Shown piece after piece: positions 1 through 64,000 of a stretch of 64,000 nt of DNA. The DNA lies in the sequence record LC680884.1; one strand, given 5' to 3'. A program made the translations under genes and the position numbers. How positions within the stretch are numbered: position 1 is the stretch's first letter; the number at the start of each line of letters is the position of its first letter. The notes beneath the pieces were generated by a model. The model searched no databases. It was not told the origin of the DNA and saw only the letters and a list, made by a program, of their open reading frames with translations.

Positions 1-125
1 TATTTTTGTGGAATAATTAATTCCATATCTTTATTTCTGATAGTTAACTCTCCGAATGTCGCATTGGACATGATTGAATGTTTATAATATCTACTTCTAC
101 CACGCATTATAAATCTACCTCTCTA

Positions 126-935
126 TTATTCTGTAAATTGTTCTAACACTTTTGTACTTTCAGAGAGAATAGAAATACCTGCTGTAAGCAGTTGAGAGTA
201 TGAACTTATTGAAATGCTAATAAATTCTGCAAGAGAATTTATAGTTATATATAATTTACCTTGATCAATTCCAGAATTATTCATCCTAGTCAAAGTATGA
301 TAATATTCTTTCATAACTATAATTTGATTTTGAATCTGTTTATTACATTTTTTATTTAAATAATTTACTAAAATATTTTTATTTTTTATAATAGCATTAA
401 TATCGCTAGCTATATATGTTAAATTTGTTCTTTTAACTACAATATTTTCACAAGAATCTTTAATTGATTTTTTCTTATTATTAATTGTCTTTTTCATATT
501 TGGTATATTAACATTATTTAGCTTTGTATTATTAATACTAGCCGACAATAAAAGGTTGATTGAACTCAAATCAACACTTACATCCTCATAAGATCTAAGT
601 AAATTATTAATACTTAGTATAATATCAATTTCTGATATTACTCTTTTTTTACTATTTAAATTATAGTTGGGAGTATCATTCTTAATTTTTGTTATTACCT
701 TGCTAAATATATCTTTAAACCAAATAATAATTTTATTAATGAGTAATTTTATTTTTTGTAAAACTCTTAATATACTATCAGTTAAATTTTCATTTAATAT
801 AGCTGTATTATTAGAAATATCATTATATTCAGATAAAATTAAACTTCTTTCAATATAATATATTTCATTGATTAAATTTTGTATTTCTATAGACTCATAT
901 AAAAGATTATTTAGTTCATTCTCAATTTTTTGCAT
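126..935 (-). CDS. Putative virion head protein with an N-terminal propeptide; similar in architecture to 58811..59617
   Basis: 269 aa, SD AGGAGGGAG, late promoter upstream. LLYE/ILSE/ILNE motifs precede the amphipathic helix LQKIKLLINKIIIWFKDIFSK. Confidence 0.5.
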   Translation of the reverse strand: MQKIENELNNLLYESIEIQNLINEIYYIERSLILSEYNDISNNTAILNENLTDSILRVLQKIKLLINKIIIWFKDIFSKVITKIKNDTPNYNLNSKKRVISEIDIILSINNLLRSYEDVSVDLSSINLLLSASINNTKLNNVNIPNMKKTINNKKKSIKDSCENIVVKRTNLTYIASDINAIIKNKNILVNYLNKKCNKQIQNQIIVMKEYYHTLTRMNNSGIDQGKLYITINSLAEFISISISSYSQLLTAGISILSESTKVLEQFTE

Positions 936-974
936 TTCTTATTCTCCCTCCTTCTTATTTTATTTTTAAATCAC

Positions 975-986
975 TAATAGTATGTT
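975..986 (-). promoter_or_regulatory. Late (nvRNAP) promoter AACA-N6-TA
   Basis: Minus strand reads AACA-TACTAT-TA about 40 nt upstream of the 935 start; matches the known AR9 late consensus. Confidence 0.75.
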
Positions 987-1026
987 TCAACAAATGAATC
1001 AAAGTTTATCATGTAAATAATAACTG

Positions 1027-1038
1027 AACAAATGAATA
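1027..1038 (+). promoter_or_regulatory. Late promoter AACA-N6-TA
   Basis: AACA-AATGAA-TA upstream of 1073, divergent from the previous promoter. Confidence 0.75.
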
Positions 1039-1072
1039 TTGGCTTTATATTAATTTAAAGGAGGTTAAAATA

Positions 1073-2260
1073 ATGGGTCGATTTATTGAAGAAAAAGATG
1101 TAATCGAAAAATATATAAACAATTTTACGAGTACCACTAAAGATTTCTCTCGGTTCATAGAAGGTTCTCCAAACTTTGTCACTTATTATTCTAAAGATAT
1201 AATGAATTCTATGGAAGATCAAACACTACAAGGTGTTATGGAAGTTATTGGTGTAGAGTCTCCTATAAAATTTAATAAAATTGAAAATTTCCCTATTTAT
1301 AATATGGAGCAAATTGATCCTAATTTAGAATATGATACTGAAAATGGTCTAGATACATCAGTAGAAAGTACTGCAATCGTTCTACCTAATACTCTTAAAC
1401 CACTCCCAAATGACTATTTCCTAGTTAATTATCTAAATAAAGATTATCTATTTAGAATTAGTAATGTTGAGACTAGCAGTATTGATAATAAAGTATTCTA
1501 TAGAATTACTTATATACTATCAGGTGATAATCTTGGAATACTGGAAGAGAGACAATTAACTGAAGAATATAAAGTTGTTTATGAGAATATTGGTAAAGAA
1601 GCTAAGAGTATTCTTAAGACCACAGATTTTCTCCTGTTAGGTAAAATAGATGATGCATTTAATATCTTATCAAAACAGTATACAAAGTTATTTTATAATA
1701 AGTTCTATAATACTTTTCTTTTCAAGAATCAATTATACGATAATATGCTTATGAAATTTATCCAAAGTAATAATCTATTTATCAATTCTAAAACATTCTT
1801 GAAAAATATTAAAATAGAACCGCTACTAAATGAAAGCATGGATGAATTTTTCGCCTATGATAATAGTATCTACTCAGCCATTGAAGAAAAAAGTACAGAT
1901 AATTTAGAGAATTTAAACTATACTCTTGAAGAAATTAATGATAGTAAGAGCATATTTAATCTCTATAAAAACAAGTATAACATTCTTCATATTAGTTATT
2001 CTGAATCAGATTCTAGTGATTTATTACCTTTATTTACTAGTGATTTTATTAAAAGAATTAAAACAAATGAACCTTATGCTGATGATAATTATAAAATAAA
2101 TAATTTTATAATTAATTTTTTAAACAATGCTTTAGTAGAAGAAGAAATTGTTAATTTTATTACTAAGGAAAAAATAAAGGAGACATTGGATAATTATATG
2201 ATTATTCCATGTATTCTCTTCATACTAAAAGAAATAAAGAATACAATTTTAAACAATTAA
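1073..2260 (+). CDS. Virion structural protein, probably head-closure/neck (T4 gp14-like)
   Basis: 395 aa, SD AAAGGAGG, late promoter. The segment LKPLPNDYFLVNYLNKDYLFRISNV resembles head-closure beta-barrels. Function inferred. Confidence 0.5.
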   Translation: MGRFIEEKDVIEKYINNFTSTTKDFSRFIEGSPNFVTYYSKDIMNSMEDQTLQGVMEVIGVESPIKFNKIENFPIYNMEQIDPNLEYDTENGLDTSVESTAIVLPNTLKPLPNDYFLVNYLNKDYLFRISNVETSSIDNKVFYRITYILSGDNLGILEERQLTEEYKVVYENIGKEAKSILKTTDFLLLGKIDDAFNILSKQYTKLFYNKFYNTFLFKNQLYDNMLMKFIQSNNLFINSKTFLKNIKIEPLLNESMDEFFAYDNSIYSAIEEKSTDNLENLNYTLEEINDSKSIFNLYKNKYNILHISYSESDSSDLLPLFTSDFIKRIKTNEPYADDNYKINNFIINFLNNALVEEEIVNFITKEKIKETLDNYMIIPCILFILKEIKNTILNN

Positions 2261-2263
2261 ATA
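2252..2263 (+). promoter_or_regulatory. Late promoter AACA-N6-TA
   Basis: AACA-ATTAAA-TA overlaps the upstream stop codon, ahead of 2301. Confidence 0.7.
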
Positions 2264-2300
2264 AGTATAATTACCTTATTTAAGGAAGGAGCAGACTTAA

Positions 2301-2897
2301 ATGTTTAAAACTATTAAAAATAAGATGCTTAATGAAGATACTGAGTTGCTTAATATTGATGAGGAACTTGAGGGTTTAGAGGAAGAACTAGAAACAGTTG
2401 AGACAACTGAAGATGAAGTTCTTGATGAAGCAAAAATTGACGGTCAGGATTTATCAGTTGACATTGATGATCTTGATGTAGACTTAGATGTTAATGATCT
2501 TGATGACGAAGATGATGACACTTCAGGTTTATATATGGATGATGATGACGAAGATGATCTATTAGAAGGTGCAGAGTTATCTGAAGAACTATTAGATGAA
2601 GAAATCATCTCTGAAGATGAAGAGGTTGTCAAAGAAGAAGATGAAGTTACATTAGAAGAACTTGAATTAGAAGAAGCAACTTCTAATGAAGAAGTTCTTG
2701 ATTTTGAGGATGATGACGAAGATGATGACATTATTCTTGATGAAGCATTGGATGAACTTGAAGAAATTTTAATTAATGAAGAAAAAGAGACTATTGCTGA
2801 TGATAAAGAAATTGAAGAATTAGCAGATGAAGATGACGAAGATGATGAAGAATTAGAAGCCATCGGAGAGTCATTATTAGATCTAGACTTACTTTAA
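2301..2897 (+). CDS. Extremely acidic late protein (candidate prohead core/scaffold)
   Basis: 198 aa, roughly half D/E, SD AAGGAG, with recurring (L/I)(L/I)xE motifs. Confidence 0.6.
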   Translation: MFKTIKNKMLNEDTELLNIDEELEGLEEELETVETTEDEVLDEAKIDGQDLSVDIDDLDVDLDVNDLDDEDDDTSGLYMDDDDEDDLLEGAELSEELLDEEIISEDEEVVKEEDEVTLEELELEEATSNEEVLDFEDDDEDDDIILDEALDELEEILINEEKETIADDKEIEELADEDDEDDEELEAIGESLLDLDLL

Positions 2898-2912
2898 GGG
2901 AGGATACAGTAT

Positions 2913-3371
2913 ATGAGTAAACAAAGAATTCGTGTAACAATTACTGACTCTAAACTTATTCCTACTATTGGAAAAGGTCCAATTAACCGTCCTATTAGTA
3001 TTACTGTAGGTCAGTATGAATTGTTGACTAAACTAGGTTTTAATGTAGTTCGTTATGAAGAAGAAAAACCTCAAAAAATTCAGGAACAGCCAAAACCTCA
3101 AGTGGAAGAATCTGTTGAAGAACAAGAAGTTTCTGTAGAAGATCCTAAAGAGTCTCAAGAAGAAGAAACATTAGTTGAAGAACAAGAAGAAATTTCAGAA
3201 GAAGAACTAGAGGAAATTGATTCTGACATAGCATATACAATGGAAGATCTTGAAGAAGCAACTAAAAAAGAACTTAAAGAAATCTTGGACTCTCGTGGTG
3301 TAAATTATGGATATAATGATACACTCTCTAAATTAAAAGATGCTGTAATTGAATCAAATCCAGAAAAATAA
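2913..3371 (+). CDS. Protein with an acidic linker and a C-terminal HeH (SAP/LEM/Rho-N-like) domain
   Basis: C-terminal EEATKKELKEILDSRGVNYGYNDTLSKLKDAVI fits the helix-extended-helix pattern; SD GGGAGG. Confidence 0.65.
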   Translation: MSKQRIRVTITDSKLIPTIGKGPINRPISITVGQYELLTKLGFNVVRYEEEKPQKIQEQPKPQVEESVEEQEVSVEDPKESQEEETLVEEQEEISEEELEEIDSDIAYTMEDLEEATKKELKEILDSRGVNYGYNDTLSKLKDAVIESNPEK

Positions 3372-3375
3372 AAAA

Positions 3376-3410
3376 AAATAAGGATAGACATATTATGTCT
3401 ATCCTTATTT
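3376..3410. terminator. Bidirectional terminator hairpin
   Basis: AAATAAGGATAGACATA-T-TATGTCTATCCTTATTT between convergent genes. Confidence 0.85.
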
Positions 3411-3413
3411 ACA

Positions 3414-3752
3414 TTAATCAATTTTTGATAGAGTAATTTCTACCCTATATCCAATTATTTCACACCATTTCTTTACTCTTCCCCAACTAACACTACCCTT
3501 TCGTAGTCCATTAATTAGATTCCAACCTTCAACTCTTCCTAATACATTATATACATCTTGATTGGTAATCTGAGCTTTATTAACTATCTGTTTAACAAAT
3601 ACTGCTAACTCAGTGTCTTTTTCTTCATCAATTTCAAATTCCAATACTTCTACTTCAACCTTACGTCCTTTTCTAGAAGGTTTTTTCTTTTCTGTTTCTT
3701 TTGTATTACTAATTTGAGAGATTTTATCTAGGAAATCATTGCTGTTTGTCAT
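3414..3752 (-). CDS. Putative XRE/Cro-like HTH protein
   Basis: C-terminal ITNQDVYNVLGRVEGWNLINGLRKGSVSWGRVKKWCEIIGYRVEI resembles XRE HTH domains. Confidence 0.5.
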   Translation of the reverse strand: MTNSNDFLDKISQISNTKETEKKKPSRKGRKVEVEVLEFEIDEEKDTELAVFVKQIVNKAQITNQDVYNVLGRVEGWNLINGLRKGSVSWGRVKKWCEIIGYRVEITLSKID

Positions 3753-3781
3753 AGTTCTGTTTCACCCTTTGCTTTGTAATC

Positions 3782-4807
3782 TTAGAAATTAATGCCGCCG
3801 TCTTTATCATCAAGATCAGGAACTTCGATCTCTGTTGCTCCAGCCATTACATCATTAAAACTAATAGGAGAATCATTATTCTCTCTTCCAGTTTCAATAG
3901 GAGAATCATCTTCAATTCCACCAGTGAATGGGATATCGTCATCACTAGGAATAGGAGGATTTAGATCAGTTCCATTCTCAATGGCACTTTCTAACTCATC
4001 TGGAGTAACATTCTTTGTTTGCGGTTTAAATCCTGCATTACGTTTAGGGCTTGATTCTTCGCTCTTATTTCCACCGAATGTATTACCATTACCTCTAGAA
4101 GCACCATTATTCCCACCAAAGATTCCACGTTTAGGTTTAGCGTTAAAGCCAGCATTATTTTTAGGCGCAGAGCTAAATGTGTTGACAGATGGTTCAGAAC
4201 CTTCTACAGCTGAATCAAACATTAATCCTGTAAGGAACAAAGTAGAGCTTTCAGATAATAGGTTGAAATTATTTAAGATATAATAAAGAGCGCCTAGTTG
4301 AGAAGCATCTAATTCAATTGCATAATCTTCTGATCCAAGGAATAAAATAACACCATTAGTATATACTTGATCTCGTTGAATAATAGTAGGAATAAAAGCT
4401 AATTGTTTACCTCCACCAAGAGGATTTGTTGTCAAAGAAACATTTGCATATTTTGGATTAATATTATTTCCTTGATAAACCTCATCAGTATTAACCATAT
4501 TATAAGCAGATGTTAGGATTGTCATAAAGTTCATCATATGAGGATAGCTGATAAAAATATCCTCATTAATTTTATTTTGAAAATCATGATATGAAAATAC
4601 AAGGAAATCAGAAGTTCTGATTTGGATTTGATCTAACGTACTTCTATCTGAATATTTTTGTGAATCATATGAGCGTGTATAAATAGAATTTAATTTATTA
4701 TCGTTCTTTCCTTTATTTCCATTAAGAATTACATTTTTCACGGAGAATAGATTTCCTACTGAAAATAAAGTTTTTTCAATTCTTTCTACTGTGTCTAGTC
4801 TGCTCAT
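3782..4807 (-). CDS. Putative single-stranded DNA-binding protein (folded N-domain, G/N-rich linker, acidic tail with DDDIPF)
   Basis: Start moved to the ATG at 4807 (SD GGGGGA). Linker GIFGGNNGASRGNGNTFGGN, internal SDDDIPF, acidic tail ending GGINF. Confidence 0.55.
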   Translation of the reverse strand: MSRLDTVERIEKTLFSVGNLFSVKNVILNGNKGKNDNKLNSIYTRSYDSQKYSDRSTLDQIQIRTSDFLVFSYHDFQNKINEDIFISYPHMMNFMTILTSAYNMVNTDEVYQGNNINPKYANVSLTTNPLGGGKQLAFIPTIIQRDQVYTNGVILFLGSEDYAIELDASQLGALYYILNNFNLLSESSTLFLTGLMFDSAVEGSEPSVNTFSSAPKNNAGFNAKPKRGIFGGNNGASRGNGNTFGGNKSEESSPKRNAGFKPQTKNVTPDELESAIENGTDLNPPIPSDDDIPFTGGIEDDSPIETGRENNDSPISFNDVMAGATEIEVPDLDDKDGGINF

Positions 4808-4890
4808 TAAGTGTTCCCCCATATTTCTAATTATTTTTTTTTTGATACATTTTTATGTTTAATTTTTTCTAACTTTTTATGAAAATTAAT

Positions 4891-5178
4891 CTACAAAATA
4901 TATACTCTTAAGGATAAATTTTGTCCAAAATATGTACCATAATTAATACCTGCAACACTATCTGTCCAGCTATCTAATGGTACATTATCCATGTGATCCT
5001 GTAGACATTCTATACAGTTTCTCAATTCCCTAGTATTTATCTCTTTTTGCTCTTTATTATCAAATGCTATAAGATAATTTTTTTCATTTACATTTAGAAA
5101 CATTGTTTTAGTATTATCATGGAAATACTTTTTTAATCTTTTAATATTAAATTTACCTTGAATAAAAACATCTATCAT
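4891..5178 (-). CDS. Hypothetical protein
   Basis: 95-aa ORF coupled (ATGA overlap) to the upstream gene. Confidence 0.6.
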   Translation of the reverse strand: MIDVFIQGKFNIKRLKKYFHDNTKTMFLNVNEKNYLIAFDNKEQKEINTRELRNCIECLQDHMDNVPLDSWTDSVAGINYGTYFGQNLSLRVYIL

Positions 5179-5345
5179 TTAATGAACCCCAATCGTTTTG
5201 CAATTTCCCTCTGCTTCTTATCATAAAGCCTCCTTTCTCTTTCTTCTAGTTTTGCTAATTCCCTCCTTTCTTTCCTAGAGAGACTTCTTTCATTAGTTTT
5301 TAACGTCTTCTTAGTCTGATTTGAATAATCATAATAAGTATTCAT
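5175..5345 (-). CDS. Small basic hypothetical protein (56 aa)
   Basis: SD AAGGAGGAG places the start at 5345 (MNTYY); early-type motif at 5378..5390. Confidence 0.65.
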   Translation of the reverse strand: MNTYYDYSNQTKKTLKTNERSLSRKERRELAKLEERERRLYDKKQREIAKRLGFIK

Positions 5346-5388
5346 GCTACTCCTCCTTTTCATTTAAAGACACTATTATAATATAAAT

Positions 5389-5946
5389 TTATCTTTTATT
5401 TTGATATACATCAAATAGTTGCTTCCAAATACTAATGTTCCCTTTGGCGCTAATAATAGCATTGGATTTTTTCTCTAATGATGTTCCTGATAGATTAATA
5501 TTTAGGAACTCTAGAAGAGAATCTAAATCAATTGTATCATTGGATAACATAAATTTAGGAAAAATTTCATAATCAATTAATTCTGAAAAGAACAGCCAGC
5601 TAAATTGTTTATCATCAATAATAAACTTAATCTTCTTCTTATGTTTTAGATAATAGTTTGCCAGCCATTTTGAAACTTCTTTTCTTATTATATCACTATT
5701 AGATTTGATGTGAAAATGATTGTTACTCTCTATAATAAAATCATTTTTCTCATTAAATAATAAATTAGGAATGATATCATTCTTAGCATAATAATCTAAA
5801 AAGTGCTCAGAATAATCATTAAATTCTGCATAAAATAAGTTTTTACCTCCAAGATCAGAAATGCAAAGACTAATAATCTTTGCATTCTTATTTTTGTTTG
5901 TGATTTTAACACTTAATCCCAATGAAATTTCATTTTTACTTTGCAT
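5389..5946 (-). CDS. Degenerate DEDDh exonuclease-fold protein (paralog of 30277..30870)
   Basis: Shares KIISLCIS..G..FYAEFNDY and KSNAIISAK with the active paralog but lacks its catalytic residues. The ATG overlaps the end of the DHH gene. Confidence 0.6.
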   Translation of the reverse strand: MQSKNEISLGLSVKITNKNKNAKIISLCISDLGGKNLFYAEFNDYSEHFLDYYAKNDIIPNLLFNEKNDFIIESNNHFHIKSNSDIIRKEVSKWLANYYLKHKKKIKFIIDDKQFSWLFFSELIDYEIFPKFMLSNDTIDLDSLLEFLNINLSGTSLEKKSNAIISAKGNISIWKQLFDVYQNKR

Positions 5947-6826
5947 AATCTTTAGCACCATCCTTTAATAAAATATCAACAATTTTTAACATTGCGTCTT
6001 CGCTAATAGGACTACCACTAGTTGTTTTTCTTCCATCTCCACCATTCTCACTTGCTACCTTTGAAACATCATTTCTAGCATCTCTACTTCTATACGAGAT
6101 AGAATGATTCATTGGATTAATAGCAATAAGTACATCTACATTATCAAAATTCCCAAATATATGTTCTGTAATTTCAGTAACATATCTATCTACAAAAATA
6201 TAACATGTTTTACCTTTAATTATTGGTTTAACTTTTTGAATAGTTGCCTGAATATCATCTTGTCTCATTCCAAGAATAATCTTTTCTTTCTTACTCAATG
6301 TGAGAGATGGATTGATTAAGAATCTTGCCAAAAAGTCATGAGTCTTTAAGTTATAAGATAAATCATTAATAATCTTAGCATTCTCGTTATCATAATCCCA
6401 TGTTTCTAATGAATTAACAGAGTCAATTAGTTCATCATAGCTGTCATCATTCATATTGATTAAACCTTTTTGCTTTAAATATTGATATAATTCCTTAGAA
6501 GCACTGGTATTATCCTTAAATAGTAAGCACCACTCATATTTCTTGAGATAATAGTGATTTGCTGGATGATGGTCAATTAGCATAATAAAATTGAATAAGT
6601 GTTTTAAACTTTCAATTCTCTCTGCGGTTTCTTTAGAAATAGTAATATCTGTAATGACTAAAACTGAATCAGTGCATTGCCAGTTTTCAATAGCATCTAG
6701 ATAATCATTTACTACCTCATCCACATTTGAGTAGTCACAAATTCGATAACTACCTATTCCATTCATATATTTTTTGGCTAGAACTAAACATGTTTTTCCA
6801 TCTGCATCATAATGTGTGATGATCAT
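5936..6826 (-). CDS. DHH/DHHA1 family phosphoesterase
   Basis: Motifs THYDADG, VITDI, LIDHHP; DHHA1-like SISYRSR..DVSKVASENGGDG. Confidence 0.9.
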   Translation of the reverse strand: MIITHYDADGKTCLVLAKKYMNGIGSYRICDYSNVDEVVNDYLDAIENWQCTDSVLVITDITISKETAERIESLKHLFNFIMLIDHHPANHYYLKKYEWCLLFKDNTSASKELYQYLKQKGLINMNDDSYDELIDSVNSLETWDYDNENAKIINDLSYNLKTHDFLARFLINPSLTLSKKEKIILGMRQDDIQATIQKVKPIIKGKTCYIFVDRYVTEITEHIFGNFDNVDVLIAINPMNHSISYRSRDARNDVSKVASENGGDGRKTTSGSPISEDAMLKIVDILLKDGAKDYAK

Positions 6827-6914
6827 TTATCTTCCTTCTTTCCCCCATAATACTTTTAAAATGAATATTTTAAATGGTATAATCATATTTAGATATGATT
6901 ATACCATTTTTTAT

Positions 6915-8348
6915 CTATTTTGTCAAGTCTAATTCATAAATTCTCTTTGCTTTTTTATTATATATATTTTGTCTCTGTTTTAATTGTTTTTTACAACTAT
7001 CAAAACCAATATCTACAAGATCAATATACCATACTTCTTTTCCTTCAATCTCCCTTAATCTACCTAATAACTGCTCAGTTAGAACTTTTGATCCAAATGG
7101 AACCGTATTTATAAGTATCTCTAATCCTTTAACATCAATAGCTTTCCCAAATGATACATCTGTTGTTACTATTATATCTTTTTCTAATTCCTTTAAGCGT
7201 TTATCCTTGTCCTTAATACTGGAATTATATCTTCCAATTTCTATATTTGGGTAAGTTTCTTTAAGATCATTAATAATAACATCATTGCCAGCCATTGTAT
7301 GAAATAATAGTACTGTTTTTTTATCAAAATTCTTATTTACTCTTTCAATAATATTTTTTGTAATATGATTCATAAATTCTTCATATTTAATATTATCCAG
7401 AATATATTTACACCATCTATTTGTATCAAAACCGTATTTTGATTTCATCTTGGCTTGATCATCAATACTAGGTTTGCTGTTAAATTTCACAATAATTATA
7501 TTGTGATAATTAACAATTTCATCTTCTTTAACTTTATACATTGGAACATCATTGAAAATATTTTGATAAACTTTATTTTCAATTGGATCACTTCGGGATG
7601 GAGTAGCTGTTATATAAACACTTTCAGTATTAGTTAATGAATCAATATAGAATATATTTTTATATTCGACATGTGCTTCATCATACAATTTAACACCTAT
7701 GCCTAAGTGTTTCATTAACTTATCAATATTATCTGGATTATCGTCAATATAGTTACCAATAGTTTTATGAATAGCAATGAACCACTTATATTGCTTTAGC
7801 TCTTTCTTTTTCATTTTCATTAACTTATCAATACTATTTCTACCACTAATAAGAAATATCTCTTCCTCTTTTACTGACGTAAAATTTAGAATACTCTTCT
7901 TCCATTGCTCCATTAAGTTCTCTTGGTCTACAAATACCATTGGTAATTTCTTAGACTTAAATACGTAGTTAATAGAACAGTATGTCTTTCCTTTACCTGT
8001 TGGTAAACATAAGAATTTCTGTGAATCATTTGTTTGTAAAAGAAATTTAATTGCATCTTGTTGTATTGAATCTCTAGGAGGATATTTTAGTGAAAAGGTT
8101 ACTTTATTATAAGGATCAACATTTAATCTTTCATTAACTATCTTATCTCTTGGAAAACACTTTTTTAATTTAGTGTAATCATAACCTCCAGGAATTAATA
8201 ATTGATTTGTATCTTCATCAATTAAAAATGCTGAAAAGGTATATTGAAAAATAGTTTTATCCCATACAGATAGTGATTTCTCTAGTTTATCACTTTCACC
8301 AGCTTTATAATTTTCAACAAGAATTCTAGTTGGTTGTACTCTTATCAT
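6915..8348 (-). CDS. Superfamily 2 helicase (UvsW/XPB-like)
   Basis: Walker A LPTGKGKT, DEAH box, motif III TATPSR, motif VI QLLGRLRE. Confidence 0.92.
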   Translation of the reverse strand: MIRVQPTRILVENYKAGESDKLEKSLSVWDKTIFQYTFSAFLIDEDTNQLLIPGGYDYTKLKKCFPRDKIVNERLNVDPYNKVTFSLKYPPRDSIQQDAIKFLLQTNDSQKFLCLPTGKGKTYCSINYVFKSKKLPMVFVDQENLMEQWKKSILNFTSVKEEEIFLISGRNSIDKLMKMKKKELKQYKWFIAIHKTIGNYIDDNPDNIDKLMKHLGIGVKLYDEAHVEYKNIFYIDSLTNTESVYITATPSRSDPIENKVYQNIFNDVPMYKVKEDEIVNYHNIIIVKFNSKPSIDDQAKMKSKYGFDTNRWCKYILDNIKYEEFMNHITKNIIERVNKNFDKKTVLLFHTMAGNDVIINDLKETYPNIEIGRYNSSIKDKDKRLKELEKDIIVTTDVSFGKAIDVKGLEILINTVPFGSKVLTEQLLGRLREIEGKEVWYIDLVDIGFDSCKKQLKQRQNIYNKKAKRIYELDLTK

Positions 8349-8364
8349 ATATTATCCTCTCCTA

Positions 8365-8955
8365 TTAAGAACCAAGAAATTCATACTCTCTAGAGAATTT
8401 TAAAAATGGATATTTATCATTTTCTTCATTAAAATTGATTTGTATATCATAAGAAATTTGATTGACTAAATCATCTCTAGTATTAGTAAAATAAATATAG
8501 TCGTTTATATAGCCAATTACAATATCTGTCTGAATGATTTCATATTCAATTCTTTCTATTTGTTCATATCTTTTTTTAATTGGGAGTTTAATAGATTTTA
8601 AAAATGATAAACGTTTTGTAAGTCCTTTTTTAGCGTCATGCATATCTTTATACTGTTTTTCAATCATTTTTTTATGTTTCTTTAATAATCTAGGATCTAT
8701 TTTATAACCTGTAATAACCATACTAAAAATATCAATGCTACACATAAGTAATGAATCAACTTCCTCTAAGAAATAAATATCAATTTTACGCTCATCAGGT
8801 ACTAAAACTAATTTTTCACCAATAATATAATTAGTACATAAATATTCTTTTATATACTCGGTAATATCTATCATAAGTTCATCAATTTCTTCTTGTCTTT
8901 TTGTAAAATCATTAATATGATTTCTGAATTCTTTTTGATCTTGAAAGGCTAACAT
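8365..8955 (-). CDS. Hypothetical protein
   Basis: 196-aa ORF with SD GGGAGAG, in the same minus-strand run. Confidence 0.65.
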   Translation of the reverse strand: MLAFQDQKEFRNHINDFTKRQEEIDELMIDITEYIKEYLCTNYIIGEKLVLVPDERKIDIYFLEEVDSLLMCSIDIFSMVITGYKIDPRLLKKHKKMIEKQYKDMHDAKKGLTKRLSFLKSIKLPIKKRYEQIERIEYEIIQTDIVIGYINDYIYFTNTRDDLVNQISYDIQINFNEENDKYPFLKFSREYEFLGS

Positions 8956-9031
8956 AAAATCTCTCCCTAAATTTATTTCTGATATTTTGTTATCTATATT
9001 TTTATTTATTTATACATTAATATGTAAAAAT

Positions 9032-9070
9032 AAAACAGTATAAAGATCATATAGACCTTTATACTGTTTT
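9032..9070 (-). terminator. Terminator hairpin after the nvRNAP beta-prime C gene
   Basis: AAAACAGTATAAAG / CTTTATACTGTTTT inverted repeat. Confidence 0.75.
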
Positions 9071-9077
9071 TTATTAA

Positions 9078-10973
9078 TTAAAGTAGTTTATCTAAAATTG
9101 AAGATTTTGTTTTATTAAATGTATCATAATCTAGTGTAGTTAGCTGTTTCTTAACTTGCTCAAATAATAATGATCTTGATAGACTATCTCCCTTTAAATT
9201 AGCATCTGTAATACGGAAGATTTCATAATCCGGCATTTTATCATTTTTAAATTGTGTTCTATCTGAATCATCTAGTTTCATCATTTCTCTAATGATTAAC
9301 TCTGAATGAACAGACTGAATATTGATACCTGATTCATTTAAGAGGTAAATAAAATAGTTTACCACTTCATTAACATTATGATCTTTAATATATTTATTAG
9401 TTTCAATAAGATCTTTAATTTCCCTTAATGGTTTTGATAATTCGTTATTATCCATGATGAATGTTGCAAAACTATCGCCTTCATCAAGCTTATTTAATGG
9501 AATTTCAAATTGCATTTCTTCTATATTATAAAAGCTTTCATCAAGTTGTTTCTTAAGGTCTTTATTTAGGAATAATCTCATTGGTGAACTAATAGAAATA
9601 AATCTATTACCACTTTTTAAAGTAAATGTATCAAATACTTGTTCTTCTGTTTCCTCATCTTCTTTAAAATCATCTTCTTTAATAATAACCGTTCCATTAT
9701 AAACTTTAGGATAAATTAAGTTTCTGTTTACGATAAAGTTCTCTTCAAAATTAGTTCCCCAATCGATCTTAGAAGACCGAGTCTCTAGTAAGTGTTTTGC
9801 ACTTAATAAACGCTGAGTTAATGGATCTGTTAATAGTAGAACTGCAATCATGCCAATATTTAAATCTTTATTGATATCAAACAATTTACCATAACATTTA
9901 CGACAAACGCCTTCATTAGATGCACAAGTAGTTGGAGAAGGAATTTTTATTACCTGTCCAATTAGACTTTCATCATTAATATCAATTTCAACTAATTCAC
10001 CATTATTATTTAAATAACTTCTTTTAGAGAATCTTTTTAGAACATCTTTATTCTCAACATTAATTGAAAGATAGTTGTTTTCATGGCTTCCACAATCATC
10101 TAAATCAATTAATTTTGTATCCATCAATAACATACTAATTTTTCTTGTTAGATAGCCAGAGTTTCTTACTTGTTGATAGTTTGTGATTAAAGCTTTTCTT
10201 GCCCCTAAAGCATTAATATAGAAAGACCGTACATCTAATCCTCTTAGGAAACTAGTATTAATTGGATAAGGAATAATTTTACCAAATAAATCCGGTTTAG
10301 AACCTACTAATGATAATACTTGACCAAATTGTTTTGAGTTAATACCAGCACCTGAATCAATGTAATATCTTAGCATATTATCAGTTTCAGAAAGAATTTT
10401 CATAATTTCATCTAAATTCTTTTTAATAATAGCCTCAATATCATTAAACTCTAATGCCTCATCATTTGGTAAACGATAATGTAATAGTTCTCTAAATCTC
10501 TTTACTTTATTTCCCAAATCAATAAGTGATTTAATAGAAACTGTATTACCAAATGTTACGTTAATATCCCCAGAGAAAATTGCTAACTCACTAATAACAT
10601 CTTTAATAATAGATTTAATTTCATTACTGTAACTAAAATGTTCTAGCAATGTAGTATAATAATTTTGGTATTCTTTTAAATCAGATAGATCAAATAATAA
10701 ATCTTCAGTCATTGGTACTTTAAAGTGATTAAATGGTCTTGCAACAATTAATAATGTGATTAGATTTCCATATGTAATTTCATATGTTTCCCCATCAACA
10801 ACTAAATCAATGAATTCATCTTTAAGAAAGTCATTTTTAGCAAATTCAGAAGTATTACTATACTTTACTTTCTTAGATGCCATATCATTAATTATTTCTT
10901 CTTTGATATCCTCTTTAATTTTTTCATACTCATTTGATAATAGAATATCATTTAAATTATAAGTCTTTTCCAA
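9078..10973 (-). CDS. rpoC: Non-virion RNA polymerase beta-prime subunit, C-terminal half (AR9 gp154-like)
   Basis: Bridge helix GARKALITNYQQVRNSGYLTRK, zinc site DDCGS..SPTTC..VCRKCYG, trigger-loop region LTDPLTQRLLSAKH. 631 aa, TTG start with SD GGAGGG. Confidence 0.95.
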   Translation of the reverse strand: MEKTYNLNDILLSNEYEKIKEDIKEEIINDMASKKVKYSNTSEFAKNDFLKDEFIDLVVDGETYEITYGNLITLLIVARPFNHFKVPMTEDLLFDLSDLKEYQNYYTTLLEHFSYSNEIKSIIKDVISELAIFSGDINVTFGNTVSIKSLIDLGNKVKRFRELLHYRLPNDEALEFNDIEAIIKKNLDEIMKILSETDNMLRYYIDSGAGINSKQFGQVLSLVGSKPDLFGKIIPYPINTSFLRGLDVRSFYINALGARKALITNYQQVRNSGYLTRKISMLLMDTKLIDLDDCGSHENNYLSINVENKDVLKRFSKRSYLNNNGELVEIDINDESLIGQVIKIPSPTTCASNEGVCRKCYGKLFDINKDLNIGMIAVLLLTDPLTQRLLSAKHLLETRSSKIDWGTNFEENFIVNRNLIYPKVYNGTVIIKEDDFKEDEETEEQVFDTFTLKSGNRFISISSPMRLFLNKDLKKQLDESFYNIEEMQFEIPLNKLDEGDSFATFIMDNNELSKPLREIKDLIETNKYIKDHNVNEVVNYFIYLLNESGINIQSVHSELIIREMMKLDDSDRTQFKNDKMPDYEIFRITDANLKGDSLSRSLLFEQVKKQLTTLDYDTFNKTKSSILDKLL

Positions 10974-11027
10974 TGATGATCCCTCCGTTGATTAATTATA
11001 ACATGAAACATGGAAAAATACAAGTTA

Positions 11028-11040
11028 ATAATATATATTT
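11028..11040 (-). promoter_or_regulatory. Early (vRNAP-type) promoter motif AAATATATATTAT
   Basis: Identical 13-mer also at 28481, 55950 and 58745, each upstream of an early or replication gene. Confidence 0.7.
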
Positions 11041-11106
11041 ACATCACTTTTTATGTTTTTTAATATCTTAAAAATAACTAAGTATTATATGTAAACGGCA
11101 TATAAG

Positions 11107-11140
11107 TATCCTTAAGATCTTTAATAAGATCTTAAGGATA
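11107..11140. terminator. Terminator hairpin
   Basis: TATCCTTAAGATCTT-TAAT-AAGATCTTAAGGATA downstream of 11219..11518. Confidence 0.7.
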
Positions 11141-11218
11141 ATTTAAAATTATTCTTCACTTTCAAATCTGATTACATTAATAGTAATCTTTCTCATTCAT
11201 ATTTCTATGATCCGAAAA

Positions 11219-11518
11219 TTAACGAGATTGTTTAGCTTGTTGTTGCTGTTTAAGGAACTCACGGACTTTAGCTTGACCTTTAGCACCATATTTTTGTTGA
11301 ATTTGAGAACGGAAATGGCGTTTTTGTTTAGCCGCTTTAACATATTTTTGATAAATTGGATCGTTAGCATCTTTAGCCGCTAATAGTGTAGCCTGAGTAA
11401 GCAAACGTTTTTTAAGAGTTTGTTTATCCATACGAACTACGTTAGCTTCTTGAAAAGTTTGCTCAAGAATAATATCACTAGTATTTGACTCAGTGAGTAA
11501 GTTGAAGAATGATGACAT
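11219..11518 (-). CDS. Small late protein, probable head component
   Basis: 99 aa, SD AAAGGAAAGTGA, late promoter at 11547..11558, N-terminal LLTE/IILE motifs followed by a basic body. Confidence 0.6.
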   Translation of the reverse strand: MSSFFNLLTESNTSDIILEQTFQEANVVRMDKQTLKKRLLTQATLLAAKDANDPIYQKYVKAAKQKRHFRSQIQQKYGAKGQAKVREFLKQQQQAKQSR

Positions 11519-11546
11519 TAAAAATCACTTTCCTTTCAGATTAATA

Positions 11547-11558
11547 TAATTAAATGTT
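11547..11558 (-). promoter_or_regulatory. Late promoter AACA-N6-TA
   Basis: AACA-TTTAAT-TA on the minus strand. Confidence 0.75.
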
Positions 11559-11608
11559 TATTTGAAATAAATACTTTTATATTTAATTGTTTAAATAAAA
11601 ACCTTTTT

Positions 11609-11621
11609 AAAAATATATTAT
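11609..11621 (+). promoter_or_regulatory. Early-type promoter motif
   Basis: AAAAATATATTAT upstream of the PolB catalytic-half gene. Confidence 0.55.
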
Positions 11622-11705
11622 TATATTGATTAGTTATTTTTAATCTTAGATATTTTTAAGAGAAATAATAACTAAAAATTGATAAACACTTGGGAGGAGA
11701 AAAAT

Positions 11706-13631
11706 TTGCAGGAAACTAAAGATTATGTAAATTCATATCCAAATTTCTTAGAAAAATATAAAGAACAGGCAAAGAAACAATTACTTCTTTCATTTCCTGA
11801 TATTAGAGAAGAAGAGATTGAAGAATTTTTAGACAAGGAAATTAATAGTACTATTCAAGGTAAAAATGTTGTATTTAATGATGGTGAGCAAAAAAGTGTA
11901 AAAAATTTATTAAGTGTTACTGAATGGTTAGAAGAAAAGAAACCAATAATTACTGGTTACGGAGCATTCTATAGAAAACATAATGAAGGTGTAAATTTAC
12001 TTTCTGATATGGTTGATTACTTGCTGGTATCACGTAAGAAAGTAAAAAAAGAAATGTTTGAGCATGTTAATGATGAAGATAGAACGGAATATAATAATTT
12101 AGATTTAATGCAAAAAACCTTTAAACTTCTTGCTAACTCATTTTATGGAGCAACAGTTGAGAAAAATAGTATCTTCTTTAATCAAAACTTTGGTCCAAGT
12201 ATTACATATAGTGGTGTAATTATTATTACGACTGCTGTAAATGCATTTGAGAATTTTATGTCTAATAACTTTCACTTTGAAAATCTAAATGACGTTCTTC
12301 TATACATTAATAATATTCAAGAACAGAAATATGTATATACACACATTATTAATAGAAATATTGAAAGCGGAGAATTATTACAATATCTCCTACGTAAATG
12401 GAGAAATAGAAATGATTCAGATGTAAAGGTTCTTTCAGATATTATTGAGAGAATGGATCAACAAACACTTAACAAAATTTATTATAAAAATAATCTTTAT
12501 GAATTCTTAGGTAATAATGAGATCTCTAATCTTTTAGGAAAAGTAATTAATAAAGAATTTTTAGATCCAAATGATCCACCTAAAGATATTAAAGATTCAC
12601 TAGAAATGTTATGGACATATATTCAAGAATGGGTTTTATATAATCATTTAAGTTTCTATCGTTATGAAAATGCAGAGAATGAAAAGAGACAAACAGTATT
12701 AGTAGTAGATACTGACTCAAACTTCTTAATGTTAGATCCATTTTATAAATACTTAAAAGAAAATTACCCAGATAATGTAGACGAGACGGATGAAGGTAAA
12801 GTAAGTGTTGTTAATATTGCATCATATTTATTGGCAAAGGTAATTGAAAATGTTTATTGGAAAATGACATCTGAACTAAATATTCCTTCTGAAAAACGTC
12901 CTATTATCAATATGAAAAATGAATTTTTCTATAAACGTCTAATGCTTACTCGTAATAAGAAAAGTTATGCTGGTAAATTAATCATGCAAGAAGGTCGTAT
13001 GTTTGAAAAGCCTAAACTTGATATTAAGGGTTTAGCTATTAGAAAAGTAAGTGTAAACAAAAATGTAAGAGACTACTTTACTGAAATGCTGGATAAAAAT
13101 ATTTTATCTTCTGATAAAATTGATTTAAGTAAAGTATTTGGGAACTTTGTTCATTTACAAAATGAAATTGCTAATTCATTGATGAATGGAGAAATTACTT
13201 ATACACTTCCTTCCAAGGCTAATGAGATTGAATCATATGCTAATCCTTATGCAATGCAATCTATTAGAGGAACTATTATTTGGAATGAATTATTTCCTGA
13301 TAATGAAATTGTGTTACCTACCAAAGTAAATCTGATTAAATTGACAACTGAGAGTTTAAACGATTTAGCAGGTAAAATACCAATGGATGTCTATAAAACT
13401 ATTAAAGAAACTATTTATGATAATGAAAATCTTTCTAAGTATGGTTTTACAATCCTGTGTTTACCAAAATCAATCAAAAAATTACCTGAGTGGGTTACTC
13501 CATTTATTGATATTGAAACAATGGTTAACGACCATATTAAGAGTGGTATGATTATGTTAGAATCTTTAGGATTTAAAATACTAGAAACAACTAAACAGAC
13601 ACAATTTCCAACCAATATCTTAACATTCTAA
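11706..13631 (+). CDS. polB: Family B DNA polymerase, C-terminal catalytic part (motifs B and C, thumb)
   Basis: Motif B KLLANSFYG, motif C VVDTDSNF, KKSYAG, KLDIKGL. Start moved to the TTG at 11706 after SD GGGAGGAG. Confidence 0.93.
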   Translation: MQETKDYVNSYPNFLEKYKEQAKKQLLLSFPDIREEEIEEFLDKEINSTIQGKNVVFNDGEQKSVKNLLSVTEWLEEKKPIITGYGAFYRKHNEGVNLLSDMVDYLLVSRKKVKKEMFEHVNDEDRTEYNNLDLMQKTFKLLANSFYGATVEKNSIFFNQNFGPSITYSGVIIITTAVNAFENFMSNNFHFENLNDVLLYINNIQEQKYVYTHIINRNIESGELLQYLLRKWRNRNDSDVKVLSDIIERMDQQTLNKIYYKNNLYEFLGNNEISNLLGKVINKEFLDPNDPPKDIKDSLEMLWTYIQEWVLYNHLSFYRYENAENEKRQTVLVVDTDSNFLMLDPFYKYLKENYPDNVDETDEGKVSVVNIASYLLAKVIENVYWKMTSELNIPSEKRPIINMKNEFFYKRLMLTRNKKSYAGKLIMQEGRMFEKPKLDIKGLAIRKVSVNKNVRDYFTEMLDKNILSSDKIDLSKVFGNFVHLQNEIANSLMNGEITYTLPSKANEIESYANPYAMQSIRGTIIWNELFPDNEIVLPTKVNLIKLTTESLNDLAGKIPMDVYKTIKETIYDNENLSKYGFTILCLPKSIKKLPEWVTPFIDIETMVNDHIKSGMIMLESLGFKILETTKQTQFPTNILTF

Positions 13632-13710
13632 AAGCATTTATATTATTAGAATATAATGGTATTATTCTAATATTCCTTCGTGCATATTATAATTACAGGG
13701 AGAGGATTTA

Positions 13711-14436
13711 ATGTTTTCTATTAAAGAACCATTTTCAATTGTTACAGACTGCGATGAGGTATTAACTGACATTAGTCCTTTATGGGTTCATAAGATTCAG
13801 CAAAATGCTGATTATTTTGGAAAATACTTTGATTTAAGTAAACTAGAAGGATTGGAATTTGGTACATTTGAACATTATCAAACAGTACTATCACGACCAG
13901 AATTTCATTTAAATAAATGGCTAAGAAAAGAAAATCTTGTATTATCAGATGAAGAAGAAAAAGAATTATTTGAAAGATTTTATTCGTTATATGATAATGA
14001 TGAATTTTATGAAGATTGTATGCCAACTAAAATGTGTGAAGGAATTTATAAATTATCATTACAAAAATTCGTAGATAAAATCTATGTTGTAACAAGAACA
14101 AGTGAAGGAACCAAAGAAGGAAAAAGAAAATTTATTGAAACTTTCTTAAATTCTAATAAAGTAGAGATTATTTTTGTTGGGAAAAATGAAAAGAAATCAG
14201 ATTATATTAAGAATCTAAAGAATGTAAAAATGATTGTAGAAGATGAATTATCAAATATTAATGATATTGTAGAAAATTGTAATGATGGTTTTGAAGAAGT
14301 AGATATTTATATTCCATCAACTGGTTATAACAATAAAGATATTGATGGTTTTAATGAAAATCTAATGAAAAAAGGATTTAATGCCGTTCCATATGTAATT
14401 ATAGAAAGACCAGAAACAGAAGAGAAAGCAGTATAA
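13711..14436 (+). CDS. HAD-family 5'(3')-deoxyribonucleotidase (NT5C-like), candidate dTMP phosphatase
   Basis: HAD motif I TDCDEVLTD, motif II VVTR, motifs III/IV EKKSDY..MIVEDELSNI. Confidence 0.8.
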   Translation: MFSIKEPFSIVTDCDEVLTDISPLWVHKIQQNADYFGKYFDLSKLEGLEFGTFEHYQTVLSRPEFHLNKWLRKENLVLSDEEEKELFERFYSLYDNDEFYEDCMPTKMCEGIYKLSLQKFVDKIYVVTRTSEGTKEGKRKFIETFLNSNKVEIIFVGKNEKKSDYIKNLKNVKMIVEDELSNINDIVENCNDGFEEVDIYIPSTGYNNKDIDGFNENLMKKGFNAVPYVIIERPETEEKAV

Positions 14437-14440
14437 AATG

Positions 14441-14468
14441 ACATAAGAGACTTATAAGTCTCTTATGT
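14441..14468 (+). terminator. Perfect 28-bp palindrome, terminator
   Basis: ACATAAGAGACTTA|TAAGTCTCTTATGT followed by a T-run. Confidence 0.8.
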
Positions 14469-14500
14469 TTTTATTTTTTGTCTACAAAGGAGAGAATAAG

Positions 14501-14722
14501 ATGAATCCATCTAGTCAATTAAATCCTGCTAATCCAACAAGTCCTTTAAATCCTACCAGTCCAAATAATTTATTAAGTCCTACACATCCTGTTAACTACC
14601 TCTATGAAGATGATAAAAGTAGTACAATTCTTCATTTAAGTGATCCTATTATATACATTCCCTTTGGAATTATTTTAATAATCATTATTATTTTATTTTA
14701 TCTTTTATTTAAAGAATTATAA
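14501..14722 (+). CDS. Small membrane protein with N-terminal NPxSP repeats
   Basis: SD AAAGGAGAG gives a start at 14501. Contains LNPANPTSPLNPTSPNNLLSP and a C-terminal hydrophobic helix. Confidence 0.7.
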   Translation: MNPSSQLNPANPTSPLNPTSPNNLLSPTHPVNYLYEDDKSSTILHLSDPIIYIPFGIILIIIIILFYLLFKEL

Positions 14723-14772
14723 AATTTGAGAAACAAAACTATATAAATATTAAATAGAAATGGGGAAAAATA

Positions 14773-15234
14773 ATGGGAAGAGAGAATGGACAATATAATA
14801 TTGAAGAAGCAAAAAGATTAATTGGAGAGACTGATCTGTCTTATTCTGATATTTCTAAAAAGACTGGGGTAAAATATCAAACAGTACAATATCATGGTTC
14901 AAAAATTAGAGGTAAGAGACCACGAAAAGAAAGTATGCATGGTGAGGTAATCACTAGAAAAATGACTCCAGAAGAAGAAATTAGATATGGAGTTAGAAAA
15001 CCTTTAAATTATACAGAAGAAAAGGATAATGTAAAGGGAATTACACCAACTCACATAGTTAATGAATCTTTAAATAAACCAATTGAAAAGAAATTTGATA
15101 GTGGTTCTATAAGTTTAAACATCCAAGATATTAATATTGACAATATTGATGAACAATTTGAAAGAATTAAAAATACTATTAAAAGCTTTGGAATTAAAGA
15201 GATTTCAGTAACAATTGAATCATATAATCATTGA
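14773..15234 (+). CDS. HTH DNA-binding protein
   Basis: EEAKRLIGETDLSYSDISKKTGVKYQTVQYH. Confidence 0.7.
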   Translation: MGRENGQYNIEEAKRLIGETDLSYSDISKKTGVKYQTVQYHGSKIRGKRPRKESMHGEVITRKMTPEEEIRYGVRKPLNYTEEKDNVKGITPTHIVNESLNKPIEKKFDSGSISLNIQDINIDNIDEQFERIKNTIKSFGIKEISVTIESYNH

Positions 15235-15262
15235 TCAAAAATATAATAAAAAGGACTAATAT

Positions 15263-15526
15263 ATGAAATACTTAAATGAAAACTTTTATTTAACTATTGT
15301 TAAAGGATATAAAAAATCAGAATTATTATGCGGAGAAACTACTAAAGATGTAATAAATAAGCTTGATACATTAAATAAAATGTCTGATCCTAAAAAACCA
15401 ACTCTCATTAAAAGACTAATTTATTTAAAAGATAATAGATCAATTGATTGTATTATTGTAAACGACTCAGTTAGTAACAGTATTAGAATTATGCCATTGG
15501 GAAATGAAAAAATTGAATTTAAATAA
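15263..15526 (+). CDS. Hypothetical protein
   Basis: 87 aa, SD AAAGGA. Confidence 0.6.
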   Translation: MKYLNENFYLTIVKGYKKSELLCGETTKDVINKLDTLNKMSDPKKPTLIKRLIYLKDNRSIDCIIVNDSVSNSIRIMPLGNEKIEFK

Positions 15527-15554
15527 AATATGAAGGTTAATCCCTTCATATTTT
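15525..15554 (+). terminator. Terminator hairpin
   Basis: AAAATATGAAGG-TTAATC-CCTTCATATTTT plus a T-run. Confidence 0.8.
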
Positions 15555-15581
15555 TTTTTTGTTCATTTCTCTTAAACCGTT

Positions 15582-15593
15582 AACAAATTATTA
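15582..15593 (+). promoter_or_regulatory. Late promoter for the vRNAP beta-prime N gene
   Basis: AACA-AATTAT-TA. Confidence 0.75.
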
Positions 15594-15614
15594 TAATAGT
15601 AGGAGGGAAATTAA

Positions 15615-18600
15615 ATGAAAATAGATACATTAAATATAGATAAATTTATTACTTCTCATGCATGTAAAGAAGTAACAAATCCGGTTTACTTTAATATGGG
15701 AAATATACCAACTGAAGATGGATTATTTTCAACTAGTATTTTTGGTTATCCGGGAAGTAAAGAAAGAAAAATAATTTTTGGTTATATAGACTTAAAGAGA
15801 AAATTTCTCCATCCAGTAATTTATAAGCTTCTAACCTCTATGGATCGAAAAATTGCAGATTGTCTATCTGGAAAAAAATATTTTAAAGTTGAGGGCGGTA
15901 GGTTAGTTGAAGATAAAGATAATGGTAAAACTGGAGTTACCTATTTTTATACTATTTATGACCAATTAAAATTTAGTAATACTGGAACTGATAGAAGAAC
16001 AAGTTATCTTACATTATTAAATAAACTTGGTAAGGATGATATATTTATTGACAAATATTTAGTGATTCCGGCATTTTATAGAGATTATAATCCCTCAAAA
16101 TCTTCTAATGATACGATTAAAGCTGTTGATGAAGTGAATGACAAATATGCTAAATTAATTAGGTATAGCCAATCAATTTCTAAGGGTGAAGATTATGATT
16201 TTATGGGAGTAATAACAGAATCATCTATTCAGACTCTTTTATATGATATCTATGACTATTTTACATCCTCTTTAGCTGGTAAAAATGGTATGTTCCATCA
16301 AAACTCTTTAGGTAAATCTGTTGATTATGCAACTCGTAGTGTAATCTCAGCACCACGATTTAAGTCAAATAGCTGGAAGGATAACCCTATTAGATTTGGA
16401 TGGACTGGTATTCCCCTATCACAATTAGTGGTAGAATTTTATCCATTCTTTCTTAAATATATCCAAGATTATATTCTTGAACGTGAATCAGAACTTAGTA
16501 AATTTAAGCATAATGGAAAAGAGATAACTATCAGTAATATAAGAGAGCAGTTCTCTGAAGAAGCAGTAAAAAAGATGATCTCATTATACATTAAGTCTAT
16601 TGAAAGTCGTTTTAATAGTTTAATGATTAAAGATGATAAGGGGAATGAAATTCCTATTCCATTATATAGAGAAGAACTAGGGCGTAACTTTACATTAACT
16701 GATATTCTATTCATTGCGGCAGTTGATATTACCAAAGATAAACATGTATATGTAACAAGGTATCCAATAGAGCAGTATCGTATGTGACGTTCTCCTATAA
16801 GCATTTAATGTGAAATGGAGTAGATTTTATAATCTAAACTGTAAATGAGAACAAGTAAAAGATATGACCATTTTCATTGAAGACTTGTCGCTAATACTCC
16901 TACATGCATCTATTTTAAACTATATAAAATATTTGTATGAAGTTAGGTGAAGTCATCTGAATATTAGTAGTACTATAATACTAATAGATAGGGTGGGCGG
17001 TGCTATAATATGATGAGGAACACGAACCTTTTTATACTATATAAATTCAGGGTTTAGTAATACGGTACTGGTGAACGACCTGATTGTAAAGTGTGGTACA
17101 ATAGAAGTTTATATAGGGCAGAAGGCATCTAAGTTATAGCTATACTATCATTTACGGAACGTCAGAGATTCTATATAAGAGAAATTATAGTTGATACTCT
17201 TATATAGAAAGTCAGCAGACCATAGTAGTTATGAAGATGGGTAACTCCATTGGAGCGAAGGGTCATAGTCAGTTTAATAAAAATAATCGAACAATCACAA
17301 AACATAATAATAAATAGTTATGTGGAGTGATTTTAATGAGAAAATTGGATAATACTTCATTTGATTTAAGACTAAATCAAATACTAAAAGGTTACAAACG
17401 AATTGGTGAATATATTAATTCTAAAACAAAAATTTTAATATTACATGAAATTTGTAATAAAGAATTTGAGGCAAGACCTTGTAACTTATTACAGGGTTAT
17501 GGATGTCCTCATTGTAATTCAAAAGAAAAGTTAACTACAGAAAAATTTATCAATAAGGTTAAGGAATTAGTAAAAGATGAATATACTGTTTTGTCTAATT
17601 ATAAAAATTATCATTCTAAGGTAACAATGCGTCATAATAAATGTAAATTCATTTATGAAGTCAAAGCAGGAAATTTTACATCTCTAGGGAGACGTTGTCC
17701 TAACTGTTCAGGACTTATTAAGAAAAATAAAGAATATGTTCAAGAACAGTTAGACAAAATAAATCCTAATGAGTATAAAGTGATTGGTGAGTATATAAAT
17801 AATGTAACTCCATTAGAAATAATACATTTAGAGTGTAATACTATTAATAAATTTTCATTAAAAAATATTACATCTAATAAATTTTCATGTAAAAACTGTA
17901 AAATGAGTAGTGGGGAATTATTAATAAAAAATATTTTAAATAATATGGGAACAGAATATACCTATCAAAAAACTTTTAAAGAATGTAAAGATAGAAAACC
18001 CTTACCTTTTGATTTTTTTGTAGAGGAATTTAATGCTATAATAGAATATGATGGTAGACAACATTTTCTTCCTATCTTTGGTAACGATGAAAATGACCGT
18101 ATTAAAAAATTAGAATTAATACAAAAACATGATAATATTAAAAATGATTTTTGTAAGAAATATAATTTACCAATTCTTAGAATTAAATATGATACACCAA
18201 TCGATAGTATACCAATTCTTATTAAAAAATTTTTATTAAATTGATGGAACGCCTTATGCGATGAAAGTCGCACGTAGGGTGTGAAGTGGGGGAAAAAGAG
18301 GAGATAAAATCAAATCTTTACCTATCACTATAGAATATTTATCCAAGTAAAATAAGAATTCTTTCAACAAAGGAAACACGACCTCAAAAGCTGGAAGATA
18401 GATACTTACCTGATTATCCTGTTATATACCCTGACTATCCCGCAGAGGATGAACTTTTTGTTGATACAGTAATTCCTTATAATGGTTATTTAAAGGCTTT
18501 AGGCGGAGACTACGATAAAAATTAATATTATTTCTTTTTAAGGGAATACAGTGTCAAATAAACAAATAATTATTAATTATTTGGAGGTATTAATGTATGC

Positions 18601-20568
18601 CACATAAAAAGACACTGGACGAATTCAAAGAAGAAGTTAAATTACTAACTAACAATACCTATACAGTTTTATCCAATGAATATATTAACAATAAGACTAA
18701 AATCAAATTAAGGCATGAATTATGTGGAAATATATATGAGGTTAGACCTGATGTATTTCATAATGGTAGAAGATGTCCTCAGTGCGCTGATATTAATAAA
18801 GGTAAATCAAGATTAAAAAGCAATGATGAGTTTAAGAAGGAATTAAAAGAAAAGACTAATGGAAGACTTATAAGTCTTGAGAAATATATCAATATCGATA
18901 CCAAAATACTTTTCAGATGTAATGACTGTAATTATGAATGGAAGACTACTCCTTATTATGCTTTGAAAAATAGATGTCCTCAATGTTCTGGTAAAAGAAG
19001 ACTAACTACTGATGAGGTTAAAAGAAAAATTAGCTTAGTTACAAATAATGAGTATTCATTATTAGGTGAATATCGTAATAATAAAACGAAGATTAGATTG
19101 TTACATCATAGTTGTAATAAGGAGTATGAAGTTACAATTAAAAACTTTGATAATGGAAATAGATGTCCATATTGTGCATTTAAAAGTTCATCAAAAATGG
19201 AAAAAGAACTATCTTCTTTTATTAAAGGATTAGTTGTAGATAAAGTCATATGTAATGACAGGAAATTACTTGAAGGTAAAGAGATTGATATATTTATTCC
19301 TTCCAAAAAAATTGCTTTTGAATTTAATGGTTTATATTGGCATTCAGAGCAAATGGGGAAGAAAAGAAACTATCATTTAGAAAAATTAGAAAAATGTAAT
19401 AGTAAAGGGATTAGACTAATTCAAATTTTTGAAGACGAATGGGTTAACAAACCTCTCATAGTAAAAGAAAAAATAAAACACCTACTAAAATTAAATAATT
19501 CTACTAAAATATACGCTAGAAATTGTTATGTAGAAGTAATTGATAACAATTTTAAAAATGAATTCCTAGAAAGAAATCACATTCAGGGAAAAGATTTGTC
19601 ATCAATTAAATTAGGCTTATGGCTTCCAAAAGAAGATGGCGATGAACTTGTAGCGGTAATGACTTTTAGTAAACTTAGAAAAAGCCTAGGTAGAAATAGT
19701 GCTGATAATATTTTTGAACTATCAAGATTCGCTACCGATATGGACTATAGAGTAATAGGTGCTTTTAGTAAACTTCTCAAATACTTCGAGAGAAATTATG
19801 AGTGGAAAGAATTAATAACCTATGCAGATAAACGCTGGTCAGATGGCAATGTTTATATCAATAATAAATTTGAATTAAGTCATATTAGTAAACCCAACTA
19901 TTGGTATGTTAACGTTGAAAAAACTCAACGATTCCATAGATTTAATTATAGAAAGTCTAATCTCAAAAAGAAATTTCCAAAATTATATAGTGATGATAGT
20001 ACTGAATTTGAAATCATGGATAAAACTAGATTTAAAAGAATATGGGATTGTGGTAATTTAGTATTTACCTATAAAAGATAATAATCTACTGTCGTAGTAA
20101 AACCCTTTTAACTGCTGGAAAATCCTATATGGACAATCAGCATCCAAGCATCTTTAATTCATTTAAAGATGAAGGTTCAACGACTATCGAAACCACTCTA
20201 ACAGATCGTTGTGATAACGCTAGTTAGAAGGAAGGGAGTAGAGTACAGCCAAGCGGTAGAGGTATTCCGTAATAAGGTTATAATTCCTCTTTAAATGGAA
20301 ACGGAGGGCACAATTATATTGTGAAGATATAGTCTCATCTCTATAGTAATATAGAGCAGTTCATAAGAGAACGCAGTAGATGTAGCGAATCTACTGGAAG
20401 ATTTTGGGTGATACAGTATCTCTACGTGGAGTATTTAGTAAAGAAGCTAATGAAGAAGCAGAACGATTAATATGGGAAAAGAAGAATATGTTAGACCAAA
20501 TGGGACGAAACTCTCGTCAAATTGGGAATGAAGCAATACAAGCAATTTATTCTCTAACTAGAGAATAA
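15615..20568 (+). CDS. rpoC: Virion RNA polymerase beta-prime subunit, N-terminal half; spliced join(15615..16779,18332..18516,20407..20568), 503 aa
   Basis: Exon 1 carries DGLFSTSIFG, GKSVDYATRSVIS and VTRYP. Splicing restores YPIEQY-Q-NIYPSKI and the catalytic motif LGGDYD|GDTV (NADFDGD equivalent). The frame is continuous across both junctions. Confidence 0.93.
17301..17312 (+). promoter_or_regulatory. Intron-internal late promoter for the group II endonuclease
   Basis: AACA-TAATAA-TA, 24 nt upstream of the ATG at 17336. Confidence 0.65.
17336..18244 (+). CDS. Intron-encoded homing endonuclease: zinc-ribbon repeats plus EDxHD/Vsr-like PD-(D/E)xK domain
   Basis: Three H-x2-C..CPxC-type modules, then SSGELLI..LPFDFF..IIEYDGRQH. 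SD TGGAG. No RT motifs. Confidence 0.88.
   Translation: MRKLDNTSFDLRLNQILKGYKRIGEYINSKTKILILHEICNKEFEARPCNLLQGYGCPHCNSKEKLTTEKFINKVKELVKDEYTVLSNYKNYHSKVTMRHNKCKFIYEVKAGNFTSLGRRCPNCSGLIKKNKEYVQEQLDKINPNEYKVIGEYINNVTPLEIIHLECNTINKFSLKNITSNKFSCKNCKMSSGELLIKNILNNMGTEYTYQKTFKECKDRKPLPFDFFVEEFNAIIEYDGRQHFLPIFGNDENDRIKKLELIQKHDNIKNDFCKKYNLPILRIKYDTPIDSIPILIKKFLLN
18561..18572 (+). promoter_or_regulatory. Intron-internal late promoter for the group I endonuclease
   Basis: AACA-AATAAT-TA upstream of SD GGAGG and the ATG at 18597. Confidence 0.7.
18597..20081 (+). CDS. Intron-encoded endonuclease: zinc-ribbon repeats, EDxHD-like nuclease, C-terminal Hef/Mom-like GNAT-type domain
   Basis: Three CPxC modules; SKME..EIDIFI..IAFEFNGLYWH; C-terminal YAR..FLERNHIQG..ELSRF..GAFSKLLKYF..TYADKRWSDG..RIWDCG. 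Confidence 0.85.
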   Translation: MPHKKTLDEFKEEVKLLTNNTYTVLSNEYINNKTKIKLRHELCGNIYEVRPDVFHNGRRCPQCADINKGKSRLKSNDEFKKELKEKTNGRLISLEKYINIDTKILFRCNDCNYEWKTTPYYALKNRCPQCSGKRRLTTDEVKRKISLVTNNEYSLLGEYRNNKTKIRLLHHSCNKEYEVTIKNFDNGNRCPYCAFKSSSKMEKELSSFIKGLVVDKVICNDRKLLEGKEIDIFIPSKKIAFEFNGLYWHSEQMGKKRNYHLEKLEKCNSKGIRLIQIFEDEWVNKPLIVKEKIKHLLKLNNSTKIYARNCYVEVIDNNFKNEFLERNHIQGKDLSSIKLGLWLPKEDGDELVAVMTFSKLRKSLGRNSADNIFELSRFATDMDYRVIGAFSKLLKYFERNYEWKELITYADKRWSDGNVYINNKFELSHISKPNYWYVNVEKTQRFHRFNYRKSNLKKKFPKLYSDDSTEFEIMDKTRFKRIWDCGNLVFTYKR

Positions 20569-20579
20569 GGAGGATTTCT

Positions 20580-20759
20580 ATGTGGGGTTTTAAGATAAAT
20601 TTATTGGAAGGACTATTGTTAATTATACTAATTTTGTTAATGTTTATTATTTCTTTCCCTTGCTGGCTATTACAAAGATTTGGTTTTAAAGTAAAACAGT
20701 ATTCAAATTTTCTTTATAAAAATAATCAATACTTATTATTAGATATCAAACGTTATTAA
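20580..20759 (+). CDS. Small membrane protein (59 aa), absent from the ORF track
   Basis: SD AAGGAGG at the RNAP stop codon; MWGFKINLLEGLLLIILILLMFIISFPCWLLQRF. Confidence 0.65.
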   Translation: MWGFKINLLEGLLLIILILLMFIISFPCWLLQRFGFKVKQYSNFLYKNNQYLLLDIKRY

Positions 20760-20766
20760 CAAAAAA

Positions 20767-20797
20767 AAGAGTAAAGTCTTTTATAGACTTTACTCTT
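20767..20797. terminator. Bidirectional terminator
   Basis: AAGAGTAAAGTCT-TTTAT-AGACTTTACTCTT between convergent genes. Confidence 0.8.
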
Positions 20798-20803
20798 ATA
20801 GCA

Positions 20804-21577
20804 TTAAGTTTGATGAGGTACTACATATACTAGTCTAGATCTAATAGAACGTGTATATGCACTTGGTTCAACAAAACTAACTTCTTTTATTTTTGTTTTC
20901 ATCTCTTTATCTTTAAGTATATAATAACATTCTCTTCTTGAGTTAGCTAAGACATACTTGTACTTCTTACCAGTTACTTCATAAATCTTATTTGTCTGAA
21001 CACATGGAAAATTCAATATATCTAATTGGATATCCTTCTTAAATTTAGTAAGAAATTTGGTTCCTACAATGTCGGAACTTAGATTTTTTCCACCATTAAT
21101 ACTATAATATACATCATCTTCATCATTATCAATACTAATTCTTATAACATGATTGTTCCAAACAGTAGCAAATTCAACACTGGTCTTAGACAATTTAATC
21201 ATTTGTACAATTTTAAACATTAAGTCATCAGAATTAGAAAGAAGATCTATATTATGAGCAAGTGAAAAACGATTTTCAATTAGATTAAAACGATCTAGAT
21301 ATTTAGTTAAATAAGTAGAAACAACTTTTTGAGCATTTTGAATATATTCATATTCCCGCATCCTTTCTGATTCCAATTTCATTTGATCTTGATATTCTTT
21401 TTCTTCCTGAAGAGTTGCTGCTGATTCTTGTCTGGATTTAGTCATATTATCCTCTAATCTTTTTATGACACCATCCATGAGTTTAATAGTTTCATTACTC
21501 TGTTCAACCATCCTTCTTAGTGAATCAATTTCCTTATCCTTCTCCTTTGCCATAAACATTCTTTTAAACCAATTCAA
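20804..21577 (-). CDS. Hypothetical protein with an N-terminal coiled coil
   Basis: 257 aa, TTG start with SD GGGAGG. Confidence 0.7.
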   Translation of the reverse strand: MNWFKRMFMAKEKDKEIDSLRRMVEQSNETIKLMDGVIKRLEDNMTKSRQESAATLQEEKEYQDQMKLESERMREYEYIQNAQKVVSTYLTKYLDRFNLIENRFSLAHNIDLLSNSDDLMFKIVQMIKLSKTSVEFATVWNNHVIRISIDNDEDDVYYSINGGKNLSSDIVGTKFLTKFKKDIQLDILNFPCVQTNKIYEVTGKKYKYVLANSRRECYYILKDKEMKTKIKEVSFVEPSAYTRSIRSRLVYVVPHQT

Positions 21578-21626
21578 TCAAAAACCTCCCCATTAAGTAT
21601 TTTGACGAAATCTTTATACATTGACC

Positions 21627-21970
21627 AAAAAAAGCCCTATGGGTGGGGTTGCCCCCACCCATAGTAAAAGTAGTCGTCGTATATGTTTAAATAATAGAAC
21701 TTCTAATTCTTACTGCATCAATAGGGAATTTTCCCAGACAATCATTTTTCTCAACTGTGTTTGTCATAGCGTATTCTCCTCTCCATTTTAAAAAATCCTT
21801 TTTCTCTTTATAAGGATACGGAGAATGGTGAAAGATCTTGCTATAATCACTAGGTGGGTATTGTCATTCGTTCAATACACTTTTCGTGGTATGTAGCCTG
21901 ATGAATATTTTTGTCTTTCCAACCATTCTTTTATTACCTTATTTATTACTAGTTTTTGTGTTTCTTATTG
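21627..21970 (-). ncRNA. Candidate early structured transcript or small-ORF leader RNA
   Basis: Early-type motif at 21979..21991, about 340 nt without a long ORF, local hairpins, and a 12-bp GC-rich GCAA-tetraloop stem (21637..21664) followed by a U7 tract. Confidence 0.45.
21687..21767 (-). CDS. Possible 26-aa peptide MTNTVEKNDCLGKFPIDAVRIRSSII
   Basis: Strong SD GGAGAGGAG upstream of the ATG, inside the candidate transcript. Confidence 0.45.
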   Translation of the reverse strand: MTNTVEKNDCLGKFPIDAVRIRSSII

Positions 21971-22010
21971 TTACAGTAATAATATATACTTGAAAATCTT
22001 TTTGATACGG

Positions 22011-22022
22011 AACATTATATTA
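22011..22022 (+). promoter_or_regulatory. Late promoter
   Basis: AACA-TTATAT-TA upstream of 22051. Confidence 0.75.
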
Positions 22023-22050
22023 GTATTAAATATTATAGGAGTGATAGAAA

Positions 22051-22737
22051 ATGGCTGATAATATTAATATCGATATTTCTAAAGAATTAAGTATTCTCCA
22101 GAATGAATTAGAAAAAATCGATGAATTATATGATGAAACAAAAGAGCATTATGATAAAGTTAAAAATAGTGGCAGTAATGGAACTCTTACATTTATAGAA
22201 AAACAAACCTCTAATTTAATTTCACTTAAAACTGGTAAGATATCTATTATTCAGCAAATCGTAAATGCTAAGAAAACTGAAGCTGATATTGCACTTAAAA
22301 ATCAAAGAAATCAAGAGGGTGGCGATAACTCTGATATTAGAGAAATTGTTGCTGGTGTTCATGATTATATTCTTAATAATAAAAAAGATAAAAAATTTAG
22401 TGAAATTATAAATAAACAAGAATCTGAAGATATTTCTGGATCACAGAAAAATGATGAAGAAGTAGATGCATTATTAGAAGCAAGATTGAAAGAAGAACAA
22501 AATGAAAGCAATTCTGAAAAGGAAGAGACAGTAATAGAGGAAAAAATAAATGACTATCAATATGTAGTAGATATGGAGAAAAATATCTATTGTCTGGATG
22601 GCGACTATAATATTATAGAAGATGCTGAAATACCAGATCTGCAAATAGAGATTACAGAAGAAAATGGGGAATACATTGCAAAAGATGAAAATGGAAAAAT
22701 TTATGATGTAGTAGAATTTACTGAAGATGAAGAATAA
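22051..22737 (+). CDS. Acidic late hypothetical protein with an N-terminal coiled coil
   Basis: 228 aa, SD AGGAGTGA, late promoter, followed by a hairpin. Confidence 0.7.
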   Translation: MADNINIDISKELSILQNELEKIDELYDETKEHYDKVKNSGSNGTLTFIEKQTSNLISLKTGKISIIQQIVNAKKTEADIALKNQRNQEGGDNSDIREIVAGVHDYILNNKKDKKFSEIINKQESEDISGSQKNDEEVDALLEARLKEEQNESNSEKEETVIEEKINDYQYVVDMEKNIYCLDGDYNIIEDAEIPDLQIEITEENGEYIAKDENGKIYDVVEFTEDEE

Positions 22738-22740
22738 AAT

Positions 22741-22773
22741 AACCAAGGATATCAAATAATGATATCCTTGGTT
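22741..22773 (+). terminator. Terminator hairpin
   Basis: AACCAAGGATATCA-AATAA-TGATATCCTTGGTT. Confidence 0.75.
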
Positions 22774-22867
22774 TAATTAAATAATATTGTTCTGCTTTTA
22801 TTGAGGGGTTTATTTTATTATAATTATGTTTTATTGTAATTAATTCTCTAAAAATAAAAAAAGATTA

Positions 22868-22880
22868 AAGAATATATTAT
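22868..22880 (+). promoter_or_regulatory. Early-type promoter motif
   Basis: AAGAATATATTAT upstream of the zinc-ribbon/NADAR/SbcC run. Confidence 0.55.
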
Positions 22881-22921
22881 AAATAAGTTAATAAAATAAA
22901 AGAAAAAATGGAGTGATTTAA

Positions 22922-23065
22922 ATGAGTTTTACTATTAGATGCGATGAATGTGGATCAAACAATATTAGTTTTATAGTAGACGATGATGAATTTGGTTCAT
23001 TACTTGTAATACAATGTGAAGAATGTGATAATTTTGAAGAATATAATCAAGCAGATATATACTAA
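22922..23065 (+). CDS. Acidic zinc-ribbon microprotein (47 aa), absent from the ORF track
   Basis: SD TGGAGTGA; MSFTIRCDECGSNNISFIVDDDEFGSLLVIQCEECDNFEEYNQADIY (CxxC-x21-CxxC). Confidence 0.75.
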   Translation: MSFTIRCDECGSNNISFIVDDDEFGSLLVIQCEECDNFEEYNQADIY

Positions 23066-23143
23066 ATAATTTATATTCTTGTAACTAAAAAAATTATTTA
23101 AAAACATGAAAATGAAGAATATTAAACTAAGGTGGGGATGTTG

Positions 23144-23563
23144 ATGAATAAGATTGATAGTTTTTCAGGTAAATATTATTTTTTAAGTAATTTTTATCCT
23201 GCAAAAGTAAAATTTGCTGACTTAGAGTTTAATAATAACGAAGCCGCCTTTCAAGCTATGAAGGTTACTTCAAGCTTTATTCGTAAACAATTTACAATTC
23301 TTCCTCCAAATCTAGCCAAAAGAAAAGGTCGTAGTGTTCGTCTAAGACCAGATTGGGAGAATATTAAAGAGGATATTATGTATAGAATTGTTTATGCTAA
23401 ATTCTCACAAAATGAAGGACTCAAAAGAAAATTAATTGCTACAGGAAATCTTGAATTAATTGAAGGAAATACATGGAATGATACAACTTGGGGAGTATGC
23501 AATGGGAAAGGACAAAATAAATTAGGTAAGATTCTCATGAAAGTTAGAGAAGAGCTTAAATAG
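23144..23563 (+). CDS. NADAR (YbiA-like) family protein
   Basis: FLSNFY, EAAFQAMK, AKRKGR..RPDWE, KFSQN, LIEGN.WNDTTWG, GQNKLGKILMKVR. Confidence 0.93.
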   Translation: MNKIDSFSGKYYFLSNFYPAKVKFADLEFNNNEAAFQAMKVTSSFIRKQFTILPPNLAKRKGRSVRLRPDWENIKEDIMYRIVYAKFSQNEGLKRKLIATGNLELIEGNTWNDTTWGVCNGKGQNKLGKILMKVREELK

Positions 23564-23586
23564 AGACATATGGGAGAGTTGAGAGA

Positions 23587-26322
23587 ATGAAAATCACTTA
23601 TGCAAGATTTGTTAACTTTGCTGGAATTTATGCTGGATTAGGTAAAACAGAACTAGAGCTTGATTTCTCAAAATCTACTAATAAAATTATTGCTTTAATC
23701 GGTGATAATGGTTCTGGTAAAACGACTATTTTAAGTTTATTAACTCCTTATAGAGATACTAATGATGAGAGAAAATCTATCATTCTTGATGGCAAGAAAG
23801 GTGAAAAAGAAATTCATCTCTCTAGTGAAAAAAATAGCTACATTATTAGACATTACTATGCAAAAGTGGTAGATGGTAAATTTAATAGTAGTGGTAATAA
23901 ATCATTTATTTCAAAGAATGGTGAAGAACTGAATGAAAATGGCGGTATTAGAACATTTGAAAAAATTCTTCAAGAAGAATTTAATCTAACAAGGGATTAT
24001 TTTAGAGTAGCAAGACTTGGGAGTAATGTAACTACATTTGTAGATTTAAAAACTGCTGATAGGAAGAAATATATAAACAATTTTCTTCCAGATATTGATG
24101 ATTATTTAGAAGCATTTGAGATAGTCAATGAAAAATTTAAGAATGTTACAAGTACTATTAAAAGCATTAGAAGTCAATTAGAAAAATTAGATTCCAAGGA
24201 TAACTTGGAAAAATTAAATGAAACATTGACCAAAAGAATTAATGAATTAAATAAAGAGATTGAGAATATTGATAAGAATATTAACCGAACTGAGGGAAAG
24301 ATAGACGAATTAAAAGTAAGTCTAGATACTGAGGGCTTTGATGATTATGATCATTATATTAACCATCTAAGCAATACTATTAAACAGATGCAAGTAGAAA
24401 TTATAAAAGGTGAAAAGATTTTGGATACTTATTATGACAAATATCCAAACCTTAAAAATTATGAGATTGATAGAATTAATAATTCAATTATGGAATGTAA
24501 TAAGTTAGAAGTTGAGCTAAATGGAGAATTAAATTTAATCAATAGTCAGATTGATAATCTTGAAAAAGATATTGTTCGTCTAGGAAACGAAATCACTTCT
24601 AAAAATAGTATTATTGAAAATAAAGCTGATACTGACTATATAGAGGAACAAATAAAGAATAAAGATTCATTAATTGAACAGTATGAAAAGAAAATTTTAA
24701 ATAGTCCTTATTCAGATCTAGATATAACGGTTCAAATGGCAACACAATATCAATATATCTTAGATGGAATTGTTGAAACAATTGAATCAATTAAGTCTGA
24801 TCATACTAGCCATATCATTGAATCATTTAATGTTTCTGAAATAATTACTATACCTAATGAGATTAAGAGACTTGATGAAAAATTACAAGTTGATCTAAAT
24901 AGAAAAAATACTATTGAAAAAGAGACTAATAAGATTGAGTCAAATTCTTATTTACTTGAAACACTTGAGAAAAGACCAAGTAATTGTATAATTGATACAT
25001 GTCCTTTTATTGTTAAAGCTTTAGATTATAGAAATAATGATTATTCTAGGTTAGAACCCTTACTTAGCGAATTAATAGATATTGAAAATAGTATTATTGA
25101 AGATCAGAAAAATCTTGAAGAATTAAGAAATAGATGGAACTATGCTCAAGATATTATGAGATTGAATAAGAAAATTAATTCTAATAAAGAAGTAATTTCA
25201 TTAATTTATGATAATGCTATAACAGAGGAAAATGTAATTGATATTCTAAAAAGTAGCATTAGCGACATCCAAGAAAAGTTTTCAATTAAGGATATTATTG
25301 AAATAGCTAGTGTAAAAGTGGATATTATAATTGAAAAAGATAAAAAAGAAAATTTATTATCTCATCTTAAAACAGCACAAAAGCAAAATGAAATTGTTGA
25401 ACAGGCTAAAAAGGAATTATTGGAAATTAAGGAAAAGTATCTTCAGTGTAAGAGTGAAATTGATACTCTAATTTCTAGTAAAAAATCAACAGACAAGAAA
25501 ATTAAAAATAATAAAACAAAATTAGCAATTTTAGAAACTATTAAAAATCAAAAAAGTATTATTGAGAATAATACTAATGAATTAAATAAAAAAGAAGCAG
25601 ATTACCAAAAGAAACTAAACATCTATAATTCTATTAAAGCAAATGAGAAAATCATTAATGATAATCTTCTTCTATTAAGAAGCAAAAGATCTGAACTTGA
25701 ACCGTTAGAAATTAAATTAAAAGAAGTTCAAAGAGACTTAATCATTATTGATGATTGCACTGAAAGATTAAAAGAAATTGAGGAAAATTATAATAATTAT
25801 AAAATTATTAAAGAAGCACTTGATCCAAAGAAAGGAATTCCATTATTCTTTATCGATAACTATCTTAAAGATATAGCAATGAGAGCTAATAACTTATTAG
25901 ATATTGCATATGGTGATCAATTTAAGATTAAATTTGATATAAGTGCATCTGATTTCTTTATCAATGTTTTTAAATCTGATGGTACTTCTCTAGAAGATAT
26001 TAAAGAAGCTTCTCAAGGGGAAACATCATTAACAATTATCTCTCTATCACTAGGAATGATAGAAAGAATGATGGAATCAACTAAGTATAATATTCTTTAT
26101 TTAGATGAGGTTGATAGTACGTTATCTGCAAGAAATAGAAGACTATATACATCATTGCTTGAGTCTCAAATTCAAGAATTAGGTATCGAGCAAGTATTTG
26201 TGATCAGCCATAATAATGAATTTGATTCTAGTCCAGTTGATCTAATTTTATTAAATGGTCATAATATAGATACAGATAATGAAGAGTTCATGCAAAATAA
26301 AGGAATTATTTATAAGTACTAG
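23587..26322 (+). CDS. sbcC: SbcC/Rad50/gp46-like SMC-family ATPase
   Basis: Walker A GDNGSGKTT, long coiled coils, central hook-like CIIDTCP, signature ASQGE, Walker B ILYLDEVD, H-loop VISH. Confidence 0.93.
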   Translation: MKITYARFVNFAGIYAGLGKTELELDFSKSTNKIIALIGDNGSGKTTILSLLTPYRDTNDERKSIILDGKKGEKEIHLSSEKNSYIIRHYYAKVVDGKFNSSGNKSFISKNGEELNENGGIRTFEKILQEEFNLTRDYFRVARLGSNVTTFVDLKTADRKKYINNFLPDIDDYLEAFEIVNEKFKNVTSTIKSIRSQLEKLDSKDNLEKLNETLTKRINELNKEIENIDKNINRTEGKIDELKVSLDTEGFDDYDHYINHLSNTIKQMQVEIIKGEKILDTYYDKYPNLKNYEIDRINNSIMECNKLEVELNGELNLINSQIDNLEKDIVRLGNEITSKNSIIENKADTDYIEEQIKNKDSLIEQYEKKILNSPYSDLDITVQMATQYQYILDGIVETIESIKSDHTSHIIESFNVSEIITIPNEIKRLDEKLQVDLNRKNTIEKETNKIESNSYLLETLEKRPSNCIIDTCPFIVKALDYRNNDYSRLEPLLSELIDIENSIIEDQKNLEELRNRWNYAQDIMRLNKKINSNKEVISLIYDNAITEENVIDILKSSISDIQEKFSIKDIIEIASVKVDIIIEKDKKENLLSHLKTAQKQNEIVEQAKKELLEIKEKYLQCKSEIDTLISSKKSTDKKIKNNKTKLAILETIKNQKSIIENNTNELNKKEADYQKKLNIYNSIKANEKIINDNLLLLRSKRSELEPLEIKLKEVQRDLIIIDDCTERLKEIEENYNNYKIIKEALDPKKGIPLFFIDNYLKDIAMRANNLLDIAYGDQFKIKFDISASDFFINVFKSDGTSLEDIKEASQGETSLTIISLSLGMIERMMESTKYNILYLDEVDSTLSARNRRLYTSLLESQIQELGIEQVFVISHNNEFDSSPVDLILLNGHNIDTDNEEFMQNKGIIYKY

Positions 26323-26334
26323 GGGGGAATTTAA

Positions 26335-26835
26335 TTGAGTCACATACCAAAAAGAATCAATAAAGAAAAAAGAAAGAAAAAATATAAAAAGTTGTACTAT
26401 AGTATACTTTTATTTCTCATTGAAAAGCCTTGTAACTTCTTCTATAAGAAGTTTCAGGCTTTTGAAAGAAAAAGATATAATAAAAATAAACACAAGTATT
26501 ATAAGCTTGCAGTCAATGAAGTAATATCATATATTGAAAATGTATTAGTAAAATATCCATCACAAGGTGTTGAATTAGCAATATCTGAATCTAATGTTGA
26601 TATATCTTTAGATGAATTCTTTAGATTTGATTTCTGGAGAAAGAAAAACAAAGTAAGTCGCAAAGTATATAAATATATCATTGATAAGAATAAGAGTTTT
26701 AATGATTATGGAAATGATTTAATTCATATGGTTGTATCTTATTTTAATAATAATCCGTATACAAATATTGAGTTTGATAATAAATATAATTATTGGTATA
26801 TAACTATGAAAAAAGAGGTGGTTAAAAATGCGTAA
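26335..26835 (+). CDS. Hypothetical basic protein
   Basis: 166 aa, TTG start with SD GGGGGA, within the operon. Confidence 0.6.
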   Translation: MSHIPKRINKEKRKKKYKKLYYSILLFLIEKPCNFFYKKFQAFERKRYNKNKHKYYKLAVNEVISYIENVLVKYPSQGVELAISESNVDISLDEFFRFDFWRKKNKVSRKVYKYIIDKNKSFNDYGNDLIHMVVSYFNNNPYTNIEFDNKYNYWYITMKKEVVKNA

Positions 26836-27298
26836 AATAGAAAGAATTTCTGATGAAGAAATGAATATGTTTATTGAATTATATTGGAAAATATTGAATA
26901 ATGCTGAAGCAATGGCTGAACTCGATTATCATAGAAAAGTAAATATTATTTATAATGAAGGCGTTAGAGGTATTATTGATATAGATGAAAATAAAAAACA
27001 AATTTGGTTCCGAAATGATGCTAATGATATAGAGTTTCGACAAGAATTTTATTATACTTATGAAGAATTAAAGGGTGAAAAATATGCACAATTACAGAAA
27101 GAGTATATTTTGAAAAAATTATCTTCAAAACAAATTGAGGCTCTAAATAAACTTCTTAACAATATTAAAGCATTAAATATTCCAGATACCATTGTTTTAA
27201 AAGAAAGAGGTAATTGGACTGGTGAATTTGAAATATTAAATGATATTTCTTATGGGGATATTTGGAATTTTATTAATCTATTCAAGAATAATGAGTGA
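26828..27298 (+). CDS. Hypothetical protein
   Basis: 156 aa, SD GAGGTG, overlaps the upstream stop. Confidence 0.7.
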   Translation: MRKIERISDEEMNMFIELYWKILNNAEAMAELDYHRKVNIIYNEGVRGIIDIDENKKQIWFRNDANDIEFRQEFYYTYEELKGEKYAQLQKEYILKKLSSKQIEALNKLLNNIKALNIPDTIVLKERGNWTGEFEILNDISYGDIWNFINLFKNNE

Positions 27299-27506
27299 AT
27301 TTTATAATAATGATGAGAGGTTAGGAAGAATCCCCACCTATCCTCCATTCATGAAAATTAGACAAGTTAGAGAATCAAGAAAAAATTTTATATGTGAATT
27401 CTGTAATGAGATGATACAAAAGGGAAATAGTTGTCAATATTGGGTAGGAACTGATTTAGGCAAATTTTATTATTATAGAGTATGTAAAAAATGTAGTGAA
27501 TGTTAG
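27291..27506 (+). CDS. Small zinc-finger protein
   Basis: Start taken at MSEF (27291); CEFC..VCKKC. Confidence 0.6.
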   Translation: MSEFYNNDERLGRIPTYPPFMKIRQVRESRKNFICEFCNEMIQKGNSCQYWVGTDLGKFYYYRVCKKCSEC

Positions 27507-27516
27507 GAGACTAATA

Positions 27517-27771
27517 ATGAAAGAAGTATATAATTTAAAAGATCTTGCAGGTCAATTTTTCTTTGGAAATATTAAAAATAAAGAAGATTTAGAACAAGCT
27601 ATTGAAGGAAAATATTTATTCAGAAAAAATAAAGGAATTTCAGATGTAAATAATGCAATTCGTAAAAGTATTAAAAATGGAAGAGGGAAAACAGAATTGG
27701 AATTAGACTGGCTTGCCCTTTATCTAAATGATGTCTTTAAATTAGATAGACGTAAAAATAAGGAGGTGTAA
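27517..27771 (+). CDS. Hypothetical protein
   Basis: SD AGGAG before the ATG at 27517. Confidence 0.65.
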   Translation: MKEVYNLKDLAGQFFFGNIKNKEDLEQAIEGKYLFRKNKGISDVNNAIRKSIKNGRGKTELELDWLALYLNDVFKLDRRKNKEV

Positions 27772-27775
27772 TAGT

Positions 27776-28156
27776 ATGTATTTTATCGATGATACTAATG
27801 ATTTAGAAGGAAAAGTAATTGGCTTTGTTTCAGCAAATCAATTTGCCGACTATACTACTATTGCTACTAAAGATGGTGGAGTTTGTTTGATTCAGCAAAA
27901 GACTGATGAATTTGGGGACACTGAAATTAGAGTATATCCAAAAATACAAGCACAATATAGTCTATATAATGACAAATATGTTAGAGATGAACTTAATAAG
28001 AGAGGAATTATTACTGAAAAAGATTGGGAAGAGTATGATAAAGAAGTTAAGAGAAAGCAAGAGCAAGTTAGAAAAGATCATCTAAGAAGAAAAGAAGAAG
28101 CAGATAGAAAAAGATATGAAGAACTAAAAAAGAAATTTGGATCTGAGAGTAATTAA
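27776..28156 (+). CDS. Hypothetical phage protein with a C-terminal coiled coil
   Basis: 126 aa, SD AAGGAGGTG. Confidence 0.75.
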   Translation: MYFIDDTNDLEGKVIGFVSANQFADYTTIATKDGGVCLIQQKTDEFGDTEIRVYPKIQAQYSLYNDKYVRDELNKRGIITEKDWEEYDKEVKRKQEQVRKDHLRRKEEADRKRYEELKKKFGSESN

Positions 28157-28183
28157 AATAATTTATCAAAGGATGAAGATAAA

Positions 28184-28438
28184 ATGAATAAAGAAAAAAT
28201 TGAAAAGAATAGCTTTATAGTAATTAGTAAAGATGAAAATGATGAAATATACTTCAACCAAGCAAAATCAGAGGAAGAGGTAATTAATGAAGTAAGTAAT
28301 GCTACTACTTATGGATATAGTATTAAAAATATTATTAAAGTCAACAGTAATGGTGAAACTGATAAGATGACTGTAGAATTTTCAGACGGAAAATTAAAAT
28401 TAATTAAACTAAAGGCTAATAAAGTAAATACTAGATAA
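28184..28438 (+). CDS. Hypothetical protein
   Basis: 84 aa, SD AAGGA. Confidence 0.65.
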   Translation: MNKEKIEKNSFIVISKDENDEIYFNQAKSEEEVINEVSNATTYGYSIKNIIKVNSNGETDKMTVEFSDGKLKLIKLKANKVNTR

Positions 28439-28441
28439 TAA

Positions 28442-28480
28442 AAAGTGGTTATGTGGATATTAAATTCACATAACCACTTT
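28442..28480 (+). terminator. Terminator hairpin
   Basis: AAAGTGGTTATGTG..CACATAACCACTTT. Confidence 0.75.
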
Positions 28481-28493
28481 AAATATATATTAT
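28481..28493 (+). promoter_or_regulatory. Early promoter motif AAATATATATTAT
   Basis: Exact 13-mer upstream of the PolB N-half operon. Confidence 0.7.
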
Positions 28494-28598
28494 ATAAATG
28501 ATTACATAAATAGAAAGGAAGAATATAGTGATTTAGCCTAACTTTTTATAAAAATGGAAAACTAAATTATTGATGAATATTGAGGAGGTTATAAATTT

Positions 28599-30263
28599 AT
28601 GGTTCAGATGATTAACACACATTATTTTTATCCAGATAGAAAAAGTAAAGATGGTTTTGATAAGGTACTATTTATTGTTAAAGATGAAAATGGTAATAAG
28701 CGTTGTGAAACAATTGAAAAACCAGTCATTGAATATTACATTACAAAACCACAATATTGGGATGGAAAACTAAGAAACTACATTGAAAAAGATAAGGTAC
28801 TTCCAATCAAATGTTATGCGAAAGATTTATATAAGTCAATTATCACTACATTAAATGATCAGAATCTTACAAATTATTTCTGGGATACAATAAAATCTGG
28901 CGGCTATGGAATTGGAAAGAAATTAAATCGAATTCATTTAGACTATCGTTTACATGGTTCAGATGTAAACATTCAAGATTATTATATTTCTCAATTTTTA
29001 AAGAAACACCCAGTCGATAAAAATAACTTCGGTTTAACTAAAGTGGTATACGATATAGAGGTTGATATTGAGAAAATTGTTGGATTCCCTGAACCAGAAG
29101 AAGCTGAAGCACCAGTAAATATTATGACACTTATTGATATGGATAATCTTAATTGTTATACACTTTGCTTAAAATATAATCATGATACTTATGTAGAAAC
29201 AATGAGTAACCTAGATAGTATTAAGAGTGAACTAGAAGAAAGATATAAAAAGATCTTAAAAGGTAGAAAGATGAATTTTATCATTGAAGAATGGGAAAGT
29301 GAGATTCATATGATAAAACGATTCTACGATCTTATTAATATTGAAATTAAACCTGATTTTGTATTAGCTTGGAATGGACATGGATTCGATAATCCTTATT
29401 TAATGAATAGAATTATGAGATTAGGATATAATCCAGAAGATATTATGTGTCCAAAAGAATTTAAATATAAGAGAGTTAGCTATAGAAAAGATACATTTAA
29501 CCAAGATCCATCTGATAATGGTAATGAAATGAATGTTACATCTTATTCAGTATATCTAGATGCAATGAACCTCTATGCTAACTTAAGAAAAGGTATGGGT
29601 AAAGAAGAGTCTTATAGTTTGGACTATATTGGGGAAAAAGAAGTAGGTCTAACAAAAGATGTAATGGAAGAAGGATTTAAAACTTTCCATATTACCGATT
29701 ATAAGAAATTTATGTTTTATAATATTCAAGATACTGTTATGATGATGATGATGGAAGAAAAGAATAGAGATGTTGATGCAATCTATTCAGTAGCAATGTT
29801 AACTGAAACACGTATTGAGAAAGCAATGAAGAAAACAATTTGTTTACGAAATCTTGCTTCTAAATTCTATCGTGAAAAAGGAGTTTATATCTCTAATAAT
29901 AGAGCAAAAATTAGAGAGCAAACTGAGGGAAAAATTAAAGGTGCGTTTGTAGCTAATCCAAATAATATTGATAATATTGGTATTGAGTTATTAGGGGAAA
30001 AATCTAAATTCCTATTTGAGAATTGTATCGACTTTGATTTAAGCTCTCTATATCCATCAATTATTCAAGCATTTAATATCTCTCCTGAAACATGTTATGG
30101 AAGAGTCATTATTGAAGAAGATGGCAATGATATATCAAAAGAATATGTTGATGATTATTCAAGTAAGGACTATATTAATTTTGGTAATAAATGGCATAAT
30201 TTGCCAACAACAAGTGATTTAATTCAAAAATTAAAACAGCAAAAACAATTACAAGTATCTTAA
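28599..30263 (+). CDS. polB: Family B DNA polymerase, N-terminal part (3'-5' exonuclease plus motif A)
   Basis: ExoI YDIEVD, ExoII AWNGHGFDNPYL, ExoIII YNIQD, motif A DFDLSSLYPSIIQAFNISPET. Confidence 0.94.
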   Translation: MVQMINTHYFYPDRKSKDGFDKVLFIVKDENGNKRCETIEKPVIEYYITKPQYWDGKLRNYIEKDKVLPIKCYAKDLYKSIITTLNDQNLTNYFWDTIKSGGYGIGKKLNRIHLDYRLHGSDVNIQDYYISQFLKKHPVDKNNFGLTKVVYDIEVDIEKIVGFPEPEEAEAPVNIMTLIDMDNLNCYTLCLKYNHDTYVETMSNLDSIKSELEERYKKILKGRKMNFIIEEWESEIHMIKRFYDLINIEIKPDFVLAWNGHGFDNPYLMNRIMRLGYNPEDIMCPKEFKYKRVSYRKDTFNQDPSDNGNEMNVTSYSVYLDAMNLYANLRKGMGKEESYSLDYIGEKEVGLTKDVMEEGFKTFHITDYKKFMFYNIQDTVMMMMMEEKNRDVDAIYSVAMLTETRIEKAMKKTICLRNLASKFYREKGVYISNNRAKIREQTEGKIKGAFVANPNNIDNIGIELLGEKSKFLFENCIDFDLSSLYPSIIQAFNISPETCYGRVIIEEDGNDISKEYVDDYSSKDYINFGNKWHNLPTTSDLIQKLKQQKQLQVS

Positions 30264-30276
30264 GGGAGAGATATAA

Positions 30277-30870
30277 ATGGCAAAAATTTTCTTTGATACA
30301 GAATTTACTGGTCTTCATCAGGAGACCAGTCTTATTAGTATTGGATTAGTTGCTGAAAATGGAAGATCTTTTTATGCTGAATTTAATGATTATAACAAAG
30401 ATCAAGTAGATGAATGGTTACAGGAAAATGTTATTGATAAATTACTATACAATGATTATAATCAATTTAATAATTTTAAGTCTAATAGAGATGATTACAC
30501 TGTAACAATGAAAGGAAATTCTAAAGAAATTAAAGAAGCATTAGAAACATGGTTAGAACAGTTTGATTACATTGACATGTGGTCTGATTGTTTATCTTAT
30601 GATTGGATATTATTTAATAATTTATTTGGTAGTGCTTTCGACATTCCAGATAATATTAATTATATTCCTTTCGATATTTGTACTCTATTTAAAATCCTAG
30701 ACATTGATCCTGATATTAATCGAGAAGAATATATTGGATTACCATTTAGTGAAAATAAACATAATGCACTCCATGATGCTAAAGTAATTAAAGAATGTTA
30801 TTACAAACTTAATAGTGCTTATCATAGAAAGGTAATTAATAAGAGAGCATTAGTTAGTAAAAAACACTAA
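30277..30870 (+). CDS. DEDDh 3'-5' exonuclease (Rv2179c-like)
   Basis: FFDTEFTG, LISIGLV, SFYAEF, YDW, HNALHDAK. Confidence 0.9.
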   Translation: MAKIFFDTEFTGLHQETSLISIGLVAENGRSFYAEFNDYNKDQVDEWLQENVIDKLLYNDYNQFNNFKSNRDDYTVTMKGNSKEIKEALETWLEQFDYIDMWSDCLSYDWILFNNLFGSAFDIPDNINYIPFDICTLFKILDIDPDINREEYIGLPFSENKHNALHDAKVIKECYYKLNSAYHRKVINKRALVSKKH

Positions 30871-30883
30871 AGGGGATATAATA

Positions 30884-31120
30884 TTGGATATTATTAAGGT
30901 ATTTCTAGGAGTGGAATTTGTGATAGTTAATATTGCTGCTTTTTCGTTATTATATAAATATCGAAGTTTAATGGATAAATATAATGAAGAACGGACAAAA
31001 ACTGAATACTTATCAAATGAGAACATTAGGATTAACAGTTATAATAACTTATTAGAACACCAAAATAAGCGTCTAAAGAAATCTCAAGTTAAAAATAAAG
31101 AACAGATAACAAGTAAATGA
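30884..31120 (+). CDS. Small protein with an N-terminal transmembrane helix and a coiled coil
   Basis: 78 aa, TTG start, SD AAGGGGA. Confidence 0.6.
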   Translation: MDIIKVFLGVEFVIVNIAAFSLLYKYRSLMDKYNEERTKTEYLSNENIRINSYNNLLEHQNKRLKKSQVKNKEQITSK

Positions 31121-31176
31121 GGGATATATTATGAAAAAGGGAAATTGTTATTAAATCAGTGGAAAGATAAATAAAT

Positions 31177-31944
31177 GTGATTCCAGTAGATAAATTCTAC
31201 TGGAATCATTATAATAGGAGTGATAATATGATTGTATTATCTGATGCGAATGAGGTTAAAGAATTTTGTAAACTGCTTAATGATCTTAATCAATATATGA
31301 AAAAGGTACATAATAGCAGGGAACATTATAACTACATTAATGGAGTTATAATTGCTAATGGTCATGAACAACTAACTCCTTATATTACTGCTTATCCTGT
31401 CTATTCTAAAAAGAATGCATTTTTAGAAGATATAATTAATAATTGTAGATTTTCCATTAGGGGATCTGATTATTATGCCTTTTTTAAAGAATATAAGAAT
31501 AATATAACTGAAGTAAGAATAGATAATAATTATATTGAATTTAACACTGACGTTCCTTTAGTAGAACAAAAATATGAATTCATTGATGATTCTAATAGAT
31601 TTAAGATAGAAAACTATAAGTTATTAGGAGAATTTCAATTAAATAGTGATCAAACCGAGGTAATAAAAGAATATAAGAATTCACCATTTTCTATTTATTT
31701 CTACCCTAATACTGGTAATTGTACTATAGATGAAAAATTAGAAGATGATGATAGCTATATTAGAATAATTTATAATAAGAAATTTTTAGTTGGATTCAAA
31801 GGTACTAAGACATCTAAACAAGATATCTATTTTAAATTATATGATTATAATTCAGATGAAAATCTCTATATTATCGAGATTATTGTTCCTTCAAATAATA
31901 TTGAGGTAAAACAGTATATACTTATTACTGATATAGCAGAATAA
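31177..31944 (+). CDS. Hypothetical protein, candidate sliding-clamp fold
   Basis: 255 aa, last gene of the PolB-N operon, two-domain alternating helix/strand pattern (see findings). Confidence 0.45.
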   Translation: MIPVDKFYWNHYNRSDNMIVLSDANEVKEFCKLLNDLNQYMKKVHNSREHYNYINGVIIANGHEQLTPYITAYPVYSKKNAFLEDIINNCRFSIRGSDYYAFFKEYKNNITEVRIDNNYIEFNTDVPLVEQKYEFIDDSNRFKIENYKLLGEFQLNSDQTEVIKEYKNSPFSIYFYPNTGNCTIDEKLEDDDSYIRIIYNKKFLVGFKGTKTSKQDIYFKLYDYNSDENLYIIEIIVPSNNIEVKQYILITDIAE

Positions 31945-31964
31945 AGCATGTTTACATGCTTTAT
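31941..31964 (+). terminator. Terminator hairpin
   Basis: ATAAAGCATGT-TT-ACATGCTTTAT plus a T-run. Confidence 0.8.
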
Positions 31965-31990
31965 TTTTTTTTATTTTTTTCATAAAGAAA

Positions 31991-32002
31991 AACATTTAAT
32001 TA
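31991..32002 (+). promoter_or_regulatory. Late promoter for the portal gene
   Basis: AACA-TTTAAT-TA. Confidence 0.75.
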
Positions 32003-32030
32003 TAATGTTGAAATAGAAAAAGGTGATGAA

Positions 32031-34226
32031 ATGGCAGATCCAAGAGGAAAAATTGATGGTTTAGAACATAAGATAAATAATCAGATCTTTGGTACTGATA
32101 CATCTGATAATTTCGAGAACGATACAAAAGAAATATCTAACTCTATTAATAAGATTATAGATCAAAATAAATCTTATACTACTCCAAATATGATGGACTT
32201 TCTAAATGCATCTGAATTTAATAATGATGCTAATATGAGTGGAGAAAAACCTAAGAAGAAATTTGATAAAGGTCAGTTAGAAAAAGTCTTATCCAAAGAG
32301 AATTTATCACAATTAATGGGTTTTGAAAAAGAAAGAATCTCTAGATATAGTGATTATAGTATTATCTACTCTTATATTCCTCAATTAGCTGAGTGTATTA
32401 ATGTTTATAGAGATAGTATCATGTCACCAGATGATTTGACTAAAGACTCTTTAAATATCCGTTATAAATCAGATAAAGTAAAAGATGAATTAAGTAACGA
32501 TGTTATAAAGAATACTAACTTCCTCGTTAAAAAGTATAAATTAAATAAGAGAGCAAAGAATATTATAAGAAAAACATTAACGCTTGGTGATTATTTTGTT
32601 GCAGTATTAAAGTATGATGAAGAATTTAATAAAATGCTATTAACAGAAGATAATAAGGATTTATTTAATTCAAATAATGAGGAACAGCAAAATTCTAGAT
32701 TTATCATGAAAGAAGATATTGATGATAAAGATTTAAAAATGCTATTCGAAACTAATTTGAATGAGAAATCAGAGTATAATTATAATCAGATTAAATCAGA
32801 AATCTCAAGTGTTATAAATAATAATATTGATTATGAAGATGATCCAAGAAAATCTTTACTTAACTTATCTGCGGATGGATTATCTCAATTAAATAAAAAG
32901 AAAAATAAGGAAAATGATGAGGATGAGTTTACACATTTTGGTATTAAGGGTTCTATTATAAGAATGCTTTCACCTGAGAATGTTATTAAACTCGAAGTAG
33001 ATGGAATAAATTTTGGTTATATTCATATTGAAAAGACTGATGAGATTGCAACACAGGGTTCAGGTACAACAGCAATTAGTGATTTCTTCAATTCAAGAGT
33101 AGATATTGAGCAATCAAATCATAAGGATAGAGAAGAAATTATTGCCAATGTGTTTATTAAAGGGATTTCAAAAAAGATAGATAATGAATTCATTAAAGAT
33201 AATAAAGAATTCAAAGACTATATCTATGCGTTATTAAAGGAAAAATATATCACTGAAAAGAAAGTTAAGATTACCTACCTAGCACCAGATGAGGTAGTAC
33301 ATTTTATGACTGATAGTGATGAATTATATGGACAATCAAAATTAGCAAGAAGTCTGTTCTTTGCTAAATTATATCTTGCTACTTTGATTACAGAATTAAT
33401 GCAAAAGATCTCTCGTGGTAGGGATAAACGTTTGGTGTATGTTGAAACTGGATTAGACGCAGATATTGAAGGTGCTATTCAAGGAGTAGTTAAAGATATT
33501 AAGTCAAAAGAAATTCAGACAGATATTTTAAAAAGTGTTTCTACAATTCTAAATAGTATTGGAGTATTTGATGACTACTATATTCCTCTTATAGATGGAG
33601 AAAAACCTTTAGACTTTGATACATTGAGTGGTATGGATGTGGACGCAGATAGTGATTTCCTTCAATTCTTATTAAAGTCAGCAGTAAATGGTACAGGAGT
33701 ACCTGCTAACTATATTGATGCTTCTCAAGATGTTGATTTTGCTAGATCACTTGTTATGCAAAACTCTACATTTGTAAGAACTATTGTATCAGATCAAGCA
33801 TCATTCTCTGAGAGCTTTTCAGAATTAATTAGAATATTATATCGCAATGAATATCATTTAAATGATAATAGAAAAGATAAAGATAATGAAAAGAAGAAAA
33901 AAGATAGTCAAGATTATATTGATGTTAATGATATTGAAGTACTATTTCCACCCCCAATATCCCTTAATCTGACTAATATTAATGATCAGATTTCTAATGC
34001 TAGTCAAACGGTTGATTTTATTACATCTTCCTATATAGACGAAACAGATGCAGATACATCTAAAAAGACTAGTTTTAAGAAGAAAATTGTTAGACAAATG
34101 ATTCCAAATATTGATTGGGATCTAATGGATAGATTATACGAAGATGCTCTAATGGATTCTACTGAAAGTGCCCTTAAGACAAATAATTCTGAAGGTGATG
34201 GAGGAGACTTAGGAGGAGGATTCTAA
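32031..34226 (+). CDS. Portal protein (phiKZ-like)
   Basis: 731 aa, late promoter. Segments YSYIPQLAECINVYRDSIMSPD and GQSKLARSLF..RGRDKRLVYVETG, plus an acidic Gly-rich tail, resemble jumbo-phage portals. Confidence 0.82.
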   Translation: MADPRGKIDGLEHKINNQIFGTDTSDNFENDTKEISNSINKIIDQNKSYTTPNMMDFLNASEFNNDANMSGEKPKKKFDKGQLEKVLSKENLSQLMGFEKERISRYSDYSIIYSYIPQLAECINVYRDSIMSPDDLTKDSLNIRYKSDKVKDELSNDVIKNTNFLVKKYKLNKRAKNIIRKTLTLGDYFVAVLKYDEEFNKMLLTEDNKDLFNSNNEEQQNSRFIMKEDIDDKDLKMLFETNLNEKSEYNYNQIKSEISSVINNNIDYEDDPRKSLLNLSADGLSQLNKKKNKENDEDEFTHFGIKGSIIRMLSPENVIKLEVDGINFGYIHIEKTDEIATQGSGTTAISDFFNSRVDIEQSNHKDREEIIANVFIKGISKKIDNEFIKDNKEFKDYIYALLKEKYITEKKVKITYLAPDEVVHFMTDSDELYGQSKLARSLFFAKLYLATLITELMQKISRGRDKRLVYVETGLDADIEGAIQGVVKDIKSKEIQTDILKSVSTILNSIGVFDDYYIPLIDGEKPLDFDTLSGMDVDADSDFLQFLLKSAVNGTGVPANYIDASQDVDFARSLVMQNSTFVRTIVSDQASFSESFSELIRILYRNEYHLNDNRKDKDNEKKKKDSQDYIDVNDIEVLFPPPISLNLTNINDQISNASQTVDFITSSYIDETDADTSKKTSFKKKIVRQMIPNIDWDLMDRLYEDALMDSTESALKTNNSEGDGGDLGGGF

Positions 34227-34233
34227 TTTAAAG

Positions 34234-34271
34234 AATAAAAGCATATATCAATTAAGATATATGCTTTTATT
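34234..34271. terminator. Bidirectional terminator between the portal and tail tube genes
   Basis: AATAAAAGCATATATC-AATTAA-GATATATGCTTTTATT. Confidence 0.85.
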
Positions 34272-34277
34272 TTATTA

Positions 34278-35075
34278 TTAAATATCACCAAGACCTTGTT
34301 GTACGCTACCAGCACTATTATTAAATTCAGAAAGATAACGTCCACCAACATTAGCTTTTTCTGGATCAAATAGACCAGCAGTAACAAAGGAGTAAGTAGT
34401 AGCAAGAAGTTTCTTAGCATAGTTATCTACTTTAGAAGAAATATGCATATTACCACTAAATGGAATTTCAAGCTCAACTAGGTTATGTTCACCTTGAGTA
34501 TAATCAAAATGAGATAATGGAATACGTTTAGGCATTACATTAGTATAATAAACAGCCTGTTCAATATTTCTCTTTTCAGTATTATTAACGTCAGGACGTG
34601 TAACAATATACATTAACTCACCAGTATGGTTTTTAGCCGCATACTCCATACCATATACTTTTGGATATGTTGCAATACCTGTCTCTGGATCTGAAATAGA
34701 AGAAACCCAGAACTGATACATATTTTTAATAGGACTACCAGAATACTCTTGATGACGAAGAGTGAATTCAGTGTTATTTTTAGTAATACCAGCCGCAACG
34801 TTATAATCATTGTTAGCAAAACCATATTGGTATTGTTGTGTCTGAAGTTCCATATCTTCTAGACCAGTGAATCCTTTAAAGTTCTTCTCTGTCATAGCTT
34901 TGAATCCCGGATATTCTTGGACAATCCATTTTGGTAATTTAGTCCAAACAATAAACGCATAACCAGTAACCAATGGGTCAAAAGCTAGTTGTTTGAGATT
35001 TAAGCCACCAGTGAAGAATGATTGCTGTTGCGCCAGTGAAGAGTCAAAAACTCTAACGTTACCTTGTTTAATCAT
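34278..35075 (-). CDS. Tail tube protein
   Basis: 265 aa directly downstream of the sheath gene. Strand-rich, with EFTLRHQEYSGSPI..WVSSISDPETG; own late promoter at 35113..35124. Confidence 0.8.
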   Translation of the reverse strand: MIKQGNVRVFDSSLAQQQSFFTGGLNLKQLAFDPLVTGYAFIVWTKLPKWIVQEYPGFKAMTEKNFKGFTGLEDMELQTQQYQYGFANNDYNVAAGITKNNTEFTLRHQEYSGSPIKNMYQFWVSSISDPETGIATYPKVYGMEYAAKNHTGELMYIVTRPDVNNTEKRNIEQAVYYTNVMPKRIPLSHFDYTQGEHNLVELEIPFSGNMHISSKVDNYAKKLLATTYSFVTAGLFDPEKANVGGRYLSEFNNSAGSVQQGLGDI

Positions 35076-35112
35076 TAATCATTCACCTTTCTCTCATAAT
35101 ATAAAAGTTCTA

Positions 35113-35124
35113 TATCAATATGTT
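35113..35124 (-). promoter_or_regulatory. Late promoter
   Basis: AACA-TATTGA-TA. Confidence 0.75.
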
Positions 35125-35139
35125 TAATTATTATAAATA

Positions 35140-35172
35140 GTATAGTGTGAGGCAATTATCCTCACACTATAC
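35140..35172 (-). terminator. Terminator hairpin after the sheath gene
   Basis: GTATAGTGTGAGG-CAATTAT-CCTCACACTATAC. Confidence 0.8.
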
Positions 35173-35184
35173 ATTATTACTGTA

Positions 35185-38148
35185 TTACTTAACTACATCA
35201 ATACTAATTACGATGCGTTCAACAACCGCTTTAAACTTAACTGTGATTTTAACACGAAGAATCTGTTGAGTTTTATCATAATCAGATGCATATACGGTTG
35301 CAGAAATTTCATCACAACTTCTATTAGAAATGTAGGTAGATAGATAATCATTAAGATTGTACTGGAATGTTCTGATAGTTTCATCATCTTCAAACTCGAA
35401 TTGATAATCTTCAGCCATTTCCTCAACATTACGTTTAATATCAAGAGCAATGATAGCGTTATTGATATTAGATAATGGAGTTCTTTGCATATCAGCTGTT
35501 AATTGACTGCCAAACTTAGTACGTTTACTATCATGTTCTACATAGTTCAATTGACGAGTATATAATTGTTCCTTATAGGATTCATTTGGTACATAACTAA
35601 TAGACTTAAATCCATCAATTGTACCACGTTTGTTACCTGCAATTGGATATTGTAATCCATATTGAGATGCAACACTAGGAATCTTAGTAGCCAAGAAATA
35701 AGTTGGTGTTACTTTAATATCTCTTCCATTATACTCATCATAAACTACGAAGTCTTGAGTATAAATTCCAAGGAATTGGGAAGATACATTGAAAGAAGCA
35801 TTTCTCCAACTAATAGCATCTGCTGGACTAGCTTGAATACCAGAATCCGCATAGAAGAAAATATCTTTACGGATATCTCTTGCTAATGTAACAATTGCAT
35901 TCTTAACATCCGTTGGATAATTAGCATCTAATACAAATTGGAAAGGGGCAACTCTACGATTAGTAACACTATCATCAATTAATCCTTGATATCCTTTAAC
36001 TAGAAGACTTAACATAGTCTTACTCTTAAGTGAAGGATTACTTTCATCAAGATCACCATCACTACCATTCATAAAAATGGCAGGGGAATTAAAGTCTTGA
36101 AGCTGAGTAGTATAAACAATAGATTTCATCACAGTTACAACAGCTGTAGAGTTATCAATATTCTTACGAATACTAGATAATAGTTCAGCTTTTCCTTCTG
36201 TTGTAGAAACCTTTTGTGCATACAATTCAGTATTAGTATATGTTACAGGAACAATACCAGATACAATATTTGCAATTTTCTTACTAATAATATCATCAAT
36301 AATAAGTAAATCAATATTAACGATAGCAAGTTCACAAATATTATAAAGATCTGCAACTAATTCATCTAGACTGTTATAAATATTAGCAAGAATAGTTTTA
36401 GCCGCATCATTAGATACAATTGGATCAAAGATAGCATTATACATATCAATGATTGCATTATAACGAGTTACTGCTTGGTTAATATCTGTAGCAGATAGAG
36501 AATTTTCATTGATGATCATAAGAAGATAATCAATAGTTGTTTTAACATCAGAAAGAATAGAGGTTAAAGCACTTGCTTGTTCATCTTCATCACCAGTTCC
36601 TTTTAAAGTAAGAATAGTGTCAGAAATTTCATTAATCTTATCTTTTTTAGAAACTGCACGGATATCAATAATCTCTTTAAGATTTAACTTATTGTAAACA
36701 GAATTAACTTTCTCATCTAGATCAAGAACTGTTGAACTCATTTCTAATGCTTTATGATAACTTAGAAGTTGACCAATCAGACTCATAATATCTTTAATGC
36801 CTTGTTCAACAAGAGTATTCTCAGTGACAATCCGATTGAAATCTGATTCTAAATGACTACTATTAAATACTGTTACAAGGTTTTGAATAGTAGTATGATA
36901 ACCATTTAGCTTTTCAACCATTTCTGGGATTAAACCAGATTCAGGAGTTACACCATCAGGAGTATAAAGCAATTTAGTAATGATTGTATTATAATCATTA
37001 TTCTCAATACTATTGAACACTTGTTTCATATAATCGATACCAGCAAGATATCTTTCATACATACGTTTACGATAAGTGTTATCTGCCAATAGAATTGATT
37101 GCTCAATTAGATCACCAGCATCAATAATATTCAAGATTGGATTATCGTTAGAATCAGTCATAACATTTCCATTAGTATCATAGCGGTGTAAAGAAATATG
37201 TGTATCTTCAAATTTCTTAGTAATGTTACTATAGAAAGTATCAACTACACCTCGAACAGTTCTTGTCTTACCTGTTAGTGGATCAATCTTAGATGGAGAA
37301 ACATCTGGATTAATAGTACGACAAAGATCAAGGAAAGCATCTTCATTAAACATACATCTTAAATGAGTAGAATATTTATTAACTACATCCTCAATAAACA
37401 TACTTTCATTAGATGAAGAAAGAGCATCTGGACTCAAAGATACGTAAAATGGTCCTTCAATAATATTAGCGGTATTATATTCATCATATCTAATTACTTC
37501 AAAGTTATAAACACGGAAATCGTGTTGTTCATCATAAGAAGTATTTAGAGTGATTCGGAATCCCAAGTTATTATATGCACTTCCTCGTCCTGTAGGATAG
37601 ACTGCAAATAATAAGTGATTCTTAAATCCATCAATAGTCTCATCAGATGATCTATCTTTATTTAATTCATAATTTAATAGTGTTTCAGATACATTATTTA
37701 CATCTGAATAAGCAACTGCTGGTTTCAATGTAACATTTTTATAGGAAACAGCATTACCGTCCTTATCCTTGACTTTTTTAGTATCAACTTTAGAAAGAAC
37801 ATTTAAGAATGCATGAGCAAAACCTGCATTATCAGGCATTACACGCATACCATAAACTTCACCACCAGCCTTTAACCAGTTAATGATGTTATAAGCTGAT
37901 TGACCATATTTTTTAAGATTTGGATTACCAGTTTTGGCAATAAATTCATCAGGATCAGTATATAGTACTAGTTTATTATCTTCACCTTTTTCAGAAGTAA
38001 AGATAGAAAGCATTTTTTGTTGTCCAGAGCCACTTTGATAAGTGATCTCTTCACTATTGATTACACTTGTAACGCTTGGGTGTAACCAAGTAGGACTTAC
38101 TTCAGTACCAGTAGAAATTGATTGTGATGTACTAGCTTCAGTAGCCAT
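35185..38148 (-). CDS. Contractile tail sheath protein
   Basis: 987 aa. Sheath-type N-terminus (DPDEFIAKTGNP) and C-terminal LSNINN..FEFED..LRVKITVKFKAVVERIVISIDV. Confidence 0.88.
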   Translation of the reverse strand: MATEASTSQSISTGTEVSPTWLHPSVTSVINSEEITYQSGSGQQKMLSIFTSEKGEDNKLVLYTDPDEFIAKTGNPNLKKYGQSAYNIINWLKAGGEVYGMRVMPDNAGFAHAFLNVLSKVDTKKVKDKDGNAVSYKNVTLKPAVAYSDVNNVSETLLNYELNKDRSSDETIDGFKNHLLFAVYPTGRGSAYNNLGFRITLNTSYDEQHDFRVYNFEVIRYDEYNTANIIEGPFYVSLSPDALSSSNESMFIEDVVNKYSTHLRCMFNEDAFLDLCRTINPDVSPSKIDPLTGKTRTVRGVVDTFYSNITKKFEDTHISLHRYDTNGNVMTDSNDNPILNIIDAGDLIEQSILLADNTYRKRMYERYLAGIDYMKQVFNSIENNDYNTIITKLLYTPDGVTPESGLIPEMVEKLNGYHTTIQNLVTVFNSSHLESDFNRIVTENTLVEQGIKDIMSLIGQLLSYHKALEMSSTVLDLDEKVNSVYNKLNLKEIIDIRAVSKKDKINEISDTILTLKGTGDEDEQASALTSILSDVKTTIDYLLMIINENSLSATDINQAVTRYNAIIDMYNAIFDPIVSNDAAKTILANIYNSLDELVADLYNICELAIVNIDLLIIDDIISKKIANIVSGIVPVTYTNTELYAQKVSTTEGKAELLSSIRKNIDNSTAVVTVMKSIVYTTQLQDFNSPAIFMNGSDGDLDESNPSLKSKTMLSLLVKGYQGLIDDSVTNRRVAPFQFVLDANYPTDVKNAIVTLARDIRKDIFFYADSGIQASPADAISWRNASFNVSSQFLGIYTQDFVVYDEYNGRDIKVTPTYFLATKIPSVASQYGLQYPIAGNKRGTIDGFKSISYVPNESYKEQLYTRQLNYVEHDSKRTKFGSQLTADMQRTPLSNINNAIIALDIKRNVEEMAEDYQFEFEDDETIRTFQYNLNDYLSTYISNRSCDEISATVYASDYDKTQQILRVKITVKFKAVVERIVISIDVVK

Positions 38149-38181
38149 TTTATCTCTCCTTTACAGAAATCTTTATTTCAT

Positions 38182-38193
38182 TAATTAAATGTT
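38182..38193 (-). promoter_or_regulatory. Late promoter for the sheath gene
   Basis: AACA-TTTAAT-TA. Confidence 0.75.
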
Positions 38194-38213
38194 CTTTTAC
38201 AAATAAGAAAATT

Positions 38214-38960
38214 TTAGTACTTAATTATTCTTTCTACAGGTGATGGATTTTCATTCTCATTATTACGAGTTTTACGAATTGAAGATATAATGGCTTGGTT
38301 AATATCTTCAAATGTCATTGCATTAAATGTTGAGTTAATAGCAGGTAATTTCTTAAGAGCTATATTATTATAGTCATAGTCGGATACTTTAGCATTCTCT
38401 TTACCAATCATCATTCTAAATGGAACTTCTGTATTATTTCTATAGCGACATAGTTCAGCAATGATTAATTCAAATATTACTGATGGGTTATTTAATTTTA
38501 CTTTATTTAAAGAGATACTTTCATGATATAAGTCAATTATATCACTGTACTTTAGTGATTTAGGTAATTTTCCACCATGAAGTAGGTAAATAAATTTTTT
38601 ACTGTTTTCAGCAGATTGTTCTTTAATAACATTATCAATGAATACAGAGCCTTTTTCCAATTGAAAAACTCTATAATCGTCCTTATCTAAGTCTGCTCTT
38701 AATTTAGTAGATATATCATGGTATGTTGTAAATTCAAACTTTATTTCCATAGGAAGCTTTAATAGATGAATCTCACCTTTATTTTTGGATTCTTTTGGTT
38801 GAGTGTAAACCATAAAGTTAAAAACCCCTAATGTATTCACCATATCACCATGATAACTAGCAATTCCTTTTGAAAAATAGTCTTTAGGAATATAAACTTC
38901 CATATATTCACCATCAAAAATTATTTTATTATCAACTTTCTTTAAAAAATTATATTTCAA
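38214..38960 (-). CDS. Probable extreme C-terminal beta-prime fragment of the virion RNAP
   Basis: PSVIFELIIAELCR, STFNAMTFEDINQAI and SPVERII align by eye with QSVHSELIIREMMK, SLSRSLLFEQVKKQL and SILDKLL at the end of 9078..10973. Late promoter at 38991..39002. Confidence 0.65.
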   Translation of the reverse strand: MKYNFLKKVDNKIIFDGEYMEVYIPKDYFSKGIASYHGDMVNTLGVFNFMVYTQPKESKNKGEIHLLKLPMEIKFEFTTYHDISTKLRADLDKDDYRVFQLEKGSVFIDNVIKEQSAENSKKFIYLLHGGKLPKSLKYSDIIDLYHESISLNKVKLNNPSVIFELIIAELCRYRNNTEVPFRMMIGKENAKVSDYDYNNIALKKLPAINSTFNAMTFEDINQAIISSIRKTRNNENENPSPVERIIKY

Positions 38961-38990
38961 TTGTTAAACTCCTTTCATGACTTAGTAGTT

Positions 38991-39002
38991 CAATATTATG
39001 TT
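38991..39002 (-). promoter_or_regulatory. Late promoter AACA-N6-TG
   Basis: AACA-TAATAT-TG. Confidence 0.65.
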
Positions 39003-39007
39003 TTAAT

Positions 39008-39051
39008 AATAAGTAAACCTATATATAATTTAATATATAGGTTTACTTATT
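39008..39051 (-). terminator. Terminator hairpin
   Basis: 19-bp stem AATAAGTAAACCTATATAT / ATATATAGGTTTACTTATT. Confidence 0.8.
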
Positions 39052-39054
39052 TAT

Positions 39055-39771
39055 TTACTTTGTTTTAGCACTACCAATTAATTCATCTTTTAGTAACTGA
39101 GTTAATTTGATAAGATTATTAATCAATTCTTCTTTTTCTGGATATTCTTTATCTAAATTATTAATATTGTTAATTAAGAATCCAACAAAGATAGCATAAC
39201 CGCCTCGCTTAAGAGAAGCAGTATTAATAAAAGCATAAATATATGACGCTGTCATTCTAGAATAAGATTTCAAATCATCTGGTAATACTCCTTTAATCAT
39301 TTTTTCTAAATAAAAGGATGTATTAAATGTAAAAGTATTATTATTCTTTAATTTATTTTCAGCTTTATTTCGTAATGCTTTATAATTATTAAGTAAAGTT
39401 TTAGGCTTTAAAGTAGGTTGTAATTCACTAAATGCTTTAAAATTATAACTACTTTTAATCATAAAAATCTGTCTCTTAATTTTTTCTTTTAATTCTTCAC
39501 TCTGTGAATCATCTTCAAGAACCTCTTCTAGCTGTTTAATAAAAGCACTACAGCCAGAATATTTCTTAACTTCTTCCTCAATCGTAGCAATAGTATCAAA
39601 TTCTTGCTTAATTTCATTAGCAGACTTTTCTAATACCTCAAAATCTTCTTTATTTTCTTTATCTAAACCTAGATCTTTAAAAGTTTTTAATAGTGATTCT
39701 GAACTTTCTTGAAGTCCTTTCATTGTTTTAATCATGTCATTATTTTTACTGTCGATAACTGCCATCTTCAT
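39055..39771 (-). CDS. Hypothetical late protein (terminase-sheath cluster)
   Basis: 238 aa, SD TGGAGG. Confidence 0.7.
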   Translation of the reverse strand: MKMAVIDSKNNDMIKTMKGLQESSESLLKTFKDLGLDKENKEDFEVLEKSANEIKQEFDTIATIEEEVKKYSGCSAFIKQLEEVLEDDSQSEELKEKIKRQIFMIKSSYNFKAFSELQPTLKPKTLLNNYKALRNKAENKLKNNNTFTFNTSFYLEKMIKGVLPDDLKSYSRMTASYIYAFINTASLKRGGYAIFVGFLINNINNLDKEYPEKEELINNLIKLTQLLKDELIGSAKTK

Positions 39772-39785
39772 AGTCCTCCAATAAT

Positions 39786-40556
39786 TTATTTTTTATCTGA
39801 ATATTTATTTACTAATTGAGTTCTAGCCTGCAAGTAATATACTTCATTTTTCTTAATAGCATTAAGAATATTATCAATAAAGCTTTCTCCAATATTAATA
39901 TATTCAGTATTCTCATCAAATAAAGTACCAATAACCATATTCGTAATTTCTTGTTCATCATCTATCATTAGCTGTACTAGATCAAACCCAGACTCCACTG
40001 TCAGGTTTGAAATAATGTCAGGTAATTTACAAATAATTACTGCAATATCTTTATTAATAGTCTTCTTGATGTTATTGTAGGTAAGGTCTTTTTTATCAAT
40101 TAAAGGCTTATAATATTTAATAAGATCTTTAATTTCTCTGTCAATATATCCAGAGATAACATTAACTGAATTTACTTTATTTCTAATTATGAAGAAATCA
40201 TAAAGGTTCCCAATAATATTAAACTTCTCTTCATCATCAAAGAATGCAGGTAAATTTAATGTAAAATCAAATTTTTCTTCAATTAGTGTTTTAAGTTTTT
40301 CATAAAATTCTTCTCTAATTTCTTTTATTTTTTCACATACTTCTTCATACTCTGAATATTTATTCATAATATAATTATATTTACCAGTAAAATAAGTAAT
40401 ATAGTATACTGGATTACTATCAGATTGTACAAATACATTGCTAATCTGTTCTTTCAAACTATCAAAAATAATATCATCTGATAAAGATGTAATTACATGA
40501 TCAATATCCTCATCTGTTAAAAATTTTGCTTCTTGTTCATCCATCATTTCAGCCAT
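39786..40556 (-). CDS. Hypothetical late protein, probably virion-associated
   Basis: SD AGGAGG gives a start at 40556 (MAEMMD); late promoter AACA-AATTCA-TA at 40600..40611. Confidence 0.7.
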   Translation of the reverse strand: MAEMMDEQEAKFLTDEDIDHVITSLSDDIIFDSLKEQISNVFVQSDSNPVYYITYFTGKYNYIMNKYSEYEEVCEKIKEIREEFYEKLKTLIEEKFDFTLNLPAFFDDEEKFNIIGNLYDFFIIRNKVNSVNVISGYIDREIKDLIKYYKPLIDKKDLTYNNIKKTINKDIAVIICKLPDIISNLTVESGFDLVQLMIDDEQEITNMVIGTLFDENTEYINIGESFIDNILNAIKKNEVYYLQARTQLVNKYSDKK

Positions 40557-40632
40557 TAGACTTCCTCCTATATATGTCAACTAATTTTAATTAAATTCAT
40601 ATGAATTTGTTAGTAATTCTCTTCAATATAAA

Positions 40633-40662
40633 AAAGAATGTAGATTTTCATCTACATTCTTT
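40633..40662 (-). terminator. Terminator hairpin after the terminase gene
   Basis: AAAGAATGTAGAT-TTTC-ATCTACATTCTTT. Confidence 0.8.
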
Positions 40663-40665
40663 CAT

Positions 40666-43600
40666 TTATCTATTTAAACTAGTAATAAAATTTAGGCTTT
40701 TCATTCTTTTTTGCTTTCTAATATTATTATCATTCTCATTATGATCTTCAAAAAATCTACTTTCATTCTTATACATTTCTAATAATATTTCACTCTGTGA
40801 TTTTTCACCACTATTAATTTTAGACAATGCATGAATGTTTCTAGCTCTATCTTTATTATTTTCTTCATTCTCATTATTATCGCCATCACTGATGACTTTA
40901 ACAAATTTATTTATATTATTTCCATATAAGAAAGCATAGCATGCCACTAGCCATGAGAATAATGTATCATCATGACCTCCATCCCTATGCTCAATCTTTC
41001 CTTTCTTATTTCTTTCTAATGTTCTTAATTCTTCAAAAATATATTTACTTGTAAACACATATGGAGTATCATTAACTGCATTACTAAGAATCTCATTGAT
41101 CATTATATCCCGACTATCTTTACTAGTAGTAACCCCATAAACTCTTGTTTTAGTCTTAACTGTCTTTTTAGATGATCTTTTTGGATCATCAACTTTCTTT
41201 TCTCCTTTTACTTCTCTAACTTCATAATATAAGTTATTAGCTACTTCTGAACGTAGTAGATCTTGTATTAAAGAGATACCTAAGTTATTTCGTTCTGGAA
41301 TAATGACACCATTAGGACAAAATTCTAATACTAGGTGTATAACCAAATCTTTTAAATCAGGTAAAGATATATTATTACTTCTAAATACTGCTTTTTGAAC
41401 CATATCTTTAGGATCAATAATAGATATCACTGTAAAATCTCGATTCAAACCTGCTCCAATATCTATACCGATTAGCCATGATTTTTTAAATATATTTCGC
41501 ATTTCACTGAAAATTTCAAATTTATATCTTTTCATTACATAAAACTTACCAATAGGTTCACCTGCATGTTGTCCAATTTCTGCTAATTGTTCCTCTGAAA
41601 AAGGCGAAGTATCGTTAGCCAATGTCCATTCCAATAATATTTCACGTTTAATTTTTAATAAGTCATTATTGAGCTGACGACATTGTTTTTGATACCATTT
41701 CTCATCATGTCCTAACTCTTTATAATTAAATACTAAATAAACAAAGTCATTTCGAGAGTTCTGTTCAATATATTTTTTAATTTCATCAATATCCCAATCA
41801 TACCAAGCTTCATCAAATGGACATGCATCATCAATCATACCCTTACAATATTTACCCATTTCTGTATCAAGATCATTCATTTATCTTCCATTAGATTCGC
41901 TACATCTAATGCGTTCTCTTATGAACTGCTCCATGTTACCATGAAGATGAGACTATATCTTCATCTCATTGAGATGCTTCCCTTTTCCAACCTCAATCAC
42001 TTAGGTTGTACTCTACTCCCTTCCTTCTAACTAGCGTTATCACAACGATCTGTTAGAGTGGTTTCGATAGTCGTTGAACCTTCATTGTTATAAACAACAA
42101 TGCTTGGATGCTGATTGTCCATATAGGATTTTCCAGCAATTAAGGAAGATTCAATTACATTATTACTAATGTATTGCCCAATAGTTTAGGAGTTGTTGTA
42201 ATTAATTTTCCGTAAGGAGTACCATTACGCTGTGCGGCTTCTGATGCTTTTGATAGTGCTGGTGCAGCACTCATAATTACCTTCCATTAGATTCGCTACG
42301 TCTAATGCGTTCTCTTATGAACTGCTCTATGTTTCCATAGAGATGAGACTATATCTTCACTCCAGTATTTAATACCTTCATCATGCTCTCCTTTTCCTTT
42401 CGCTTGAAAGTACTCTACTCAATATAATACAAATTATATTTTTCGATAGTCGTTGAACCTTCATTGTTATTTATAACAATGCTTGGATGCTGATTGTCCA
42501 TATATCCTTTAGATTATTACACTTTGGTACTAAAGACTTTAGGAGTTTCCAGCAGTTAAGAGAGTTTTAATACGCCAGTTACACCAGTTTAGCGTATACC
42601 GTATCATTATATTTTAAAAATGCAAATTCATCATCATTTATCTTCATATAGATTCGCTACGCCTATACCGTTCTCTTATGAACTGCTCCATGTTACCATG
42701 AAGATGAGACTATATCTTCATCTCATTGAGATGCCTTCCATTTCCAACTCCAATCGCTTGAGTTGTACTCTACTCCCTTATCCTTATCTAGCATTATCAC
42801 AACGATCTGATAAGTCGGTTTCGATAGTCGTTGAACCTTCATTGTTATTTATATAACAATGCTTGGATGCTGATTGTCCTAAAAGGATGTTCCAGCAGTT
42901 AAGAAGGATTCATTATAATATCACTATTATAATGGGCTAAAAATTTAACCATATAATTGGTACTGTACAACCACGCAAGTTACCTTCATATAGGTTCGCT
43001 ACGCCTATACCGTTCTCTTATGAACTGCTCTATGTTACCATAGAGATGAGACTATATCTTCACCTAAATACGGCGCTCCCCTTTTTGAATACCTATAGCT
43101 TGTATTCTACTCTACTCCCTTATCCCTATCTAGCGTTATCACAACGATCTGATAAGTCGGTTTCGATAGTCGTTGAACTTTACTTTTAAAAGTCTTAGCT
43201 TCTGATTATCCTTGGAAGGACGTTCCAGAAATTAAAGGAGTTTATACTGAGCCATAGTTAGTTAACCCAGTTTGTCAGCGTCAGTAACAGTCCTAGCAGT
43301 ACTCATTGCATCAATTTTATTATTATTCTTTGCACATGAAATTTGAGCTAAGTTATTTGTATCTTTTTTAGGATCTAAATGCGTTTTTAAATAACTTGGT
43401 AATAATTCTGTTATATCATTGAAACGTTTAATATTTAATTGGGAATCGGCGTATTGTTTATTACTAAAAATCATATGAGTATTTTTGGTAGCCCAATGAT
43501 ATACCCATATATATCGACATACAGCCCCAATTGTTTTTCCATTCTGACGAGGTAGTATCTCAATCATATCAATATTATTTTCCATAAGAAACATTTGACC

Positions 43601-43867
43601 AAGATTAGCTCTGTGTAGCATGAAATGAATAGAACCACCCGATTCAGGAATTCGCACTACTTCCCTCAAGAAATACCAAAAGTTAGTCATTACTTCAACC
43701 TGTATTCTTACCTTTTGTTCATCAGTTAAATTTGGATCATATGGATCAACACCTTGTAATGTTTCATCATTCAATTTTAAAAAGAATTTATTATTTTTTA
43801 TACCTTGATCTTTTAGAAACTTCCAGATCTTAATAAAACTTAGGTTTCTAGTAGAATAATCATACAT
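40666..43867 (-). CDS. terL: Terminase large subunit; spliced complement(join(40666..41877,42188..42271,42591..42634,42948..42975,43265..43867)), 656 aa
   Basis: Walker A PRQNGKT. Splicing restores KLG|RGCTVPIIW-Y-DEFAF (Walker B), VYA|SAAPAL and TTTP|NDLD. RNase H nuclease IGIDIGAG..DDTLFS. The frame is continuous over all four junctions. Confidence 0.94.
41878..42187 (-). mobile_element. Group IA intron, ORF-less (terL intron 4, 310 nt)
   Basis: Exon ends CCT, intron ends AAATG. P, Q, R (GTTCAACGACTA) and S (AAGATATAGTCT) present. Confidence 0.92.
42272..42590 (-). mobile_element. Group IA intron, ORF-less (terL intron 3, 319 nt)
   Basis: IGS GGCGTAT pairs with the exon end ATACGCT; the preceding ACT pairs with the 3' exon AGT; R and S conserved. 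Confidence 0.93.
42635..42947 (-). mobile_element. Group IA intron, ORF-less (terL intron 2, 313 nt), inside the Walker B strand
   Basis: TGGT|..AAATG|ATGATGAA restores W-Y-D-E; R and S conserved. Confidence 0.93.
42976..43264 (-). mobile_element. Group IA intron, ORF-less (terL intron 1, 289 nt)
   Basis: Starts with TAA. IGS GCTCAGT pairs with ACTGGGT, and ACTATG pairs with the 3' exon CGTGGT; R and S conserved. Confidence 0.94.
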
Positions 43868-43893
43868 TTAATCAACCTCCTATTATGATATAT

Positions 43894-43905
43894 TAATAGA
43901 ATGTT
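43894..43905 (-). promoter_or_regulatory. Late promoter for terL
   Basis: AACA-TTCTAT-TA. Confidence 0.75.
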
Positions 43906-43929
43906 TGTACCGTATTAAAATATAAAACT

Positions 43930-43942
43930 AAGTATATATTAT
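43930..43942 (+). promoter_or_regulatory. Early-type promoter motif
   Basis: AAGTATATATTAT; the same 13-mer occurs on the minus strand at 21979..21991. Confidence 0.65.
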
Positions 43943-43973
43943 ATATGAGAAAGAGTGAAAGGAGAGAAAGTCA

Positions 43974-44687
43974 TTGGTACGAAAAGAGAGAAGAAATATT
44001 GACAAGGAAATAATAGAATACTTTGGAATCAATTATGAATTAGAGGATGTAATTAAATTCTTTAAAAGAAACAAAGATGTGATTACGAATAATGAATTAC
44101 AGACAGTAATTATAAAATTTGGTGGAGATAGAATACTTTCTAATGAAGAAGTAGGACAGATCGTAAATCTATCATCAGCAAGAGTAAATCAGTTAGTATG
44201 GACAGCATTTGAAAAATGTAAAAATGAAGAAATACAAGAAGGTAAAAGAAAGAAAAATTTAACATATCAAATTGATAAAGATTTACTAGATTTAAGAACG
44301 TTTAACTTATTAAGACGGAATGGTTTAGATAATCTAAGTAAATTAATAGATTATATGAGTAAGAAAAGATTAAAGAGTATTGATAAACTTGGTGATCTTT
44401 CTGAAAAAATGATATTAACTGCTTTAGAAACAATGGGAATATCCGATAAGATAATTACTGAATATAAGAAAACTCATGGAATAGAAGGATTTGAGTATAA
44501 ATTATATGGTGCTTTTATAACATTTGAAAATAGTGATAACTCCATTTTGGATTATTTTGCTATACCTGAAAATGAAGAAACTGAGAGTTATATAAGAAAC
44601 CAATTTCCAGATAAAAATATAACTAGTATTCAATATTCCCCTGTTAGTGTAAATGGATTTAGAATCCTACTAACTAAACTAACATAA
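43974..44687 (+). CDS. Sigma70 region 4-like HTH fused to an RNAP alpha-CTD-like domain
   Basis: ITNNELQTVIIKFGGDRILSNEEVGQIVNLSSARVNQLVWTAFEK (sigma4-like) and LDLRTFNLLRRNGLDNLSKL..IDKLGDLSEKMILTALETMGI (alpha-CTD-like). Confidence 0.8.
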   Translation: MVRKERRNIDKEIIEYFGINYELEDVIKFFKRNKDVITNNELQTVIIKFGGDRILSNEEVGQIVNLSSARVNQLVWTAFEKCKNEEIQEGKRKKNLTYQIDKDLLDLRTFNLLRRNGLDNLSKLIDYMSKKRLKSIDKLGDLSEKMILTALETMGISDKIITEYKKTHGIEGFEYKLYGAFITFENSDNSILDYFAIPENEETESYIRNQFPDKNITSIQYSPVSVNGFRILLTKLT

Positions 44688-44820
44688 GACATCTTAGAGA
44701 TTCACCTGCATAAACTAGTTCAGGTGAATTTTTTTTTTCTTTTTTGAGTTTCAAGATGAAGTTTTCTGGTTAAAATAAAACATCTAGAAATACCAACTCT
44801 CACTCAAGGAGGAATTTGAA

Positions 44821-45009
44821 ATGAGCAAAGCGGAGGTCAAAGAACTACTTGATGGTATTGATGAAATTAGTTTTGATTTTGTAGAATTAGATGATGATAG
44901 CAATAGCGAATTTATCGGAGAACTAAATGATATGGAAGATGAATTGTATGATATTGGACCATTTGCTACTTATATAGTTGATAATCTTGGACAATTAATA
45001 ACTGAATAG
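44821..45009 (+). CDS. Small highly acidic protein (62 aa)
   Basis: SD AAGGAGG; 19 D/E versus 2 K. Confidence 0.75.
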   Translation: MSKAEVKELLDGIDEISFDFVELDDDSNSEFIGELNDMEDELYDIGPFATYIVDNLGQLITE

Positions 45010-45013
45010 TTAC

Positions 45014-45048
45014 AATAAAGAAGGACAGATACTTTGCCCTTCTTTATT
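45014..45048. terminator. Bidirectional terminator
   Basis: AATAAAGAAGG..CCTTCTTTATT between convergent genes. Confidence 0.7.
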
Positions 45049-46015
45049 TTTTTAATAAAAGAGTATTATCCTCACCAAAATCTTTATTCTGCTTATTATT
45101 TAAATCAATTAGTACTTTCTTAATCAACTCTTTCTCTAATTCTGTTTCAGCAGTTTGATATTCTTTCTTGAGAACATCAATAACTCCTTTTCTTCTTAAA
45201 TAATAGAAGTTTAAATTTTTCCTTATCCAATTAATAAATACATTCGTACTAATTTTATGAGTTGAGTTAGTATGATTTTGAAGCATTGAGAGTGTCTGAT
45301 ACATCTCATCAGCATATCCATATTTAACTGCTAAACTATCACTATATATTTCTCTCTCTGAATAATATTTATTTGCAACAAAATCCATAAGAGAACTTGT
45401 ACCCATTACAATCATAACCAAACCTACAAAACCTATAATTGGGCTCATTACAGTTAATGGAACTGATAAAGTTCTCTTACCCATTCTAACGGTCATAGAG
45501 AGTACTGCCATAGCTAATCCCATGCCATAACCAATATTAGCCATATTCTTAGAATTTTCTTCATCCCTAAGAGCATTTTGAACTTTAACATATACTTTAT
45601 GTCCAATTTCATGAATTAAAATTGCAGTTAGCATTCTAGCTGTTGCTCCTTCTCTTTTAAATAGGTTTAAAAGAGATCCTTCAATTTCAATTGATACATT
45701 ATGACAATCGATTAACTGATAACCTTTTTTCTTAGATTCAATGGCTTCTAAATATTGTCCTTTCATTTCTTCATAAGAAGGGAAAATTCTCATACCATAA
45801 CTTACTTTATTACTCAATGTTGGATGAAGAAAAATTTTACAATCTATATTAAAAGTACTCTTCAAGAGTTTTTCTATTTTTGATATATTCCTTTTAAAAC
45901 CAGCATCTTTAAAATTCTTCGATGGTAGTAGATTAAGTATTTCTTCAAAGCAGTCATCTAATTGATCCAATTCTGTTCTATGATAAATTTTTTCTAGTAA
46001 AATAGTATCTACCAT
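45044..46015 (-). CDS. Zincin (HExxH) metallopeptidase-like protein downstream of the capsid gene
   Basis: AILIHEIGH, then a hydrophobic segment, then EREIYSDSLAVKYGY (M48-like ExxAD pattern). SD AGAGGTG gives a start at 46015. Confidence 0.7.
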   Translation of the reverse strand: MVDTILLEKIYHRTELDQLDDCFEEILNLLPSKNFKDAGFKRNISKIEKLLKSTFNIDCKIFLHPTLSNKVSYGMRIFPSYEEMKGQYLEAIESKKKGYQLIDCHNVSIEIEGSLLNLFKREGATARMLTAILIHEIGHKVYVKVQNALRDEENSKNMANIGYGMGLAMAVLSMTVRMGKRTLSVPLTVMSPIIGFVGLVMIVMGTSSLMDFVANKYYSEREIYSDSLAVKYGYADEMYQTLSMLQNHTNSTHKISTNVFINWIRKNLNFYYLRRKGVIDVLKKEYQTAETELEKELIKKVLIDLNNKQNKDFGEDNTLLLKK

Positions 46016-46081
46016 ACATCTACACCTCTTAAAATAAATATCAGTTGTAACCGTTATGGTCACAACTGATATTTTTATTTA

Positions 46082-47677
46082 TTATCCATTATATTGAGAA
46101 ACAAGAGTACCATCATTGTTCTCAATTTTGATTTTGCATACCATTGGAAGGAACTCTTCAAGGGTATGACGTTTAGTCATCATAATGGAAGGAATATTAG
46201 GATTACGAGTGTTCAGGTAGTTGTGTACAACATTGAAAGTGTACGGATAGTACTTGAACGTCATAAATTTATTAGTAAGTGGAACCATGAACATTGTCAA
46301 TTCGCCTTGAGGAATCAAGTCAGAAGAAACAATTGTGTAACGGCTTGCACCAGAAACAGCTCCAATACTGTAATCTACTTCAATACCATTTTGAGCATCT
46401 GATACTCGGTTAAATGTCCAAGTAACATTTGGAATCAAAGCAGTATCAAGTGGGTTCCCAACAATTACAAAGTAACCTTGGTAGTAGTAAGTTTCAGATT
46501 TAATTTTTTGAGCAAAGTAATCAATTACTCGTTTGATACCATCCAACCAGTCTCTAGGATTTCCAGCAAACTGAGGTGCAGGATGAACGTTAAATTTACC
46601 CATATAAGTAGGGTTAGATTGGAAAGCCGCATCAATGAAATTATAAATTTCTTGGTCAACTTTTTGAGCTGTAACGTTAGACATTGTGTCTACCACTTCA
46701 TTAGCACCATCAATTTGATAAAGTGCCATTGTATCAGTTAGCATTTCAAGTGGTAGAGAAGCCTCTAAGTGTTCGCCAGTTCCGATAGTGATATCTCTAC
46801 GTTCAATATCGAAAGATACGTTAGTTGCTCTGTTATGAGCCTCAGAAGATACATAACCAAGGAATACAACTTTTTTAACTGCTTGACGAAGAGATACTAA
46901 GCTAACAGTACCTTTTTCTGGATCAACAGCACCCATAAGTACGTCAGAAGTTACAGTACCATCAGAGTGTTTAGCTTTAACTTCAGCATATAGTTTGTTG
47001 TTAATATCAATTTTAGAGTTAACTTTTACTTTAACTGTTTCAGCAGTCTCAGCTGTTCCAGTCGCACTTGCCGCAGAAACTTCAACTTCAACAATATGGA
47101 AACGGCGATCAATTGCATCTCCAGCTTGTGCAGAAGCACCTACATCAGCAAGAAGATCTTTGTTATCCAAAGGTAGCTCATAAGCTTGAGAAGAAAGTTT
47201 TGTTTTTTCAGCAAGTCCATTATCTAAAGAACGAAGAGATTCTGGAAGATAATGTTTTTCACCTGATACTGAATCAATGATATAAGGTTTAGAGAATGAT
47301 ACAGAGAAAGCAGGTGTTTTAACAGGTTCAGTAGGAATAGCATATTTCAATGCAATCTTAGCCCACATTTTACGAATAGTTGGCATAGATAGAGACGCAA
47401 TTGGAGGGATACCTGCAACTACGGACTCTTGAAGGATTGCTTGACGGTTGTTTGCAAGTAATTGACGCATATCTGCTTCTTCAGTTGCATCTAAGCCTTC
47501 TACTAATTTATCTACATAAGCACTAAAAGTGGATGCTTCAGAAAGAACATCACTGAAGCCTTCTCCAAGGATGTTTACTTGTTGAGTTTGTAAGAAATAT
47601 TGATGACTTTCTTTTAATGTTTGACTGAATTCATCAGTTGTTCCAGTTGAATGATTAGTTCGATATTCTACGGACAT
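46082..47677 (-). CDS. Major capsid protein precursor
   Basis: 531 aa, two tandem late promoters, CGT/GCT-rich codon usage, N-terminal propeptide ending near AILQE|S, directly downstream of scaffold-like genes. Confidence 0.88.
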   Translation of the reverse strand: MSVEYRTNHSTGTTDEFSQTLKESHQYFLQTQQVNILGEGFSDVLSEASTFSAYVDKLVEGLDATEEADMRQLLANNRQAILQESVVAGIPPIASLSMPTIRKMWAKIALKYAIPTEPVKTPAFSVSFSKPYIIDSVSGEKHYLPESLRSLDNGLAEKTKLSSQAYELPLDNKDLLADVGASAQAGDAIDRRFHIVEVEVSAASATGTAETAETVKVKVNSKIDINNKLYAEVKAKHSDGTVTSDVLMGAVDPEKGTVSLVSLRQAVKKVVFLGYVSSEAHNRATNVSFDIERRDITIGTGEHLEASLPLEMLTDTMALYQIDGANEVVDTMSNVTAQKVDQEIYNFIDAAFQSNPTYMGKFNVHPAPQFAGNPRDWLDGIKRVIDYFAQKIKSETYYYQGYFVIVGNPLDTALIPNVTWTFNRVSDAQNGIEVDYSIGAVSGASRYTIVSSDLIPQGELTMFMVPLTNKFMTFKYYPYTFNVVHNYLNTRNPNIPSIMMTKRHTLEEFLPMVCKIKIENNDGTLVSQYNG

Positions 47678-47713
47678 TGATCATTACTCCTTTTCTTAAT
47701 TATTAGATTTTAA

Positions 47714-47786
47714 TAATTTTTTGTTTAGATCTCTCTAATATAAAATCTAATAAATTGATTTATAATTTTTTTACTATTAAATTGTT
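47714..47786 (-). promoter_or_regulatory. Two tandem late promoters for the capsid gene
   Basis: AACA-ATTTAA-TA (47775..47786) and AACA-AAAAAT-TA (47714..47725). Confidence 0.7.
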
Positions 47787-47788
47787 TA

Positions 47789-48430
47789 TTACTTGGAAGA
47801 AGAAAATTTGTTAAATAGGTTGACCAGTAAGTTAATTTCACTTTTTGTATATACGAAAACAGTTTTTACTTTTTCATAATCCATTGTCTTAATTTTGTCA
47901 GTTAACATAATTTTGGTACTATCTTTTAGATTATATAATTTATCTTCGATATATTCAACAAGTTCATAATTCTTACTCTTATTTTCTTCTGTATCTAAAT
48001 ATTCCTTATAAGATGAAACTTTATCTAAAAAATTATCGATAGAAGTGTAGATTGTCTTATATGACTTATACAATTGTAATTTTTTATCATTATCAGTAGG
48101 ACTATCATCTTGTTCATTATCCAAATCTCCTGAATCAGCATCCCCTTGATCATCTGAATCGCCAGTATCTCCATCTGAAGGATTTGAATTATCATCTCCT
48201 CCATCTAAAGATTCCGGTGAATTACCATCATTAGTTTCTTCAGATTTACTATCTGTTTCATCTTCTGGATGAGCAGGGTCATTAGAATGTCCAACAGATA
48301 AGTCTTCAAGACTATCCATACCTACATCATCATCGTCTTCATCTTCTTTAAGGAAAAAATTATTATTATGTTTTGTATCTTCCATTAATTTTTTATTAAA
48401 ATCAATTAGAAGGGTATCAAAATCTGTCAC
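47789..48430 (-). CDS. Acidic-linker protein, candidate prohead scaffold/core
   Basis: 213 aa, GTG start, D/S/G-rich disordered N-half after FFLKE, helical C-half; lies between protease and capsid. Confidence 0.6.
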   Translation of the reverse strand: MTDFDTLLIDFNKKLMEDTKHNNNFFLKEDEDDDDVGMDSLEDLSVGHSNDPAHPEDETDSKSEETNDGNSPESLDGGDDNSNPSDGDTGDSDDQGDADSGDLDNEQDDSPTDNDKKLQLYKSYKTIYTSIDNFLDKVSSYKEYLDTEENKSKNYELVEYIEDKLYNLKDSTKIMLTDKIKTMDYEKVKTVFVYTKSEINLLVNLFNKFSSSK

Positions 48431-48449
48431 ATATATACACTCCCTTCAT

Positions 48450-48908
48450 TTAATCTTTAATGACTTTTAGTTTATCTAAGTCACTTTTTAATTTATTTTT
48501 CATTTTAATCATATTTTGTCTTTTCTTTTCATCTGATTCTCTAGTTAATCGGTCTTCAATATATTCTAATTTACTAGAATAAAGATGAATTAATTTTTCT
48601 CTTCTATTAGCATCATTACGTCTTCTAATAACTGAACTAGTATATAAAGTAATAAGACCGATAACAGGACTGATAACGGCAATACTTCCAATAATGATAC
48701 AACGTGTTAATAGTCTAGAAAAATCTGGCATATTTTCAATTAATCTATCATCACTAGAGGAATGGAGTTTTTTAATTATATTAAATATACCTTTAGTAGT
48801 CTTATCGACATCAGTTGCTAAACCTTCTTTTAATAGAAAATATTCTTCTCTATATGAATCAAATTCTTCATGTTCAACTAATAATAATGACTCATATTTG
48901 GATAACAT
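48450..48908 (-). CDS. Putative head protein with a hydrophobic hairpin
   Basis: SD AGGAGG gives a start at 48908 (MLSKY); LLVE and LLKE motifs; CIIIGSIAVISPVIGLITLY. Confidence 0.6.
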   Translation of the reverse strand: MLSKYESLLLVEHEEFDSYREEYFLLKEGLATDVDKTTKGIFNIIKKLHSSSDDRLIENMPDFSRLLTRCIIIGSIAVISPVIGLITLYTSSVIRRRNDANRREKLIHLYSSKLEYIEDRLTRESDEKKRQNMIKMKNKLKSDLDKLKVIKD

Positions 48909-48943
48909 TTTGATGTACCTCCTTTTAATATTATGATTTAACT

Positions 48944-48978
48944 TAATTATATGTTTTTTATTAGAAAACATATAATTA
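48944..48978. promoter_or_regulatory. Back-to-back identical late promoters forming an inverted repeat
   Basis: AACATATAATTA on the minus strand (48944..48955) and on the plus strand (48967..48978). Confidence 0.8.
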
Positions 48979-49015
48979 ATAAATTTAATTAAGTTATTAG
49001 AAAGGCGGCTAAATA

Positions 49016-50167
49016 ATGGATCAAAATTGTGGTTTTCTAATTATTGAATCTACATCAGAACCAGTTAAACCTAATATTATTGAGCATAATAAAGATAATG
49101 TTGTAATTGAAGCTATTCTTCAAGAGGCAGAAGCTGGTAATAGAAATAGAAGGGAATATGCATTTGAAGCATTAGATGGTGCTATTCGTTCTCCTCAAAT
49201 TCAAGAAAAGTTAAGACGTAAATCATTGTTCGGAGAGGCTGGTAGGGTTGCCATTCATAGTAGAAATACTATGTCTAAACTCTCTTAATTGCTGGAAACT
49301 CCTTAGAGCTTATTAGACCACAACGTGACTGGTAACAGTGAGCGTGAAGGTTATAAGAACTAATAAGATTGGACAATCAGCAGCTTTATTGGTTAATAAT
49401 ATTTGTACATATATTTACCAATGGAGTTCAACGACTATCCCAAATGGGAGTACACTATAAGCATAGTGGAAATAGAGAGGTTCTTAACAGTAATGCTGAA
49501 GAACTTGATATAGTCTCAACTCTAGGGAAACTTAGAGCAGTTCATAAGAGAACGGTATGGAAGTAGCGAATCCATATGAAGATATTTGCACCCTCTTTCG
49601 GATAAAATGGAAAGACAAACGTACATTGATCAAACTAGAATGTCTCATGTTATTGAGAAATTATGGTGGGAACAAAAATTACTAAAAGGTGTGGTAGCAA
49701 CTACTAACACTGCTGTTGGTAAAGATATGGAAGGTTTAATTAGACAAGGTACTGAAGTAGCATTTTCAATGAGAGGTCTTGGTGGTGTTACTCGTAAAGT
49801 GAATGGACTAACACGAGTTGAAAAACCTCTTCACATTGTTACTTGGGATTGGGTAATCTTCCCTTCTCATTCTAATGCTTATCAGACAAATATTATTAAA
49901 GAAGATGCTATTCATCCTATGAATAAGAGAATTCTTAATGAAGGTCTAATGGTGTCAGTGGCTCAAGATGAAATCCTTAATTACATTAAGGAAGAGAGTC
50001 AAAATATTAAAACAACAGTTGATCATCTTGGTTTAGATGAAAGAACTGCCAAATTAGGTGAAGATGGTAAAACAGTTAGCTTCAATACTGAAGATGGTAA
50101 AGCTGTTTTATTTATTGAAGATGAAATTAAAAAAGAAATTGATAATTTCCTTTTAATTCAATTTTAA
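49016..50167 (+). CDS. Prohead maturation protease (T4 gp21-like); spliced join(49016..49243,49589..50167), 268 aa
   Basis: NRNRREY, GEAG|HP restored by splicing, FSMRG, TWDWVIFPSHSNA. Confidence 0.93.
49244..49588 (+). mobile_element. Group IA intron, ORF-less (345 nt), immediately before the catalytic His codon
   Basis: GCTGGT|AGGGTTGCCA..TTTG|CACCCT; P AATTGCTGGAA, Q AATCAGCAG, R GTTCAACGACTA, S GATATAGTCT. Confidence 0.93.
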
Positions 50168-50173
50168 AATAAG

Positions 50174-50199
50174 TGGTTACTCTAATTATAGAGTAACCA
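50174..50199 (+). terminator. Terminator hairpin
   Basis: TGGTTACTCTA-ATTA-TAGAGTAACCA. Confidence 0.75.
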
Positions 50200-50221
50200 T
50201 ATTAAATTATAGGAGGGCATT

Positions 50222-50465
50222 ATGAATAAAAAGTATAAGATGATTTGTGAAAGTTTATTATTAATTGAAGCAATTCAGCATATTCCTTTGACTCCAAAAG
50301 AGAAGGAATATATTGAAAATAAATTTGGAAAAACTGAATGTAGTTTTGCTAAAAATAAAGATGGAGAATATTATTGTTATACTCATAGAGCTATGAGTAA
50401 ACGTTATTCAAAAAATTGAAGATATTCCTAAGAAGGATGTAGACTTTATTAGTTCTACCAGTTAA
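50222..50465 (+). pseudogene. Small gene apparently frameshifted at an A6 run (65 aa as read, 80 aa if one A is removed)
   Basis: YCYTHRAMSKRYS continues in the shifted frame as KIEDIPKKDVDFISSTS-stop; the A6 run is at 50410..50415. Confidence 0.6.
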
Positions 50466-50485
50466 TAATAGAGAGGGTTGATAAT

Positions 50486-51178
50486 ATGTTATCTAGTACC
50501 TATATCCTTCGGTTCATAGAAAAAAAATTAGGTTATAAGTTTAATGAACTTGAAATGGATCCAGATGAAATTATTGATAATATTAAAGAAGAAACATTAG
50601 TTACATTTAGTAATTTTTTCCCTTATCAAGTTGAAGCTATTATATCAAATGAAGATAAAGTTGAAGGAACTGGAAATCAATATTATATTAATACTGATTA
50701 TAATATATTAAACGTAGCAAGAATGTATGATAATACAACTAGATACTTTGGTGCAGAATTAGTACCTTATAGTAATAATATGATTGATCCTGTAAGTAGG
50801 CAGATTCAAGCTGACTTATCATCTATGAATAGGAATCCAATGACTTACCAATTTACTTATCCAAATATTATTACTATAACCCCTGCTTTATATACTATTA
50901 GAAAAACAAAGCTTTTATTAAATGTTGTCCATCCAGATCATTTTGGTACAATTCCAACTAACCTTCAAACTGAATTTCTAAAATTAGCATTATACGACAC
51001 GAAAGAAGTATTATATCAAATTAGAAAACGGTTTGCAAACCTCCAAACTGCATTTGGTAATATTGAATTATTTGTGGATGAATTACAAGAAGCAACAGAT
51101 AGAAAACAAGAGTTATTAGATAAGTGGAGACAGAATGTAGCAAAACAAGCAAATAGAAAAAAATTATATATCTATTAG
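50486..51178 (+). CDS. Neck/head-tail adaptor (T4 gp13-like)
   Basis: N-terminal ILRFIEKKLGYKFNELEMDPDEIIDNIKEETLVTFSNFFP resembles the gp13 start; located in the head cluster. Confidence 0.7.
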   Translation: MLSSTYILRFIEKKLGYKFNELEMDPDEIIDNIKEETLVTFSNFFPYQVEAIISNEDKVEGTGNQYYINTDYNILNVARMYDNTTRYFGAELVPYSNNMIDPVSRQIQADLSSMNRNPMTYQFTYPNIITITPALYTIRKTKLLLNVVHPDHFGTIPTNLQTEFLKLALYDTKEVLYQIRKRFANLQTAFGNIELFVDELQEATDRKQELLDKWRQNVAKQANRKKLYIY

Positions 51179-51179
51179 G

Positions 51180-51217
51180 AAAAGACATTATAAGGGAATT
51201 CCCTTATAATGTCTTTT
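51180..51217. terminator. Perfect 38-bp palindrome, bidirectional terminator
   Basis: AAAAGACATTATAAGGGAA|TTCCCTTATAATGTCTTTT. Confidence 0.85.
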
Positions 51218-51220
51218 AAT

Positions 51221-51517
51221 TTATTGCCAAGAGACCGTGATAGAATTTGATGTTGAATCATCTATAAAGGTTAAACCAAATTCAGAAAGTTTCTCTTTAA
51301 ATAATTTTTGATTTTCAAAAATTAATTGAAATTTTTCATAATCATCACTGTCTTTTAAGAAATCATAGTAATTATTTTTAGAAAACTTTATTGACATTTT
51401 TCCTTTATCAGCGGCATCATTCAAAGCAGGAAAAATAAATTCATCAATAATCTCATTCAATCTTAAGTCTAATTTTTTGAGTGCTACTGCTCTTAGATCT
51501 TTTGCGTTTTTGTACAT
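51221..51517 (-). CDS. Hypothetical phage protein
   Basis: 98 aa, SD GAGGAG. Confidence 0.7.
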   Translation of the reverse strand: MYKNAKDLRAVALKKLDLRLNEIIDEFIFPALNDAADKGKMSIKFSKNNYYDFLKDSDDYEKFQLIFENQKLFKEKLSEFGLTFIDDSTSNSITVSWQ

Positions 51518-51586
51518 CTAAATCTCCTCTTTCTATAATTATTAAAATTTATATTAAAAACCATAGTGAGATTATGGTTTTTAATT

Positions 51587-52297
51587 TCACCTAGTATATT
51601 CCCAAATAACATAGTCCAGTAATCTTGGACTCAGATTTGGATATTCTTTTGATAGTATTAATGATGCCTCTTTAAGTAATATCTGTGATTCATCTATATT
51701 AATCTTTCTTTGAAGGATCTCTTCAAGAAAGCGAATTATCATTCTATCTGGTTTTATTTTATCTTCTTCACCAGAAAGCATAAGGAAGTATAATAACGAA
51801 ACCCCTTTTCCTTGACCCTTAATACGTCTAATATCTTTTTCAAATTCCTTATTACCATATATGTTTTTTACATCTTGAAAATAATTAATATTATACTTAT
51901 TTAGAACTTTACAAAACTCATAAACAGCTTCAGATTTTAATATTCCATTAACTGCTGAAGTTCGTTGTCTATTATTAAAGATTTTTTGAGTGTAAAAATC
52001 TACCCCTATTTTTTCATAAGAATCAATAAAACTTTTTACAGATAACTGATTAGATGTACTAGGGAATGAACTACTTTCTCTTAATGGGTTAATATTAAAA
52101 TAAGTGCAATAACGCTTAATTACATTCTTTACACTAGTATAATTAGAATTAATAGAAAAGATAGAATCAATTACACATAAAGGAAGACTGGAATAATAAT
52201 ATTCATCTGGGAGCTTAGCATCTTTTAGATTAAGTAATTCTTTGCATTTTTCAACCAATATAATTTTATCTTCTTTTTTAATTTCTGTTAATTTCAT
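51587..52297 (-). CDS. HhH-GPD superfamily DNA glycosylase-like protein
   Basis: YSSLPLCVIDSIFSI; HhH segment IRRIKGQGKGVSLLYFLML; conserved-Asp segment IKPDRMIIRFL; C-terminal PRLLDYVIW. Confidence 0.75.
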   Translation of the reverse strand: MKLTEIKKEDKIILVEKCKELLNLKDAKLPDEYYYSSLPLCVIDSIFSINSNYTSVKNVIKRYCTYFNINPLRESSSFPSTSNQLSVKSFIDSYEKIGVDFYTQKIFNNRQRTSAVNGILKSEAVYEFCKVLNKYNINYFQDVKNIYGNKEFEKDIRRIKGQGKGVSLLYFLMLSGEEDKIKPDRMIIRFLEEILQRKINIDESQILLKEASLILSKEYPNLSPRLLDYVIWEYTR

Positions 52298-52299
52298 TT

Positions 52300-52626
52300 T
52301 TATTTCTCCTTTAATTTTTCTAATTCTTCTCTTAGTTTTAGATTTTCTTCCTCTAGTTTTAATCTTTCTTTTAATCTTAGGTTTTCTTCTTCTAGGTTTA
52401 ACTGTTCTCTAAGTTTTAAATTCTCTTCTTCTAATTTTATATAATACTCTTGTTCTTGGTTGTATTGTTGAATTTGTTCATCCCTTCTAGGAAGAATCCA
52501 AGGTATTACAGCTCCTATTATACATGCAATAATTATAAAGCTTGAGAAAGGTATTATACTAATTAATACTGTACCTCCCACAATAACCGCAATTGCGGCT
52601 AATATTACTCTACCATTAATATCCAT
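52300..52626 (-). CDS. Membrane-anchored coiled-coil protein with three 13-aa repeats
   Basis: Hydrophobic N-terminal 45 aa; LEEENLKLREQLN / LEEENLRLKERLK / LEEENLKLREELE. Confidence 0.75.
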   Translation of the reverse strand: MDINGRVILAAIAVIVGGTVLISIIPFSSFIIIACIIGAVIPWILPRRDEQIQQYNQEQEYYIKLEEENLKLREQLNLEEENLRLKERLKLEEENLKLREELEKLKEK

Positions 52627-52693
52627 TCCAATATTCCCCCATTAAAATCTTTGAATATGTAAAAAGGATAATCACTAAGATTATCCTTTTATT

Positions 52694-53038
52694 TTAAATT
52701 ATATTAAATTTATCATTATGAAATTCTAGAAGCTTGAATGATGGAGTAGTTTTTGTGGTTCTTTGAAGAGTTAGTGGTTTTGAGGAAACTGAGTCTAGAA
52801 TTTTTTCATTTATATTACTACCAGTATCAAATATTACCAAATCGTATTTATTAACCCCCTTTCTATCAAGAAATTCTAATGGATCATTATCGATTTCATT
52901 AATAAGTTCAGAGCTACTTAGGATACTATAATCTTCACCAAGCGTCTTTCTTAGAAAAATTCGTTTTTCTTTTGTGAAATGATTCGTGACCAGTAGAGGA
53001 TCTTTGAATTCTGTCAGTTCTGATTTGGTGTTAGGCAT
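52694..53038 (-). CDS. Hypothetical early protein
   Basis: 114 aa, SD GAGGAGG, early-type motif AAGCATATATTAT at 53083..53095. Confidence 0.7.
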   Translation of the reverse strand: MPNTKSELTEFKDPLLVTNHFTKEKRIFLRKTLGEDYSILSSSELINEIDNDPLEFLDRKGVNKYDLVIFDTGSNINEKILDSVSSKPLTLQRTTKTTPSFKLLEFHNDKFNII

Positions 53039-53122
53039 ATATTATATTCCTCCTCTTTTAAATAGTCTGGTATTACAGGAATATAATATATGCTTGAAAA
53101 ATATTTTTAATACGGTAAATAA

Positions 53123-53518
53123 CTATTCACTAATTTTTTCTTGAATTTCTAATGTTTCTTCAAATAAGTTATTTAAGAAACCATTCATCCATTCAATTTC
53201 ATAACCTAATTTTCCAAAACTAATTTCTTTCATTTCAAACTTATTTATTTCATATAATTTTATTATATTTAGAGGATAATTTTTACTATTAGTAATAAGA
53301 ATGTTATTAAGAATACTAATAGCAACATCACTATTAATTATTAAAAGAATTTCTGAACCATTTTTAATGCTCTCAAGTATATCTAATAAACATTCTTTAA
53401 ATTGCAAAGGATGAAATGAATTTAAATCAATAATATTATTAAATGCGGGAAATAAAGAATAAGCAGATCTATAAGTTAAATCACCAGTTATAATAATAAG
53501 TTTTCCTTCTTTTTTCAT
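53123..53518 (-). CDS. Hypothetical protein resembling the C-terminal half of AAA_21/ABC-type ATPases
   Basis: IIDLNSFHPLQ..EILLIINSDVAISILNN resembles IIEEPE.HLHP.Q..QIIITTHS..IL; no Walker A. Confidence 0.5.
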   Translation of the reverse strand: MKKEGKLIIITGDLTYRSAYSLFPAFNNIIDLNSFHPLQFKECLLDILESIKNGSEILLIINSDVAISILNNILITNSKNYPLNIIKLYEINKFEMKEISFGKLGYEIEWMNGFLNNLFEETLEIQEKISE

Positions 53519-53544
53519 TTTTAATGCTCTCCCTTTAAAAAAAT

Positions 53545-53570
53545 AAAGCCATACTAATTAGTATGGCTTT
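53545..53570 (-). terminator. Perfect 26-bp palindrome, terminator
   Basis: AAAGCCATACTAA|TTAGTATGGCTTT. Confidence 0.8.
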
Positions 53571-53579
53571 TTGTATTAT

Positions 53580-53798
53580 CTAGTTTCTCATCTTAGATAG
53601 AAGATCATTTATAACTAATTCTACTGACCAATTATCCAATTTTCCTTCATCAGAATATTTAACAATGTCAGAAGCGGCTTTACGAATAAGTTCTCTATTT
53701 AATTTATTCGTAATATTTTTAACATGATCTTTTTGTTTACTCAGTTCATTTTCAGCCGACCATTTTTCACTATATAACTCATCAATAAGATCTTTCAT
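53580..53798 (-). CDS. Small coiled-coil protein
   Basis: SD GGGAGG gives a start at 53798. Confidence 0.7.
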   Translation of the reverse strand: MKDLIDELYSEKWSAENELSKQKDHVKNITNKLNRELIRKAASDIVKYSDEGKLDNWSVELVINDLLSKMRN

Positions 53799-53822
53799 TA
53801 TTTTTCCTCCCAAATATTATAA

Positions 53823-55313
53823 TTAAGATTCAATAACTTCATCAATTGAGATATCATCAATATTCAAATTAATTTCTGGTTCTTCTGTAAAATGCATATA
53901 ACTATTCTCAGGAAGTTCTAAGAAAGGAGTCAAAGAACCACTGGCTCCCGGATCACCAGCAGAAGTAGAAGTTAAACCTAATCTCCCTAAGTAAGATGGA
54001 TGAAGTCCTCTAAGTTTATTGTTTGTACTATTAGAACTAAAAGGACTTTGTGGACCAGATTGTGTATATCTTAGAATCAGCGTGAAAAGACTAATGCTAT
54101 TTACACTATTATCATAACGTAATAATTCATTATTGATAATTTTCTTTACTAGGAAACCTTCTTGGATGTTACTAAAAATCGTTTTAATCTTCTCAAACTT
54201 ATTAGAATTACGATTATTTAAAACACGATAAGTACCTTTACTGAATTTGATTAGTAATGGATGTAAGAGATACTCATATAGTCTGATTCTCTTATTAGCC
54301 AAGTTCATGTTATCTTGTTTTACTAAAGCAAGATAATTATTAATCATCCATCTAACTACTGAATAAATATCTTCCTTATTCTTTTCCTCTGTACGCAAAA
54401 TTTTCTTAGTCCATTCATCAAGAATACGTTCAAATGAAAGAATAATTCCTTCTCCTTTTTCTTGCTTATTACTATTATTAGTAGTAAAGTAACCACCGAG
54501 TTTCTTCACCCAATAATCTTTTTCATAAATCTTATCAATTTTAATTCTAGTATTAAAGCAGTTAAGTAATGTGGCAATAATAATCTGATTATTTTTATTA
54601 CTAAAGAAATTCTTATCAACAACTAAGGAAATATTTTTAGTAATCATAAAAATTACATTATCATTAATTTCATCTTCATCCAATTGATCTAAATCTTCTT
54701 TCATTAAGACATGAATTAAATCTTGTAAACCAAAATATTCAAGAGTTCCTTCAAATCCAAATTTAGAGAAGAAGTATATTAAGAATGGAACTTTACTCTT
54801 AAATAAATCAAGATCAACATTTAACATTGTATGTGTTTCACCATTAATATCATCAAATGTCTCTTTCTTTTCTCTTAGAACAATTGGCATAAGTAATGTT
54901 TTAAGTGTGAGAGCCTTATTAGTACGATAAGTACCACTATCAAGTAATTGATAGATTGGATAATATCTATTACCATTAATAATAAAGTACTGTGAATCAA
55001 TTAATTTTGGAAAGTAAATAAATTTATTTATTTCTTCTTTCTTATCATCTTTTTCAATAAGGAAGGACATTTTAATTAATTGCAATTCTGAACGTTCAAT
55101 ATCAGATGTCTTCTCTTCTTTATTAAATTTATATACTTTATTAATTGGTTCTACAGATGATCCAAGATATGTAATCTCTGGGATGATCTCTAACGTCTTA
55201 CAAATAGGATCTAAATAATTTAAAATACTTTCATTCTCTTTATTAAGAATAAGATTTTCATTAAATTTTTCTTGATTCTTATTACCATGAAACTTTCTAA
55301 AATTACTGATCAC
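53823..55313 (-). CDS. rpoB: Non-virion RNA polymerase beta subunit, N-terminal half (AR9 gp105-like)
   Basis: 496 aa; FIINGNRYYPIYQL (FIINGxERV..QL), LRGLHPSYLGRL (RDVHPTHYGRV), SAGDPGASGSL. Confidence 0.95.
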   Translation of the reverse strand: MISNFRKFHGNKNQEKFNENLILNKENESILNYLDPICKTLEIIPEITYLGSSVEPINKVYKFNKEEKTSDIERSELQLIKMSFLIEKDDKKEEINKFIYFPKLIDSQYFIINGNRYYPIYQLLDSGTYRTNKALTLKTLLMPIVLREKKETFDDINGETHTMLNVDLDLFKSKVPFLIYFFSKFGFEGTLEYFGLQDLIHVLMKEDLDQLDEDEINDNVIFMITKNISLVVDKNFFSNKNNQIIIATLLNCFNTRIKIDKIYEKDYWVKKLGGYFTTNNSNKQEKGEGIILSFERILDEWTKKILRTEEKNKEDIYSVVRWMINNYLALVKQDNMNLANKRIRLYEYLLHPLLIKFSKGTYRVLNNRNSNKFEKIKTIFSNIQEGFLVKKIINNELLRYDNSVNSISLFTLILRYTQSGPQSPFSSNSTNNKLRGLHPSYLGRLGLTSTSAGDPGASGSLTPFLELPENSYMHFTEEPEINLNIDDISIDEVIES

Positions 55314-55526
55314 AAATGTTTTCCTCCTATAATATTATTATATAATTATTTTATTAAAATTTAATATATAATAATATTAATTTTATATTATTACCTATCA
55401 AAACCTATATTATATTTTTATGAGTTTACATAAAAAGTTAGGAGAATAATTTATAATTCTCTACTTATTATAACATAAAATTCAATGAAATGGAAATAAA
55501 AATAAATTTTTTTTTAATAAAAGAAT

Positions 55527-55560
55527 TATTAGTGTATAGGAATATTCCTATACACTAATA
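55527..55560 (-). terminator. Perfect 34-bp palindrome after ugi
   Basis: TATTAGTGTATAGGAAT|ATTCCTATACACTAATA. Confidence 0.8.
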
Positions 55561-55567
55561 TTTATAC

Positions 55568-55822
55568 TTATAACATTTTAATTTTATTTTCTCCATTACT
55601 GTCTTGAATTACTAAAGCCCAAGGTTTATATTCTGGAGCATCTGAAGTTAATAGCATTACATTTTCATCTGTACTTTCATCATAAGCAGTATGAACTAAA
55701 ATATCACTTTCTGGTTTATTCCCAATTACTTCCTCTACTTCTTCTGGTAACATTAGAATTGATTCTTGAATCACTAGTTGTTTTCCTGTTTCTTTTTCAA
55801 TGATGTCAGATAAATTTGTCAT
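55568..55822 (-). CDS. ugi: Uracil-DNA glycosylase inhibitor (DNA mimic)
   Basis: Recognised as the 84-aa PBS1/PBS2 Ugi, MTNLSDIIEKETGKQLVIQESILML..NGENKIKML; SD AGGAGG. Confidence 0.99.
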   Translation of the reverse strand: MTNLSDIIEKETGKQLVIQESILMLPEEVEEVIGNKPESDILVHTAYDESTDENVMLLTSDAPEYKPWALVIQDSNGENKIKML

Positions 55823-55949
55823 GTTGAAATTCCTCCTAATTTTTGTATTACTTGTATATTCCCAATTTAAATTCTCTCTTTCTATTATACCGATTTTAAT
55901 ATAATTTACATTTTAAACACCTCCTTTAATTACTTATTTTATCTTATAA

Positions 55950-55962
55950 ATAATATATATTT
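55950..55962 (-). promoter_or_regulatory. Early promoter motif upstream of ugi
   Basis: AAATATATATTAT. Confidence 0.7.
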
Positions 55963-56072
55963 TCATAACTTTTTAAATATTATAATTTGCATGTAACAAA
56001 TATATAAATAAATTTCTATAGTTCTCCCCTATATATTTTTCGAAAAAATTAAAAAATATATGTGGGTTCTAG

Positions 56073-56084
56073 AACAAATTTATA
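56073..56084 (+). promoter_or_regulatory. Late-type promoter upstream of HU (a second copy lies at 55995..56006)
   Basis: AACA-AATTTA-TA and AACA-AATATA-TA. Confidence 0.55.
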
Positions 56085-56167
56085 GAAAAATTCTTAATCA
56101 GAATCTTGTTTATAAGATATTGATTTAGGATAAAATAAAAATTATAAATTCTAAGGAGGACATTATA

Positions 56168-56464
56168 ATGAATGTCAATCAAATCGCACAACATATTAAA
56201 GAAGAAGTACCGGGAGTTACTAAAAAACAAGCTGAGGAAATGTTTAATGCTTTTGTAGGATTGATCTACAAAGAAGTTAACAAAGAACAAGAAACAACTG
56301 TTTCTATTCCTAAACTTGGTAAATTCACTGTAACTTATCGTGAATCTTATGAAGGACATAACCCTAGTACTCGTGAACCAATGACAATTCCTGCTTCACG
56401 CCGAGCTTCATTTAAAACTTTTGATACACTTAAAAAGCACCTTCAAGAACCTTTAAAAAAATAA
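56168..56464 (+). CDS. hup: HU/IHF-family histone-like DNA-binding protein
   Basis: TKKQAEEMFNAF, VSIPKLGKF, EGHNPSTREPMTIPASRRASFK; SD AAGGAGG. Confidence 0.93.
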   Translation: MNVNQIAQHIKEEVPGVTKKQAEEMFNAFVGLIYKEVNKEQETTVSIPKLGKFTVTYRESYEGHNPSTREPMTIPASRRASFKTFDTLKKHLQEPLKK

Positions 56465-56473
56465 ATTTAAAAT

Positions 56474-56513
56474 GAAGTAATCATAGTAGATATAGGTCTA
56501 CTATGATTACTTC
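56474..56513. terminator. Bidirectional terminator
   Basis: 17-bp stem GAAGTAATCATAGTAGA / TCTACTATGATTACTTC. Confidence 0.85.
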
Positions 56514-56517
56514 TTGA

Positions 56518-56763
56518 TTATGCTTTCTTATATGCATATTTACTTAATATCTTTACTAACTTTTTTTCATTTGTAATTTTTTCATCAAAGTATTTTATTT
56601 CCTGACCATCCCTCCAAATTTCTACATGTGGATAATTTATCCAATCATCTTCTAATAATAAAATTACATATTCCCTTGCAACTTTTCTCACATCGGTAGT
56701 TACTAGTATATTCTTTCTACGGTGATACTCACCTTCTAGAAGTACTAAAATTGGTTTTTCCAT
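56518..56763 (-). CDS. Hypothetical protein
   Basis: SD GGGAG gives a start at 56763. Confidence 0.6.
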   Translation of the reverse strand: MEKPILVLLEGEYHRRKNILVTTDVRKVAREYVILLLEDDWINYPHVEIWRDGQEIKYFDEKITNEKKLVKILSKYAYKKA

Positions 56764-56878
56764 ATTTTTCTCCCGCAATATAATTTACAATTATTTCCAC
56801 TACATTATAACCAGATTGCATTCCTAAAATGATATCTCTAAATAATACATAACTATTGATTAACAAATATTAAGCCTC

Positions 56879-57682
56879 CTAGCTAATATTATAATCTTTG
56901 TTTGTTTTCTCTTCTAAATGTTTACCCTTTACATAACCTCTTCTCCAATATTTAGTTCCATCTTTACGGTGTACCCAATGACCTCTGACTTCAAATTGCT
57001 TGGTGATTTTACTACCTCTTTTATTTGATTCTTTTTCCCTAATATATCTTTTAATTAATTCTTTTGAGTTTAAATTAATAGTGCCACTTGCTTTTTGATA
57101 TTCCCTTTTAACACGTCTTCTTTCTTCTCTTGGAAGACTCTTATTATCAATAATTTTTACACTGTAACTTCCATTGATATAATCTAGCCATACCATTAGA
57201 TTTACAAATAAATCAAATGATGCTAAATTATCAGATAACATTCCTTCACCATGAATTCCTCCAAGAATACCATTTTCTAAAGTAATATAATTATTGTATA
57301 ATTTCTTTTCTTCATTATCAAGAATATGTGAAGTAATATAAATAGTTCCTTTAATCTTTGTAATGAAGATCCTAATAATCTCATATCTTTCTTTCTTACC
57401 TAGTGGAACTAAACCATCTCCATTATTAAAGATAATTTCCATATTATCAAAAGGTAGATATAATTCTAATGTATCATCTTTAAAATCTTTTTTAAACTTT
57501 CTGAATGCTTTTTCATACATTTTATTATCTAAATTCTTTGCAAAATTTTCAAAATCAGAAAAGTTAAATGTTTTAAAATGCCCTTTATAACTTCTTGCAA
57601 TTTCTCTTATGTAATCATTTTTCTTTCCTTGTTCTTGTAAAGCAACTTTGAATACCCTTTCAACTTGTCTTTTAGTAATCAT
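56879..57682 (-). CDS. Hypothetical protein with a C-terminal VRGHW motif
   Basis: 267 aa; KQFEVRGHWVHRKDGTKYWRRGYVKG is a basic motif of a type recurrent in phage proteins. Confidence 0.7.
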   Translation of the reverse strand: MITKRQVERVFKVALQEQGKKNDYIREIARSYKGHFKTFNFSDFENFAKNLDNKMYEKAFRKFKKDFKDDTLELYLPFDNMEIIFNNGDGLVPLGKKERYEIIRIFITKIKGTIYITSHILDNEEKKLYNNYITLENGILGGIHGEGMLSDNLASFDLFVNLMVWLDYINGSYSVKIIDNKSLPREERRRVKREYQKASGTINLNSKELIKRYIREKESNKRGSKITKQFEVRGHWVHRKDGTKYWRRGYVKGKHLEEKTNKDYNIS

Positions 57683-57710
57683 CTAATCCTCTCTCCTTTA
57701 AATAAATATA

Positions 57711-57736
57711 ACAGAAGGTTTATTTAAACCTTCTGT
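57711..57736 (-). terminator. Terminator hairpin
   Basis: ACAGAAGGTTTA-TT-TAAACCTTCTGT. Confidence 0.75.
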
Positions 57737-58272
57737 CATTCTTCATCTTCATCTGGATTTAACTCTAAATCTCCACCTGCTAAAATATTGGTAATATCAG
57801 CATAGTTTACGGGGAGTAAATCATAATCATCTGAATCAACAAATTCTGCCATTAAATCTACCATTTCATCTGATTCTCTTGTAAAGTTTACATAATAAGA
57901 TGGATCAAAATAATGTACTACTAAACGATCAAATATTAGAAAATCAAATACATGTCCTTTATCTGTTTCAATAGCCTTTTCTTGAATTTCTTCATCTGCC
58001 AATTGAAGTTTATTCTTAAAATAATCTCTTAAGACTTTTACACCAGCTTCATGCTGAGTATTAGGTTGACAAATAGGACATGTAATACTTCTTTCAAGTA
58101 AATGCTGTAATTTAAATTCAACATCATGAAGATCTTTTTCAAAAATTTGATGACGGTGCGTTACTTTTACTATTTCATCAAGCTCAAATTCTTCTCTATC
58201 ATCTTTAAGCACATAATCATTTGATCTTCTTTCCCATAGTTGGTCAATTACATCTTGTCTATTAATAGACAT
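57736..58272 (-). CDS. Zinc-ribbon plus degenerate PD-(D/E)xK-like protein
   Basis: CPIC followed by QHEAGVKVL..HVFDFLIF..VVHYFD, which parallels the intron endonucleases; acidic tail. Confidence 0.5.
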   Translation of the reverse strand: MSINRQDVIDQLWERRSNDYVLKDDREEFELDEIVKVTHRHQIFEKDLHDVEFKLQHLLERSITCPICQPNTQHEAGVKVLRDYFKNKLQLADEEIQEKAIETDKGHVFDFLIFDRLVVHYFDPSYYVNFTRESDEMVDLMAEFVDSDDYDLLPVNYADITNILAGGDLELNPDEDEE

Positions 58273-58303
58273 ATATTAACCTCCTTTTTATATTAGTATA
58301 AAC

Positions 58304-58333
58304 AAATTAGGGAAGAATATTCTTCCCTAATTT
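58304..58333 (-). terminator. Perfect 30-bp palindrome
   Basis: AAATTAGGGAAGAAT|ATTCTTCCCTAATTT. Confidence 0.8.
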
Positions 58334-58345
58334 TTCATTTCCCAA

Positions 58346-58492
58346 TTATTTATTCTCTAATTTCTTTTGTTCCTTCTTAGCAACATTTAATTTAAATCCT
58401 TCTTCATTAATAACTATATTTACACCGCCATGATTAAAGTTGATGTTCATGTCTTTAATCTTCTCTAAAAGTATACCGATTTTTTCTTTCAC
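58346..58492 (-). CDS. Small protein (48 aa), absent from the ORF track
   Basis: SD AAAGGAG, GTG start, MKEKIGILLEKIKDMNINFNHGGVNIVINEEGFKLNVAKKEQKKLENK. Confidence 0.65.
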   Translation of the reverse strand: MKEKIGILLEKIKDMNINFNHGGVNIVINEEGFKLNVAKKEQKKLENK

Positions 58493-58507
58493 TTTATTCT
58501 CTCCTTT

Positions 58508-58711
58508 TTATCGAATAAGATCAATTAAATCATCATAATAAAAATCCACTTCATGACTACCATGACCGTGTCCATATTCCCAAGCAAGTTCAAATAATTT
58601 TTCTCTTTTAGGATGATTAGAAGTATTATAGAATTTTTCAAGTTCTCTTTTTAATTCATCCTTATCCAATTTTGTTACTCTTCCAACTCCAATAGAATCA
58701 GATAAACTCAT
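58508..58711 (-). CDS. Small hypothetical phage protein
   Basis: 67 aa, AWEYGHGHG..EVDFYYDDLIDLI; SD AAAGGAG. Confidence 0.75.
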   Translation of the reverse strand: MSLSDSIGVGRVTKLDKDELKRELEKFYNTSNHPKREKLFELAWEYGHGHGSHEVDFYYDDLIDLIR

Positions 58712-58744
58712 TGAAATTCTCTCCTTTACAAATTGATCAGTATA

Positions 58745-58782
58745 ATAATATATATTTATATTTCTATTAGAACAATTTAATA
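58745..58782. promoter_or_regulatory. Divergent early (minus strand) and late (plus strand) promoters
   Basis: AAATATATATTAT on the minus strand at 58745..58757; AACA-ATTTAA-TA on the plus strand at 58771..58782. Confidence 0.7.
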
Positions 58783-58810
58783 AAAAGTATAAAATTGGAG
58801 GTTTATATTT

Positions 58811-59617
58811 ATGGACTTAACAACCGACTTTCTTATTAGTCTAAATGAAGAGAACATTTTCTTAATGAACTTAATTAATGAAATGAATCTTGAAGAAAGA
58901 AATTTAATTATCAAGCATCACAATAACCTACTTAAAGAAAATACTGAATTACTTAATGAGGGTTTATCTAATGGATTAAAAAAGATCATCAAAAAATTGT
59001 CTGAATTGATCCAGAGGATAAAAGAATGGATTAATACACAGCTTAAGAAATTTGCTTCTAAATTAGCCAAAAAGACATCAGAATTAGAAAAGAAGATTCA
59101 CGAAAGTGACTTTACAAGTGGAAAGAAAGTTACAATTGAAATTGATCCAGACAAAATATTAAAAACTATTAGTTCATTTTCAGATGATCCTTATTACAAA
59201 AAACTAATGGATAGTCATAATCGAATGTCTACCATTACTGATCCATCTCAATTTAGTATTCTTAAAACATCTATGGATGTATCTTTAGATGGCTTAAGTC
59301 GATCAATTGGTGAAAAACTTGATAATAAAAGTAGTTCATCTTATACTACAAAAGATATTGATAAACTATTAACATTCTTAAAATTATCTTATAAAAATAT
59401 TGCTGAAGTGGAAGGAACAATGAAAGAATTAAAAGATAATCTTTCTGTAATTAAAGAAAGAATTTCAAGAATGGATAACTATGAATTAAGTTATCTCATT
59501 GGATCAAGTTCCATTCATGTTCACTCAGAATTAATTAAACTTAATTCTAAAATACTAGCATCTCTATCTAAAGTTGTATCATCTATTAATGGTGCTATTA
59601 TATCCATGGTAAATTGA
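58811..59617 (+). CDS. Putative virion head protein with a propeptide (similar to 126..935)
   Basis: 268 aa, late promoter, LLKE/LLNE motifs then LKKIIKKLSELIQRIKEWINTQLKKF. Confidence 0.55.
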   Translation: MDLTTDFLISLNEENIFLMNLINEMNLEERNLIIKHHNNLLKENTELLNEGLSNGLKKIIKKLSELIQRIKEWINTQLKKFASKLAKKTSELEKKIHESDFTSGKKVTIEIDPDKILKTISSFSDDPYYKKLMDSHNRMSTITDPSQFSILKTSMDVSLDGLSRSIGEKLDNKSSSSYTTKDIDKLLTFLKLSYKNIAEVEGTMKELKDNLSVIKERISRMDNYELSYLIGSSSIHVHSELIKLNSKILASLSKVVSSINGAIISMVN

Positions 59618-59623
59618 AAAAAA

Positions 59624-59660
59624 AAAATAAAGAGATTCTATAATAGAATCTCTTTATTTT
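59624..59660. terminator. Bidirectional terminator (18-bp stem, 1-nt centre)
   Basis: AAAATAAAGAGATTCTAT-A-ATAGAATCTCTTTATTTT. Confidence 0.85.
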
Positions 59661-59663
59661 ATA

Positions 59664-61709
59664 TTAGCTAATTCCCATTTCTTCTTTAAACTCATCTACA
59701 CTTACAATTCGAATTCCATATTCTCTTGCTTTCTTTAATTTAACTGTATTTCCGTTTGGATTAGGGGTTACAACAATATTAGTTTTTCTTGAGACTGCAC
59801 TTGTAATTTTATGACCAGCCATCTCTAATTGAATTTGCATTGCTTCGTCACGGAAGTTAGTAAAAACAATCTTCATAGCTTGTACTCCAGCCATTTTTTC
59901 ATATTCTGTTTTAAAGACTTTATGTTCTCTTTTTAATAAAAATTCAATTGTCTCTTTATTCTTTTGTAAACCCTCTACAATATAGTTAGCAGTAATATCA
60001 GAAAATCCTTCTTGCTGAGTGATACTGTTAATTAAATTTTCAGGATAATAACTCTCAAGTATATCAAGCATTTCTTGAACAGAAAATACTTTACAAAGTT
60101 CTTTAGCTTTGGATGTGGAAAAACTACTAATACCTAATGCACCAATAATTTCATAGTCATATGGAATTTTACTATTAATAGCACCACTAATATTAATTGA
60201 AGCAATTGCTCCTAAACCGTCTACTTCAGCAATCTTTCCATAATCCATTGTATAAAGATCAGTGATACTTTTTACTAATCCTGCATTATGAAGTTTGACA
60301 ATAGTTGATTCTTTAATTCCTTTAATATCCATCTTAGTCAAATAGTTCTGAATTTTGCCTACTGTTTTACCCTCACATGTTTCATTCTTACAATATGCAA
60401 ATGCTCCAGTTTTAGTAATTCCAACTTCACCGCCACATACTGGACATTTATCAGTATAAGGATGAGGAGAAATATTTTTATTGTGTTCATTTAAAATTGG
60501 AACGACATAGCTGAGACAATCATTGCGATACTGAACTAGAATTTGGCTACCAATTCCTAAACCTAACTCTTTAAATCTTTTATAGTTCTGAAGAGATTGT
60601 TTTCGGTGTTCAGTTCCATTAAAAGTTACTGGTTCATACCAGACTCTTGCAGTAATAATTCCTGAGTCACCTAATGTAAAATCAAAATCAGTTACAGTAG
60701 TAGTTTTTTCCATATAAGGGAATTTTAAAGCAGTCGCCCAGTTAGGTTCATCATTTACATACCCTAATGTATTTCTAATATCTTCTTCTAATACTTCAAT
60801 AACTAAACCATCTATCATAAATGGAAGATTATATCTTTCAATATTATATTTTTCATACATATCTTCTAATTCTTCCATAAAAGGAGTTAAATTATTTCCT
60901 GTTACTCCTTCAATCAATCTATAATCACTGAATAAACTATTATCTTCCCCAAATGCTTCTTCAATAAATTCTAGCTGTTCAGTTCTTTCCATTGTTGAAT
61001 TGTAAGGTTTTACCCATAATGGAACTAATTCCATATATTTATAATACTCATAAGCATTATCGTCACCTAATTTACCAGATACTAATGATCTAGGATTAGC
61101 ATATGATACACCAGTATCTTTCATTAAGTCTTCATAACGTTTCCAAGGAATAATGATTTCATATTTGATTCCTACATGATCTTTTCTTTTAATAGTATGA
61201 TCTTTAAAGACATGAGTTAAATCCATTCCTAGACCATTTCTACCTCTTGTTAATGCTCTAACTACTTTTCCATCTTTATATTCAATAACAACCGAATTAC
61301 CATCAAATTTAAAACTGATACCTAGACTAAATTCTTTATCATTCCCTAACTTTTTGATAATATTGTTTAGCCATTCTTCTACACTCTTCTTGCTTGGATC
61401 ATCAACGTTCTTTTCATAAATAAAATTTGTTTTATCTAATGTACCAACTAACTCAGCAAATGTATGAGATACATCTACTGTTCCTTTTCCTTTAGGTGGA
61501 TTAGCACCTACATCTAATTTACCACCTAAACGTTTAAATTCTCTGGCAATGGCATCAAATTCATCATCAGATAAGATTTCTTGCCCAGTGTTATAATAGG
61601 CTTCTGAAGCCTTATCTAGAAATGATTTGACCTCTTCTAATTTTTCTGCACTCAAATTTTTCTTTTGTTTAAGACTTATAATGAATTTCTGAATTTTAAG
61701 TTTATCCAA
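59664..61709 (-). CDS. ligA: NAD+-dependent DNA ligase
   Basis: KFDG adenylation motif, ALTRGRNGLG, IDGLVI, WATALKF, OB fold, CPVC zinc finger, HhH repeats, C-terminal BRCT. Confidence 0.96.
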   Translation of the reverse strand: MDKLKIQKFIISLKQKKNLSAEKLEEVKSFLDKASEAYYNTGQEILSDDEFDAIAREFKRLGGKLDVGANPPKGKGTVDVSHTFAELVGTLDKTNFIYEKNVDDPSKKSVEEWLNNIIKKLGNDKEFSLGISFKFDGNSVVIEYKDGKVVRALTRGRNGLGMDLTHVFKDHTIKRKDHVGIKYEIIIPWKRYEDLMKDTGVSYANPRSLVSGKLGDDNAYEYYKYMELVPLWVKPYNSTMERTEQLEFIEEAFGEDNSLFSDYRLIEGVTGNNLTPFMEELEDMYEKYNIERYNLPFMIDGLVIEVLEEDIRNTLGYVNDEPNWATALKFPYMEKTTTVTDFDFTLGDSGIITARVWYEPVTFNGTEHRKQSLQNYKRFKELGLGIGSQILVQYRNDCLSYVVPILNEHNKNISPHPYTDKCPVCGGEVGITKTGAFAYCKNETCEGKTVGKIQNYLTKMDIKGIKESTIVKLHNAGLVKSITDLYTMDYGKIAEVDGLGAIASINISGAINSKIPYDYEIIGALGISSFSTSKAKELCKVFSVQEMLDILESYYPENLINSITQQEGFSDITANYIVEGLQKNKETIEFLLKREHKVFKTEYEKMAGVQAMKIVFTNFRDEAMQIQLEMAGHKITSAVSRKTNIVVTPNPNGNTVKLKKAREYGIRIVSVDEFKEEMGIS

Positions 61710-61773
61710 TGTTGATTCCTCCTTTAAAATTTTTTGTTGCTATATTTCATTTATATTGAAATTATTTCCTATA

Positions 61774-62055
61774 TTATACATCTAATTCTTCTACAAAAGC
61801 AGTACCTTGGAAGGCAGAACTATTTTTCAGTACTTTCTTAATGGCAGTATGATTAGCTGGGCGACTATTTAATTTTTTCTCGCTCAACATATCATATGCC
61901 ATTACTAATGCATATTCAGCATCATTTCTTTTTTGTCTTTCTTCTTCTAATGATCTTTTAAGACCATCCTGCATATAAAGAACTGCCTCTCCCAACCAAT
62001 CAGGATTTTCTTTAATAGTGTTATGAACGAATTCTAAGAAATATTGTTTTTCCAT
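61774..62055 (-). CDS. Hypothetical protein
   Basis: 93 aa, SD GGGGGA. Confidence 0.7.
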   Translation of the reverse strand: MEKQYFLEFVHNTIKENPDWLGEAVLYMQDGLKRSLEEERQKRNDAEYALVMAYDMLSEKKLNSRPANHTAIKKVLKNSSAFQGTAFVEELDV

Positions 62056-62100
62056 TTTTAATTATCCCCCTAATTATGTAATAAGAGATCTTGATATCAA

Positions 62101-62337
62101 TTAGATATCAAGATCATCTTTACAATCTTCTAAAATGTCAAATAATAATTGAACATCATCATAATTCAATGTAATTCCTTTACCCATCTTGCTTCGGTCT
62201 TCATTCCAATCCCGAATATCTAATTTAGGTTTTCCATTATTCCATTTAACAATATTAACCTGCTTTGTCCAACCATTTTTACCTTCTGAAAGTACTCCTA
62301 ATTCTTTTACTATCTCAAATGTTACTTCTTTTCCCAT
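62101..62337 (-). CDS. PC4/YdbC-family ssDNA-binding protein
   Basis: GVLSEGKNGWTKQVNIVKWN..KLDIRDWNEDRSKMGKGITL. Confidence 0.92.
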   Translation of the reverse strand: MGKEVTFEIVKELGVLSEGKNGWTKQVNIVKWNNGKPKLDIRDWNEDRSKMGKGITLNYDDVQLLFDILEDCKDDLDI

Positions 62338-62339
62338 AG

Positions 62340-62504
62340 TTAATTCCCCTCTAATTTCTTAATTTTTAATTTTAACTCTTTAATAGTGTTATCTCGTCTT
62401 TCAATTATTTCTTCATAATGAAATAATCTCTGTACAGCATATAAAGGATTCTTCTTTACCCACCTAAATGTTTTAATCCATTCTCTTAGATTATCTTTTT
62501 CCAT
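62340..62504 (-). CDS. Small basic protein (54 aa), absent from the ORF track
   Basis: MEKDNLREWIKTFRWVKKNPLYAVQRLFHYEEIIERRDNTIKELKLKIKKLEGN fills the gap between the macrodomain and PC4 genes. Confidence 0.6.
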   Translation of the reverse strand: MEKDNLREWIKTFRWVKKNPLYAVQRLFHYEEIIERRDNTIKELKLKIKKLEGN

Positions 62505-63018
62505 ATTGAGACTCTAACTTTCTTTCATCAAATTTATATAATGTCACATCATAATCATCAAAAACATCATTAATTATTTTTCTAACTTTTATCCAATCTC
62601 CTCCACCTCTTCCACAACCAATTTTATATGGAAGTGCTATAGATAAATTATGAGGTTTTGCAAATTCCTTTAGCGTTATTAAGCATTCTTTTAAATAAGA
62701 ATATCGTGTATATCTCCCCTTATTACCATATCCAAATTGTGAAAATAGATTTACAAAATATTTTGTACTATTATAAGTAAATAAATCATCTTCTTCACTA
62801 AAAGGAGACTTACGAGATACAAGAATAATTTGACATTCACCAAGTAGATTTTCCGGCTTTGTTGACTTACAAATTTCTTTATATTTTTTAAGAATAAGAG
62901 GATGTTTTTTAGCAATCTGTAACGCAATACCAGATCTCATAACTCCCTGACAATTTACTTGGTGCGCAATTATATTTTTCTCAGCTTCAAGCAAGTTACC
63001 TTCTTTCTCAATTATCAT
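62491..63018 (-). CDS. Macrodomain protein (DarG/TARG1-like ADP-ribose hydrolase)
   Basis: EGNLL..IIAHQVNCQGVMRSGIA, FVNLFSQ, IALPYKIGCGRGGGDW. Confidence 0.9.
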   Translation of the reverse strand: MIIEKEGNLLEAEKNIIAHQVNCQGVMRSGIALQIAKKHPLILKKYKEICKSTKPENLLGECQIILVSRKSPFSEEDDLFTYNSTKYFVNLFSQFGYGNKGRYTRYSYLKECLITLKEFAKPHNLSIALPYKIGCGRGGGDWIKVRKIINDVFDDYDVTLYKFDERKLESQYGKR

Positions 63019-63100
63019 TTTTCTTCCTCCTATTTTAAAGAATATAAGTGTAATGATTTCTAATAAATATTAATGTGAACCCTTCCTAGTTCATGTAATA

Positions 63101-63508
63101 TTATAAAATTTCATTGATATTTCTATAGTGAATAGATGGAACAAATTTATCTTCTGATGGAAAGATATACTTTTTATTAGAATTCTTCATTACAGGTTCT
63201 AGTTCATAAAACATTGAAAGTCGTGAAATATTAGGAGTAACTTTAAAATGTGAAATATCTTTAAATTCTGGATGATTAATTACAATATTAGCAAATGATA
63301 AAGCATCTTCACTACTTGAGAAGACCATTACCTCTCCTTTTTCTAGATGATCTAAATATACTTTAACCATCTCATCAACTTCCATAATATCTTTTTCTTC
63401 TAATTCATATGTATCTAAAATTTTCTTTTTAACATATTCTAACTGAATTTCTTCTACGGTTACTTCTTCATTTTCTGTTTTTCTTTTAAATTCTACTACA
63501 TTCCCCAT
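63101..63508 (-). CDS. Hypothetical protein
   Basis: 135 aa, SD GAGAGG. Confidence 0.7.
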   Translation of the reverse strand: MGNVVEFKRKTENEEVTVEEIQLEYVKKKILDTYELEEKDIMEVDEMVKVYLDHLEKGEVMVFSSSEDALSFANIVINHPEFKDISHFKVTPNISRLSMFYELEPVMKNSNKKYIFPSEDKFVPSIHYRNINEIL

Positions 63509-63644
63509 AAAATATCTCTTCCTCTCAAAATTATGTCTTTTTTATTACAGGAAATAAACATATTAATAATGTCCTCCTGTAATTTTAATAGCGTATAATA
63601 GATGTGAAACTGGCACACATCTATTATACGTCTCTTATTATGAT

Positions 63645-63830
63645 TTATATTTGTTCATTATAAATTTCTCTAGTTATATCTTGAACTAATTTTGTGTCAT
63701 ATTGACCATCTAACTTAATTAAAACAGCTTCTAGAATCTTCTTAAAATTACGAATACCAAAAGTAAAATGGGTAAAGATAGTATTATCAGCAACCCATCT
63801 AATTTCTTTTTCTATTTCATTCACTCCCAT
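63645..63830 (-). CDS. Hypothetical protein
   Basis: 61 aa, coupled to the upstream stop codon. Confidence 0.65.
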   Translation of the reverse strand: MGVNEIEKEIRWVADNTIFTHFTFGIRNFKKILEAVLIKLDGQYDTKLVQDITREIYNEQI

Positions 63831-64000
63831 TATTTTTCATCCTCTACTTTTCCATTTAGTTTATTTTCCCATTCTTCTTCTACATCATCAATAGAAAGAC
63901 CGAGACATGTAAATAAAGATTTAAGAATCTTACTTGTACCTGACTCTACATCTGAAAGATCAATATTGGTATCAAATGGATTTCCAGTTAATAATTGCAT
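63830..64000 (-). CDS. rpoB: 3' end of the non-virion RNAP beta subunit C-terminal half (partial, AR9 gp089-like)
   Basis: Open frame from the window edge: QLLTGNPFDTNIDLSDVESGTSKILKSLFTCLGLSIDD..EDEK-stop, resembling the beta C-terminal PESFxVLxKELxSLGL. Gene count back from the gp105-like gene also fits. Confidence 0.75.
   Translation of the reverse strand: MQLLTGNPFDTNIDLSDVESGTSKILKSLFTCLGLSIDDVEEEWENKLNGKVEDEK

Follow-up and report, generated by a model that had tools for sequence, protein, structure and literature searches.

The window analysed here, a stretch of 64,000 nucleotides from sequence record LC680884.1, carries a short operon whose last gene encodes gp306, a protein with a predicted HhH-GPD fold (Table 1). 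The 6 kb surrounding this gene (51587-52297) are 100% identical to Bacillus phage PBS1, from which we take the name, and 99.8% identical to phage AR9, where the same protein is called gp110 (100% identical to gp306). Its glycosylase-like nature is not new and already stands in public annotation: GenBank labels PBS1 gp306 as 'DNA glycosylase' and AR9 gp110 as 'N-glycosylase; DNA lyase, endonuclease III/AlkA family enzyme'. No experimental work on gp306 or gp110 was found in the literature searched. We recovered 276 database relatives, including non-phage proteins down to an E-value of 2e-86, and pN/pS ratios calculated against the orthologues of Goe21 and Internexus were 0.07 and 0.12, values that point to purifying selection. 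The relatives in databases, the low pN/pS and the transcription of the identical gene in AR9 together argue that the open reading frame did not arise by chance. The uracil-DNA glycosylase inhibitor gene ugi lies 3.3 kb from gp306, close to the distance of about 3 kb given by a first-pass annotation that had been prepared from the nucleotide sequence.

Table 1. Positions of the gp306 operon, its control signals and the predicted functional elements of gp306 within the window.
Feature	Position	Strand	Basis or remark
Early (virion RNA polymerase) promoter and transcription start site (G at 53076)	53076..53126	(-)	Identical to the mapped primary TSS entry of AR9 g108
g108 homologue, first operon gene, 114 aa	52694..53038	(-)	ORF; AR9 annotation
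g109 homologue, 108-aa membrane protein with repeated coiled-coil tail	52300..52626	(-)	Upstream operon gene
gp306 coding sequence (PBS1), 236 aa	51587..52297	(-)	ORF; predicted HhH-GPD-fold protein
Loop R112-T113-S114 ... G118 ... K121	51935..51964	(-)	Invariant in both clades; model
HhH hairpin, residues 159-167, IKGQGKGVS	51797..51823	(-)	Conservation; between two model helices
Gly/Pro-rich loop and predicted catalytic Asp, residues 176-185 (G176 ... K182-P183-D184-R185)	51743..51772	(-)	Conservation; model
C-terminal helix residues R225, L227, D228, W232	51602..51625	(-)	Invariant; model helix 224-235
13-bp hairpin followed by a U run, directly past the gp306 stop	51553..51585	(-)	RNA fold -11.9 kcal/mol, z -3.4
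ugi, 84 aa	55568..55822		

The published AR9 data place this gene at the very beginning of infection. An early promoter is annotated in AR9 at the equivalent place and drives g108, g109 and g110. We found no known relatives of the g108 product, and g109 has been classed as 'pre-early'. By the criteria of the AR9 paper, g110 belongs to the early genes, whose transcription is carried out by the RNA polymerase that is injected with the virion, and the g110 transcript reaches 1903, 4563 and 3249 FPKM at 5, 20 and 40 min, against 422, 682 and 2066 FPKM for ugi at the same times. Phage DNA synthesis begins at about 20 min. The hairpin located downstream of gp306 probably terminates the g108-g110 operon; AR9 g111, which lies past it, is silent (4.9, 1.9 and 0 FPKM). 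Internexus has kept g108-g110 and is missing the homologues of g106, g107 and g111. As for the host, its genes are still being induced 40 min into AR9 infection, and the fall in host mRNA is only about 2-fold.

Sequence searches did not connect gp306 to any described family. Pfam yielded no match at E≤10, no NCBIfam or PADLOC model recognised the protein, and PHROGs returned its own unnamed family only. Searches of PDB sequences found nothing, whether gp306 alone or a profile of 48 sequences was the query; PF00730 matched none of the 48 relatives at E≤1, and hhalign comparisons with a single Nth, with an AlkA-like protein and with a 28-sequence Nth alignment (Nth from Bacillota genomes) were not significant. 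In a Paenibacillus genome that carries a relative, a PF00730 search recovered three canonical enzymes (Nth, MutY and AlkA-type genes) and left out the gp306-family member. By structure gp306 is a member of the HhH-GPD superfamily, outside every described sequence family.

The fold assignment comes from an AlphaFold2 model built on the 48 relatives (mean pLDDT 95.8, pTM 0.91). A Foldseek search of the PDB with this model returned HhH-GPD glycosylases only, for example MagIII, Ogg1 and Ogg2, and VIA-align superposed it on MagIII with a Z-score of 14.4 (rmsd 3.1, 195 of 215 residues aligned), on MjOgg with 12.3 and on EndoIII-3 with 11.0. We also carried out a Foldseek-independent structure scan of 48,161 PDB representative chains. 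The highest scores went to MagIII (14.2), S. pombe Mag1 (13.1), Thermotoga Ogg (11.9), AfAlkA (11.3), QNG1 (11.1) and EndoIII (10.4), with AGOG, MutY, OGG1, NTHL1, Mig, ROS1, AlkA and MBD4 as further matches. All 22 chains with Z≥8 and all 24 with Z≥5 belong to the HhH-GPD superfamily, and the next match scored at most 4.5. Beyond the family's own clusters, neighbours in AlphaFold DB and ESM Atlas are annotated as HhH-GPD or endonuclease III, and proteins labelled '5-hmdU DNA kinase helical domain' are also among the fold neighbours. The model shows the HhH-GPD layout, namely a two-lobed all-helical fold, a glycine hairpin, a Gly/Pro loop and an aspartate. The fold assignment is secure and bears out the HhH-GPD fold expected by the first-pass annotation.

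Conservation within the family outlines a putative active site. The two segments singled out in the first-pass annotation, IKGQGKG as the HhH motif and KPDRMI as the conserved-Asp motif, correspond to residues 159-165 and 182-187 and are borne out by the alignments. The hairpin is found family-wide with the consensus IPGQxSGIS, or more loosely I(P/K)GQxxG(I/V)S; in the model it is flanked by helices 150-157 and 166-174 and is predicted to be a DNA-phosphate binding loop. A loop spans G176 to P183, and D184, which is invariant in the 48 sequences and in a deep viral clade described below, sits immediately N-terminal to helix 185-195 and 23 residues past G161. Endonuclease III is characterised by the pattern L-P-G-V-G-R-K-T-A ... 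G ... V-D-T-H, which the gp306-family pattern I-P-G-Q-x-S-G-I-S ... G ... I-K-P-D-R mirrors, spacing included. From this motif spacing and from secondary structure, not from superposed coordinates, we infer that D184 is the counterpart of EndoIII D138 or MagIII D150, and it is the predicted catalytic acid of gp306. Among 48-89 aligned relatives, residues G161, Q162, G165, S167, G176, K182, P183, D184 and R185 are invariant or nearly so, with Q162 replaced by His in one sequence. Invariant positions of the 48-sequence alignment are Y35, C41, S48, Y53, Q84, R112, T113, S114, G118, K121, A124, G161, S167, Y170, M173, G176, K182, D184, R185, F190 and L227, and most of these, among them R112-T113-S114, K121, G161, G176, K182, D184 and R185, along with Q162, R225, D228 and W232, are kept in the deep viral clade at about 34% identity. 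The RTS...K region is modelled as a loop with bridge residues followed by helix 121-134 and may serve as a wedge or as an opposite-base and pocket element, and R225, L227, D228 and W232 are candidate pocket-closing residues.

Two features typical of other members of the superfamily are missing. Bifunctional enzymes such as EndoIII and Ogg1/2 carry their catalytic lysine on the second HhH helix, 18-19 residues N-terminal to the aspartate. In the gp306 family this position, as placed by motif pattern alignment and not by residue-level superposition, is occupied by a glycine (G165); K121 and K182 are invariant but lie away from it. The four cysteines of gp306 (18, 41, 64 and 129) are scattered and none falls in the C-terminal 100 residues, which, in line with the first-pass annotation, leaves no candidate for the C-terminal 4Fe-4S cysteine cluster of the EndoIII/MutY subgroup. 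Lacking both the HhH lysine and the Fe-S cluster, gp306 is predicted to be monofunctional, and with glycine at the lysine position the 'DNA lyase' part of the GenBank note on AR9 gp110 becomes doubtful.

To describe the family beyond phages, a profile search was run against 1.84 billion representative proteins and yielded 1,937 clusters at E≤1e-3, 602 of them at E≤1e-30. Relatives of gp306 are encoded in 337 of 185,579 species genomes, distributed among Planctomycetota, Chloroflexota, Bacillota, Pseudomonadota, Bacteroidota, Thermodesulfobacteriota, Deinococcota and other phyla as well as the archaeal Nanoarchaeota and Thermoplasmata, with most in Planctomycetota, Chloroflexota, Bacillota and Bacteroidota. 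The family tree intermingles phyla and domains. Most genomes hold a single copy (48/50, with two copies in one genome and five in another), and an in-frame stop interrupts 5 of 55 copies (~9%). Of 64 loci, 53 have a gene with a GC content lower than that of the flanking DNA; the median difference is -4.3 points (Wilcoxon p 4e-8), and the widest gap is -23 points, in Deinococcus frigens. Genomes carrying the gene also encode canonical Nth, MutY and AlkA-type enzymes. Fusion partners include DUF6884 at either end, DUF7225/DUF7669 together with an HTH, ankyrin repeats and a methyltransferase. DUF6884 is a YaaA-like domain linked to lesion binding; for DUF7225/DUF7669 we found no structure or function.

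An all-against-all BLAST of neighbours from 73 loci revealed no recurrent neighbour or operon partner, and no Pfam family occurred more than twice among 108 neighbours. Flanking genes were diverse and included AspRS, GyrB, IF-2, glycoside hydrolases, pyruvate kinase, NadA, SRAP and exonuclease VII. The Bacillales copies lie in ordinary metabolic surroundings (aldo-keto reductase, GntP permease, glycerate kinase, HTH regulators) and not in defence islands, and roughly 10 of the 108 neighbours matched PADLOC defence models (RmrA/T, type I REase, JetA, DpdA, MTase). A lineage that comprises 95 sequences of uncultured bacteria, with goat-duodenum isolates and a RUG bin among its GTDB loci, stands apart. 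Here the gene is found 10 bp downstream of one for a 603-aa protein with the GmrSD N-terminal domain only, and the island around the pair also contains Abi_2, type I R-M and further defence genes. The pairing is limited to this lineage. Homolog neighbourhoods, which the first-pass annotation had put forward as a check, thus gave a defence context in this one lineage and no recurrent partner overall. The family is a lone accessory gene, often transferred and often decaying, and it is no clear defence-island gene either. DpdA is a marker of 7-deazaguanine DNA. A general tie to this modification was considered and rejected: one copy lies beside DpdA-QueC, yet only 1 of 50 host genomes encodes DpdA.

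In a collection of 50,697 cultured phage genomes the gene is present only in PBS1, AR9, Goe21 and Internexus, as would suit the accessory gene that the first-pass annotation had taken it for. All four Takahashivirus genomes retain it as neighbouring genes come and go, and it is outside the shared toolkit of uracil-DNA phages. IMG/VR contributed 14 loci, of which 12 form the separate deep clade mentioned above. In this clade the gene lies within an HK97-type head module, with the large terminase gene on one side and the portal gene on the other, and three contigs encode an N-terminal RNase III-like domain fused to it, in which two of the usual catalytic acids are missing. This position, as well as the conserved genes next to some cellular copies, raised the idea of a selfish element resembling homing endonucleases, which we rejected given that the flanks differ in nearly every genome and the protein is highly conserved. 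The PBS1 copy is sister to a group from Heyndrickxia, Domibacillus and Paenibacillus (support 93/93), and its best non-phage matches are from Bacillaceae at 55-58% identity. The tree thus points to an exchange of the gene between a PBS1-like ancestor and a Bacillales genome.

Several explanations of gp306 can be set against these observations. The first-pass annotation had proposed that it might tell thymine DNA of the host or a competitor from the uracil DNA of the phage, and an enzyme that harms the former and spares the latter would form an attractive analogy with the T4 nucleases that cut cytosine DNA; early expression and the location of an accessory gene near ugi would fit. Thymine is nevertheless not a plausible substrate, since solitary relatives that are 55-58% identical and have all invariant residues, with no partner gene, live in bacteria and archaea whose DNA contains thymine. 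Host genes, moreover, are still being induced at 40 min of AR9 infection. PBS1 and AR9 are generalized transducers and package long intact host DNA, which also speaks against an attack on host DNA. We therefore regard this proposal as highly improbable. It is likewise improbable, if less so, that gp306 is no DNA glycosylase at all and instead hydrolyses a free modified nucleotide in the manner of QNG1/DUF2419, acts on RNA or RNA-DNA hybrids, or binds nucleic acid without catalysis. Such roles are suggested by the shared fold of the queuine salvage enzyme QNG1, by the RNase III-like fusion of the viral clade, by the '5-hmdU DNA kinase helical domain' proteins among the fold neighbours and by the failure of every DNA-glycosylase sequence model to match. 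Against them stand the canonical HhH hairpin with its invariant glycines, a DNA-backbone clamp that has been retained, the higher structural scores of DNA glycosylases compared to QNG1, the loss of two of the catalytic acids from the RNase III-like domain, and some twenty invariant residues that argue for catalysis. Uracil paired with adenine is excluded as a substrate as well, being part of the phage's own DNA. With thymine and A-paired uracil both set aside, the substrate should be rare or absent in both DNAs, hence a lesion or a foreign modified base. Almost certainly, then, gp306 removes an abnormal or foreign base that is neither thymine nor the phage's own uracil, and it is likely to be an active glycosylase on a non-canonical base.

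What remains to be weighed is on whose DNA such an enzyme would act. The two explanations that we rank first and second, action on the modified DNA of a competitor and repair of a lesion, had also been put forward in the first-pass annotation. Our best explanation, to which we give somewhat less than an even chance as a whole, is that gp306 is a captured member of a mobile glycosylase family that acts on a modified or damaged base, with use against rival-phage or foreign DNA favoured. A role in conflict, taken by itself, is possible rather than probable. It would be consistent with the mobile, sporadic, low-GC and decaying distribution of the family, with the GmrSD_N pairing and the cargo-like terminase-portal position in prophages, with very early and very high expression beside a pre-early membrane protein and, by analogy, with the precedent of orphan HhH-fold defence glycosylases. 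On the other side, the closest solved structures, MagIII and Mag1, are alkylpurine repair enzymes, the nearest Bacillales relatives sit beside metabolic genes and several other copies are flanked by housekeeping genes, PADLOC has no model for gp306, the DUF6884 fusions suit repair equally, and abundant mRNA is no proof of a weapon. The main competitor, somewhat unlikely in our estimation, is that gp306 initiates base-excision repair of lesions in the virion's uracil DNA before replication at about 20 min, much as T4 endonuclease V deals with UV damage. The lesions might be alkylated or oxidised purines, or U:G pairs from cytosine deamination, which are barred from UNG-initiated repair once Ugi has been made; a U:G-specific enzyme unaffected by Ugi would be one such case. 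This explanation draws on the monofunctional 3-methyladenine glycosylases that are the best structural matches (MagIII, Z 14.2-14.4; Mag1, 13.1), on a g110 transcript that peaks ahead of phage DNA synthesis, on the DUF6884 fusions and the SRAP and exonuclease VII neighbours, on the repair glycosylases known from phages and giant viruses (with BFVD matches too) and on the metabolic surroundings of the Bacillales copies. A very sparse and transfer-driven distribution with low GC and frequent decay would be unusual for a repair gene, however; other uracil-DNA phages do without it, AR9 has no annotated AP endonuclease to finish a phage pathway, the carrier genomes already have Nth, MutY and AlkA-type enzymes, and the many invariant polar residues suggest recognition of a specific base instead of a loose aromatic pocket for alkylpurines. 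On balance, we slightly prefer a role against rival phages to one in repairing the DNA of the phage itself.

In the mechanism that we favour, gp306 would be a stand-alone monofunctional DNA N-glycosylase from a horizontally mobile branch of the HhH-GPD superfamily, whose gene a PBS1-like ancestor acquired from, or exchanged with, a Bacillales genome. The fold suggests that the I(P/K)GQxxG hairpin would grip the DNA backbone, that the target nucleotide would be flipped into a pocket lined by Y53, R112-T113-S114, K121, Y170, R225, D228 and W232, and that Asp184 would promote cleavage of the N-glycosidic bond. Without a lysine at the HhH position, the reaction would leave an abasic site for host AP endonucleases. 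The base removed may be a phage-type hypermodified base or a damaged one. Made within minutes of injection from the virion RNA polymerase promoter, the enzyme would spare the immune uracil DNA of the phage itself and might be turned on rival phages with modified DNA, or on other foreign DNA, as a form of superinfection exclusion. Bacillus phages with hydroxymethyluracil or hypermodified thymine exist and are obvious candidate targets. The most specific version, that a captured bacterial anti-phage glycosylase serves as an inter-phage weapon in the first minutes of infection, sparing plain uracil and thymine and directed at, for example, hydroxymethyluracil (SPO1-type phages) or hypermodified thymines (SP10 and SP15), is distinctly unlikely when all its parts are taken jointly. 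If true, it would be the first case of superinfection exclusion through base excision by a lytic phage, and an orphan family of about 1,900 clusters would gain a substrate.

Whichever explanation applies, a uracil-DNA phage that blocks the host uracil glycosylase transcribes another glycosylase-fold gene abundantly at the start of infection. The protein also defines a family of considerable size, whose members are called 'hypothetical' throughout and for which Pfam, NCBIfam and PADLOC have no model. Knowledge of the substrate would annotate the whole family and would reveal whether base-excision enzymes are exchanged between defence in bacteria and offence or repair in phages; the question is tractable with PBS1 and AR9 in B. 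subtilis 168.

Several known systems can be compared with gp306. With MagIII of H. pylori and Mag1 of S. pombe it shares structural similarity over ~190 residues and, by prediction, a small, single-domain, monofunctional build with an HhH hairpin, a catalytic Asp and no Fe-S cluster. Identity to these two enzymes is nonetheless only 8-14%, with no HMM or profile link, the conserved pocket residues of gp306 are of its own kind (RTS...K, KPDR, R..LD...W), and its gene is mobile and sporadic, unlike a lineage repair gene. Endonuclease III, Ogg2 and MutY (PF00730) share the fold (Z 9-12), and in them, too, the hairpin is followed by a Gly/Pro loop and an Asp, but PF00730 matches 0/48 family members, and gp306 has neither the lysine nor the Fe-S cluster. 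The likeness to QNG1/DUF2419 is one of fold only (Z 11.0-11.1). T4 endonuclease V (denV) is comparable as a phage-encoded enzyme made before replication, the glycosylase role of gp306 being predicted; it differs in its unrelated fold, in its substrate, pyrimidine dimers, and in its lyase activity. Brig1/Brig2 and R.PabI use base excision as a weapon against foreign DNA, as proposed here for gp306, but have other folds (UDG and HALFPIPE), and R.PabI works with a methyltransferase partner, none of which is linked to gp306. A parallel in lifestyle is offered by Dag1-17, orphan HhH-fold single-gene defences against phages with modified bases, all of whose families are dominated by Pseudomonadota (Getz et al., 10.1101/2025.10.29.685425). 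Dag1 is bifunctional with an essential Lys, whereas in the gp306 family the HhH lysine is replaced by Gly. The latter family is not dominated by Pseudomonadota, and gp306 itself is carried by a lytic phage. The comparison was made by description; among the listed rows of the Dag supplement, which gives accessions, neither the gp306-family motifs nor six accessions occur (Getz et al., 10.1101/2025.10.29.685425). Like Dag1-Dag17, the gp306 family combines a sequence-orphan HhH fold with a single-gene organisation, sporadic occurrence, horizontal transfer and AT-rich positions, and by this analogy its distribution resembles that of single-gene defence glycosylases of the Dag/Brig type more closely than that of a housekeeping repair enzyme.

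The gene directly upstream of PBS1 gp306, the predicted HhH-GPD-fold glycosylase gene, is a homologue of g109 of phage AR9, whose transcript is among the eight 'pre-early' transcripts of that phage. Its product is a small membrane protein with two spans and a tail formed by a tandem coiled-coil repeat (EEENLKLRE-type units). Downstream of gp306 lies the homologue of AR9 g111, transcription of which is near nil in AR9 (4.9, 1.9 and 0 FPKM at 5, 20 and 40 min). The related phage Internexus, which encodes a gp306 orthologue, is devoid of homologues of g111, g106 and g107, and the stretch around the g111 homologue is a variable accessory region. The hairpin separating this gene from a convergent neighbor looks like a bidirectional terminator. 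Further along, the prohead scaffold/protease gene, for which the AR9 annotation joins two pieces, is present in the window as two ORFs about 300 bases apart, suggesting an intron or intervening element.

Coordinates of features in the window and of family genes (loci L006 to L103)
Feature	Location	Strand
Prohead scaffold/protease gene	window 49016-50167	+
Its two ORFs	window 49016-49288, 49586-50167	+
Gene convergent to g111 homologue	window 50486-51178	+
Perfect 17-bp palindromic hairpin, A and T runs on its flanks	window 51180-51217	
g111 homologue (98-aa ORF)	window 51221-51517	-
g109 homologue	window 52300-52626	-
Family gene, viral clade	L092:7560-8702	
Family gene, viral clade	L100:7506-8600	
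Family gene, viral clade	L103:7533-8675	
Family gene, viral clade	L094 and L099, around 7960-8830	
Family gene, GmrSD_N lineage	L006-L009, 8001-8693 or 3065-3757	
Family gene, GmrSD_N lineage	L037, L038, L044	

Among the uncharacterised relatives of gp306, a deep viral clade carries the gene flanked by terminase large subunit and portal (HK97-type head module). In 3 contigs of this clade, the family member bears an N-terminal fusion to an RNase III-like domain in which two catalytic acids are missing. Other members (fusion proteins P0123 and P0135; P0034, P0122 and L064:7962-9125) are fused at the N- or C-terminal end to DUF6884 (YaaA-like), a domain tied by the Pfam paper to abasic-site and RNA-base lesion binding, or to DUF7225/DUF7669 domains, in one case accompanied by HTH_17. 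One Planctomycetia genome bin (G077; loci L052, L055, L061, L063) harbors five closely related copies. Overall, 5 of 55 copies (50 genomes) contain an in-frame stop codon, and thus the family gene decays often.

DpdA-like proteins and QueC function in 7-deazaguanine DNA modification. In a single bacterial case, the family copy and a DpdA-like gene (720 aa) converge, and QueC comes after the latter (L018:1760-5335); DpdA was found in just 1 of 50 host genomes, and its association as a general feature of the family was rejected. In a lineage of 95 members from uncultured bacteria, whose GTDB loci include goat-duodenum isolates and one RUG bin, the family gene starts 10 bp 3' of a gene encoding a 603-aa protein. 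The sole domain of this partner is the GmrSD N-terminal (DUF262) domain, no nuclease domain being detected in it, and a defence island surrounds the pair. The two genes may constitute a modification-dependent restriction system with the glycosylase as effector.
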